Source: Okamejei kenojei (taxonomy: Eukaryota). From it: 64,000 nucleotides of DNA. Under the pieces are notes generated by a model that saw only the letters and a list, made by a program, of their open reading frames with translations, had not been told where the DNA came from and ran no database searches. The stretch's first letter is position 1. Every line of letters begins with the position of its first letter. This document shows positions 1 through 64,000 of the stretch, piece after piece. The stretch lies in contig CM069145.1 in NCBI GenBank assembly GCA_035221665.1, positions 21,762,001 to 21,826,000 of the forward strand, given 5' to 3'. The position numbers were made by a program, and so were the translations under genes.

Positions 1-333
1 GTATTTTGCTGTCTTTCTCTCAGCTGGGACCTTTACAAAATGCAAAGTCCAATAACTAATTATTTATGCAATATTATTCTATTAAATGTGATCTTGAGAG
101 TACATCATATTTTCTGTGGTATTCATAACACAACAATGATAAAAAAATATATTTGTTTTGATTGTACCTACCAACATGCATACATTATTATATTACAGTT
201 AATATGTACCAAGGGCAAATTTTGGTTCCATTGCTCCCCATTCCCAATTAATTTTACATTGAAGTGATTGAAATCCAAGTAAAGTTTAAATGGCATCAGA
301 AAAATAAAACCTCTGGAATGGATGATATTCATT

Positions 334-424
334 ACCATATAACCATATAACCATATAACAATTACAGCACGGAGACAGGCCCTCTCGGCCCTTCCAGTCC
401 GTGCCGACCATTTGTTTTCCCCTA
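334..424 (-). mobile_element. CR1 LINE 3' tail fragment
   Basis: (ACCATATA)n tail plus CR1-type 3' UTR; nearly identical to 1846-1934. Confidence 0.75.
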
Positions 425-869
425 AATGTGGTTGGTTGGATTCAGTATCAGTACAATTACTATATTAAACTTTGAATCTTCAGATCTCCTGGTTCAAGCT
501 AAAACTAAAGTCAAATAATAACCTCCTTACACATTCCCCTGTAAGTATCTCTGTCACTCCTTTAAAATATGCCCCTTCTTTGAACAAGCTGTTAAACATC
601 GCATCTGAATCAGTTTCCATCAGATTACACTCCTTGAGGATGTTTATCAACGTGTTCAATTAATAAAACAACAAGATTGGGGACATTTCTATTCAACCTG
701 TCAAATGAATTTGGGGGGGGGGGAGTGTTTAGAAATAGTCAGTGATGTAAACAAACATAATAGGCGAGTGGCAAATGACAATAGTGCTACGTTCCCAATA
801 TTTATATGAAGGAAATAGTGGGTTATCGGGGCTTTATGTTGTGACAGACAGCCTGACACCTTGCATGTC

Positions 870-1030
870 ATTTAATACTACATTTAAGAAACAGTTAGAC
901 TGATACATGGATAGGACAGGTTTGGAGGGATATGGACCAAAAACAGGTAGTGTAGCTGGGACATGTTGGTAGGTGTGGGCAAGTTGCGCTGTAGGGCCTG
1001 TTTTCACACTGTATCACTCTATGACTACAT
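870..1030 (+). mobile_element. CR1 LINE 3' fragment
   Basis: Degenerate ORF2 end (FKKQLD.YMDRTGLEGYG) and 3' UTR. Confidence 0.7.
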
Positions 1031-1095
1031 TATTCCTCCACCATGCATGAGTACTTCAAAATCAAATGGTCGAGTTTTATTGCCATATAGTCAAG

Positions 1096-1435
1096 CATAG
1101 AAACATAGAAAATTGGTGCAGGAATAGGCCATTCGACCCTTCGAGCCAGCACTGCCATTCAATATGATCATGGCTGTTCATCTAAAATCAGTACCTCTTT
1201 CCTGTTTTTTACCTTTATCCCTTGATTTTGTGAACCCCAGGAGCTAAATATAACTCTCTCTTGAAAACATCCAGTGAATTGGCTTCCACTGCTTTCTGTG
1301 GCAGAGAATTCCACAGATTCGCAACTCACTGGGTGAAGAAAGTTTGTCCTCATCTCAGTCCTAACTGGCCTACCCTTTATTCTTAAACTGTGACCCCTGG
1401 TTCTGAACTCCCCAACATTGGCAATATTTTTCCTG
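1096..1435 (-). mobile_element. CR1 LINE 3' fragment
   Basis: (TTTCTATG)n-type tail; same family as 14640-14985. Confidence 0.8.
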
Positions 1436-1529
1436 CAGTTATAGTAAGTGAAAATCTAGCAGGCAAGCAGGATGCTTTCTCCAACCACCGCCACTCTTCC
1501 ACCGCTTCTACCCAGTGCTTGGTACTTAC

Positions 1530-1781
1530 TTCCAGCAGCCCCTTGTTGTCCTCCAGGATGCTCCGAGCCGCAGCCTGATGCATGCCGGCCACCAGGGCGA
1601 ATTTGGTGCAGAGACTCTAACAGCAGCGGCGCAACGCTTCCAACACCTTTGATGCCCCTTGACTCATGCACTGAGGCTGCTTCATGGCCGGAGCTGCAGC
1701 GAGCGACTCGCCAGCCCGGCAAACACTCGCCAGCCCAGGCTCCCCGTCTGCATCTGTCCCCGCCGCTGCTTCTGCTTCCAT
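1530..1781 (-). pseudogene. TDP2: Orphan TDP2-like first coding exon (UBA-like domain) with in-frame stop
   Basis: ATG at 1781 reads MEAEAAAG...LRRCC*SLCTKFALVAGMHQAAARSILEDNKGLLE, followed directly by a GTAAGT donor (1529-1524). Resembles recalled human TDP2 LCVEFASVASCDAAVAQCFLAENDWEME. TAG at 1619-1617. Confidence 0.6.
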
Positions 1782-1845
1782 CCCTCCCTCAGCCCCGGCT
1801 CTCCAGCACTCGCGGTCCACAGAGCATGAGAAACTTGTGATCATC

Positions 1846-2325
1846 ATATAACCATATAACCATATAACAATTACAGCACGGAAACAGGCCCTCTCGGCCC
1901 TTCCAGTCCATGCCGACCATTTGTTTTCCCCTAGTCCCATCTACCTGCACTCAGACCATACCTCTCCATTCCCTTCACGTCCATATACCTATCCACTTTA
2001 CTCTTAAATGTTAAAATCGATCCTGCCTCCACCACTTCTGCTGGAAGCTTATTCCACACAGCCACCACCCTCTGAGTAAAGAAGTTCCCCCTCACGTTAC
2101 CCCGAAACCGCTGCCCCTTAATTCTCATGTCATGCCCTCTTGTTTGAATCTTCCCTACCCTCAATGGGGAAAAACGTATCCACGTCAACTCTGTCTATCC
2201 CTTTCATCATTTTAAAGACCTCAATCAATTCCCCCCTTAACCTTCTGCGTTCCAAAGAATAAAGACCTAACTTGTTCAACCTTTCTCTGTAACATAGTTG
2301 CTGGAACCCTGGCAACATTCTAGAA
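1846..2325 (-). mobile_element. CR1 LINE 3' fragment
   Basis: ORFs 2130-2318 and 1931-2188 carry LGLYSLERRRLRG...FFTQRVV.VWN; microsatellite tail. Confidence 0.9.
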
Positions 2326-2429
2326 AATCGTGAGAGCGTGAGAATTTGTCGAATATGGCAGGATTAGCAAGGTGATACAAATGTGGGTGGTTTTGTAGAT
2401 ATTGATGATGGTTATGAAAAATTGTAGCA

Positions 2430-2765
2430 GGCAATGTTCTCTCACTGTGTAAAAAACTTGCTATCTCCTTTAAGCTTTCACCCTCTGATCTTAAAGCGAT
2501 ATCCTCTCGTCTTTGACATTTTCACTTGGTAAGAAGATTCTGACTTTCTCCCCAATCTATACCTCTCATAAGTTTTATATACTTCTATCAGGTCTCCCCT
2601 CAACTCCCAGTGCTCCCGAGAAAATGATCTATTGCTAGTACCGTCTAACCCAGGCAGGATTCTGGTAACCTACTCCGTGGCCTCCACATCCATTTGTAAA
2701 GGGGCGACCGGAACTGTACATCATTCATTCCAAATGCGGCCTAAACAAAGATTCATAAAGCTGCA
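2430..2765 (-). mobile_element. Old CR1 fragment
   Basis: Degenerate ORF2 C-terminal region. Confidence 0.55.
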
Positions 2766-3427
2766 AGAAAATCATCTATTAAACCTGCTGCTGTGTAAGG
2801 CTTGAAAAATAGAATTTAAACTACCATGACTTAATATTAACAGGGGATCAAATATTCTGGATCAATCTTAAAATGATTGCACCCATAATCTGCCTGAGCC
2901 TCATTAAAGCCCTGAATTTACAGTGACAAGTAAATTAATATGCAACTGATTCAGGTGATGCATTTTTTATGTCTATATATACACAGAATGCAATGGCAAG
3001 ACTTTAAACTGCAGCCTTTAAAATTCCAGTCTGGTATGCGTTTTCTTTTAATTCCTGACCATGTGTACCTTTTTTTGCAACAATTTAGGGAAGCATTTTT
3101 ATTTCCTAATGTATATGATGTTGTTTTGAATGTTAAGTGCCCATGAAATTGACTGGCTCATCGCATGAGCACCACAGTGCAGTTGGATGGTGTGGTCTAA
3201 TGTTTGCTTGCCTACTGCGTCAGATCAGCTTCCTACAATGAAACAAATAACCCTCAAAGAACTGCCGTAAAAGTTAACATAAAAGCCGAAAATTCAGATA
3301 AGTTGTTACTGATAAATAAGTAGCTAAGTTGGGTTGGAAGGAAGTCATGGGTATTAACAGAAGAGCAGAGAGCTGGAATGTGAACTGGATTTCCTCAGAG
3401 TTTTTCCTGCTACCTTGCTGTGACTTA

Positions 3428-4003
3428 AGGGCCTGTCCCACCAGCATGCAACTCCATGCAATGAGCGCGACCTAACGTGGTCGCTTGAGCCGTCCGGCGT
3501 CGTGGGGCCGGTCCCACTTCGATCACCGGAGCTGTGCGGAATTGTGCGGAGTTCGTCCCGACATCGCGCGGGGCTCCGAAAAACTGACCATGTTCAAAAA
3601 TTCCGTGTGGCAACAGCTTGTCGGCTTGCAGTCGCCTCGACGCATTACACACTGCCTTGACGTCGTGCCTCCGTGACCCTCTCTGTAGGTGCCTCCGTGA
3701 CCCTCTCTTGTGTGGCTCCATGGCCCTCTCTGTGTGTGCCTCTGTGCCCCTCTCTGTGTGTCCCTTTCTGTCCTGGCGAACTACCTTTCAGACTTCGCTC
3801 CAAGTTCGCCTCACTTCCCGCAGCGTCACGCCACTCACCCGACCTCCGCGCGGCTCCCGCTGCCGGTTTGGTCGCGCTCTTCGCATGCAGGCGCATGCTG
3901 TTGGGAACGGCCCTGTACAGGGATCACCCAACCTCCGCGCGGCCCTCGCTGCCGGTTTGGTCGCGCTCACCGCATGGAGTCGGATGCTGGTAGGACAGGC
4001 CCT
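3428..4003. mobile_element. PIF/Harbinger-type MITE
   Basis: TIRs AGGGCCTGTCCCACCAGCAT / ATGCTGGTAGGACAGGCCCT, TTA target duplication (3425-3427, 4004-4006), internal ~22-bp minisatellite. Confidence 0.85.
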
Positions 4004-4342
4004 TTAGCAAGAGGTGAGACAAAATCTTGTTGAATGTATGTTATTAGGCCTTCTGCCCTATATTTGAGGCAAGGTGGAGTTGCAACAATTCTGAAGCAGG
4101 CAGGGCATCAGAAAATGAAGCCAGTGAGCAAGAGCGGGCAGGGTAGTTAACCCAGCCCCTTCTGTCCACTGACAACTGACCATATTGCCAGGGGTTGCCA
4201 AATATTTGATATTCTAAGCGACAAGAGACGAGAGTCAAGAGTGTTTTATTGTCATATGTCCCCAGATAGAACAATGTAATTCTTACTTCCTGCAGCACAA
4301 CAGAATATGTAAACGTAGTACACTGTAAACAATATGATAAAC

Positions 4343-4482
4343 NNNNNNNNNNNNNNNNNNNNNNNNNNNNNNNNNNNNNNNNNNNNNNNNNNNNNNNNNN
4401 NNNNNNNNNNNNNNNNNNNNNNNNNNNNNNNNNNNNNNNNNNNNNNNNNNNNNNNNNNNNNNNNNNNNNNNNNNNNNNNNNN
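4343..4482. other. Assembly gap
   Basis: 140 N; hides the outer end of the left Tc1 TIR. Confidence 1.
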
Positions 4483-6089
4483 ATTCATACCCCTTGAATA
4501 TTTCCACATTTTGTCACGTTACAACCACAAACGTAAATGTATTTTATTGGGATTTTATGTGACATAGACCAACACAAAGTGGTGCATAATTGTGAAGTGG
4601 AAGGAAAATGATACATGGTTTCCACATTGTATTACAAATAAAAAACTGAAAAGTGTGGTGTGCAAAAGTATTCAGCCCCCTTGGGTCAATACTTTGTGGA
4701 ACCATCTTTCGCTGCAATTCCAGCTGCAAGACTTTTGGGGTATGTCTCTACCAGCTTTGCACATCTAGAGACTGACATTTTTGCCCATTCTTCTTTGCAA
4801 AATAGCTCAAACTCAGTCAGATTGGATGGAGAGTGTCTGTGAACAGCAATTTTCAAGTCTTGCCAGAGATTCTCAATTGGATTTGGGTCTGGACTTTGAC
4901 TGGGCCATTCTAACACATGAATATGCTTTGATCTAAACCATTCCATTGTAGCTCTGACTGTATGTTTAGGGTCGTTGTCCTGCTGGAAAGTGAACCTCCA
5001 CCCCAGTCTCAAGTCTTTTGCAGACTCTAACATGTTTTCTTCCAAGATTGCCCTGTATTTGGCTCCATCCATCTTCCCATCAACTCTGACCAGCTTCCCT
5101 GTCCCTGCTGAAGAAAAGCATCCCTACAGCATGATGCTGCCACCACCATGTTTCACAGTGGGGATGGTGTGTTCAGTGTAATGTGTAGTGTTAGTTTTCC
5201 GCCACACATAGCGTTTTGCATTTAGGCCAAAAACTTCAATTTTTGTCTCATCAGACCAGAGCACCTTCCTCCACATGTTTGCTGTGTCCCCCACTTGTGG
5301 CAAACTGCAAACGGGACTTCTTATGGTTTTGTTTCAACAATGGCTTTCTTCTTGCCACTCTTACATAAAGGACCGATTTGTGGAGTGCACGACTAATAGT
5401 TGTCCTATGGACAGATTCTCCCACTTGAGCTGTGGATCTCTGCAGCTCCTCCAGAGTTACCATGGGCCTCTTGGCTGCTTCTCTGATCAATGCTCTCCTT
5501 GCCCGGCCTGTCAGTTTAGGTGGACAGCCATGTCTTGGTAGGTTTGCAGTTGTGCAAACTCTTTCCATTTTCGGATGATGGATTGAACAGTGCTCTGTGA
5601 GATGTTCAAAGCTTGGGATTTTTTTTATAACTGATCCCTCCTTTAAACTTCTCCACAACTTTATCCCTGATCTGTCTGGGGTGTTCCTTGGGTTTCATGA
5701 TGCCCAAGGAACATTGTTTATTCACTAATGTTCTCTAACAAACCTCTGAGGCCTTCACAGAACAGCTGTATTTATACTGAGATTAGATTACACACAAGTG
5801 GACTCTATTTACTAATTAGGTGACTTCTGAAGGCAATTGGTTGCACTTGATTTTATTTAGGGGTATCAGAGTAAAGGGGGCTGAATACATTTGCACGCCA
5901 CACTTTTCAGTTTTTTATTTGTAAAAAAAAATTGAAAACCATGTATCATTTTCCTTCCACTTCACAATTATGCACCACTTTGTGTTGGTCTATCATATAA
6001 AACCCCAATAAAATACATTTACGTTTGTGGTTGTAACGTGACAAAATGTGGAAAAGTTCAAGGGGTATGAATACTTTTGCAAGCCACTG
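4483..6089 (-). mobile_element. Tc1 (DD34E) DNA transposon, IR/DR type
   Basis: ~210-bp TIRs ending ...GCCACTG followed by TA (6090-6091); inner direct-repeat motifs at ~4663-4680 and ~5876-5895. Confidence 0.92.
4686..5698 (-). pseudogene. Frameshifted Tc1 transposase
   Basis: MKPKEH start at 5698; ARRKPLL; FQQDNDPKH...WPSQSPD.NPIENLW with 34 residues between D and E. Confidence 0.9.
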
Positions 6090-6145
6090 TATATGTATAT
6101 ACACATACACATACACGCATAATCAAAAAAAAACAACAGTAGTGC

Positions 6146-6185
6146 AATAATACTACTACTACTACTACTACTACTAATAATAATA

Positions 6186-6238
<53 letters not shown>
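6146..6238. repeat. (TAC)n/(TAA)n microsatellite
   Basis: Direct reading. Confidence 0.95.
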
Positions 6239-6808
6239 GTCTATTGGAGTTCTGACCTTATTTGAGGTTGTAGTGCGTAATAGCCTGATGGCTGCAAGGA
6301 AGAAGCTGTTCCTGACCCTGAACATTTCAGTTTTCAGGCTCCTGTACGTTCTTCCTGATGGCAGTGATGAAATGAGTGTGCGGCCAGGATGGTGTGAATC
6401 TCTGATGATGCTGGCAGCCTTTTTGAGGCATCGACTCTGATAAATACCTTAGATGGTGGAGAGGTCAGAGCCGGTGATGGACTGGGCATTGTTCACAACT
6501 TTCTGCAGTATTTTCAGCTCCTGGACGTACCCAGAATTTACATGAAAAATTGGCTACCCCACATAAAATCAGCATGGGGTACATTTTTAATCATATATAA
6601 ATATTTCCTTTTCTTCCACCTTTCCATGAATGCTTCCTTTGCAGACAGGAAGACTTGCAATATGCACATAGTTGGGTTGCCATTTTGAAAATCTGGTTCA
6701 CCAGCCAAATCTCCCGGATTTCAGAGCATCCTCATAATCAGATAAGAAGGTGATGATTGAATTCCTTGGTGTCCTTCTGCGCTTATTTACTACCCATTAT
6801 TTTATGTC

Positions 6809-7093
6809 TTAGTTTAGTTTAGTTTAGAGATGCAGCGCGGAAACAGGCCCTTTGACCCACTGTGTCCGCACCGACCACACTACCCTACACACACTAGGGA
6901 CAATTTACACATATATCAAGCCAATTAACCTGCAAACCTGTATGCCTTTGGAGCGTGAGAGAAAACACATGCGGTCATGGGAATAACATACAAACTCTGT
7001 GCAGACAGCACCCATAGTTGGGATCGAACCTGGATCTCTGGCACTGCAAGCGCTGTAAGGCAGCAACTGTACTGCTGCGCCACCGTGCAGCCC
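6809..7093 (-). mobile_element. tRNA-derived V-SINE (HE1-like)
   Basis: tRNA-like head with GGTTCGATCC B-box, V-domain-like core, CR1-type 3' end and (CTAAA)n tail. Confidence 0.85.
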
Positions 7094-7689
7094 ACAGTGT
7101 CCTTTGTACTTTGGCCCATATGTCCTTTGGTCATATTTTTCCTCTATTGCTATTGCATGAGAAGATAAGAAACAGGACCAGGAGTAGGTCAATCAACTCA
7201 TGCACTGGCATGAAGTAAGATAATGGCGGATCCACTCTTGGCCGTCACCACTTTTCTGCACACTCTCCTCATTCCCCCTTAAACATGGTGAATTGGATAA
7301 TCCTGTTTGTTACTCCTGAAAACAGCAATGTAAAGTGCCAAGTCGGATTTGGCCATACCATTTGCAAGCATTGAGAACAGACGCAGAATCCAACACACTT
7401 CAAGGAGTCTTGCATGGTTAAATATTATAAGCCAGCAGGAAGATGGCCTGAAGATTTTATGATTCAAGTTTTGCCTGTCAACTCTCTTCCATGTTTACTG
7501 CTCACCCCTGCTGAGCTTCCTCACAGTCTTACAGCTCGTTAACTACAACTTGCAAATATCCAGCTACAACATGCAGTTGATAGTTGGAATTTTCATGTGA
7601 AGTGCAACACAAACCTCGGGCCAAATGGTCTATTTCTGTGCTGTGACATCTAATTAAATTATATATTACATTTCCCCTTTGTTAAAACT

Positions 7690-8050
7690 CGTACCTTCCC
7701 AGGGATTCGTACATTAAGCTACTACAATGTGATCATGGACATGTAGTGCTATCCAGGAATTCCTTTAACCCAGGTAGATAAGTCCAGGTACTTAGTGTAG
7801 AAGAAGGGAACGGCATGTTCAGAGGGAATGGGTGACTGGAGATTGAGGGTGGGACCGCGGTGTTTCGTGGTGCTGCACCTTTCCCCTCGCAGCAGGCCTG
7901 GCTCACCCACCACAGAACCAGAAAACACATCCCCAAAAGGTAAGCCGCACAGGGCCAGAGGTAAGCCACTGAGCCCTGTCCATTCCTGAGGGCCAGAGTG
8001 GAGGGTGATGAAATTCAAGATGGAGGTGGAGGCAGAGGCGGTGCAAGGAA
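7690..8050 (-). mobile_element. Possible L1/Tx1 ORF1-ORF2 junction remnant
   Basis: MITL**LNVR resembles the start of an APE endonuclease, downstream of a GC-richer ORF1-like stretch. Confidence 0.3.
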
Positions 8051-8339
8051 CAATGAGCTGTTAAGCAGACCAGTGTCTTACTCTTGCGCCCTCAAAAATG
8101 CTCATTCTTGATCCAAATAGAGTGTCAAAGAAATGAAGATGTAAGGTGTATGATGATGACTTACATGCATTAACAAAGTTATTTTGGGTACATTGTCCTT
8201 CTTATTAAAGACTTTAAACAGATGGTGGCAGGTTAAAGTGATGATGCTGCCAGAAGGGGGTTGGTAATGGAAGGGATGAAATTTCAGTGAAGAATTGAAA
8301 GGATTTGCAGGCCACAAATCAGTTAAATTGGATTGCAGC

Positions 8340-8645
8340 CTCTTGCCCAGAATAGGGGAGTGGAGAACCAGAAGGCAAAAGTTTAAGGTGAAGGTGGAAC
8401 AATTTTATAGTAATCTAAGGGGTAACTTTTTCAGATAAAGGGTGGTGGGTGCATGGAAAAAAGGAGGAGGTAGTTGGGGTAGGGATTGTTGCAACATTCA
8501 AGAAGCAATTAGATAGGTACATGGATAGGACAGATTTATTGGATATGGGCTAAATGAAGGCAGCTGGGACTAGTCTGGATGGGACCATGATCGGTGTAGG
8601 TAAGCTGGGTCAAAGGGTCTGTTTCCACACTCTATGGCTCAATTA
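8340..8645 (+). mobile_element. CR1 3' fragment
   Basis: Degenerate ORF2 end and 3' UTR. Confidence 0.7.
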
Positions 8646-10542
8646 CTATAAATTGGTATCAATTTGCTTCGGGAATTCTTCTCAAATATTTTATGCTGGG
8701 CCACAACAATTTTACTGCAACCACTATTACACTTAAAATTGAAATCATCATTTTATAAAGTGATGCATAAAAGCAATAATTATGTGTAAATAATTTAACT
8801 TGCTCTTATTTATTGATCAGTACCCAACACTGTAAATGATCCGAATGAAAATATTTGGGATATCTTTTGGTCACATGAAGATTTGTTCTGATGTTAAAGC
8901 TTGTGATGGAAAACATTCTGCAAATCATCTGTATCAGTAGATTGCATGTAGAGCACGACAGTGGTAGAGTTAATGTCAAGCATACATTATGCAGTACTAG
9001 ATTTTAAATTAGTCTGCAGCATGAAAAAGAGATGCAGGTGTAATAGTGTATGGGTTTCTAAGATTCATGAGTGGTGCCAGGAAGCTATTTCTAAACCAAA
9101 TAGAGAATTGGGATGCGTAACCAAGATATCATCATATGAATATAAAAGTCTGCAGTTAGATCCCAATTATGGAAAGTTCACCCTTAGATGTGAAGAGATA
9201 GAGAAAATAATCCTGGAAGTAAGTCAGAGGTAACCCAATAGATGAATACGTAGTTTAATAAAACCCCTAACTACGGTATTTTGATAGGCTTAGGGAATTG
9301 AGTCTTTTAATTTCAGTAAAGTATACACTTCGGGGCACTTTGTGTCATTAAACGATTAGAATAACTTCCCATCTTTTGCATCAAGTGCCATCACTATAAA
9401 TGGTAAAGTAGCTACTGTAGATTATGTTCCCCGAGGAGGATAATATCATAGAATGTAAAAGATAGATGCATGGTTGGATATTGTACACGCCATCACAGTT
9501 ATACCTTTGATGCCTCTGCAAATTGGACATCATTTTTATAATTTTTTTTATTGGTATGAATCTTAGAGATATTATTAGTTTCCGTTTCTCTCAGAGCGAT
9601 TATTCGGCAATTGATGAGCAAGGAACATGAAAGAATACGCGGTCTAATTTCACTGCAGCTTAATGGACCAGTTAGCTTTCACTTGTTGTCTTTTCACTAA
9701 CGTTGTGGGGGTTTTTTATGAGCCCATATCCTCGCCCTGTTTCTGACAAGGTGCTTTCATGTCATTGCTCTGGAAGTTACAGTGAGGAATAATGGTGAGG
9801 TTACTAGCACTGACTATGGGAAAGGTAATAAACTGAACATTAAATTGTGGGATACAACTATTGACAATTAAACACTGAAATCCAAACATTTCTGGTCTTC
9901 CAAGAGATGCTCTATTTTGCAGCCTTCACTTAGCAAATCCCTCTTTTTTTGTGGTCCCTCATCCAAATTGACTTTATCAAAATCCCAATCATCCATCAAT
10001 TATCCCAAACCTCCATACGGCAAAATCCCAATTATCCATCCAAAGCAGAGGTAGATCAAATGATGAGACCTTGTCATCTCACCCACACACATTTCTCATA
10101 AAATCAAATTGTATTGCCTGTTAAATATATTAATGAATGTATTAAATAGTGCTGCACTATCTATGATTACAATTAAAACACAAAGTACTTGCGCTATAAC
10201 TCCAGGATAAGCGCTCAACTAAGCCCAAAACCAACGTATTATCTAACTAAATAAACAAACTTACAATAAATGACTCCATATGCAAAACAACCCCACAAAA
10301 AAACAGCTACCTACATATTTATTAGCTCTTAAAAAAAAACGAATCCTGTAGATGCAAGTATATCATTGGAGTTATCAAGTGGGCACCTCCCTTCATTGGT
10401 GTTTCATTGAATTATACCCACGACACCTTGGGAAGGTTCAACAGTTGGTTCTGGTATCCCAGAACAACCCCCCTCCTCAATACCTGTTCTCACCACCTAT
10501 GCTATTAGTATCTACTAAACAAAAGACGCCACAGCCAATTAG

Positions 10543-10722
10543 CAGAGGCCCACAGGAGCCGTTGGAGGAAGTGAAGGAGGGGGAGGAGCGACACCCGACC
10601 GGTAGGTTTAAAATCTAGCGCGGGGCTTGCTTTTCCAGAGGCCCACAGGAGCCGTTGGAGGAAGTGAAGGAGGGGGAGGAGCGACACCCGACCGGTAGGT
10701 TTAAAATCTAGCGCGGGGCTTG
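10543..10722 (+). repeat. 87-bp direct repeat x2 (period 93) in the CR1 5' UTR
   Basis: 10543-10629 equals 10636-10722. Confidence 0.95.
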
Positions 10723-10958
10723 TTTTTACCCAAATCCATAACGTTCCATTTGGAGAAGTGGGTTTTTTTTTTGAGGAAGCCGCTGATTGGTGGAAGAGGA
10801 CCCGAGGAAGCAGCTGATTGGGTGCAACCCCGGGTTTACTATTTTACATTTCTGCCTTCTGGGAGTGAGGGATTCTGGGAGTTAGGGATTCAGTATTTAG
10901 TAGTAAAGTTTAAAGGATAAGTTTTTGTGTTTTTTTTTTAGTAATTTGGGAGTAAGGT

Positions 10959-11907
10959 ATGGCAGTAGAGATTGGCCCCGTGGTTTGTTCAGCCTGCAAC
11001 ATGTGGGAGATCAGGGAGATGGTCGGTGTCCCTGGTGACTACGTTTGCAGGAAGTGTGTCCAGCTGCAGCTCCTGGCAGACCGCATTGAACGATTGGAAC
11101 TGCGGCTGGATTCATACTGGAGCATCCACGATGCGGAGAAAGTCGTGGATAGCACGTACAGTGAGTTGGTCACACCGCAGGCGAAAGGTAGGAGGACAAG
11201 AAGGGAACGGGTGGCCAATAGCCAGCAAAGCAGTAGGCAGGTAGTGCAGGAGTCCCCTGCGGTCATCTCCCTCCTAAACAGGTATACCATTTTGGATACT
11301 GTTGAGGGAGATGGCTCATCAGGGGAATGCAGCAGCAGCCAGGTTCATGGCACCATGGGTGGCTCTGCAGCACATGAGGGGGGAAAAAAGAGGGGAAGGG
11401 CAATAGTAATAGGGGATTCAATTGTCAGGGGAATAGATAGGCGTTTCTGCGGCCGCAAACGAGACTCCAGGATGGTATGTTGCCTCCCTGGTGCAAAGGT
11501 CAGGGATGTCACTGAACGGCTGCAGAACATTCTGGAGGGGGAGGGTGAACAGCCAGTTGTCGTGGTGCATGTTGGCACCAACGATATAGGTAAAAAAAGG
11601 GATGAGGTCCTACAAGGTGAATTTAGGGAGCTAGGAGATAAACTTAAAAGTAGGACCTCAAAGGTAGTAATCTCCGGATTACTACCAGTACCACGGGCCA
11701 GTCAGAGTAGAAATAGGAGGATAATGCAAATGAATACGTGGCTTGAAAAAGTGGTGCAAGGGGGAGGGATTCAAATTTTTAGGGCACTGGGACCAGTTCT
11801 GGGGGAGGTGGGACCGGTACAAACAGGACGGTTTGCACCTGGAATGGAATGGAACCAATGTTCTTGGGGGAGTGTTTGCTAGTGCTGTCGGGGAGGATTT
11901 AAACTAA
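10959..11907 (+). CDS. CR1 ORF1: zinc-finger/leucine zipper plus SGNH-esterase-like domain (one frameshift)
   Basis: CxxC...CxxC; GDSIVR; VHVGTND; DGLHL appears after a shift at the A5 run 11746-11750. Confidence 0.85.
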
Positions 11908-14895
11908 TGTGGCAGGGGGATGGGTACAAGAGCAGAGAGGCAGGAGGGTGTAAAATGAGGGTAGAAGCATTAGGTAGCAAGGTGAAAGGTAAAAGTGGCA
12001 GGCAGACAAAACCAGGGCAAAAATCAAAAAGGGCCACTGTTCAGCAAAATTGTATAAGGGGTAAATGCGTTGTAAAGACAAGCCTGAAGGCTTTGTGTCT
12101 CAATGCAAGGAGTATTCGTAATAAGGTGGACGAGTTGAACGTGCAGATAGATATTAATGATTATGATATAGTTGGGATCACGGAGACATGGCTCCAGGGT
12201 GACGTAGGCTGGGAGCTGAACATCCAGGGATATTCAATATTCAGGAGGGATAGAGAGAAAGGAAAAGGAGGTGGGGTAGCGTTGCTGGTTAGAGAGGAGA
12301 TTAAAGCAATGGAAAGGAAGGACATTAGCTTGGAGGATGTGGAATCGGTATGGGTAGAGCTACAAAACACTAAGGGGCAGAAAACGCTGGTGGGTGTTGT
12401 GTACAGGCCACCTAACAGTAGCAGAGAAGTTGGGGATGGTATCAAACGGGAAATTAGAAATGCGTGCGACAAAGGCAAAACAGTTATAATGGGTGACTTC
12501 AATCTACATATAGATTGGGTTAATCAAATTGGCAGGGGTGCTGAGGAAGAGGATTTTTTGGAATGTATGCGGGATAGTTATCTAAATCAACATGTAGAGG
12601 AACCAACGAGAGAGCAGGGCTATTTTAGACTGGGTTTTTGAGTAATGAGGAAGGGGTAATTAGCCGTCTTGTTGTACGTGCCCCCTTGGGCAAGAGTGAC
12701 CATAATATGGTTGAGTTCTTCATTAGGATGGAGAGTGACATTGTTAATTCAGAAACAATGGTTCTGAACTTAAAGAAAGGTAACTTTGAGGGTATGAGAC
12801 GTGAATTGGCCAAGATTGACTGGCAATTAATTCTAAAAAGGGTTGACGGTGGATATACAATGGAAGACATTTAAAGACTGCATGGATGAACTACAAAAAT
12901 TGTTCATCCCAGTTTGGCAAAAGAATAAATCGGGGAAGGTAGTGCATCCGTGGATAACAAGGGAAATCAGGGATAGTATCAAAGCAAAGGATGATGCGTA
13001 CAAAGTAGCCAGAAAAAGCAGCATACCAGAGGACTGGGAGAAATTCAGAGACCAGCAGAGGAGGACAAAGGGCTTAATTAGGAAAGGAAAAATAGATTAT
13101 GAAAGAAAACTGGCAGGGAACATAAAAACTGACTGCAAAAGTTTTTATAGATATGTGAAGAGAAAGAGGTTAGTTAAAACAAATGTAGGTCCCTTGCAGT
13201 CAGAAACAGGTGAGTTGATCATGGGGAACAAGGATATGGCGGACCAATTGAATAACTACTTTGGTTCCGTCTTCACTAAGGAAGACATAAATAATCTGCC
13301 TGAAATAGCAGGGGACTGTGGGTCAAAGGAGGAATTGAGTGAAATCCAGGTCAGTCGGGAAGTGGTGTTGGGTAAATTGAATAGATTAAAGGCCGATAAA
13401 TCCCCAGGGCCAGATAGGCTGCATCCCAGAGTACTTAAGGAAGTAGCTCAGGAAATGGTGGATGCATTAGTGATAATCTTTCAAAACTCTTTAGATTCTG
13501 GAGTAGTTCCTGAGGATTGGCGGGGAGCAAATGTAACCCCTCTTTTTAAGAAGGGAGGGAGAGAGAAAACGGGGAATTACAGACCAGTTAGTCTAACATC
13601 GGTAGTGGGGAAACTGCTAGAGTCAGTTATTAAAGATGGGATAGCAGCACATTTGGAAAGTGGTGAAATCATTGGACAAAGTCAGCATGGATTTACAAAA
13701 GGTAAATCATGTCTGACGAATCTTGTGGAATTTTTTCGAGGATGTAACTAGTAGCGTGGATAAGGGAGAACCAGTGGATGTGGTATATCTGGACTTCCAG
13801 AAGGCTTTCTACAAGGTCCCACATAAGAGATTAGTATACAAACTTAAAGCATACGGTATTAGGGGTTCAGTATTGATGTGGATAGAGAACTGGCTGGCAA
13901 ACAGGAAAGCAAAGAGTAGGAGTAAACGGGTCCTTTTCACAATGGCAGGCAGTAACTAGTGGGGTACCGCAGGGCTCAGTGCTGGGACCCCAGCTATTTA
14001 CAATATATATTAATGATCTGGATGAGGGAATTGAAGGCAATATCTCCAAGTTTGCGGATGACACTAAGCTGGGGGGCAGTGTTCGCTGTGAGGAGGATGC
14101 TAGGAGACTGCAGGGTGACTTGGATAGGCTGGGTGAGTGGGCAAATGTTTGGCAGATGCAGTATAATGTGGATAAATGTGAGGTTATCCACTTTGGTGGC
14201 AAAAACAGGAAAGCGGACTATTATTTAAATGGTGGCCGATTGGGAAAAGGGGAGATGCAGCGAGACCTGGGTGTCATGGTACACCAGTCATTGAAAGTAG
14301 GCATGCAGGTGCAGCAGGCAGTGAAAAAAAGCGAATGGTATGTTAGCTTTCATAGCAAAAGGATTTGAGTACAGGAGCAGGGAGGTTCTACTTCAGTTGT
14401 ACAGGGTCTTGGTGAGACCACACCTGGAGTATTGCGTGCAGTTTTGGTCTCCAAATCTGAGGAAGGACATTATTGCCATAGAGGGAGTGCAGAGAAGGTT
14501 CACCAGACTGATTCCTGGGATGTCAGGACTGTCTTATGAAGAAAGACTGGATAGACTCGGTTTATTACTCTCTGGAATTTAGGAGATTAAGAGGGGATCT
14601 TATAGAAACTTACAAAATTCTTAAGGGGTTGGACAGGCTAGATGCAGGAAGATTGTTCCCGATGTTTGGGGAAGTCCAGGACAAGGGGTCACAAAGCTTA
14701 AGGATAAGGGGGAAATCCTTTAAGACCGAGATGAGAAAGACTTTCTTCACACAGAGAGTGGTGAGTCTCTGGAACTCTCTGCCACAGAGGGTAGTTGAGG
14801 CCAGTTCATTGGCTATATTTAAGAGTGAGTTGGATGTGACCCTTGTGGCTAAGGGGATCAGAGGGTATGGAGAGAAGGCAGGTACGGGATACTGA
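11907..14895 (+). CDS. CR1 ORF2: APE endonuclease plus reverse transcriptase (frameshifted)
   Basis: [53 protein letters not shown] across ORFs 11907-14895. Confidence 0.92.
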
Positions 14896-16004
14896 GTTGG
14901 ATGATCAGCCATGATCATATTGAATGGCGGTGCAGGCTCGAAGGGCTGAATGGCCTACTCCTGCACCTAATTTCTATGTTTCTATTAGCTCACTCTGACA
15001 AATGCAGAACACCTCCATCCTATCTTCCACTAATCCTAGCCCATCACAAATATCACCCTTGCATAAGACCGGGATACACTTGCACAGACTACAATTACAA
15101 AGAAATACACATACTGCATGTCATAAGTTTCCTTTCTGCCCCCAACTGACACTATTTCTTCTTCACCAAATCCACCTACTGCCTTGCTCTGCTGCCTCTG
15201 ACATTTGCTATACAGCCTGATGCAAACTCTGCCATGAATTCCTAGCGCTCCAAATAGCGACGTGGTCGATCTCGCTATGAAACCTCTACAACCCACCCCA
15301 TACCGGACATACTCTTGTTCTCCTTCCTCACTGCTCAACTTCTGCTGCCAACTTTACATATCTAAGCCTTTTCCTTTCATAAGCCTCATCCACTAAGTTC
15401 TCCCAAGGCACCGTCAGTTGTATAAAATACATCATCCGCTGACTAACCATAACACTATATCAGGCCTCAAACTAGTAGTAATTATTTCCTGTTGAACAAC
15501 AAGCTTTCCTCCTAAATCTACCCACATTTCCCAATCATTGGCTCCCCATAACTGGCCTGACTCATACCTATATGCAAACTTCCCTCCTCTACCTTTATAA
15601 GCAAAATTCCTTATTCTATAGTGATCAACTTTTGTTTAAAATTGAGAGATTCTGGGAAATTTTATGAAGCAATTGATACCATACTACTCTCTGTTGCTCT
15701 ATGTTTTGAGCTGAACCCCACACACATGACTATCCTGGAGGTCAAACCTCCATACGACAAATGATATATGGCTACTGGTGACTGGAGCAAGTCATTGCCT
15801 GACCACAGTCTCTTACCCAGTGGCCAACCTACCAATGTCTGCTGACCTGATCCCTATCCCTTCCATACAGTCCTGACTGCTATGGCTGTGTAGCAGTGAA
15901 TATGATTTGAATCAACCCCCTTCTTGGAGTTATTAGCGATTTCTACATGTTCTCCTTTGACTTTAACCCACGTTTATGCTAACTCTCCACCCCTCACCCC
16001 CATC

Positions 16005-17050
16005 ACAGGTTGGCTGGATGGCAAAAGACAAAGAGTAGAAATGAAGGGGCCTTTTTCTGGTTTGCTGCCAGTGACTGGAGTTCCTCTAGGGTCGGTTCTG
16101 GGGCCGCTACTCTGGGACCGCAACGCTTCACATTGTATATTAATGATTTGGACGAGGGGGTTGAAGGCTTCGTGGCAAGGTTTGCGGATGATATGAAAAT
16201 AGGTGTAGGGGCAGGTAGTGTAGAGAAAACAGGGACTCTGCAGAAGGACCTGGACAGGTTGGGAGAGTGGGTAGAGAAGTGACAGATGGAATATAGTGTA
16301 GCAAAGTGTGGAGTCATGCATTTTGGTAGTAGGAATAAAGGCATAGACTATTTTCTAAATGGGATGAGAATCCAAAAATTGGAGGTGCAAAGGGTGCAGG
16401 ATTCCCAAAAAGTTAATCTGCAAGCAAATTGGTAGTAAAGAAAGCAAACTCAACGCTAGCATTTAATTCAAGAGGGCTTGTATACAAAAAAAGATATTAA
16501 TGTTAAGGCTCTATTAGGTACTGGTAAGGCCGCATTTGGAATATTGTGAGCAATTTTGTGCATCATATCTGTGGAAAGATGTGCTGGCTCTGGAGAGGGT
16601 CCAGGGGAGGTTTACAAGAATGATTCCAGGAATGAGTAGGTTAACCTATGATGAGCGTTTGTTGGCACTGGGCCTGTACTCGCTGGAGAATAAGGGGGGA
16701 CCTCATTGAAACATACAGAATAGTGAAAAGCTTGTATAGAGTAGATGTGGAGAGGACGTTTCCACTGGTGGAAGAGTCCAGGACTAGAGGTCATGGCCTC
16801 AGAATTAAAGGATGTTCTTTTAGGAAGGAGATGAGGAGAAATGTATTTGGTCAGAGGGTGATGAATCTGTGGAAGGATATCTTTGGCAGAGATAGATTGA
16901 TTTTTGATTAGTGCAGGTGTTAGAGGTTATGGGAAGAAGGTAGGAGAATGGGGTTATGAGGGAAAGATAGATTGCCATGATTGAATGGCGGATTAGACTT
17001 GATGGGGTGAAAGACCTAATTCTACACTAATTCCTTATGACCGTATGACA
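16005..17050 (+). mobile_element. 5'-truncated CR1 (RT to 3' end)
   Basis: [22 protein letters not shown] motifs; degenerate. Confidence 0.85.
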
Positions 17051-18974
17051 ATTTTTCATCTTCTGAAATCTTGTGTCAGCCTTTCAATTCTTTTCACACA
17101 GTTCCAGTAGATTACACATCCATAATTGAGTTACAGTTCAAGTGGGAAAATATAATTTCAATTCTCTGCCATCTTTCTCCCTTCACTGCACCACATATAA
17201 TTCTGCGCTGTGTAATGACCTAAGTGGATGGTTTGATTGTAAGATAGAGTACATTGTTTTCTGCAGCAACAATTTGACCATTAACATTTCCAAAGACAAT
17301 GTGGATGAATCCAAACCTTTTGGAATCAAGGTTGTTACTTTCTTGTGAATTTCATTGTTTTATGGACAGTTAAAACAACAGGAATTCAGAGAAAATACAT
17401 GTTATCTTCATCCGATCTTTCTTCCTTCACAGCTGACAAATTATGGAGCCTTCTTTGTTGTTCATGGCATCTTAAGTTGTTGAAATTTGGTCAATTTATA
17501 GGTACGTGGGCCATAAAACTGCCATTACTGTATATTGCCCAGTCTCACAACTGTAGGTACGGTGTGGATGTACCTGCAGTCTAGAAAATTAATTTACATT
17601 TCTGAATTCCATTCCCAAATTAAGTGCTTTAAAATCTAGATCCATTAAAATTTCTAGATCTATTAAAACATTGCATTTTTTAAATTACATTTATGACATT
17701 CAAACTTCATCTCCTGCCTATCCTGCCTTTATTTTTCACTATGGAAAATGCTTGAGGTGGTCATAAAAGCTTGTATTTTAAATTCATGATTTCCATTTGT
17801 GATTGGGTGCTTGGCATGCTTTATGTTGTTGGGCACAAGGGATCACTCACAAAGTAACACCTGATATCGGCGAACACCAAGATCACAAAATCTCTGTGGT
17901 TTGCTTTCTTTGATGTCAGTGGTAAACACCTCCAGCTAAAATATCTGAACCATAATAAAAAATATGTTAGAACATATTTACATGAAATAAAAGTAAATAA
18001 TTAGCTAACAGTAAAGGTAAAACTGTGATACATTTTCAGTTATCACGGAGGGTGTTAATATAAACAGATTTAGCTGTTTGAAATTTATGCAAACTTTCCA
18101 TTTTCTCTGAACCTACCATGGTAGATCTTCAACTTTACATTAGTGATAGAATTAAATAAACATGCCATAAACACCTATGTTGGTGTAAATTATTTGGTTC
18201 TTCCTTCAAGTTTTCTTGAAAACTTGCACCAAATGAATTGGAAAGATAATGAACAGCAGGTCATTATCTGTAGTGTTCTTTCAATTGTCAGAAAGTCAAA
18301 TGTGCCTTGATCTTTAATGGACCAAATCACTAGGGGCAGAGTCAGTAAAATATGAGATGGTATTATTTCCACATGGGATTTTGGAAGAAAAGGGGACATC
18401 AAAGATTGGCTGTAAATATATCCCTCAGCCAAGAGTAGTAAGAAGAGTTAATCCAGCACTTTGTGTCTATCTTTGGTATAAACCAGCATCTACGGTTCTT
18501 TGTTTCTACTTTCTAGAAAGCTGGTGAGTTATTTTATTCATTGACATGTCATTCCTAGCAAAGGCAACACATATTCACAATCCTGAATAGCCATTTAATT
18601 GACTGATTTATTGGATCAATTTAGAGGGCAGTTAAGAGGGAATCACATTGATAGAATTGGAGATACAGATAGGCTGGAGATACGGAATGGCCGGGGAAGG
18701 ATATACGATGAAGCTGGTGGTTTATGGCACTGTTACTGACAACAGTTTTTTTATTCATTACAGATTTATTTGAATTTAAGTTTCTGAAATATTACGGTTG
18801 AATTCAAACCTGTCATTGGGTAAACACTCTAAATATCCAACAGTAATTTGATAATTCACCCCTGTACATTCAGAAATGTTCAATTGGCTAATCTCGCAGA
18901 AAAAAACAGTTGTATTCAACTGTTATCTCTGCTAGAGTCCTTGAGTAAAGGAAGTAATTTATCTGTTTAAACAA

Positions 18975-19880
18975 AATCAGAGAGTTGTACAGCATACCAA
19001 CAGGCCCTTTGGCCCACTCTATCTAGGCTGACCATCATGTCTATCCCACGTAGATTGATACAGCTATACAGCATGGAAAGTGGCCCTTTGGCCAAACTTG
19101 ACCATGCTGGCCAAATGTGCATTCTCCGCAAGTCCCATTTGTCGGCATTTGGTCCGTATCTCTCTTAACCGTGTGTCTGTCCAAATATGTTTTCAAAGTC
19201 ATAATTGTATCTGCTTTTATAGCTCCCGGAAGAGGTCATTCCAGGTATAGACTAGCCTTCAAATGTAAATGTTACCCCTGAGGTCTCTCTTAAGTCTCTG
19301 CCCTCTCACTTTAAGCCTATGCCCTACTTTTAGAATCCTCTGACCGGGAAAAGACTGGTGAATGTTCACTTTATCCATGCCCCTCATAATTCTATATACT
19401 TCAATAAAGTCATCCTTCAGCCTCAGATGCTGTAAAGAATAAAATCTAAGCCTATCCATCCTTTCCCTATACATCAAGCCCATAAGTACAGGCGACTTCT
19501 TTGTGAATCTTTCCTGCACCATTTCCCACTTAATGATGCACCTGTCTGCATTCCTTCCATATCCCTCTACGCCTTGCGCATTGAAGTACCAGTCCAAGTG
19601 CTTCTGAAATATTATTACTACTCCTGCCTCTATCACCTCCTCTGGCAACTCATTCCAGATACTAACTACTCTATGTGGAAACTTTCCCTGTCAGATTCAC
19701 TTTCAAACTTCTCTCTCTCATTTTAAGCCTGTGCCCTCTAGTTTGGGAAACAGAATCTGGCTATCTACCGTTAAAGTGCCTCTCATAATTTTATTTAAGT
19801 CTTATCATGTTACCTCTCAGCCTCTTTAACTCAAAGTCTCCAATCCATGCAACATCCTTGCAATTTTTTTTGTGTAACCC
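18975..19880 (-). mobile_element. Cluster of old CR1 3' fragments
   Basis: ORF 19259-19648 joins two CR1 C-terminal pieces. Confidence 0.65.
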
Positions 19881-20418
19881 CTCCAACTAAATTGCATCAT
19901 TTACTTTGTTACATTTTCCAACTTACAATGGTCAAACCCTAAAAGATTTTGCTGGTTGATCTAACATCAGCAGGGCATGAGGGGAAAATTCTTCTGCTGC
20001 AAAATAAAAAGAGTGAAAGCTGGAAATCAGCAGCAAGTTGGACATTAAAAAAAATGATTTAAATAAATATTTTTAATATTTACAAGTATTACAAGGTGAT
20101 TTGGCCTTTGAATGCCGGAGGCATTTTGAAGCTTTTAAAAATTGCTCAGTACTATAAGATCAGAGAAGATAGTGTTCCAGGCAAGGGTTTTACATGAGCA
20201 CTTCTTCACAGGCAACTATGCCAACAAGAACTGTCCCATTCATTGTTTTGATTGGAATTGCACTAATAAGGAATTGAAGGAATTTCAAGTAGGAGGTCAT
20301 TCTTGAACTTAAACCTGTGAAGATGATGTTGGGCTCAAGTCTTGATATCATACTTCATGATAGGAATTTGTGTTACAGATTTGATTCACCATTGGGACAC
20401 CCACAGCACAGAACTGAG

Positions 20419-20735
20419 TTTAATTTAGTTTAGAGATACAGCATGGAAACAGGCCCTTCGGCCCACCGAGTCCATGCCAACCATCGTTCAACTGTTCCCA
20501 CTAGTTCTATGTTATCCAGCTTTCTCATCCACTGCCGACACATTAGGGGCAATATATAGAGGCCAATTAACCTACAAACTCACACGTCTTTGGGATGTGA
20601 AAGGAAACCAGAGCACCCGGAGAAAACCCACGCTTTCACAGGGAGAACAAAATAGACAGCATCCAAGGTCAGGATCGAGCCCGGGTGTCCAGCACTGTGA
20701 GGCAGCAGCTCTTCTGCTGCTCCACTGTACCACCC
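20419..20735 (-). mobile_element. V-SINE (HE1-like)
   Basis: Same structure as 6809-7093. Confidence 0.85.
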
Positions 20736-21593
20736 TATTGTGTGAATTGGTGACAATCCAATACAATGAAAATTACCAACAATTCTGGACTCCTTTGTTA
20801 AAAATGCGCTGCAGAGCTCTTCCTTATCCTGCCACGTTTTTAATCCTGAGTTCTAATATTTGACTCCTTTTGCCCTTGTCCTTAAAACCTTCATGGTTTC
20901 ACAAGAGTTGACACCTAAAATAACATAGAAAGAAACAAATAATTAATTTACCTTTAACTGTTACAAGAGTATATTTGTACTGTGATGATATTTTCTCATC
21001 TCCGAATGCCCTGACCTTCTCTTTCACTCACGTCAAGCCCACAGTGCTTGAGTGTTTTTTTTACTTGATAATTTAAATGGACAGAGAAGCAGAGGCTGCC
21101 AGCTCATGAGTTCATGACCAGACTCCCTGCAAACACAGTGCTGTGCTGTGGAAGTCCCATTGGTGAATCAAGCCCATAACACATACTCAAGTTAATCTAT
21201 TTGACATTCATTTATTTTTAAATACCTTCCACCTTATTCCCAAACAAGCAGCAAACATGTACCAGCAGAGTATAAAAGTATTGGCTGGGATTTTCCTCTT
21301 CAGTACCTTCTGTAGTGGATCAAAAGTGGATTTTAGGCTATTATAAACACCATTCAATTATTTAGTTTTTATTTCTACTTCAATACCATGTATATTGAAG
21401 AACATTTATTTCTATACATGTCATAGTATAATGCTCCAATGCTCTAAATCATGCATTTCTGTTACAAAAGTGAACACGGCTCTTTTTGAGGTTCCGACTA
21501 GTTAGCAAGCAACAAAAGCTTTTCATTGTACCTTGGTACATGTAACAATAAACTAAAATAAACTTAAACTGATATTATTACATGCAATATATA

Positions 21594-22972
21594 CTAGACC
21601 AAGTGCAGACCCATTGGGTCTGTTCCACCACTCACCCGTTCCCCCAACGCAAGCCGTTCCCCCAATGCAATTTTGCACCAATAAAGCATAGCCCCCAAAT
21701 GCACAGGCGAGGCTCATTTCTCCTCATCCCCCAGCACTCCCTCCTCCTCCTCTTTACCCTCCCTCTCCAATCCATAGAGAGGGAGGGGGTAGAGAGGTAG
21801 GGGGGGTAGAGAGGGAGGGGGGTAGAGAGGAAGGGCTAGAGAGGGAGGGGTGGTAGAGAAGGAGGGGGGTAGAGAAGGTGGTAGAGAGGGAAGGGGGTAG
21901 AGAGGGAAGGGGGCAGATAGGGAGGGGGCAGAGAGGGAGGGGAGGGAGGGTAGAGAGGGAGATGGCAAGGGAGGGAGGGGAAGGGGGTAGAGAGGGAGTG
22001 GAGCAGAGATAGAGGGTAGAGAGAGAGAGAGGGAGGGGGTAGAGGGCGAAGGGGAGAGGGAGGGGGTAGAGTGGGGGGGAGGGAGGGTAGGGGGGAGGGA
22101 GGGTAGAGAGGTAGAGAATGAGGGAAACAGAGGGGAGGGGATAGAGAGGGAGGGGGTAGAGAGGGTGGGAGTGAGGGTAGATAGGGAGGGGGCACCTCCC
22201 TCCTCCACCCCTCCCCATTTCCCACATCCACACCCCCCCATCTCCCTCTATCACCCCACACCGCACCCCATCTCCCTCCTCCTCATTTCCCTCATCCTCC
22301 TCCCCTCACTCCCATCCCTGTCCCAGGATGTACCCAGGTCGTAGAGCAGCGTCAGGGCCTGGAAAGGCCTGGTTCTTGTACTCGGACCAGCCCCGGCTGT
22401 AGACTCCAGCCATCAACTCGGCCACTGCCTGGGCTTCATCTCCAGGCTCGTCCCTGACCCAGGCTAGTCCTTGGTTCCAGTGGCTAGTCCTTGGTTCCAG
22501 CTCTGGGCTCGGCCCTCACTCCAGTTCCAGCATCACTCTCCCCACTGGGTGTCAGGCATAGTGCGCCGGCAGTGGTTGCCACGCGAGCGCTGGAATGCCC
22601 CTCCCTCCCGAAGTGTCTCGTCCTGCTTGTGAGTGCATTGTGACATCACTCGGTTTTTTTTCCGAAATTTTTCGCGCTGTTTTTAAAACATTAAATGATT
22701 AGAAAGTTCGGAAATATAGGTGGGAATGCGACGGGAAGATGTTTATTGCCTTGGTGGGAAAAATGTGAGTAGGAGGTGTGAAAATGGGAAGGCTGTGGCC
22801 TAGCGTTTGGAAGAAATAGGAAAATAGGAAAATTAACCAGATACACACACTCACTCACACACACACACACACGCGAACGCACGCGCGCACACGCACGCGC
22901 ACACACTCACTCACACACACACACACACACACACACACAGTCACAAACAAGATGAAGAGTTTTAGTATTATG
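21594..22972 (-). mobile_element. Non-autonomous Helitron
   Basis: 3' hairpin CAGACCCAATGGGTCTG (21622-21606), 8 nt, CTAG (21597-21594), then T; 5' end ...TACTAAAACTCTTCATCTTGTTTG followed by (TG)n. Confidence 0.75.
21775..22195. repeat. Purine-rich (G/A) low-complexity tract inside the Helitron
   Basis: ~420 nt almost purely G/A; G-quadruplex or triplex potential is inference. Confidence 0.9.
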
Positions 22973-23624
22973 CTAAATTAAGTGGGGCCCGTTGGGTCCC
23001 ATGTTAACATGGGAGGGCTGGTCCCCCAAAGCAATATTCCACCTCTCCACCAATTCCAACATTGGTGGCCAGTGAGCCGAGGGGATTTCTGGATGGCCGA
23101 AGGGACTCCTCCTTGGCTAGTACAGGCTTGATGGGCCGAAGGGTCGCTTTAAAAAAAAAATCTCAGTGGAATCTCAGAAAAAGGCAGGCCAAACAACTCA
23201 TTTCATTTTCATTAAGGGCTAACAAATCATTTCTTGCAAATACATTGCTGACTCACAGTTCAGTTGATTCACAGCTTAGAATCACAGTTGTGGCCTCTCC
23301 CTCGCGATCTTGCAGAGTGACTGACTCACGTCCAGACATCCGGGGATTTATAGTTCTGCACCCCCCACCCCCCCACGGAAGGGGCGTTACCTTCATCTTG
23401 CCGATTGACAGGCTAGAGGGTCAATCAGCTGATCCCAAGATTTTTTAAACCCTCATAACTTTTTTATTTTTCATCGTTCGGAAAAATCCTCGATGTTGCC
23501 TCAGCGGAGGAGGACTGTGAGTAAGATGGCCAAAAATCATAGCAATATATGGTAGCATTCTTTTCTAAAGTCAATATACAGCGCAGACAGGAAGTGGTCT
23601 CGGTGAGACTTTTAGTTACATAGA
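22973..23624 (-). mobile_element. Second Helitron, head-to-tail with the first
   Basis: 5' TCTATGTAACTAAAAGTCTC; 3' hairpin GGGACCCAACGGGCCCC then ACTTAATTTAG. Confidence 0.7.
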
Positions 23625-24039
23625 CGTTGTAGTGCCCCACACACCACATACAACTCTGTTGTAATTATTTTAATTGAGAGCAATTCTTTAACTTTTTGGA
23701 AGATCTTGGGTGTCAGTTTATGTAACAAGAATAATTAAACTATTTGCCAGATGAACCTGTTGAAACTTCAATTCAATGTTTATCCTAGACTCATGGAAAC
23801 ATCTTGCTTTGCATATATAAGCAGCTGACAGTGTAATGGTAGGTGTGCTTATTCAGATGCAATATAGCAAATATGGGAATGCAAGTGGAGTGACTAAAGC
23901 AAAGATTTTACTGAAACTTTATGATTTCTGTGTTTGCATGAGCAGCCTCCAGAATTGTTGCTGATTGTCAATAAAACTCTCCCTGCAAAATACTTTGAGC
24001 ACCACTGCACTAGATTGATTCTTAAGATGAAAAGTGCTC

Positions 24040-24485
24040 CTATGGAGATTGGCTGAGATTGGTCTATAGTTATTGGAATTTAGAAGAATGAGAGATTAAC
24101 TCTTTGAGGTGTGTGTATGAAAGGATTCATGCCAGGACACATTTTCTTTGTGATGGAGGGTTTCATCACAGGTCAAGGGGTAGACCTGAGATTTAGCAAT
24201 AAGCAAAGGAGGAACTTTTTAATGCAGAAATTTGGGTAGGGTGCTAGCAGAGGATATGAATCTCTGATCATCTCTGCTCTGGAAGGATTTGGAGGCTAGA
24301 TCATTGGTAATATTTAAAGAGAAAACATATAAAGATTCTAAGGATCACGGAATTGAGGGCTATGGAACACTGGCACAGAGAGGAGATGAGACCAAGAGCA
24401 GATCAGACATGCTAATAATGATTGCTGGGCAGGCATGAGGGAACAAGAGGCCTACCTCTACTCTTATTTTATCATGTTCTTCTAT
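24040..24485 (+). mobile_element. Old CR1 3' fragment
   Basis: Degenerate LGLYSLEFRRMR..D region and 3' UTR. Confidence 0.6.
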
Positions 24486-24530
24486 TTCTCAGATAAGCCT
24501 CAGTTGGAAAATGCAAATCCTGAGCCCAAT

Positions 24531-24757
24531 GTGTAGGAAGGAACTGCAGATGCTGGTTTACACTGAAGATAGACACAAAATGCTGGAGTAACTCAGCGGG
24601 CCAGGCAGCATCTCTGGATAGAAGGAATGGGTGGCGCTTCGGGTTAAGGCCCTTATTCAGACAGTCTGAGACGGGTCTCGATCCAAAACGTCACCCATTC
24701 ATTCCCTCCAGAGATGCTGCCTGACCCACTGAGTTACTCCAGCATTTTGTGTCTAAC
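24531..24757. mobile_element. Penelope-derived fold-back element
   Basis: ~90-bp inverted arms, decayed hammerhead cores, imperfect 12-bp TSD (24519-24530 / 24758-24769). Confidence 0.75.
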
Positions 24758-25804
24758 CCTGAACACAATTCAGCCATATTCCATTTCCACCTTACCAGGA
24801 ACAGGTTGGTATTAGTGGTGGTTAGCTTCAATTTGTGCAATCATTCATTATACTAACCTACTGCTGAAGCTTCCAGCCATTGACGATCATGGTTGCGCAG
24901 GAAGCACAAAAGACTGCAGATGCTGGAATCTTGAGCAAAAATCAATGTACTGGAGGCACTCAGTAGGTCAAGCAGAACCTGCGGAGGGAAATGGATAGAA
25001 GACATTTCAGATCGGGACTTGGTTGGATGTTGCCATCATAAAAAATGCAGCCGATCTAAAGTTAGTGCCTTTATTTGAGTGGATTAATCATGCATTGAAA
25101 TTCCTGTGCCACATTTTATAATGAGGGGAGGGGGACAGGGAGAGTGGGCTGTCAAATTCAGTCCCCATGAATTGAAACTCAATAAGGGAGCCTCTTGCTG
25201 TTGTGGCAAAATAAATACAAGCAACACCACAGAATAATGGAAACTGGTTCTCTCAGCTGGATTGATGTGTGTCGTACAAATACCCAATACTTATTTCCTC
25301 CATTGCTATGGTCACTGACATGCCCTGGGGAATTTTGTTATCTGTGCGATGACTTCATTTAATTGAATATTTCATGCTTACATGACCTTTTCCTGGATAA
25401 GACTGATAACGGAAAATGCACCTACCTCAGCTTGCTCATAAAAGTGCTACACTCTCACAATACCTGCTTCTGGCTAGATTGAGAATCCGGTTGTCATGTT
25501 CAATAAATTAAAAACAGCCAGCAGCTGTATCCGCACAGTCTAATTTGCTGCACCAAACGAGATTTTGCTATTTTGCTATTTTGTTATTTTGACTGGATTA
25601 CCCAGTGGTTCGGGAGTATAATAGGTATGCAGAATGGTAAATCTACCAATGAATTGTACAGAAAAAATGGTGTCATCACACCTCCAACTCACACACTCGT
25701 CCATGACTACTCCAACAGTGCAAGTGCTGGAGCAACTCAGTCGGTCAGGCAGCATCTCTGGAGGACATGCATCGGAGATTTTTCTGATCTGGATCTGAGT
25801 ATTA

Positions 25805-26225
25805 CATAGAAACATAGAAATTAGGTGCAGGAGTAGGCCATTCAGCCCTTCGAGCCTGCACCGCCATTCAATATGATCATGGCTGATCATCCAACTCAGT
25901 ATCCCGTACCTGCCTTCTCTCCATACCTCTGATGCCACAAGGGCTGAGAGAGTTCCAAGACTCACCACTCTCTGTGTGAAAAAAGTCATCTCGGTCTTAA
26001 AGGATTTCCCCTTATCCTTAAGCTGTGACCCCTTGTCCTGGACTTCCCCAACATCGGGAACAATCTTCCTGCATCTAGCCTGTCCAGTAAGTTTCTATAG
26101 CCCCTCTCAATCTCCTAAATTCCAGAGAGTATAAACCGAGTCTATCTAGTCCTTCATAAGACAGACATCCCAGTTGCCTTCTCTGCACTCCCTCTATGGC
26201 AATAATGTCTTCCTCAGATTTGGAT
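25805..26225 (-). mobile_element. CR1 3' fragment with many short deletions
   Basis: 3' ~120 nt nearly identical to 14865-14985. Confidence 0.85.
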
Positions 26226-26487
26226 GGCAATTCCTTCCTCAGATGTGGTGTAGGGAATAAATTCCAGAGTTTGAAACCTTTGTGTCACTAGTAGTTGATC
26301 CCCCCACCTTCCCCCACCCCCCCCCCCCCCCCCCAAAAAGACCTGTCTGCTTCAATAATGTAAATATCCCCCAGCCCTGTGTGTTTACTTGGATCCAGCT
26401 CTGGCCTCCCCACATTCAATTGATCTGCTACCATGAAGACCATGTCTTCAGCTCACAAGGCTTTAAACTCTGGAATTTATTCCCTAA

Positions 26488-27297
26488 TAGTCCTGTCCCA
26501 CTTAGGCGACTTTGTAGGCGACTCAGGAGACTATGCAGTCGCCACGTGGACGCCACATGTTCGCTGGTGGTTGCCCGGGAGTCACCTTCATGGTCGCGAG
26601 GAGTTTCCACATTCTGGGAACTAGTCACGGCCTCAACATGTTGAAAAATTAGCAGCAACTAGAATGAAGCCGCCATGGAGAGTAGCGAGAATTCTCGTGC
26701 CGTAGGTGGGTCACCAGGAGGTCCTAGTGGGTTGCCAGGAGGTCATAGGTTCTTTGAGGTTCTCATAGGTTGTAGCCGGTGCTGACCGGTGAATTTCATT
26801 GGCTCATTGGGAAAAAAACATAAGCAGTCGTTTTCTGTACCAAGGAAAACTGACCGGTAATGTTAATGTCCGCCAAACTTCACAGCCATGTATCTCTGGC
26901 TTCTTATAGGTTGTCTCCACTCCTTCTCCCTCCTTCTCCCCCTTCTCCACCCTCTCCCCTCCCCTCTCCCCCCTCTCCCACCACCCCCCCCCCCTCTCTT
27001 TTAAAGGACTTACCGTACACTATGCTTTCACTGTATTAATTACAACGTCAACCTTCCTGTTAATCGTGGTGTGTGTCTGTATCACCTTGGCTTTGCACCG
27101 TGTGAATTTCACGCAGACAGTGCTTCACCCCGCTTGCCCTGTTCCCCGCTTGCTTAACGGCTGGTGAAGGAAGCGGTGTGTGTGTGTGTGTTCCACTCTG
27201 ACAGTCGCCGTTCCAGTTGCCGGTTTTTCAGGCGACTGCCGGCAATTTGACAGTCGCCGGCAGTTGCCTGAAAAATCGCCTAAGTGGGACAGGCCTA
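26488..27297. mobile_element. PIF/Harbinger-type MITE
   Basis: TIR TAG(G/T)CCTGTCCCACTTAGGCGA; TAA target duplication (26485-26487, 27298-27300). Confidence 0.85.
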
Positions 27298-27509
27298 TAA
27301 CACGCTCCATCCCTTGATTTTGTTTTTCTCCTTTCTGATGCTTCTTTATAATGAAATTGTACTAATGACAATGTACATGTCACAATGCACATTTTGTTTG
27401 ATAACCTTCTTGCAAAGTGCCCTAGGATGTGTTAATGGTGGTACAGAAGTAGATGTCAGTGTTGCTATTAGTACCAAGCGGGAACTTCTGGAAATCCAAC
27501 TAGAGCAGG

Positions 27510-27716
27510 TTAAAGTGGTGCAGCTGAATCATGGATGTATTCAAGAGAGAGTTAAATATACCTCTTAGGGCTAACAGAATCAAGGGATATGGGGAGAAAG
27601 CGGGAACGGGGTACTGATTTCGGATGATCAGCCATGACCATATTGAATCGCGGTGCTGGCTCGAAGGGCCAAATGGCCTACTCGTGCACCTATTTTCTAT
27701 ATTTCCATGTTTCTAT
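27510..27716 (+). mobile_element. CR1 3' fragment
   Basis: Same 3' UTR as the full-length CR1. Confidence 0.8.
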
Positions 27717-28085
27717 TACACTGCAGTGCATCTGCTTGGTGCTAGATGTTCCATTCATTGTGTTGAAGGGAACATCCGGAGAATATAGAAATCTCTTAAA
27801 ATGTTGTAGGATTTTTAGCATTATACACATTTTGTGGTCTTACAGTATAATACAACAATGCATATCAATTGTATTTTGATTAGTTATTTTTTGTTCTCAT
27901 TTATATGAAAAAAACATCCAATGTTCCTGCTTCCCATGTACCTGAGAGTAGGTAGGAAATAAACACAACTAAATTGACCTGAAGTTATCTGCACTTTCAA
28001 GTTCTGGTAAATTTATAGCTGCATATCCACCCCTCCGAGGATCTACAAAAGGTATCAGTATCAGGCCATCTGTTACCCTGCAAAC

Positions 28086-28086
<1 letters not shown>

Positions 28087-28150
<64 letters not shown>
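28087..28150. repeat. Poly-C run, 64 nt
   Basis: Direct reading; run length may be affected by sequencing error. Confidence 0.9.
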
Positions 28151-28689
28151 ACCCCCTCCCCTCCCCTCCCCACCATTTTAATTTACTCTTAGGCTGCTGT
28201 TCAGAGCTCAAACTGACAAATAATTTTGGGATTACCGGTTCTTCCATTTGCAGTCAGACGAAAAAATAAATCCAGGATTCACAATTTTTGTAGCTAAAAG
28301 AGTTGCCCAACCTATCAGAGACAGAACCCCTCAAATAAGAAGTGAAAAAAGTAAATTTTGTATTTAAAATGTTGGCTCAACCATTGATTCAATTCATGAT
28401 CTATCTGATAATGAGGCAGCCCACGAAACCCTGACAATCTCAATTTGGACTGACACTAATGCCACAGAAGTGCAAGGTAATGACAGATTCCAGGTGACTC
28501 TATTTCCCTGCAATGATACCATCACTACTGAGCCACTCATTGCCCTTGTTCTAAAGAGGCCACTATTGTCCAGAAGCATGATTAAACAAACCCCATAGGT
28601 TCTACATTGATGAATAAGGTAGGGGCACCATTCTGCGATGATTGACTCTCCACATCAACACTCAAACCTCCCCACCATATTCACACGTT

Positions 28690-28995
28690 CACAAGCTCAT
28701 GAATTACAGGAGTAGAATTAGGGCATTCGGCCCATCGAGTTGACTCTGCCTTTCAATCATGGCAGATCTCTGCCTCCATATTCCATTTTCCTGCCTTCTC
28801 CACATAACCCTTGACACCAATTTTAATCACAAAATGTGTCTATCTCTGCCTTAAAAATATCCACTGAATTGGCCTCCACAGCCCTCTGTGGCAATGAGTT
28901 CCACAGATTACTACCCTCTGATTAAAGAAGTTCCTCCTCACCTCCTTTCTAAATTTAGTAGCCTTTAATTCTGAGGCTATGACCTCTGGTCCAGA
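28690..28995 (-). mobile_element. CR1 3' fragment
   Basis: 3' UTR and ORF2 end. Confidence 0.75.
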
Positions 28996-29270
28996 TAAAA
29001 GTAATACGATTAAAAAGGAGCAAAACTGCTGTCATTGCAGCACTTTTCTTCATGCCTAATCCCAGGATGTCCCAAAAAAGCTTTGTGAGAAATTATATTG
29101 TACTTTTTGGGTGCACTTGCTGTTTGTAGTAGCAATTAATGAGTTGACATGCATGTGATGAAGGAGCTGGAAGATCTTAAGGAAAAGAGGAGGCAGAGAA
29201 AGCGGATGATGATGATGCCAATATTGATGATAACAACGATGAGAACATGATGAGGATGACACAGTGATGT

Positions 29271-29271
<1 letters not shown>

Positions 29272-29348
<77 letters not shown>
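29272..29348. repeat. (GAT)n microsatellite
   Basis: About 25 units. Confidence 0.95.
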
Positions 29349-29565
29349 CCGCAGTGTGTCATGGTCTCTGATGCCAACAGCACAAACTCAGGGACCAGCA
29401 CCAGAGGTAATAAGCAAGTACAGTTAATGGAACGTGATGGTGACAGTTGCGATGGCAGACACTAGTGGACTACTGTCTGGTACATAGCATAGTGTCTCAC
29501 TCAATCCTCAAGAAGCCTTCATTAACATAGGAAATTGAAAACTAATGAAATAATAATCTAATTTT

Positions 29566-29847
29566 GGGGTGGCACAGTGGCACCTCCCAGAGCCAGACAC
29601 CCGTGTTTGATCCTGACTACGACCTATATGGAGTTTGTACGTTATTCCTGTGACCATGTGGGTTTTCTCTGGGTGCTCTGGTTTCCTCTCACACTCCAAA
29701 GACAGGTTTGTAGATTAATTGGCTTTAGTAAAATTGTAAATTGGCCCTAAAGTGAAGGATAGTGCTAATGTGCATAGTGATCGCCAGTCGGCACGCACTC
29801 CGTGGGCCGAAGGGCCTGTTTCCGCGCTGTTTCTTTAAAGTCTAAAG
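29566..29847 (+). mobile_element. V-SINE (HE1-like)
   Basis: tRNA-like head, V-domain-like core, GGGCCGAAGGGCCTGTTTCC tail. Confidence 0.8.
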
Positions 29848-30284
29848 AACAGATGAGATACGTTTAATCAGAAGTGATACCTGAAACATGAAACCCGAAA
29901 AATGCAGTGAATAAATTAAGGGGTGTGAAAAGAATGGAACATGCTCCTACTTCTGCTGAAAAGGAGCATCAGCTATTCCCAGTGTATACCTTTACTCGTT
30001 TATTTATTTTGATGATTAACTGAACTAAAAAACTCCAAGTGAGTTTCATCAAAGATTTCTAATTGTCGAAGACCACAGACTTCATTGCTCCACAATGCAT
30101 CCCCCTACTCACTGTGTGACAACCTGATCAATACAATGTGAAGAGCATGGCTCTCAGCTGCATTGGCTTTTGACTATCCACCACTGAACTTGATCAACAG
30201 TCCAAGACATTTAAGCATCTGAACATTGTATGTGTAGGCTAGAGTTCCTCTGGGAAAAGTATATTTTGTCGCAGAGGCCAGATC

Positions 30285-31255
30285 ACCAAGCTCAAGAATA
30301 ACTTATTCCCAACAACTATCAAGCTGTTATAGACAATAGACAATAGGTGCAGGAGTAGGCCATTCGGCCCTTCGAGGCAGCACCACCATTCAATGTGATC
30401 ATGGCTGATCATCCCCAATCAGTACCCCATTCCTGCCTTCTCCCCATATTCCCTGACTCCGCTATTTTTATGAGCCCTATCAAGCTCTCTCTTGAAAGCA
30501 TCCAGAGAACCTACCTCCATCGCCCTCTGAGGCAGAGAATTCCACAGACTCACCACTCTCTGTGAGAAAAAGTGTTTCCTCGTCTCCATTCTAAATGGCT
30601 TAATCCTTATTCTTAAACTGTGGCCCCCGGTTCTGGTCTCCTCCAACATCGGGAACATGTTGAACACTATACAACACTAAGGACTAAGGACTATACAACA
30701 TGGACTAAGGACTATACAACATGGTCTACGATTATTCCACAGTCTTAGAATAAAGGGGAGGTCATTTAAGAGGTGAGAAAAAACGTTTTCACCCAGAGAG
30801 TTGTGAATTTATGGAATTCTCTGCCACAGAGGGCAGTGGAGGCCAAGTCACTGGATGGATTTAAGAGAGAGTTAGATAGAGCTCTAGGGGCTAGTGGAGT
30901 CAAGGAATAGGGGGAGAAAGCAGGCACGGGTTATTGATAGGGGACGATCAGCCCTGATCACAATGAATGGCGGTGCTGGCTCTAGAAGGGCCGAATGGCC
31001 TCCTCCTGCACCTATTTTCTGTTTCTATGTTTCTATGTAACACTAACCTCAATTATGATCTTCAATGGACTACCTTTGGTTGCACTGAAGACTATTTTTT
31101 TACATTAGTAATGCGGTTATTAACTTATCATTTATTTGTTCATTATATATTAAGTATGTGTTTTGTGTTTATCTATTATCTGCTGCAAGTAAGAATTTAA
31201 TTGTTCTGTTTTTAATACATATGACAACTAAACACTCTTAACTTGACTCTTGACT
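30285..31255. mobile_element. Rex-Babar 3' end (+) carrying two CR1 3' fragments (30330-30660 minus; 30735-31038 plus)
   Basis: TKLKNNLFPTTIKLL C-terminus resumes after the insertions; AACACTAA duplicated at 30673-30680 and 31039-31046. Confidence 0.75.
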
Positions 31256-32274
31256 ATGTGACATATTCAAGTGCCTGGAAAAGGGTTTCATTTACTGAAG
31301 TATCTCAAACTGGGCCGCTGAACTTAGGAAGCAGCGACTAATAAATTTACCTCAAGTTGGGAACTTCAGTGGTTGGGGATTTTGATACCCTGCATCAAGT
31401 GGGACTTAATGGAACCATGAGAGGCTAAGCTGGATGAGTTATAAAGGATGAAGCTGCTGACCTTGGTCTGTGGTATATAGTAACCAAACCAACATGAGAC
31501 TCAAAGTTGATGAGCATCATCCTCACCAATCTACCTGTTGCATGTGACCTAATCCATGACAGTATTGTTACAGGTGAACAATCTTCAAGCTGAGGACACT
31601 CTCCCTCATATGGTGTCAGCTCAAAGGTGAGCATCCATGTGGATCATCAGCACCAGCAGAAATGCTCACCATCTCTGTAACCTCATTTATGTTTCAGTCA
31701 TTCACAGAATGCGGACATTGCCGACAACAACTGCATTTATTCTCAATCTCCATTTGTCCCTGAACCGAGAAGGCAGGAGATCAACACACCAGTGGCCTTG
31801 GAGTCAGTGTGTCAGAGCAATGAGGATGACAGAGTTCCTTCCTGAAGTGTAAACTGGATGAGTTTTTACAACAGTCTGATAGCTTTTGTTATTTTAATTG
31901 AAACCATGCTGAAAATACACAGGGTAGATCACACCGGAACAAACCGGAACAATAACCTGCTTGTATGCTGATTCAGAAAGAGTTAACAGCATAAAAATGT
32001 TACCAGCATTTGGTGAGTTAGGTGAGGTTGGGAAGTGCTCTTTCGGTTCATCTGTCTGATAATTTGATTCAGTGCTGCAGAGGGAACTCCAATATGTGCA
32101 CCAGACAGCTGGTGCATTTTAAACAATACCCAGCTGTTGCTGGACCATAATGAATATCTGCAATCAACCACCAAACAATGATAAGAGCAGACAAGCCATT
32201 TCCCTGCTCTACAAATAACAAGTCAAAGAAAATCATTGCAACTTCTAAGTGCTTGTTGAGAATGTTAGTTTCGG

Positions 32275-32640
32275 TATGAGAGGAATAGATCGGGTAGAAG
32301 CACAAAGTCTCTCGCCCAGAGTAGGGGAATCAAGAACCAGGTGCCATTGGTTTAAGGTGATGGGGGAAAGATTTAATAGGAACCTGAGGGGTAACTTGTT
32401 CACACAGAGGGTGGTTGGTGTATGGAATGAGCTGCCGAAGGAGGTAGATGAGACAGGTAGTATCGTAACGTTTAAGAAACATTTGGACAGGTACATGGAT
32501 AGGACTGGTTTAGAGGGATATGGGCCAAGCGCAGGCAGGTGGGACTAATGTAGATGGGACATGTTGGTCAGTATGGACAAGTTGGACCAAAGGGTCTGTT
32601 TCCACGTTGTTTGACTCTCTGACTCTCTATGAATCTATGT
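32275..32640 (+). mobile_element. CR1 3' fragment
   Basis: ORF 32249-32548: MRGIDRV...FTQRVVGVWNELP. Confidence 0.85.
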
Positions 32641-32874
32641 ATGAAATCAGAGCAGTTTACAGCTCAATCCATCGTGTAGCTGTGCTATTCAATAACATCT
32701 GATATTATTGATGATCTGACTTCAACCTCATTTACTATATTCCTGAAAATATTTTCTTCACTTGCTTATTAAGTATCTATCCCTCTGCTTTGAAAACCTC
32801 TATTTCCACCACCATTTCAGGGAGAGACTTCCAAATACACAACTGTACAACAAACCAATATCGCCTTATCTCTT

Positions 32875-33295
32875 TGTAGGAAGAAACTGCAGATGTCGGT
32901 TTAAACCAAAAATAGACACAAGAAGTAACTCAGCGGGTCAGGCAACATCTCTAGAGAAAAGGAATAGATGAAATTTCGGGTCGAGACCCTTCTTCAGACT
33001 GAGAGCCAGGAGAAAGGGAAACGAGAGGTCTAGACGGTGATATTTAGAGACATAGAACAAATGTTAAAGTTGTATGCTGAAGATAGAGAAATCAATATTC
33101 ATACTGCTGATTTGTAAGCTGCCCAAGCCAAATATGAGATGCTGTTCCTCTAAGTTGTGTTTGGCCTCACTCTAACAACGGAGGAGGCTCAGGACAGAAA
33201 GGTCAGTGTGGGAATGGGAGGGGAGTTTAAATTGTTTGGAAACTGGGAGATCAGGTAGGCTACAGTGTGAATATTGATTTCTCTAACTTCAAGTA
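32875..33295 (-). mobile_element. Penelope-like element 3' fragment
   Basis: GIY-YIG C-terminal remnant (EEQHLIF.LG.L) and terminal repeat with hammerhead core. Confidence 0.7.
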
Positions 33296-33309
33296 ACTTG
33301 TCAAGCAAA

Positions 33310-33830
33310 TGCTGGGAGTTACAGGTACAGTGAAAATCTTGCTTGCATCAGCTTCACAAGCACATAGATTCACACAGCACATAAAAACATAAATTAAGCA
33401 CATTTTTCCATACATTTTACAAAACAATGAAAAGGACGATGAAAAAAAACAATAGTACAAAATACATTTAGAAAACAAGGTAATGATAATGCAGAGGTGG
33501 TCCATGGTGTTCTGTTGCTGAGGTAGGATTAGTGTTATACAGGTTGGTTCATGAACTTGATGGTTGAAGGAAAGTAGCTGGACGGAAACCTGGTGGTGTG
33601 CGACATCAGCCTTCTGTATCTCCTACCCATGGTAGCATTGAGAATAGGGCATGGCCCGAATGGGGGGGGTCCTTGATGATATTTTGCATTCCTGAGGCAG
33701 CACCTCATGCATATGTTTCCGATGGTGGGGAGGGCTCATCTCCATGGGCCCATGATGGACCAGGTTATGTCCAACTTTCTCTGCAATTTCTTGCATTTCT
33801 CAGTGTTGGCACTGTCATACAATTAGCCCA
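33310..33830 (-). mobile_element. Old Rex-Babar 3' fragment
   Basis: Degenerate ORF end and 3' UTR as in other copies. Confidence 0.5.
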
Positions 33831-34352
33831 GCCATCGCACTGGTAAATCTTAATTGAACTGCTTCCAATACATCAATGTCCCTTTTTAAATTAGGAGATC
33901 AATACTGTACATAATGACCAGAAGTGGTCTCACCAGTCTCATAAATAGTTGAAGCATAACTTCACTACTTTTGTTTTTAATTCTCCTAGCAATAAACAAT
34001 GGCATGCTATTAGCTTTTCTAATTACCTGCCATACTTGGACACTGCCTTTTGCAGTTCACTTATAATTTTAATATAATTTATTAAGTTATAATATAATTT
34101 AAAACCAAGGAAGTGTGGGGAACAGCATTTATCTCCCCATGCTTAATGAAAAATCCAACGTTTTTCCATCAATAATCAGAAAATAATAAATGAAATATTT
34201 TCTGCAGTGTAGTTTATATCTCAGTATTTTATTCTATGCTGAGTATATATGCTGGGCAGGCAGCAAAACTGCTTTTTGGAACCACTAGCGAGATCCTACT
34301 GTCTTCTTTTGCGTTTTAGCTTTTACCTGCTCTGGGACATACCTTGCAACAC

Positions 34353-34670
34353 TTTAGTTTAGTTTAGTTTAGTTTAGAGATGCAGCAAGGAAACAGGCCC
34401 TTTGGCCTACCGAGTCCATGCCGACCAGCGATTCCCGCACACCAACACTATCCTAAACACACTAAGGACAATTTACAATTTTATCAAGCCTATTAGCCTA
34501 CAAACCCTGTAGGACTATGGAGTGTGGGAGGAAATCGGACCACCCGGAGAAAATCCACGCAGGTTCCGGGGAGAATGTACAAACTTACAGATAGCACCCA
34601 TAGTCAGGATCGTACCCGGGTCTCTGTGGCTGAAAGGCAGCAACTTTACCACTGCACCACCGTTCCACCC
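34353..34670 (-). mobile_element. V-SINE (HE1-like)
   Basis: Same structure as the other copies. Confidence 0.85.
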
Positions 34671-35159
34671 TTCTTCAAAGATACAGATGGCTTATATCAT
34701 TTGAGCCTCTCTGCAAATGTTAACTGGTGGCCTGTGCAGGGAAAGCTATTGTAAATTTTCCAGCGAGCCAAGTTAATGGGAAGATAAAGCAAAATCAGAA
34801 GACCAATTGCCCTACTGCTTGCTCCCACTGATAAATAGGTTGGTAGAAACAGCAACATTGGATTACATATTCCTTCTTTTCAAAATGAGTGGTAACCACT
34901 ATGTCTAATGGGTTTGGGATGAGATGATTAACCCATACAGCATAATGTTGAAATAGGCCAATGTGGAAACGTGTACCAGCGATGGTGCAATTTAATTTTT
35001 ATTTGCAGCAGCATAATAGACTTGTAAATGCAATACATTCAGATAATATATAATAAACACAAATAAATCAATAAATTACCACAATCCAGTGCAAAAAAAC
35101 TGTCCTTAGTGCAACCAAAGACAGCCCACTGAAGTCCATAGTTTGTGTGACGTAATGTT

Positions 35160-35410
35160 CAACCCAGAGAGTTGTAAATTTGTGGAATTATCTGCCACAG
35201 AAGGCAGTTGAGACCAATTCACTGGATTAATTTAAAAGAGAGTTAGATAGAGCTCTCGGGGCTAGCGGAATAATGGGATATGGGGAGAAGGCAGGCACGG
35301 GTTACTGATTGTGGATGGTCAGCCATGATCACAATGAATGGCGGTGCTGGCTCGAAGGACCAAATGGTCTCCTCCTGCTCCTATTTTCGATGTTTCTGTT
35401 TCTATGTTTC
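35160..35410 (+). mobile_element. CR1 3' fragment inside a Rex-Babar remnant
   Basis: TQRVVNLWN motif and tail. Confidence 0.8.
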
Positions 35411-36290
35411 TAACTGTCTGATGATAGTTAGGAAGAAGCTTTGAACCTGAAGGCCACGGTTTTCAGTCTCCTCTACCTTCTTCCCAATGGTAGGACCAAT
35501 ACACCTTTAATGCAAACAATGAGTGTTTATTTTAGGTCTATGCAAATTCTCCTTATTTCAAAATACAACAATGAAAAATAGCTGATTCCAAAGTCCGTTC
35601 TGTAAAGATAAGATTGAACAGAAGAATAGCCAGCATGGAACACATTTGTTTTGTATGTGCTCCTCCAAATCTCCAAAAATCGATTCAACATGATCAGCTA
35701 TGCAAAAGACTTGCGATCCTCAAACATCCAATTAAATGTTCTTACATGAGGGACCATTAACCTCTTGAGATGCAGCTATTTTGCAGCAATCCTCTGTAAT
35801 ATTTGTCCTTTGCTTTGGTTCTTGATGTAACAATTTTTAATTAACTGCGTTGCCCTCAGTTCTCATAGGAATTCTTGAAGCAATTTTGAACAAGGCTCTT
35901 ATTTCATGCGGCCACTTGCAATAACACTCATTCCTTGCAACAGTATGTAGTGAACTTCAAGGTACACTGACTTTGTTAATTGATTTGCCACGATGGTTTT
36001 TTTTGTTGCTAGACCTTCCAGTCTGGCGACCCTTGTTTCTCATTGGGATTAGTTGTGATGGTATGGCTTCTTGTGCTGTTGTGAGCATGGATTGATTTTT
36101 CCTTTGTTGCCGTATTCGTGGCACCTTCATCTTTCACATTAACTGACTGTGACAATCTGCTTTCTTAATTGTTGAGCATGTCTCATTACTGCCCCTTCGC
36201 ATTTAAATACATTCTTAACTTCACCCACGTCTTCAATTCACAGCTCTTATTATTTTCTTGAAGGCATTTGTAAAGGGTTACTTGTTTCTC

Positions 36291-36488
36291 AAGATACAAG
36301 ATACAAGATACAATATACATTTATTTGTCACGTGTGCCAATTGGTGCAGTGAAATAAAATCACCATACAACCATACAGTTAACGTTAAAGTTTCACCCAA
36401 AAACAGATTTTAAACTGACTAAAAATTTTAAAAAAGATGGAAAAACAAACGGGCTGCAGGCAGAGGCTGCTGTCAGTGCAGCGCCCCT
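36291..36488 (-). mobile_element. Short member of the non-tRNA retroposon family
   Basis: Head GGCGCTGC...GCAGC...GCCTGCAGCCCGTTTGT resembles those at 47446 and 63280; TGACAAATAAA plus (TATCTTG)n tail. Confidence 0.55.
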
Positions 36489-36520
36489 AGTGATCTACAA
36501 AGCTTAGGCCAATTACGTGA

Positions 36521-36619
36521 GGGTACACAAAATGCTGGAGGAACTCAGCGGGTGCAGCAGCATCTATGGAGCGAAGGAGATAGGCAATGTTTCGGGCCGA
36601 AACCCTTCTTCAGACTGTT
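36521..36619 (-). mobile_element. Penelope-derived short element
   Basis: CTGAAGAAGGGTTTCGGCCCGAAAC core; 13-bp TSD (36508-36520 / 36620-36632). Confidence 0.7.
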
Positions 36620-36702
36620 GCCAATTAAGTGAAGTAGCCAGGTTGCTAAAGACTGATACAATAGCTGTAGAAAGGGAATAAATAAGAACTTAAGAGGACT
36701 TA

Positions 36703-37395
36703 AGGGCCTGTCCCACTTGGGCCGTCATTTACGAGACAGGCCGGCAGTGACTGACGAGCGACGGTCGCGTGCATCATTTTGCATCCCCTAGCCGTCTGGA
36801 GCGCGTGACGTCATTTGAAGATGGACACAAAATGCAGGAGTAACTCAGCGGGACCGGCAGCATCTCTGGAGAGAAGGAATGGATGATGTTTCGGGTAGAG
36901 ACTCTTCTTCAGTCTGAAGAAGGGTCTCGACCCGAAACGTCCCCCATTGCTTCTCTCCAGAGATGCTGCCTGTCCCGCTGAGTTATTCCTGCATTTTGTG
37001 TTTATCTCCAATCGTCTTTGCCCTGCTCTGGGAGTAGGAGTGAGGGCAGATCCGGATCCACAACGGCCGTGAGCCCCAGGCCAAGCTCGGCGATCGTTTG
37101 CCTGCTGCTGCTGTTGGAGGTGAGACGTTGCGCCGCGCCAGGGTCTTGGGCCTGGCCCACTTTGGCCATCAGTTACGCGACAGGCCGGTGGTGAGCGAAG
37201 ATTTTGTTCAGGACAAAGTCCACACTCCTCCACGCCACTCCACACTCCTCCACACCACTCCATGCGCCCGTCCTGCGCTACCCACGTGCTACCCACGTGC
37301 TACCCACGTGCTACCCACACGCTACCCACACGCTACCCACATGCTAGCAGGTCGCGTAAATGGCATGTGAATGACAGCCAAGTGGGACAGGTGCT
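36703..37395. mobile_element. PIF/Harbinger-type MITE containing a Penelope fold-back (36815-37010) and an 11-bp tandem repeat
   Basis: TTA + AGGGCCTGTCCCACTTGG ... CCAAGTGGGACAGG; (GCTACCCACGT)n at 37277-37345. Confidence 0.75.
36914..36941 (+). ncRNA. Minimal type I hammerhead ribozyme motif (best plus-strand copy)
   Basis: CUGAAGA-A-GGGUC-UC-GACCC-GAAA-C-GUC; stem I is weak and activity is unproven. Confidence 0.55.
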
Positions 37396-39329
37396 GTAGC
37401 GTAAGCAAGCTAAGTGAACATGGTAATGACAGCAGCGAAATAAAATTGTCACTTGTTATCAAAGTGGACAATCTGAAAACTGATATCCCAGACAATAAAT
37501 CATGATTTGATTACTATATAGGGAGCATTTGGTGCAAACTGAAACTGTACCAGGCTTACACCATTTACTTCCTAGGGATGAAGACATCCATTCTCTGCTT
37601 ACAGACAGAGGAGCTTAGTGGAACATTCAACATTGAATTGAGTCAGGACTACCTCATTTATGAAAGCAAGTTTAGTGAGAAAGACTCCACGTAGATTGAG
37701 GTTGATGGGGGAATGGGTGGAAGGTGGAGGTCACATAAATTGAACAAAGAGACATTCTATGAGGAATGGGATATGGGAGCCAGTCACCATATGGGAGGAA
37801 TCAAGCTCTATTTGCAGTGGGGTGGCACCTCATAGTTGCCAAAGGGTTAAGGTGTAAGCCAGACTCCCTTAGAGAGGAGTGGTCTGGTGGGACCTAGGCT
37901 CCATAATACTGGAGACAGACCATGAGGCATGGGATGAAGGGTGGAAGACACCATGAGTAAGAATGGCGGGAGCAAAGATAGATCTTTCAAGGAAGAGTGG
38001 GGAAGTGGGATGTTCCCTACTGTGGTTGAGGTGAGACAGACTCCATGAGAAGGATCTGACCCTGTATCGAGGTACAGTTAAGGAGAAAGTAAGGTCAGTT
38101 TTCCATTGAAATCAATGGGTTTAAGCAAATCCAATTCTGTTTTCACTGCAGGAGACATAAAAATAAAAATAAATAAAAATGATTGTCCAAGGCATCATGA
38201 TCGATTTAAAAAGAAGCATTTCAAATCAGGGTGTCCGATATTTACTAATTAGCACTATTGTTTACCTGACCTACATTACTATGCAGTGTCTCCCTTGCTA
38301 AGTATGCCTCTGCTCTCTCGTGTTATTTAGCTCTCTCTTGTTATTTAGCTTCAGGAGCACACGTGATACAGGTCTGTTTTTATTGAGGGTTGCCAGCATC
38401 TACAGTATTTTGATTTTCATGATATAAGCTTGCATCATTCAAATCAGAACTTGATTGCAGGCTAGTTAATCGTGGGTGGGTGTCAGGTCAATTAGGACCT
38501 CATAAGTACTATTTAAAAATAGCTAAGGAATTATAGTTGTCCGGCAGCTGCATAATTCAACACCACGTGCAAACAGCGGTAGATAAGAATTAAAATAATT
38601 ATAGCCCAACCCCATGTATTTTTCAAAATGTAATCATTTATATATAGGATTAACTGTCAGGGCTTTCTCTTGTAGTTCCTGCTTAAGATCTTTAAATATG
38701 ACAAGCTGAGCAGTTCCCACTAGCTGCAGGGAAAACTATTAACAGCATATTCCTTGTGATAGTTAGACACAATTCTGTGATCCCTGTATAATTACTGTAT
38801 TTTAAATCTTCAAAAGTAAATCATATTTATTATATCACAGCCCTCACAATTATACTTGTCTCAAAATACACTGGAAGTGGAAGAAAATGGCCTCAATTTA
38901 GTGATAGTTTAACCCTTTAACAATTACATGAAACTTTTCTTTAAGCAGCTGATGGAATTATTTCAATATGTTTTAAAATAATGATTTTGCTTTAAATGCA
39001 ATGGGAAGCTTCTGAAGAGCAAACACTTATCCCTGCAGACTGTTGGCTTCTTAAAGTTCTTTGAAGTCTCTTTAAGAATCTTGCAGTACAGACTTCTGAA
39101 GATCTTAGAGAAAGGGGGATGTTAGCGGCTGGCAGATAGGTGGCAATGGCAGCCTCAAGAAAATGTCTACTATGTGCATGTCCAGGAAAATTAAATGGCT
39201 TGCTGCCGCTGGTGCCAAAGGTAACACCACAGTGAATGCGTCTCTCTTTTCATTTCCCAAGTAAATGAAGTCTCTAACAAATCAGATGAACAACGTCTAC
39301 AACTACCCCTTGACTCCTTCCTCAAAGCC

Positions 39330-40030
39330 AATTTAGAGTCCAGTCGCCCTGCTCACCTTGGATCCCATGGGATCTAACCTTCCAGATTGGCTAATCCATG
39401 CAAGACTTTGCCAAAGGCCTTGCTAATGAGCATGCAGACAATACCTGCCCTGACCAATCCTCTTGGTGACCTCTTCAAAACAACTTAGATTTATTTGTGA
39501 TCAGATATGTGAACCATAATATTCCATGCACAAAGCAATGCTGACTATGTCTCATCAGTCCGTGACTATCCAAATGCTGTCCCTAAGAATCCCCTCTAAC
39601 AGCATCAGGCTCATCTGTCAGTAGTTCCCTGGTATGCCCTCGCTGTCCTTCTTAAATAATGTTACAACATTAACCACCCTCCAGTCTTCCGGATCTTCAC
39701 CTTCGGCTAAAGTTGATGTAAATATCTCTGCAAATATCTCCGCAAATCGCTCCCTAACTTCCTACAAGGTCTGGGGATGCATTTGGTCAGGCCCTAGTAA
39801 TTTATCTACCTTAATGTGCTTTAAAACCTCTAATCCCCTTTGTTACTAATTCATTAATGATCTAGAATATCACAATTCCTATGCCACAATTCCTTAGCTT
39901 AATTGATCTTCTCAGTAAAAATGGATGAGTAGTATCTACTTAATATCTCCACCATCTCTAATGGCTCCATACAAAGATAACCATGCTGATATTTAAGGGA
40001 ATCTATTCTTCTCCTAGCCACCCTTCTACT
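39330..40030 (-). mobile_element. Old CR1 ORF2 internal fragment
   Basis: Degenerate GPDQMHP and EDWRVVNVVTLFKK motifs. Confidence 0.6.
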
Positions 40031-41527
40031 CTTAGGTAAATAAACTGGATACATTTACAGACCTTCATCAAAGACCTAGCAAATCAATGTCCGCTGAATT
40101 TAAGACTGCTTCACAGTGTAATAATTATCCTGTGTGCTTCACTTAATTGGCGCAAAGTTGAAAGTACTACAACTTTTCCAGTGGTTCGGAAGATTTAACT
40201 TATTTCTGAATTGAAGAATTCAAACTTAGAAGCCTGAAGTGCACTACCTAAGCTTCACGCTTCCAGATTTTAAATCCCATTACTTTTATGATTTAGCATA
40301 GTCAGTGCTTTAAATAGTTAATGTGAAGTGCCTAGTGTCAAAATCTAAACTGCACACCCATCACCATTTTATCCTGCATTGGACATAAAGCAAGATTTGT
40401 AGATTTTTCCTGTGGGGAAATATAATGGTTTACATCAGTCAAAGAGCTGAGTATTTCTCTTGGGTAAATGAGATACTTTCCCATTTGTACAGTTCATATA
40501 ATTTAATTTATTAAATTCTACACGGGCTGTTTTTTTCAATTCTACGGGGGTCTTAATTACGAGCTGACCTACGTGCTGTTTTTTTTTAACTTATTAATAT
40601 CTTTAAAGCAGCAGATTTTCACTTCTATATTTTCAAAGGCAGTAAATTCCCTTGAAATACACAAATTTCCTAATTATATGGCACCATTTATTAATAAAAT
40701 ATTAATTCTGCAATGTGGTATACATAAGTATTTCTCAAGAGAAATAATCCCATAAATACAACCTAGTACTTTAACTCTCATTTAAAAGAGACAGCAATTG
40801 CAAATAACATTTCAATTGGGGAGGATAATGGATGTAGTGATTAAATCTAAAGGCCGGATATAACTAATCATTCAGAGGCTCTTTCTCCTGTTGCTCTGCA
40901 AGCATTAACTTCAAGTACCAATATGAATTCTGTGCTCACCCTTTGAATTTGGACCTGCCAAGCCAAATCAATTGGACAAGTCAGAGGCTTTGTGGATGTT
41001 CTGCAACAAACCACATAGTAAAATCTAACATTCTGCCTGCTTCATATGGAGTAGAGATCAGTAGGTAAGATGCTTGCTGTTCTTTGCATTCTGGAGATGG
41101 TTGAACAAAGGATGAGACTTGAAGCAAGACCTGCAGCTGGGACAAAGACCTTTAAATATCACAGTCATCCCCATTTGTATAAGCTATTTCCAACCACTGG
41201 AGTATTGCCTATTTGTGTATAGTTTTACCAGGGCTCCTTGATATCAATAATGGAAATCAGTTTCTTAATTTCTTGGACCAAGGGTGTGATGAGTTCTGGA
41301 GCTAAGTGGGCATGATCAAACCCAGACTGGGCATCAGTGAATAGGTTTTTGGTGAGAAAGTCCAAATTGATAGCACTGTTGATAACATCTTCCATCACTT
41401 TGTTGATGAAGGTTGAGTGATTGGGTGGTAATTAGCTGGACTGGATTTGTAGGCAAGGCATACTTGGACAGTTTCCACATTGTTCAGGTGGATGCCAGAG
41501 TTGCAACTGTACTGGAACAGCTTAGGA

Positions 41528-41735
41528 TTTCAAGGTTTCAATGTTTCAAGGTCAGTTTATTGTCACATGTACCAATTAAGGTACAGTGAAATTTGAGTTA
41601 CCATACTGCCATACTAAGTGAAAAGCAACAAGACACACAGCCACATAAATTAAAATTTAACATAAACATCCACCACAGCGGCTCCCCCATTCCTCACTGT
41701 GATGGAAGGTAATAAACTCCAATCTTCTCCCTCTT
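41528..41735 (-). mobile_element. 5'-truncated member of the non-tRNA retroposon family
   Basis: TCCATCACAGTG...CGCTGTGGTGGA hairpin, TGACAATAAA and microsatellite tail. Confidence 0.6.
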
Positions 41736-41769
41736 TACTGCTACAGTTGGGAAGGTATCTGGTCCCCTA

Positions 41770-42027
41770 GTCTTCGGTCCACCAAGTCTGCACCAACCAA
41801 TGATCACCCCACACATTAACACTATCCAACCCACACTAGGGACAATTTTACACTTACACCAAGCCAATTAACGTACAAACCGGTATGCCTTTGGAGAGTG
41901 GAGGGAAACTGAAGATTTCTAAGAAAACCCTGGCGGTCACGGGGAGAACATACAAACTCAATACAGACAGCACCCAAAGTCTCCAGCGCTGCACGTGCTG
42001 TAAGGCAGCAACTCTACTGTTCCACCC
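41770..42027 (-). mobile_element. V-SINE (HE1-like), degenerate
   Basis: Homologous to the other copies. Confidence 0.75.
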
Positions 42028-42491
42028 AGGTTAAAGGGTTTCCACAGGGGAATGTAGAGGTGAGGTGTAAAAGCATGCAGAAACTTGTTTGGCAGGCATA
42101 AACAAAAATCAATATTTGCAGCATCAAGGTTAAATAGTGTTTGGTGGTTGAACATGAAGTGCAGAGGTTTTGGTACTAGAAGAGTTTAAGGAGATGAGGA
42201 TATAAGCTGGACTTCAATGAGAACAGTACAACAGCTGTAGAAGGATATTAATGGTAATATAATGGTAATGGTGAAATGACTTAATGATCATACCAGGTCA
42301 TTTTCTCAATGTTAGATCAAATCCCGTTGTGTAGCCAAAGATGCTGGCTCTGCACAATAATTTTTTTCACTATCATTCTAAACATTTTGTAACCGAAGGA
42401 AGTTGAAGGAAGAAAACACTAGAAACACCACCTAGAATGCAGAATTGCCCACAAGGACATTCTATTCTGTTGAACTAAAGGGCTTCTACAG

Positions 42492-43183
42492 CAGTGACGT
42501 GCGGTGAGGTCAATGGCTGGGGCGGCACTGGCTAGTATCAGAGCCAGATTTACACACCTATGAACCTGATAGAGGTAGCTTAAATTCATCATTCAATTGG
42601 CAGGTTGCAAATTGACTATAGGTTAGGCGACCATATGTTTCATATTTCATATCAGCATTCTTTACAACACACGCATACAGGTAAATTACATATTCGATTC
42701 ATGTTTTATAGGCAAATGCAGTTCCACTATTCATACTCATTCAACACAAATGAAAATAAATATTGCATGGCCTTACCTTTACTTGTAAATTAAGTCCATT
42801 TGCCTATCCTTCTGGTCTTCCAGTGTTTATCACTCCCTGTTTTGATTGAAAGTCAAATTTTGAGAAATTTTTAAGGTTAGATATATTGTTTTCCATTTTT
42901 GCAGCCGTTGGAAATTGTTTGCTGGAGCTAGCTAACGTGGAGGGAGAACAAGCATCAATTACGCTGCTCACGTCTCATCTCTCCCTGTATTTGCAGCGGA
43001 ACTCCGTAAATTTGTCAATTTTGACTATAAAAAATGATTGGAATCATACATTTATAACACAGATCAGTGGAAAAATCTTTATATTTATTTTATTTTATTA
43101 ATTTTTTTCTTTACTTTTCGTAACAGCTATTTTCATTGGAGTATGACTGGTGAGGCTCTGCCTCCCCTGACCGCATGTCCCTG
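42492..43183 (-). mobile_element. hAT internal-deletion derivative
   Basis: TIRs CAGTGACGTGCGGTGAGG / CCTGACCGCATGTCCCTG; perfect 8-bp TSD TTCTACAG (42484-42491, 43184-43191). Confidence 0.85.
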
Positions 43184-43735
43184 TTCTACAGATGCGCCTT
43201 AGAAAGCATTTTATCGGGATGCATCACAGCATGGTTTGGGAACAGCTCCATCCAAGACCGCAAGAAATTGCAGAGAATTGTGGACCCAGCCCAGACCATT
43301 CACACAAACCAGCCTCCCTTCCATTGACTCCATTTACACTTCACGCTGCCTCGGCAAGGCTACCAGCATAATCAAGGATGAGTCTCACCTTGGTCACTCC
43401 CTCTTCTCTCCGCTCCCGTCAGGCAAGAGGTACAGAAGTGTGAAAACGCACGACGCCAGATTCAGGGACAGTTTCTTCCCAGCTATTATCAGGCAACTGA
43501 ACCATCTTATCAACAACTAGAGAGTGGTCCTGAGCTGTTATCCATCTTACTAAAGAGTATTGGACTATCTTTAATTGGACTTTAATGGACTTTAACTTGC
43601 ATTACATTGTATTCCCTTTATCATGTATCTGTACACAGTGGATGGCTCGAATGTAACCGTGTTTAGTTTTTCTGCTGACTGGTTAGCACAAAACAAATGT
43701 TACACGTGACAACAAACTAAACTAAACTAAACCAA
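43184..43735 (+). mobile_element. Rex-Babar LINE 3' fragment
   Basis: FYRC..ESILSGCITAWFG; LPSGKRYRS...RFRDSFFPAIIRQLN. Confidence 0.85.
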
Positions 43736-45214
43736 TGCCCTTTGCACCACTTGCTTTTTTCTGACATGCTCCTTGACTTTCAGCTTAGCTTACAATTATT
43801 CTACAAAAAGTTTGCAGAAAATATAATTGTTTGGTGCTTTTTGTTGGGTTTTAGTGCTTGTCATAGCAACCAAAGGGAGTTCTCACTATATTTCAAGTAT
43901 TCAACTCTAACTGCGACTGAGAAAAATATACCAAATCCCTGTTGCATCTAGTTATGCCAACACATACCATCACTCAATTTTCCATCTCATGAATAACAAC
44001 ACAGGCATCAGGAGACAGAGCACAAAGAGATGAAGGAGCAGCTGGTAATAAGCAGGGAAGATTCTTTCTGCAGAAGTTCAGATGTTTGGCCTGAAGTTCG
44101 AGCTTCTCAGTCCGATAGGATCTCCTCTTCAAAAGATGGGAAAACATATGAAAGTACTGCATGAAATGGTGCTACATTTGGATGAGCCCACCACTTAGGA
44201 GGCCTGCATTCTATTGGGAAGCAAGATAAAACAATGTAGATCATTTTTATTCATGACAGGGTGGGGAAGCAGATTCCATAATAATAACAAATAATAATAT
44301 CCTGAAGGGAAAGTGACATAGGCTTGAAAGGAATAACATTCAGAGTGATGAGGAAAGTGTAGAAGAGTGATAACATTTGCGTAATAATAATAGGACTAAC
44401 AGCGACAGCTGCAACATTGTAGTCAATGTGTTGAATGATAAAGGCAAGCATGCCTTCTGCCTTCTTTACCACTCCATCTACTTCTGTTGCCATGTTCTCG
44501 GAGCTATGGCCTTAGACCCCACGATTCCTCTGTACATCAATGCTGTTAAGAGTCTTGCCATTAACTGTGTATTTTCCCCTTACATCGACCTCCCGAAGTG
44601 CAACACCGTACACATGTTCTTCGATTAATCTCCATGCCCGTCTTACTCAGAAGTTATTATTCGTCCTTAATTGCCTCCTGAACTGAAATGCTTGCTAGGT
44701 CATTTCAGAAGCTGGTTCATTTGCCACATGGGTTTTGTTTTCTGTGTCATGAAGTGAACCAGATGTATTTTCACGATTTGCCAATGGATATCATCGTGTT
44801 TTTTTGTTATTTCAGATATAAATAATTAATTGAATTGGATTGCAATGGTCCGGGCTACTGGGAAATAATCCTGTAATTTAACCACTGAGCATCCCATGAT
44901 GATAATTTGAGGGTGGTTCGGTTTTAGTTCCCTGTAATGTGGCCCAGTTTATAGAAGTAGACTACAGAGTTGCAGCAGATCTTGCAGGCCACGAATTCAG
45001 AATCTTGGAAAATGTAATCAATTACAGAGTCAATCCATCAATTAATGAATATGCCAGAAGTGTTTGGAGATACTGGAATTCTGATGTTTCTCTTCATTTA
45101 GTTAAAATCAGTTCAAACCATCAGACTGTCTGGATACTATCCCAGTCCATATACATTTGCAAATGTTCAGTGAAACTTCCTTTACTGCAGATTTTGAATT
45201 GGAAAAACTTATTT

Positions 45215-45547
45215 CTGAAGAAGTAGTCAAAACCCTAAACGTTACCTATCCATATTCTCCGGAAATGCTGCCTGACCCGCTGAGTTACTCCAGAATTTTT
45301 TGTAAACCAGCATCTGCAGTTCCTTGTTTCTGAAAAACCTATTTAGTCAAGATATGAGAAAAAGCCATTATAATAGTCATATTTAAGAAAGAACTGCAGA
45401 TGCTGGAAAAATCGAAGGTAGACAAAAATGCTGAAGAAACTCAACGGGTGAGGCAGCATCTGGGGAGAAGGAATAGGCAACGTTTCGGGTCAAGACCCTT
45501 CTTCAGATACTGCCTCATCCGCTGAGTTTCTCCAGCATTTTTGTCTA
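45215..45547. mobile_element. Two Penelope-derived short elements (45215-45331, 45381-45547)
   Basis: TSDs 45202-45214 / 45332-45344 and 45365-45380 / 45548-45563. Confidence 0.75.
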
Positions 45548-46470
45548 CCATTATAATAGCCATGATGACGCTCAATAATAAATTAATGCCATGCTCTATC
45601 TGTGCATTACGGAGCTTGATATAATATGGTAGTTCCTTCAGTCACACATTGCAGCTAAAATGTTACTTCCTAACTCTAAAGTGCCCCCTTGTGGATAAAA
45701 CTATTTAATGTGTAAATTGTCATTTTGTTCAGAAGCTCTCTTCACTTCAAAATGGATCTATGGAAAGAGATTTCAGATTTACTACCGGCACTGAATTAGA
45801 ATGTATGATTCCCTTTGGAATTGCATAACCTATCTTCATAGAAGGGGGGGAGATATAATAATATAATTTAATATAATTCTGAATGCAAAAACAACAAATA
45901 TGTTTTAAATCTTGAAAATATAATTTGATGAAATTGCTCTAAATAATATAACAGGGAATGATTGATGATAAATTATACAATACCAATCATCTTGATCCAT
46001 TGTTGTATTGGACTATTACATACACAAGTAATTCGATCAGTCAGTCTAATTTTTAACAATACGTAATACCTTTTTAGCGAGTTTATTTTCAGTTATGCTA
46101 GACCAATTACTTACAGTAGATGAAGAGGTTTTTATTACGCTGAAGAACAGTGGACATATAAAGAGCCGGAGGCAAGACTATTTGATTATCGGACAAATTT
46201 GATTTACAATAAAGGTCAATAGACATGGATAGGAAAGGTTTAGAGGGATATGGGCCAAATGTGGGCAATGAGACTAGTGTAGGGGCATCTAGGTCACCCA
46301 TGGGCAGGTTGGGCCAAAGGGCATGTTTCCATGCTGTTTGACTTGATGACTCTAGGAGCCTATGCAAGTGAAAGGGACTATGCCTGGTGTGCCATTCCTG
46401 CTGACGTGGAACTGATGGGCCAGAAGTGAAGTCAATCTGGTCCCTCAATTCTGGGCATTTGTCCTTGCAG

Positions 46471-46591
46471 CATCCAGTGAAGGAGCGAAACGGCCAAATC
46501 ATCATCGCCTCAGCTCCAGCTCGGTCCCAACACATATCGTGATGCACAAGCACAGAAGTCAGGACCAACACGCTCACCCGCACTACTAATG
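46471..46591 (+). CDS. Candidate isolated coding exon, gene unidentified
   Basis: TTTGTCCTTGCAG acceptor; longest open frame SSEGAKRPNHHRLSSSSVPTHIVMHKHRSQDQHAHPHY*; G|GTTGGT donor; 7 CpG in 121 bp. Confidence 0.35.
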
Positions 46592-47445
46592 GTTGGTGGT
46601 TCTCCGTGTACGACATCTGCTAAAAATCACTACTAGTCCACGTATTATCAGGATTTCTTTCAGGATCCACTGTCACAGCGAGTGAATCTGGGCCTCAGAA
46701 AAAAGGATCTTTAAAATATTAACTCAACTGGAGTGAGTTAATTTCAGACTTTCAAAGCTCTGGAGGGAAGGGGCTCTCCTGGAAGGCTCAGAAACTCAGT
46801 TTCTCCCATCAAAATCTAAATGTATAGTCTACAAGATGGAGTTCCAGTGCGCCCTGTGTTCAGCTCTATCCCAGGACCCCACCAGTTGGAATTAGGGCTT
46901 AAGCTCCTCTTTGGCTCTTGGTATTTCTATGGATGGGCAAGCACATGCACAATAAAGGTCATGGTGTAACAGAGACTGTCCCAGTCATGGTGGCCATCAA
47001 CAAATTGGATGGAGCAATAAAATGGATGGTCCTGGTATATGCTTCAACAACAACATCAATGTTATAGATATGAAACATTTATAATGTACTACAATATCCT
47101 AAGATGTTTGAAACAAACATTGGCAGATAATATTCCAGAGGGTGGGTAATGTTGTATATTTATTCAAGGAGGGCTGTACAGACAAGCCAAGGAACTACAG
47201 GTCAGTAAGCCTGAAAAGAAGGGTGGGTAAGTTACTGGAGTGGATTCTGAGGGTTATGATCTATTAGAATTTGGATAAGCAAGGATTGATTAGGGATAGG
47301 TAGAGATTGCAGATGCTGGTTTATACTGAAGATAGACAAAAGGTGCCGGAGTAAATCAGCGGATCAGGCAGCATCTTTGGATAGGTGACGTTAGAGGCCC
47401 CTTCTTGGAGGAGTACATCATCTATGTAAATTAAAGATATTAGCT

Positions 47446-48238
47446 AAAGATAGTGGTGGCACTGTCTAAGCAGCTGCGGCTTGCCTACAGTCCATCTGTC
47501 TTTCTTCATTTTGTCTTGCCAGATGTATGTTTTTGTCTATTTTTACTTGAGTATATGTGCGGGGTGGGAGTAGGAGGACATTTTTTAATCTCTTCTTTCA
47601 ACAGGGATGCGATCTTTTCCTTGTCGTAGCTCCGTTTGTGCTGAGGCCTAACATGTGGAGCTGTAGGCCTCCAACTGGAATCGACCTTGAGGGCTCCGGT
47701 TGCAGAGCCTCTGGACTTACCATCGCGGCTGACTTTGAAGGCTGTGGTGGTGTTGTGGCTGCGACCTGACTTCGGAGCTTCGGAGGCTTCAGCTGTGAGC
47801 CCTGTGGACGGTAACATCGGGAGCTCGCAGGTCCCTGGTTGGTGACCACAGTGAGTTGGTTGGTTGGCAACAGCAGCTTCGTCCGTCCCGAAATGCAGGG
47901 TTTGAATCGGCCCGTTTGCAGGGCCTTTCATCGCCCAGCGCACCTTAGAATCGGCCGCGGGATTTACCATCGCCCAGCAGGGGCTTCAACATCGAGAGCC
48001 TCGATCGCCTTGATGCAGCAGTTTGACTGCCTGACTGCGGGGGAAGAAGCAGGGAAGAGAGAAGACCTTTTTGCATTCCATCATAGTGCCTGGAGATTCA
48101 CTGTGATGGATGTTTGTGTTAAATTGTGTTAATTGTGTCTTTTGGTTGCTTTTTACTGTCATGACAGCATGGTACAAAATTTTGTTCAAACTTGTTTGAA
48201 TGACAATAAATGAAATTCAATTCAATTCAATTCAATTC
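47446..48238 (+). mobile_element. ~0.8-kb non-tRNA retroposon
   Basis: Shared head and GC-rich body with 63280-64000; 3' hairpin 48077-48110; TGACAATAAA plus (TTCAA)n tail. Confidence 0.65.
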
Positions 48239-48496
48239 CACATTTTTGTATGCAAATTTGATTCTATATACTTTCTTTTTCGGAACTGAAGAATTGTTTT
48301 ATGTAATTGTCAATCATCATTATGACTGTGGTAGATTTTTTGTTAGCTTGCTATAATCTAGAACATCAGCAAATAATCCATGATGTTTAAATCCTACCAC
48401 ATCAGATGGGAATGTATAATTGGTTATACAAGCCGTGAATTGTAAACGAGTATCAATAGTGGCGGGGTTTATAAAGTTGGGGGGATCAAGAGTGGC

Positions 48497-48725
48497 GTTT
48501 TGAAGATATTTTTGTATCATTGAATTGGTGTAGATTACAGACATTAATTAGTGCTATAATGCAAACAGTACAGGTCCAATTTTGTAGAACTAGTATCTCA
48601 TCTACCAAGTAGCCACACCATTACTGCTTCTCGTACCAGATTGTATCTGTACTGTTAACGTTATAGAACTCTAATTAATGTCTGTAATCTGCACCTATTC
48701 AACGATACAATAATATCTTCAGAAC
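48497..48725. repeat. Imperfect long inverted repeat
   Basis: 48497-48573 pairs with 48647-48725, with weaker pairing continuing inward. Confidence 0.85.
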
Positions 48726-49834
48726 ATCAATCTGTAATCTCGTGCAAATACAGAAACGGACTTTGTTCATCTCCATCCTTCAGCATCCTTCTAGCAGGAT
48801 CACCTCCCTTTTCGCTTTTGGTAACTACAAATAACTCTCTGCAGGTCCATGAGATTTTATTTCATGCTGGTGAACTGCAGGTAACCAGAGAGGCAACATA
48901 AACGTGGTTATATCTATTGATGCTCTATAGGTAAACTATGCCCAACCCGTGGCCCCGGACATGTGGTAGCATGAAACGACCCTGCTTTTGTTTTGATGGC
49001 GGAGAAAGTATATGTTCATTTGCAATTTGTGTGAATTACCATGTAACATAATGTCAATAATCTTGTTGCCTCCACAGAAGCTGCTTGACCTGCTAAATTC
49101 TTCCAGCACACATTGTTTTTTACTGAACATTGCAACTAAGAATTATATTGCTGTTTTCCCTACACTAATTGTGGATTAACAGTGTTTAAAAAATCTATTC
49201 TGAATGATTCCTTGACCTAATTCTATCAGAATATGTATTCTGTTGTCAATAATCTCCCTTATCTCTTGGAGCCACTGGTCTATGCTAAGCTTCAATTCAC
49301 TGAGCACCAACAGTCCTGGTACCTCATAGAAATAGTTATTTATCCCAATGAAAAACTCAAGGAACCCTCTTCCGTGTGATTAATCAAGGACATCCATTAT
49401 TCAGCACTTGTGGCATGGTATTTGAATATTTCTTTATTAAGCAGGTGAGAAACTGTATTTGTGAGGCAGTCCCTAATGAGTTTATAATGCGCATATCAAA
49501 AACTGAGCAGTTTGTTAAAACAAGGATAGCTGGGGAAATGTCACCAAGCAAGCCATCTATACGAAGAGAAATTACCCATTCCTTCTATGTAGAGATGCTG
49601 CCTGTCCCGCTGAGTTACTCTAGCATCTAGAGAAATGTTGGGTAGCAGACACAATTCTCCCTTGGTTTATTGAAGAGAATGCTAAATTTTGCCTTGTTTT
49701 GGTTGGATTATATTTTGGCTGGTTACATGCCCTTCCAAATTACACATAAAATGTCTTTAATTTTTTTTTTTTTTTTAATGCCCTTCCAGATTACACATAA
49801 AATGTCTTTAATATTTTGTTTCAATTTTTTAATT

Positions 49835-51040
49835 TTTCACCACTAACTTCCATTCGGCATTCAAATTCATCTGGACCATTTCCGACATCTCCCTACCGTT
49901 TCTAGACCTCACAATCTCCATCGCAGGTAACAGACTACTGACCGACATCTATTACAAACCCATTGACTCCCATGGCTATCTGGACTGCACTTCTTCCCTC
50001 CCTGCTTCCTGTAAGGACTATCCCCTACTCCCAATTCCTCTGTCTACGCAGCATCTGCACCCAGGATGAGGTGTTCCAAACCAGGGCATTGGAAATGTCC
50101 TCATTCTTTAGGGAACGGGGATTCCCCTCTTCGACTATAGATGAGGCTCTCACCAGGGTTTCCTCCATATCCCGTAACTCTGCTCTCACTCCCCATCCTC
50201 CTACTCGTAACAAGGACAGTGTCCCCCTTGTCCTCACCTTCCCCCAACCAGCCGTCACATACAACAGATAATCGTCCGACATTTTCGCCACCTCCAATGG
50301 GATCCCACCACTAGCCACAACTTCCCATCTCCTCCCTTTTCAGCTTTCCGCAGAGACCGCTCCCTCCGTAACTCCCTGGTCAATTCGTCCCTTCCCACCC
50401 AAACCACCTCCTCCCCTGGTACTATCCCTTGCAACCACAGGAAATGCTACAAGTGTCGCTTTACCTCCCCCGTTGACTCCATCTAAGGACCCAAGCATTC
50501 TTTCCAGGTGAGGCAGCGGTTCACCTGCACCTCCTCCAACCTCATCTATTGCATCCGCTGTTCTAGGTGTCAACTGCTCTACATCGGTGAGACCAAGCAC
50601 AGGCTTGACAATCGCTTCGCACAATACCTCCGCTCAGTTCGCATTTACCAACCTGATTTCCCGGTGGCTCAGCACTTTAACTCCCCCTCCCATTCCGAAT
50701 CCAACCTTACTGTCCTTGGCCTCCTCCATGGCCAGAGTGAGTGCCACCGCAAATTGAAGGAGCAGCACCTCATATTTTGCTTGGGTAGTTTACACCCCAG
50801 AGGTATGAACGTTGACTTCTCCAATTTCAGGTAGTCCTTGCTTTCTCCCTCCTTCCCCTCCCCTTCTCAGCTCTCCCACAGCCTTCTGTCTCTGCTTCTT
50901 CCTTTCTTCTTCCCATCCCCCCCTCCCCCCCACCCCCACATCAGTTTGAAGAAGGGTCATGACCCGAAACGCCACCTATTCTTTCGCTGCATAGATGCTG
51001 CCTCACCCACTGAGATTTTCCAGCATTTTTGTTTACCTTT
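49835..51040 (+). mobile_element. Penelope-like element (Neptune-like), RT C-terminus plus GIY-YIG endonuclease
   Basis: LPFLDL, IYYKP.DSH, IPYSQF, Cys-rich linker, NLIYCIRC..C..LYIGET, HFNSPSH; terminal hammerhead-like core at ~50946-50972. Confidence 0.9.
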
Positions 51041-51201
51041 AATTTTTTGTTGTCAGCTTTCCAAGAACCAATTTTTTTCCTTCAGATCGGGTCATTAATT
51101 CCCTCGAATAAAGAAGTATCTTAATCTAGAAAATACTCAGGAAGATTCTAGAGGTTTGCGAGTGAGCTGATGAGAATTCTAGTGAGATCTTTCAGGGTCA
51201 T

Positions 51202-51411
51202 GTGCAAGAAGGAACTGCAGGTTCTGGTTTATACTGAAGAGAGACACAAAATACAGGAGTAACTCAGCAGGACAGGCAGCATCTGCGGAGAAAAAGAATA
51301 GGTAATGTTTCGGATTGAAACAGGGTCTCGACACGGAATGGCACCTATTCCTTTTCTCCAGAGATGCTGCCTGACCCGCTGAGTTACTCCAGCATTTTAT
51401 ATCTATCTTCA
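51202..51411. mobile_element. Penelope-derived fold-back element
   Basis: Inverted arms; TSD TTCAGGGTCAT (51191-51201 / 51412-51422). Confidence 0.75.
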
Positions 51412-52744
51412 TTCAGGGTCATATTGCATATAATTCCAAGCGCAGACCTAGGACCAATGCTTGACCAGGCCAGGGAGAAGTGGCTTCTCCTCCAGAAAGA
51501 TTTCCCAAGTTCCAAACATATCCAACTGATCCATCTCTTCTCAGCTTCTGATCTGAAATGTTCATGTTTTGGTCTCTATTAGACAATAGACAATAAACAA
51601 TAGACAATTAATTCAAGTCATTCATTCTGGTCGCTATTAATTCAAGTCATACCATCGGCAGATGTCCAAAAGGAATATTGGATCTTTGTTTGTGACAAAT
51701 GCAATACCATTATATAACTCCAACCATAAGTAAACAGTGCATTATTTTAAATACTTGGGAATTTAATACAGCCACAAGAAGCTAAAGTGCATGAAATTAA
51801 ATTCCAAAACTAAATTTACAATTCCTCAGGCTAGACAATATTGTTTCCAACTCAATATTACCTCCTTTTCCACTTCACTCAGCCTTGTCAGTACTTATGG
51901 TAATTGCTGGACTATATTAAAGGGTGTTATTGATTTCTTCAATAGAATAATGACTGCAGATATTAACACGCATGGTGCTTCCCAATAAGGCCAATTCCAA
52001 GTGCAACATACCAAATGTGGGAGGCTGTGGACACGATACTAAAAATAAACCAAAAGATATATCATTAAAATTGTAGCTCCAATTTTATAATTTTGCATAC
52101 ATTTTAAAATAATTATCCATAATTCCTTTTGTAGATAAACGGAAAGGGTCTTGAAGTAATGTCCAGCTAAGTGAATGTTAAATTGGCCAAGGAACAAAAA
52201 ACAGTGATCGTGACTCACAGCATCCAATAAAGTATCAAATGGGGGATAGAGATTAATGCAGAAATGCAACAGTTAGTGGTGATTATAAATGCTGGAAGAA
52301 TCATAAATCCTGGACCTTAGTTGTGGCTCAGGATTGATCTGGGATTGATCTTAAACAGTGGTCTTCACAATACTCATTGTATGTAACATATTTAAGTCAA
52401 AAAAATAAATACAAGAAGAAATTGAGACAAAAGAAGTTACTTTGTGAACAGAAGAATATGGGGACCACAGGGAGATATTAATTAGATGTATTTGTAAAAA
52501 AATAAGACACACAAATAAGGAGAAAATAAATCAAAGGCCACGTGAATGCAGTTCGATGGAGTAAGGTGGGAGGAAACCAGGGGAGTATAAACTCTGGCAA
52601 GTCCCCACAGACTTGAATGTCCTGTTTCTGCTCAGCAAAATTCAAAGAGTATTTGATTACTAAAAAATCATACAGTTGAATCAAGAATAATTGCTTTGTC
52701 TAAAATTGAATGCATGAGCACAAGACAAGGTAGCAATTGCAAAG

Positions 52745-53250
52745 GCAAGAGTCAAGAGTCAAGAGTGTTTTATTGTCATATGTCCCTGATAGAGCAATTA
52801 AATTCTTATTTGCAACAGTACAACAGAATATGTAAACATAGTACACTGTAAACAATATAATAAATGAGAAAAAATGTTCAGTATGTGTATATATTAACTC
52901 ATACTCACACACATATATATATATATACACACACACACGTCCACATAGAACACAAACATTAATAACAACAATAATATTAAAGAACTGCAGATGCTGGAAA
53001 AATCGAAGGTAGACCCTTCTTCTCGACCCGAAACGTCACCTATTCCTTCGCTCCATAGATGCTGCCTCACCCGCAGAGTTTCTCCGGCATTTTTGTCTAC
53101 CTACAATAATAGTGTATGTAGTTCAGAATTTATTTGAGGTTGGAGTGTTTAATAGCCTGATGGCTGTAGGGAAGAAGCTGTTCCTGAGCCTGGACATTAG
53201 AGTTTTCAGTTCCTGTACCTTCTTCCCGATGGCAGGAGTGAAATGAGTGA
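52745..53250 (-). mobile_element. Rex-Babar 3' fragment with nested Penelope fold-back (52980-53104)
   Basis: Same tail and C-terminal motif as 4228-6530. Confidence 0.75.
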
Positions 53251-53947
53251 GAGTAACAGAATGATAACATGGCTACTGAATACTTGGATTCTTGAAGTGC
53301 AAAACAATCAGAGGGACATAACGTTTCTCAAAAAGAAATAACCCAGAAAACTATTTCAGGTTGCGTACATGCCATTAGTGGACATATTTACATTTACTCA
53401 TCTATCTGTACAACTAGTATGCATTGGTTCCTTAATGGTCAGAGTTCTTTATAAAATCAATTGGGCACTGAGTGTAGCAGCAGCAAACATATCAACAAAC
53501 TCACTCTCCAGCGTGTGGTCCAATGAGACAAAAAAGTTTAATGAATTCAATTCCAACATCAATTGAGACAGTCTTTAAAGATGACAAATATTCCAACTTC
53601 TCGATTTAATGATCAATCATCACATGAAGATTGGGAGATTTGCTCAAGGCAACCTTCTGCCCACTTGCCTCAGGATTGTAGGCTGCCACGCAGTTTGTAG
53701 CTAGTTTTAACTCTTTGCCTTGCCAAAGAGCTAGAGTGGGTGGGAATATCAGAGAGAGACCTACTTTAAATATTCGGAGCATCAAGCAATTACAAATAGG
53801 GTAATGTATCTCATATGGCCACTTAACAACCATCACCTCAAGTGTTTAAACAAATGCATTAATGAATTAATGGCCTGGATGCTACTGTCATGCACTTACC
53901 TGTGTTCAGTGCCTGTGGTTTCCATGTATCCAAACCTACTACAGCCA

Positions 53948-54253
53948 CGGGCAGCACTGAGGTGCAGCGGTAGAGTTGCGGCATTACAGCACTTAAAGTG
54001 CCGGAGACCCGGGTTTGATCCCGAATACGGATTCTGTCTGTTTACGAGTTTGTACGTTCTCCTCATGACCGTGTGGGTTTTTCACCGAGATCTTCGGTGT
54101 CCTCCCACACTCGAAAGACATACAGGTTTGTAGGTAAATTGGCTTGGTATAAGTGTAAATTGTCCCTGGGGTGTAGGATCGTTGGTCGGTGCGGACTCGG
54201 TGGGTCAACGGCCTGTTTTCACGGTATTTCTAAACTAAATAAACTAAAACTAA
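53948..54253 (+). mobile_element. V-SINE (HE1-like)
   Basis: tRNA-like head, V-domain-like core, (CTAAA)n tail. Confidence 0.85.
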
Positions 54254-54289
54254 CGAGGTTGATACTGATTTTCTTTAATGTGTTTTCAA

Positions 54290-54475
54290 GACACTGGATG
54301 TTTTCAAGAGAGAGATTTAGCTCTTAGGGCTAAGGTATCAAGGGATATGAGGCAAAGGCCGGAGCGGGGTACTGATTTTGGATGATCAGCCATGATTGTA
54401 TTGAATGGCGGTGCTGGCTCGAAATGCATAATGGCCTACTCCTGCACCTATTTTCTATGTTTCTATGTTTCTAAT
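54290..54475 (+). mobile_element. CR1 3' fragment
   Basis: 3' UTR and tail. Confidence 0.75.
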
Positions 54476-54769
54476 TCCTTCCACGGGCAGTATTCTTAAC
54501 TTGCAGTGATATTGAAGCCACAGAGAATGTTTAGACTGCAGTTGCAATTCTGCAAAGATAGTGTGTGATCACTCATTGATCAGAATTATTTCACATACAA
54601 TTGAATTATTAAAATGCACATACATTATAAAGTGTGATACAAATACAATAATTTAAAGTTCAAAAATGCACAAAGGTATGAGGTACTCTTTAACTATCCA
54701 AATAGATGCTCCTCTTTATGCTGGCAGATATTCTGAAATGCGAGTCTGACAAGTTTTTAGCAGCCGAAA

Positions 54770-55030
54770 TGTGTAGGAAGAAACTGCAGATGCTGGTTTA
54801 AACCGAAGATAGACACAAAAAGCTGGAGTAACTCAGCAGGATCCGAAACCTCACCCATTCCTTCTCCCCAGAGGTGCTGCCTGTCCTGCTGAGTTACTCC
54901 AGCATTTTGAGTGTGAGGTCTGAAGAAGGGTCTCAACCCTAAACGTTGCCTATTTCCTTCGCTCCATAGATGCTGCCTCACCCGCTGAGTTTCTCCAGCA
55001 TTTATGTCTACCAGCATTTTGAGTCAATCT
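54770..55030. mobile_element. Composite Penelope-derived elements
   Basis: Fold-back plus a second terminal repeat with CTGAAGAAGGG core at 54920. Confidence 0.7.
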
Positions 55031-56055
55031 TAGGTTTTTAGTAGCATTTAAATGTTTTAAAGTTGTATTGCTAGAAAAAATCATTACAGATTGTGGCATG
55101 AATAAATTTGAGATTTAAGCTCTTTACTGCAGACAAAAAATACTGAGAACAAATACAGACTGAAATGCACAAATTTCATTCTTTCTCCAAATTAAGTAAC
55201 AAATTAGTAATTAATGTAGTTTTCATCAAAAATGTCCTATTATTTAAATGCAAATAGGAGGTCACATTTTATAGGTAAATGCAGCAGCGTTTGTTGAAGT
55301 CTAGTAATGAAATGTCACTTAATCAGGATTCATAAGGCAGGAATGTCATATGACAAACTTTAACTTTGATGCCTCCATCAACTTTACAACTGGGTTGCCC
55401 TTATCATGGGTTTCTGGCATGAACTATATTAAATCCTAGCCCTTATTCGAATCTCACCCAACCAATCAGATCTCACAAAACAGCATACAATGGAGATGTA
55501 GACAACTGTTGGTCTTCACAGGCATCTCTATAGGCTGAAATAAATGATTCTGGTGCAACAAGGATCAAGGCTCCTTATGGGCCTTCTGCTTCGGAACAAA
55601 AAAATAACATTTGCTTTACAAGATTTCACTGAGGGGCCTTTAGAGTCTTTTTAAAGTCTAAGAATCATGTTATTGAGGGTGAGTCCCTTTACTGCCTAAA
55701 ATGGCAGTGATGGGCAGGAATGGACTGAGTTAATCACCTTTACAATTGTACAGTTGCCTTGTTCCTACAGGGGAAGTGGTTTTAATAAATTCACAAAAAA
55801 ATTCACTACAATTCTCAGAAGTTACTTTCCTGTCAGAAATTCTCAAGCTTATTTTTTTGTAATGTGGAATAATACAAACCCATTCTTAATTAAAAAGTAG
55901 TGATTTGTTCTCAAATCATCAATGTTTTAGTCTGATTATCTACCCCAGAAATATTACAAATCTTCTTCATTGCAAGCCCAAACTGATGCTCCCAGCCGGT
56001 ATTGTTCCCAAAAGAGTTTGTTTTATCAATAAACCTTGATTTGCTCTATACATAA

Positions 56056-56191
56056 TCTTCTTCTTTCGTGTGGCATGCACAGCCTAAAGTTGTTGGACAA
56101 CTTGTTCTATATGATCTTCCGTTTGTGCACGTCGAGTTGATTGCATTAGTCGAAACAGGCGGACCACATGAAGGTTGCAATCTTCCACCCC
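56056..56191 (-). mobile_element. 136-bp ribozyme-headed SINE-like retroposon
   Basis: 5' HDV-like fold, 3' stem, ...CACGAAAGAAGAAGA tail, flanks ATACATAA / ATACTTATAA. Confidence 0.7.
56139..56191 (-). ncRNA. Minimal HDV-like self-cleaving ribozyme
   Basis: P1 GGGUGG/CCGCCU, P2 GAUUGCA/UGCAAUC, P3 ACC/GGU, L3 UUCAUGU, G for P1.1, U-UUCG-A as P4, J4/2 CUAA. Confidence 0.8.
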
Positions 56192-56849
56192 ATACTTATA
56201 ATGAATTAGTACAATTAGATCTGTAAAAGCAAATATAAAAAAGCCAGGTAACACAGCTTTCTTTTTGACAACATATGCTTCATGTTCAAAAGAATGTTAA
56301 TGGAAAAGTTTGTTATTAACCTTTAGAGTATTTTAAATGCAGTTGATGTCTGGATGAATTGCCTGCAATATGTTAGTTTAACCTCAGAAAAGCAAATGCT
56401 GGAACTTTCTCTGCTGAGGCTTTCATTGCATCTTTAATGGAACACATAGAGTCTGCCAGTAGGGGGAGATGCCTCACTGTCTACAGCCAACTCGAATAGT
56501 TGGCCTCCAACTTCAAATCCTCGTCTTTCAACCATTTGTTCCTTATCAAGGTTCAAGATTTGGGTGTTTTTCAATGAGCTATTATTACTATGAATTAGCA
56601 ATTGTACCCAAACAACAGCAGCATTGGAGGCTTCATCTTAGATAAAGGCTTTACTGCATATTTAGAAAGAAAATTGTATTTAATTGAGGCATTAATGAAA
56701 TATAGCTCATTTTTTAAAACTGCAGCAATTTTCCTAAATATAATGCCCTTTGTGGATTTCGTCCTTAAGCCCTTGTGAATACTGTCAAAGAGATTAAACA
56801 TAGAACTTGATGATTTATTTTAGAAATGACCTTACAGATTGTTAGGGTT

Positions 56850-57590
56850 TCTTATCATTGACAGTCCCTTGAGATTGAGGACGACTTGCTTCCACTCTTG
56901 TTTTGGGATTCTGAAACATCATTAAACCAACGCAGGAACTTCAGACGTCCACAGATAGGGCAGGTGGCAGCTGATGGGGTGGGACTGTGGGCTGTAAGGC
57001 AGACTGCTTCATACACCGCCTACACATGGTCTCTGCCCTCCCAATACATTGGTTGAAATTCGCAAAGTCTCCCCGAAAGCTCATTTTCCATTTTGAACGG
57101 CCATGGACGTGATTCCCAGGAGAGGGTGGGAACATTTCATTGCTTAAGTACAAACTTGAATTTATCTTCTGTCTGGTGACTTCCTCCCAAGGCAGAGCTT
57201 GGAATAGAATGTTCGTTGCAGGGGTCTGATCGAGGGTAGATTAACGACATGGCTTGTCCAACATATCCAGCTGATTGTAACCGAGGGCTCCAATCCCGGG
57301 GATGGTGGCTTCTGAGAAAGTGCTAATGTTGGTTGTTCCAGAGAACGCAAGAGTATTTTGCAGAGCGGACATTGGTATTATTTTGTCCATTGTCCTGAGA
57401 TGCCTTCTACTTGTAGGCCAAGTCACAGAAGCAAGTTGGAGATAGAGGTTACTGCTGCCTAGGGACCTTTGAGTTTTGTGCTTGCTTTGAGATCTTGATT
57501 TTCCAACTGCTCTCTTCCTCAATCATCCAAAGGCCACAATGAAACTGTGATGGTAAAATGGATGGCGTTAAACATGGAGGTTCCAGCCCA
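56850..57590 (-). mobile_element. RTE-clade LINE 3' fragment
   Basis: Degenerate RRHL...ATIPGI.AL...QL and YSKL..GR.SP motifs; GGAAGCAAGTCGTCCTC 3' end. Confidence 0.65.
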
Positions 57591-57797
57591 CATAACAGGA
57601 TTTCTGTCTGGTCACTTAACTGTTGATTTGCCAATTTTCAAAATTTATGAATATAAATCTTTAATAACACAGGTTTCAGGAGTGGGCCATTTGGCTTCAG
57701 CCTGCACTGTATTTAACTTGATCATGGTCACTCTGTCCCAACTCCATTTAGCTACCATTAACAAGACTGAATCAATCTAGTTTAACAATTTTGATCA

Positions 57798-58300
57798 AAG
57801 ATAGACACAAAAAGCTGGAGTAACTCAGCGGGTCAATCAGCATCTCTGGAGAAAAAGAATAGGTGACGTTTCGGGTCGAGACCCTTCTTCAGCAGGGAAA
57901 AGGGAAACGGGAGATATAGATGGTGACATTGAGAGATATAGAACAAATAAATGGAAGATATCCATAAAAGTAACAATGATAAAGGAAACAGGCCATTGTT
58001 AGCAAGGTAAAAACAAGTTACAGAGAATGAGACTCAACAAGACAAATTTGAAGCTAGTATGACTTGGGTGGGGGAGGGATGGAGAGAGATGGGATGCAAG
58101 GGTTACTTGAAGTTAGAGAAATCAAAACTCATACCACTGGGTTGTAGGCTGCCAAAGCGAAATATGAGGTGCTGTTCTTCCAGCTTGTGTTTGGTCACCT
58201 GTTCCTTTTCTCCAGAGATGTTATCTGACTCGCTGAGTTACTCCAGCTTTTTGTGTCTATCTTCGGTTTAAGCCAGCATCTGCAGTTCCTTCCTGCACCA
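57798..58300 (-). mobile_element. Penelope 3' fragment with inverted terminal repeat
   Basis: Perfect hammerhead core at 57892-57865; 15-bp TSD (57783-57797 / 58301-58315). Confidence 0.8.
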
Positions 58301-58469
58301 TAACAATTTCAATCATCTGGTGTTAACTCCTAGTACCACTTCCATATAAAAAAAGTGCTCTGCATTTATACTTCTGCGTGGGACTTTTTAGAATTTTGGT
58401 CTTGTTTTTTCTTTAATGTAAAATTTAAAAAAAAATTGTTTTTACATTCTCTCTTTCTTTCACACTTTC

Positions 58470-58600
58470 TTTGTTTGAAAATGTGAAGTTGCAGAAATGT
58501 CTATCAAATGCACAGCAAACTCCCACAAGCCATAAGCAATGATGAAATAATTGGTTTTAATATTATTTTATAGATAATTAGGCCAGCTTTCAACAACGCT
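58470..58600 (-). mobile_element. Old Deu-domain SINE remnant
   Basis: TGCACAGCAAACTCCCACAA...AGCAATG...GGCCAG resembles the recalled DeuSINE core. Confidence 0.4.
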
Positions 58601-58889
58601 CGACTTTGCCAATTTGCTTCCCCATTTCCAGATCCTGTACCCTACCTCAGCCAGGTGATGAACTGCTGCACTCTGTTCTTGCCAATGTTGATAAGCTGAC
58701 AGTGTGATGAAGTCTGGCTCCTGTAGTTCACCATTAGTAAATATATGAGGTCATTAGCACTTAGTACAGCCTTGCCACAGGCACCTTGCCACAGACTCCT
58801 TGCTACACACGGTGGTGCTCAGGTACTTTTCAAATACTTAGGTGTTGAAATCTGTTGATTGCAGGCAGTGCAACTCCAAAGACCAACCT

Positions 58890-59199
58890 GTTTAATTTGC
58901 TTTAGTTTAGAGATACAGGAGGGGAAACAGGCCCTTCAGCCCACTGTCTGTGGTGACCAGCAATCCCCATACACTAGCTCTATCCTACACACTAGGGACA
59001 ATTTACAATATTTTTGAGAAGCCTGTACAAATCTGTACATCTTTGGAGAATGGGAGGAAACCAGAGCACCCAGGGAAAACCCACATGGTCACGGGGAGAA
59101 CATACAGTGCATATTCCATACAGACAGCACCCGTAGTCAGGACTGAACCTGGGTCTCTGGCGCTGTAGGGCAGCAACACTACCGCTGCACCACCGCCCC
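58890..59199 (-). mobile_element. V-SINE (HE1-like)
   Basis: Homologous to the other copies. Confidence 0.85.
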
Positions 59200-59269
59200 A
59201 AGAAACTGGTGAGGTACGAGTCAGAGAATAGAGAGAGTCCATGCTAAGCATGCACACAGCTAAAAGGTG

Positions 59270-59750
59270 GAGGAGGAAGTGGACAGGAAGGGCTTTCAGC
59301 AGGAGACCACATCTACAGAGAGTGCTCAAAAAGTAGCCGCTCGTCTGAATTACAGAGATGACCAATTCTTGAAAGGTTTTCTGCTTCACTAATGAGACTC
59401 ACTAATGATTGAAATCCACCAACTAAACGCCAGAGGAGGGAAATACTGTTTTTCCTGCAGTTGTCGAAATGAATGGCATTTTGAACTTTTGCATTCATGG
59501 TTTCCTCCAGGTTGCTAATAGAGCTATGTCTAGTCTTCCAGCTTGCAGTAAATTGCATTAGGGTAGTTACTGAGAGGCACTGTGCACAGATAATCTGCTT
59601 CAAGGCAAAGGCATGCATTCTGAGTGAGCACCAAAGAGCCGCAAAGTGACTGAAAACTTTCTACTCATCTAAACTCTTGCCATTGTATAATCCTTCAATG
59701 TCCAGCTGGTGTCTAGCCACAGAATTTGTATCATTTACACCAAGAGCAGG
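59270..59750 (+). pseudogene. Fossil Harbinger (HARBI1-like) transposase
   Basis: Frameshifted pieces RRPHLQRVL, AVNCIRVVTE.ALC and SFNVQLVS.H in the expected order. Confidence 0.5.
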
Positions 59751-59834
59751 AGACATAATGTTAACATTTTGTGGCATTCTTCTTTGATAGTTATATTTTA
59801 ATAACTACGGCCAATCAGCCGGTGAGACTAGACC

Positions 59835-60452
59835 ACAGATAGACATAAAATGCTGGAGTAACTCAGCAGGACAGGCAGCAGCTCTGGAGGGAAGGAATGG
59901 GTGACGTTTCGGGTCAAGACCCTTCTTCAGACTGGTCGGCGAAAGGGAAACAAGAGATATATACAATGATGTAGAGAGATAAGTAACAATGAATGAAAGA
60001 AGTGCAAAAAAGTAACCATGATAAAGAAAAAGGGCCATTGTTAGCTGTATGTTGGGTGAAAATGAGAAGCTGGTTTGACTTAGGTGGGGAAGGGATGGAG
60101 AGAGAGGGAAAGCCATGGTTACTTGAGGTTAGATAAATCAATATTCATACCACTGGGTTGTATGCTGCCTAAGCGAAATATGAGATGTTGTTCTTCCAAT
60201 TTGAGTTTAGCCTCACTATGACAATGGAGGAGGCCTCGGACAGAAAGGTCAGTGTGGGAATGGAAAGGAGAATTAAAGTGTTTAGCAACTGGGAGATCGG
60301 GTAGGTCCAGGTGGACAGAGCGAAGATGTTCGGCGAAACGATCGTCCAGTCCACATTTGGTCTTGCTGATGTATAACAGTCCACATCTTGAACAACAGAT
60401 ACAGTAGATGAGGTTGGAGGAGGTGAAAGTGAACCTCTGCCTCACCTGAAAG
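59835..60452 (-). mobile_element. Penelope-like element, GIY-YIG to 3' end
   Basis: ORF 60119-60655: NLIYCICC..C.LLYI.KT...HFNSPFH...EEQHLIFRLG; hammerhead core at 59930-59903. Confidence 0.88.
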
Positions 60453-60462
60453 GTAATGGTTA

Positions 60463-61100
60463 AGGGCCTGTCCCACCAGCATGCGCCTGCATGCGGCGAG
60501 TGCGACCAAACCGGCAGCGGGGGTCGCGCGGAGGTTGGGTGAGTGGTGCGACGTGGCGCGAATTTGGAGCGAAGTTGGAGCGAAGTCCACGGTAAGTTCG
60601 CAAGGACAGAGAGGGTCACACAGAAAGGGACACGGAGGCACACAGAGAGGGTCACGGAGGCACAGAGAGAGGGTCACGGAGGCACATATAGAGAGGGTCA
60701 CGGAGGCACACAGAGAGGGTCACGGAGGCATACAGAGAAGGGCACGGAGGCACAGAAAGGGTCATGGAGGCACACAGAGAGAGGGTCAGGGAGGCACACA
60801 GAGAGGGTCACGGAGGCACACATAGAGGGGCATGGAGGCACATATAGAGAGGGTCACGAAGGCACGACGCCGAGGCTGTGCGTAACGCGTCGAGGCGGCT
60901 GCGGGCCGACAGGCTGTTGCCACGCGGAATTTATGAACGGTCAGTTTTTCGGAGCCCCGTGCGATGTCGGGACCAGCTCCGCACAAATCTATACGGCTCC
61001 AGCGATCGAAGTGGGACCGGCCCCGCAAGGCCGGACGGCTCAAGCGACCACGTTAGGTCGCGCTCACCGCATGGAGTCGCATACAGGTGGGACAGGCCCT
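60463..61100. mobile_element. PIF/Harbinger-type MITE, same family as 3428-4003, opposite orientation
   Basis: TIRs, TTA target duplication (60460-60462, 61101-61103), expanded ~22-bp minisatellite. Confidence 0.88.
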
Positions 61101-61142
61101 TTACTCCTGACATGGCTCCTGACTCCTGTGTGTAACCAATAT

Positions 61143-61296
61143 TTAGATGCACTGCAGGTGAATGATGAGAACCTGACCAATACAATAAATATTATTGAGC
61201 TCATCGGACCTCTCAATCAATGCTTCTGCTGCATGCTGCTCTTCATCTTCATTTTTATCTTCATCTCTCGCCTGATCAGATTCCGTTCTCAAGTAT
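61143..61296 (-). other. Candidate exon
   Basis: CCTAAC branch point plus CTTTGTTCTGCTTTTATTTCAG acceptor; single long open frame YLRTESDQARDEDKNEDEEQHAAEALIERSDELNN... Confidence 0.3.
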
Positions 61297-61339
61297 CTGA
61301 AATAAAAGCAGAACAAAGGTTAGGCTCTGAACAGCAGGA

Positions 61340-61570
61340 ATAGAACATAGAACAAACCAAAATACAGCACCGGCCCTTCAGCCCAATGTACCTGTGCCAA
61401 CCATGCTGCCAATCTAACTAAACTTATCTGCATGCACATGGTCCAGATACATCTATTCTTTGCCTGTTCATTTGTCTAAATAGCTCTTAATTATTGTTAT
61501 TCTATCTGTTTCTATCTCATCTCCTGGCAGTATATTCCAGACACCATTCTCTGTGCAAAAAAACTTGCCA
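61340..61570 (-). mobile_element. Old CR1 3' fragment
   Basis: (TTCTATG)n-type tail; VWNILP motif. Confidence 0.65.
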
Positions 61571-61767
61571 TCCTGTTTGTGACGGCTTGGACTAAATAAC
61601 TCGAGTGCCCTGGCACTTTCCCCATCCCGGTCTGAGCTAAAGTCCAATGAACTTGCAAACAAGTTACAATTATATAATTAGTAAGTCCATGCTTCCTTCT
61701 TCATCTGCAAAACAGTCAGCTATATTGTTAAATTAGCTATCCTACCTGATACTGAAAACAAGGGTTA

Positions 61768-63279
61768 TCTATATCTATTTATATATCTTACTAAAAGTCT
61801 CATCTTGTTTGGACGTGCGTACGATCTCAAGGAACTATGCCAAAACGGTACACAATAGCGCAAAACTTACCTTACTCACCATTGACCTGTGGTTGACCTG
61901 TGGTTGACCTGTGGTTGTTTGTATCAAGTTTTGTTCAGATTTATGTCATATTTCACAAGTTATCACATTTATAAGTTTACTAAATCCACTTCGATAATCA
62001 CTTCAACATTTCAGTGCTGACAGTTGCAGCTATGACATCACATTGGGGTCTCACAATTGTGAGATGTCGGATCTCACAGGAGACCTGACATTTGCTACAA
62101 TGTTGTCATCATAGAACACTTAGTGTGGTCCTGGCAGCTAGTGATTGAAGAGCGGGAGGGGCCAGGGGAAGTGGAATTGGAAGTGCTGGGGGAGGCAGGG
62201 GAGTGCAATTGGAATGTTTTTAAAGTCCAATGCTGGGGGAGGCAGCGGAGTGAGGAATTTTACTTGGGGAACGGGTTGCATTGGCAGAACGGGTGAGTGG
62301 TGGAAATGGGTTGTGTTGGGGGAACGGGTGAGTGGTGGATTATTGCGTTGGGGGAAACGGGGCCCAACGGGTCTCATCTTGTTTGTGTGCAAGTTTGTGC
62401 TGTACCTCTATTTATGCAAAAACGGTACATAATTGTGCTACAATTTTTGCCCCACCTTACTCACCATTGTCCTGTGCTGTAAATGAAACAAGTTTCTTCA
62501 GATTGATAGTATATTTTTTAAGTTATTAACGTTAAAAAAAATTGACTTAAAACAGCGCCCCCACCTGTGCATGCGCAGTTGGGGGAGGGTTCCTGTGAGC
62601 ATCTTTACTGGCTTCACAAAGAGCACCCAATGGGTCCTCAGCCGTGCCTGCGCAGTTGGGGTCTTTCCAGAATTCAGATCGGCATCTTTTTTTCACAGCA
62701 TCGAACGGGTAAGATTACTTCCATTTTAATTTCTGCCACGCCGGGCCCACAGGGATCCGCCACCTTGGAGCTGAGGTTGCGGCTGGGGCTACGTCTGCAG
62801 GTGGCGGCGATGGCTGGGTCTGGGGGCGGGAAGATGCCGGGCAGGGAGAGGTCGCACCAATGATCCGGGGCCTGGGCACTGATGCTGGCTCTGAGGCCGA
62901 CAGCTGCTGCTGCTGCTGCTGCTCCGGGACCGCGTGGTGGGCTCCAGGGTAGGGGAGAGGCTGTGTGTGCACTGATCCGAGGCCTGACAACCTCAGGGTA
63001 GGGAGGGAGAAGGGTGAAAATGGGGGAGGTGAGGAGGGAGAGTGGGCGAGGGGGGGGCATAGAGGGAGGGGAGGAATGGGGGAGGTAGTGAGTGGGGAAT
63101 AGAGGGAGAGGAGGGTAGTGGCGGAGGTCAGGAGGGATAGTGGGGAGGGATGGGGAGGTGAGGAGTGGGGGAGGTGGAGGATAGAGGGATAGGAGGGGGT
63201 AGGGAGGGGAGAGGAGTTATGGAGGGAGGGAGTGAGGGTAGGGGAAAGGAGAGGGAGGGAGGGGTGAGTGAGGGGTTAG
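61768..63279 (+). mobile_element. Two fused non-autonomous Helitrons
   Basis: A|TC start, ACTAAAAGTCTCATCTTGTTTG head, 3' hairpin at 62359-62375 running into a second head; purine tract ~63000-63279. Confidence 0.7.
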
Positions 63280-64000
63280 GAGTGGCGGCGCTGCCCTGGC
63301 AGCAGCGGCTCGTCATCAGTCCGTCTGTTTTTCTTTTTATTTGTTGTTTTCTTGTCTTGTTTTTAGCGTTAGTTTGAGTTAATATGTAGTGTATGTGTGT
63401 GTGTGTGGGGGGGGTGGGGTGGGAGAAACGTTCTTAGTCTCTTCCTTTTGGGGGGACGCGACTTTTTTTGTCGTATCCCCCGTCTCCGTCTCCGTCTGCG
63501 CTGAGGCCTATCGCGGAGCTGGCGGCCTCCAACTTTAACTGCGACCGACCCGAGGCTCCGGAGGCAGAGCCAGCCAGGACTTACTAGCGCGGGGCTGGCC
63601 GACTTCGGGGCTGTGGCGGGGTCAGGCGTTCCGGCGGCCCGACTCGGAGCTGTGGCGGCTTTCCGGTGGCGGTGGCGGCGGCAGCGACTTCAGAGGTTCG
63701 GCCGCGGGCCCAGTGGACGACATCGTCGGGAGCTCGCAGGTCACAGGTTGGTGACCTGTTTTTCCGGAGCTCCCGTGGCAACCGGCCCGCTCACGGAGCG
63801 CGGTTCACCCGCGAGACTTATTTACATCACCCGGTGAGGTCACAACATTGGAGGCCCGGGTCGCCTCAGCGCAGAGGAAGAGGAAGAGGAAGAAGGGAAG
63901 AGACAAAGATTTTTGCCTTCCACCACAGTGAGGAGGTGTCTGGTGAACTCACTGTGGTGGATGTTAAATATGTGTTTATTGTGTGTTTTTGTTATTTACT
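63280..64000 (+). mobile_element. Young CpG-rich member of the non-tRNA retroposon family, runs off the window
   Basis: Collinear with 47446-48238; 14-bp perfect stem 63919-63932 / 63948-63961. Confidence 0.65.

Follow-up and report, generated by a model that had tools for sequence, protein, structure and literature searches.

A high-copy retroposon of Okamejei kenojei, apparently assembled from both termini of a Vingi-type LINE and headed by a predicted P4-less HDV-like ribozyme

The general design of the element described here, an internally deleted LINE headed by a ribozyme, is already known. The R2 SIDEs of Drosophila (Eickbush and Eickbush 2012, PMC3414825) are described as likewise short and internally deleted, with a 5′ HDV-like ribozyme joined to the 3′ end of the LINE, and as moved in trans by target-primed reverse transcription (TPRT). 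According to that account they are rare, site-specific in 28S rDNA and dependent on an RLE-type LINE (PMC3414825), whereas the mini family of this study is dispersed in more than 13,000 copies through a vertebrate-sized genome, is of APE type and has a much smaller head. NARTc, RIME and SIDER of trypanosomatids, from the L1Tc/ingi clade, are reported to begin with the 77-nt Pr77 head, which includes P4 and has promoter activity (PMC4035085); the predicted ribozyme head of the mini family is 54 nt, without P4. Both architecture and clade are shared with the non-autonomous internal-deletion derivatives of Vingi-1_EE and with the bipartite LINEs of Kojima (2018, PMC5786205); Vingi derivatives of bipartite build and deletion derivatives with a ribozyme at the head are thereby on record already. 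A P4-less fold of similar size is reported for the minimal HDV-like and theta ribozymes (Kienbeck et al., PMC10879173), but nearly all reported cases are from gut phages, frequently next to tRNAs, and no hits are reported for the eukaryote set of that study (human, mouse, protists), while the present head stands at the front of an animal retroposon. HDV-like ribozymes have been described from lamprey and other animals (PMC13635239), and some non-autonomous SINEs use them, according to a review (PMC6765202). A limited search of the literature found no published report of a Vingi ribozyme or of a P4-less one in an animal retroposon. The Ingi-type set of Ruminski from 2011 may include Vingi elements already.

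The window, that is, the whole stretch of DNA analysed, comprises 64,000 nt of Okamejei kenojei (contig CM069145.1, positions 21,762,001 to 21,826,000). On its minus strand lies a whole element of 136 bases (56056..56191) that belongs to subfamily A of a non-autonomous Vingi-type retroposon. The predicted HDV-like ribozyme head covers 56139..56191, 53 nt here as compared to 54 nt in the family, and the predicted cut falls between 56192 and G1 at 56191. Followed 5′ to 3′ along the minus strand, the head consists of the P1 5′ strand (56185..56191), the P2 5′ strand (56176..56182, 7 bp with 56145-56139), a 3-bp P3 with a 7-nt L3 (56163..56175), a P1 3′ strand that is one C shorter than in the family (56157..56162), a J1/4 G with a 6-nt linker replacing P4 (56150..56156), J4/2 (56146..56149) and the P2 3′ strand (56139..56145). 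The C at 56149 within J4/2 is putatively catalytic, by likeness to other HDV-like ribozymes. On the same strand, and by sequence match to LINE copies, 56121..56191 corresponds to the 5′ end of a LINE (family nt 1-72), and 56056..56100 to its 3′ end, including the last ORF codons, the stop (56086-56084), the 3′ UTR and the GAA-repeat tail. Between these two portions is a rearranged junction (56101..56120), peculiar to A and B among the subfamilies, which may have originated as a short duplication.

All of the ribozyme parts named in the first-pass annotation of this DNA are found at their places on the minus strand when the sequence is read directly, and a descriptor search of both window strands returned a single match (56190-56139) with the same helices and the same C56149. 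P1 had been suspected of being one pair short, and it is: the family P1 has 7 bp with G1.U as the first pair, and the 7-nt P1 3′ strand is kept in 28 of 29 other top copies, while the window copy lacks one C. The guess that L3 had suffered CpG decay was also right, since 80 of the 85 ungapped copies sampled have C at position 24, where the window copy has T (56168). Since a 6-bp P1 cleaves poorly in HDV ribozyme work, the window copy, with its altered L3 as well, is likely to be weak or dead as a ribozyme. A flank duplication is present as described, but rather than the ∼8 bp proposed, the best reading pairs 11 nt on the 5′ side (56192..56202) with a 9-bp copy on the 3′ side that has a 2-nt gap (56048..56056), close to the most frequent length in the family.

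No host exon was identified in the window: among 67 splice-bounded candidates and 48 scanned segments, only GIY-YIG and DDE transposon domains were matched, so that cleavage of host pre-mRNA by this particular copy is unsupported. Remnants of a broken LINE, presumably CR1-like, of a DDE_3 transposase and of GIY-YIG (Penelope-like) elements occur at 10956-14895, 4686-5694, 50487-50834 and 60119-60719. A long inverted repeat at 54810-54915 gives weak Rfam hairpin matches and has arms that recur at other loci; it is probably a common repeat. About 270 bp upstream of the element, a stretch at 56453-56470 resembles what we take to be a CTCF motif.

The genome that holds the window is 2.76 Gb in size, and its other repeats seem to resemble those known from cartilaginous fishes. 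A query with the element gave 2,257 candidates, of which 40 were scored, and the 39 copies other than the window element are 94-98% identical to it. A 19-nt head pattern has 13,534 matches in the genome, a lower bound on copy number, and none in the control; a single intact 54-nt head sequence occurs exactly 1,259 times. Contigs of three organisms hold the element as well, 8,314-8,858 pieces of it in each run, and the loose ends cluster at 56191/56192 and 56056. No empty site was seen in these contigs of relatives, in which flank contigs extend over 23 nt of the element, not enough for a bridge. Among the first 90 consecutive head matches on one contig (C1), selected for exact positions 10-28, there are 47 copies of subfamily A, which includes the window copy, 32 of subfamily B, and 11 left unassigned. 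A 7-bp P1 starting at G1 is present in 64 of these 90, as opposed to the 6 bp of the window copy, and the full fold, with every part, in 45; scaled to the 13,534 head matches, this corresponds to about 6,800 (roughly 7,000) fold-intact copies. In subfamily B the putative catalytic C of J4/2 sits in a CpG, so that any activity should decay more quickly in B than in A.

The marks of TPRT are all found in the family: target-site duplications (TSDs), a simple-repeat tail and 5′-truncated copies. Of the 52 copies whose start is intact and whose tail can be recognised, 41 have a TSD, compared with 7 of 520 in a control with swapped flanks; the mode is 11 bp, partly shared with the GAA tail. Together with the number of head matches, this bears out the earlier description of a high-copy mini-retroposon. 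The annotation had also placed the 5′ end of the element at the predicted cleavage site and expected other copies to begin at the same G. The TSD ends exactly before the predicted G1 in 29 of the 41, and within 1 nt of it in 35. The base preceding G1 is T in 38 of 75 copies (29% in flanks) and G in 9 of 75; the bias to T could reflect endonuclease preference, microhomology or a −1 preference of the ribozyme.

A uniform start at G1 is likewise accounted for by a head that is chiefly an internal Pol II promoter starting there, the ribozyme fold being secondary, or kept for protein binding, 5′-end protection or LINE translation. Capped transcripts are expected to leave a cap-derived extra G at the 5′ junction, but exactly four G are found at the start in 65 of 73 copies and an extra G in only 8 (against 23% G in the flanks), and so there is no excess of the cap type. 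A promoter would also not predict that the J4/2 C, L3 and the G1 pair are kept in six families with different helix sequences (see below). Although Pr77 of L1Tc is reported to be both promoter and ribozyme (PMC4035085, PMC3383444) and R2-type ribozyme folds are said also to protect 5′ ends (PMC13708176), a head that serves mainly as a promoter is judged unlikely.

The annotation called for a search for an autonomous LINE with the same ends, and a 3.0-kb Vingi-type APE-RT LINE was found. It was reached from a decayed Vingi-like copy among the endonuclease matches, through related families, to a copy (L220) that ends in the last 44 bases of the element, comprising the last ORF codons, the stop, the 3′ UTR and the GAA tail; a search with L220 gave 57 matches. 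One of the LINE copies, L234, is full-length at 3,044 bp, begins with the head and ends with the tail of the mini element, has an 8-bp TSD, and is 87.5% identical to family nt 1-72 over 72 nt. Three others (L231, L233, L247) match the element head at 93-95% from nt 4 or 11 to nt 72. The head is located before the ORF in L232 and L247, and is inverted in L231, L233 and L240. Such 5′ inversions are frequent in Vingi-like copies, the head being flipped relative to the ORF in these three, in L237 and at nine CPEB3-like loci. Common to the mini element and the LINE are the first ∼72 and the last ∼44 bases, and LINE 3′ ends have 121 exact matches in the genome compared with the 13,534 head matches (controls 0). 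Other candidates for the parent were discarded: the top 30 PF14529 loci belong to a family that we take to be I/Nimb-like and lack the head; the Vingi-like families V1-V3 differ in head and 3′ UTR; and matches to an exclusion pattern were only subfamilies and truncated copies. One presumably I/Nimb-like LINE (L042, G000:C2:28226757-28230098) has a 1,276-aa open frame and is possibly recently active.

By domain content and by N- and C-terminal motifs that we take to be characteristic of the clade, the partner LINE is provisionally classed as Vingi-type. Pfam APE and RT domains are found in L234. A database protein of 1,019 aa, which has no domains other than APE and RT and is 63% identical in the endonuclease, can be aligned with aa 31-1019 of L232; being collinear, it leaves no room for RNase H. 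The Vingi clade, now used for gene writing, is described as having a compact single ORF with APE and RT and without RNase H (PMC13708176), and the partner LINE, at 3.0 kb with these two Pfam domains and a collinear protein lacking RNase H, fits that description. No unbroken ORF was present among the translated copies (L220, L232, L234).

With both its 5′ and 3′ ends matching one LINE, the mini element is, on sequence grounds, an internal-deletion derivative of this Vingi-type LINE of the same genome and not a tRNA SINE, and its predicted ribozyme would thus have been inherited from the LINE. Subfamily C shows the joint most plainly, with LINE nt 1-96 joined cleanly to the LINE 3′ end, while subfamilies A and B share ∼nt 1-72 with the LINE, followed by the rearranged joint. 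Of the two kinds of partner first suggested, a Vingi/Ingi-type or an RTE-type LINE, it is the Vingi/Ingi type that is supported, by a LINE having the same two ends, and not the RTE type. The size, tail and copy number are those of a SINE, and one could imagine a classical SINE with a small-RNA head, but this, like the chance fold considered below, is extremely improbable. ARAGORN finds no tRNA, in keeping with the absence of tRNA boxes noted before, there is no Rfam small-RNA match, and the head is the LINE's own 5′ end, which refutes a SINE-like nature in the tRNA/7SL/5S sense. Median pairwise identity is 93.8% in subfamily A (n=37), 92.4% in B (n=17) and 90.5% among LINE 3′ ends (n=15). A copy of subfamily A sits inside a LINE copy (L246), and the tail variant of A is rare: of the LINE ends listed, only 8 among the first 100 have it. 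Subfamily A being younger than the LINE copies seen, its actual driver is not among them.

The first 54 nt of the family fit an HDV-like fold, with a 7-bp P1, P2, a 3-bp P3, a 7-nt L3 and the nested double-pseudoknot order. The descriptor for the fold was written after the element had been seen; in dinucleotide-shuffled windows its compact form was matched in 0 of 30 and a loose form in 2 of 30, which argues against a fold by chance. All six families compared have the J4/2 C before the P2 3′ strand, as do 80 of 85 ungapped copies of the mini family. The P4 helix is absent, with 7 nt between P1 and the putative catalytic C. This segment had been read as P4 reduced to a UUCG tetraloop, which is doubtful, since its CG differs in 10/85 and 21/85 copies and the linker of a second mini family is equally long but of other letters; it looks like a P4-less linker. 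Pseudoknot-blind energy folding, which cannot model this topology, gave no signal over shuffles (head z +0.57 and −0.04), and Rfam ribozyme families, RF00622 included, matched neither the window copy (E≤10), nor four intact copies, nor the LINE.

By sequence, one C-G pair is possible for P1.1, and a ribozyme with a single P1.1 pair and no P4 could be slow, as are natural ribozymes of the CPEB3 type according to one report (PMC13635239). The compact head might on these grounds be a vestige, too slow after the loss of P4, with the mini element having spread without cleavage. This appears quite improbable, since the autonomous LINE has the same compact head, the linker length recurs in the second mini family, and P4-less phage ribozymes are reported as active in vitro (PMC10879173). 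Moreover, the changes between subfamilies preserve the fold: the heads of the LINE, A and B differ at three positions, in J1/2, in a P1 pair (U-A to U.G) and in J4/2 (CUAA/CGAA), and all three differences are compatible with it.

Five other Vingi-type families have the same topology with different sequence, in heads of 64-95 nt. The covariation analysis that had been proposed finds the pairing kept, with two-sided changes at 12 of 16 pairs over six families, each represented by one copy selected with a descriptor that itself demands pairing (9 of 28 loci passed). Heads lost from this comparison through decay include that of L234 and the CPEB3-like heads of L322 and L323. When strands are swapped between families, they pair in 221 of 390 cells. 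Vingi-like LINE families other than the parent number at least five in this genome (L153-L161, L162-L170, L211-L218, L178 and L219), and every one of them has a GAA tail and a distinct HDV-like head. The second mini element, of ∼160 bp, is found at L342-L345, L347 and L349, from about 1513 in locus orientation. It is flanked by TSDs and ends in a GAA tail; its head, P4-less and just as compact but of different sequence, scores 36-40 bits on RF00622 and has a P1 that seemingly starts one G short.

A search of the genome with RF00622, the model of the mammalian CPEB3 ribozyme, gave 42 matches among 59 scored candidates, 30 of them over the cut-off (35 bits) and the best at 66.8 bits; there were none in 14 control genomes. 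Vingi-like proteins are matched at 11 of the 30 loci, in two cases (L326 and L346) in sense and downstream of the CPEB3-like head, and in nine as ORF pieces on the opposite strand, adjoining the head. These Vingi-type heads very close to the mammalian model (L321-L341, L346, L348, L350) fall into at least three sequence groups, and that of L323 shares 56 of 67 letters with the Rfam consensus (manual count). The mini family itself has the L3 of the Rfam consensus, and for the CPEB3 ribozyme, too, a single P1.1 pair is predicted, as published (PMC8233481). It differs from the mammalian ribozyme in the sequences of P1, P2 and P3, in lacking P4, in being mobile rather than single-copy and in having no RF00622 match. 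We lean, if only slightly, towards a broader proposal: that the Vingi group begins with HDV-like ribozymes, that in this vertebrate one P4-less version has spread some 7,000 self-cleaving sites of 54 nt, intact in fold, which could cut host transcripts in sense, and that the CPEB3 ribozyme, said to be without relatives other than in mammals, derives from a domesticated Vingi 5′ end. The CPEB3 likeness could also have arisen by convergence on a constrained core.

Given the two-part origin, copy number, TSDs, start at G1 and pairing kept across families that are seen in this genome, a probability of roughly 0.78 is assigned to the reading of the element as a non-autonomous retroposon made from the ends of a Vingi-type LINE, with a P4-less HDV-like ribozyme head that frees a unit-length RNA. 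By analogy with R2 SIDEs and NARTc/L1Tc, a copy of the element would be transcribed by read-through, and the 54-nt head would cut just before G1 to leave a unit-length RNA with a 5′-OH. The protein of this LINE would then bind the RNA in trans at its 3′ end (the last codons, 3′ UTR and GAA tail) and insert it by TPRT primed on the GAA tail. A good fold does not always imply activity, as some well-folded SIDER ribozymes are reported as inactive in vitro (PMC4035085).

The mini element would put the minimal cis parts for mobilisation at about 72 + 44 nt. If the head cleaves, Vingi joins the ribozyme-headed LINEs, and the head would be among the smallest natural HDV-like ribozymes, P4-less and in an animal. 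The sister Vingi heads provide a concrete candidate origin, and an outgroup, for the CPEB3 ribozyme. Cleavage would also mean thousands of sites with natural single-change variants, through which one could test what the element does to host RNA and whether copies lying in sense within introns are selected against.
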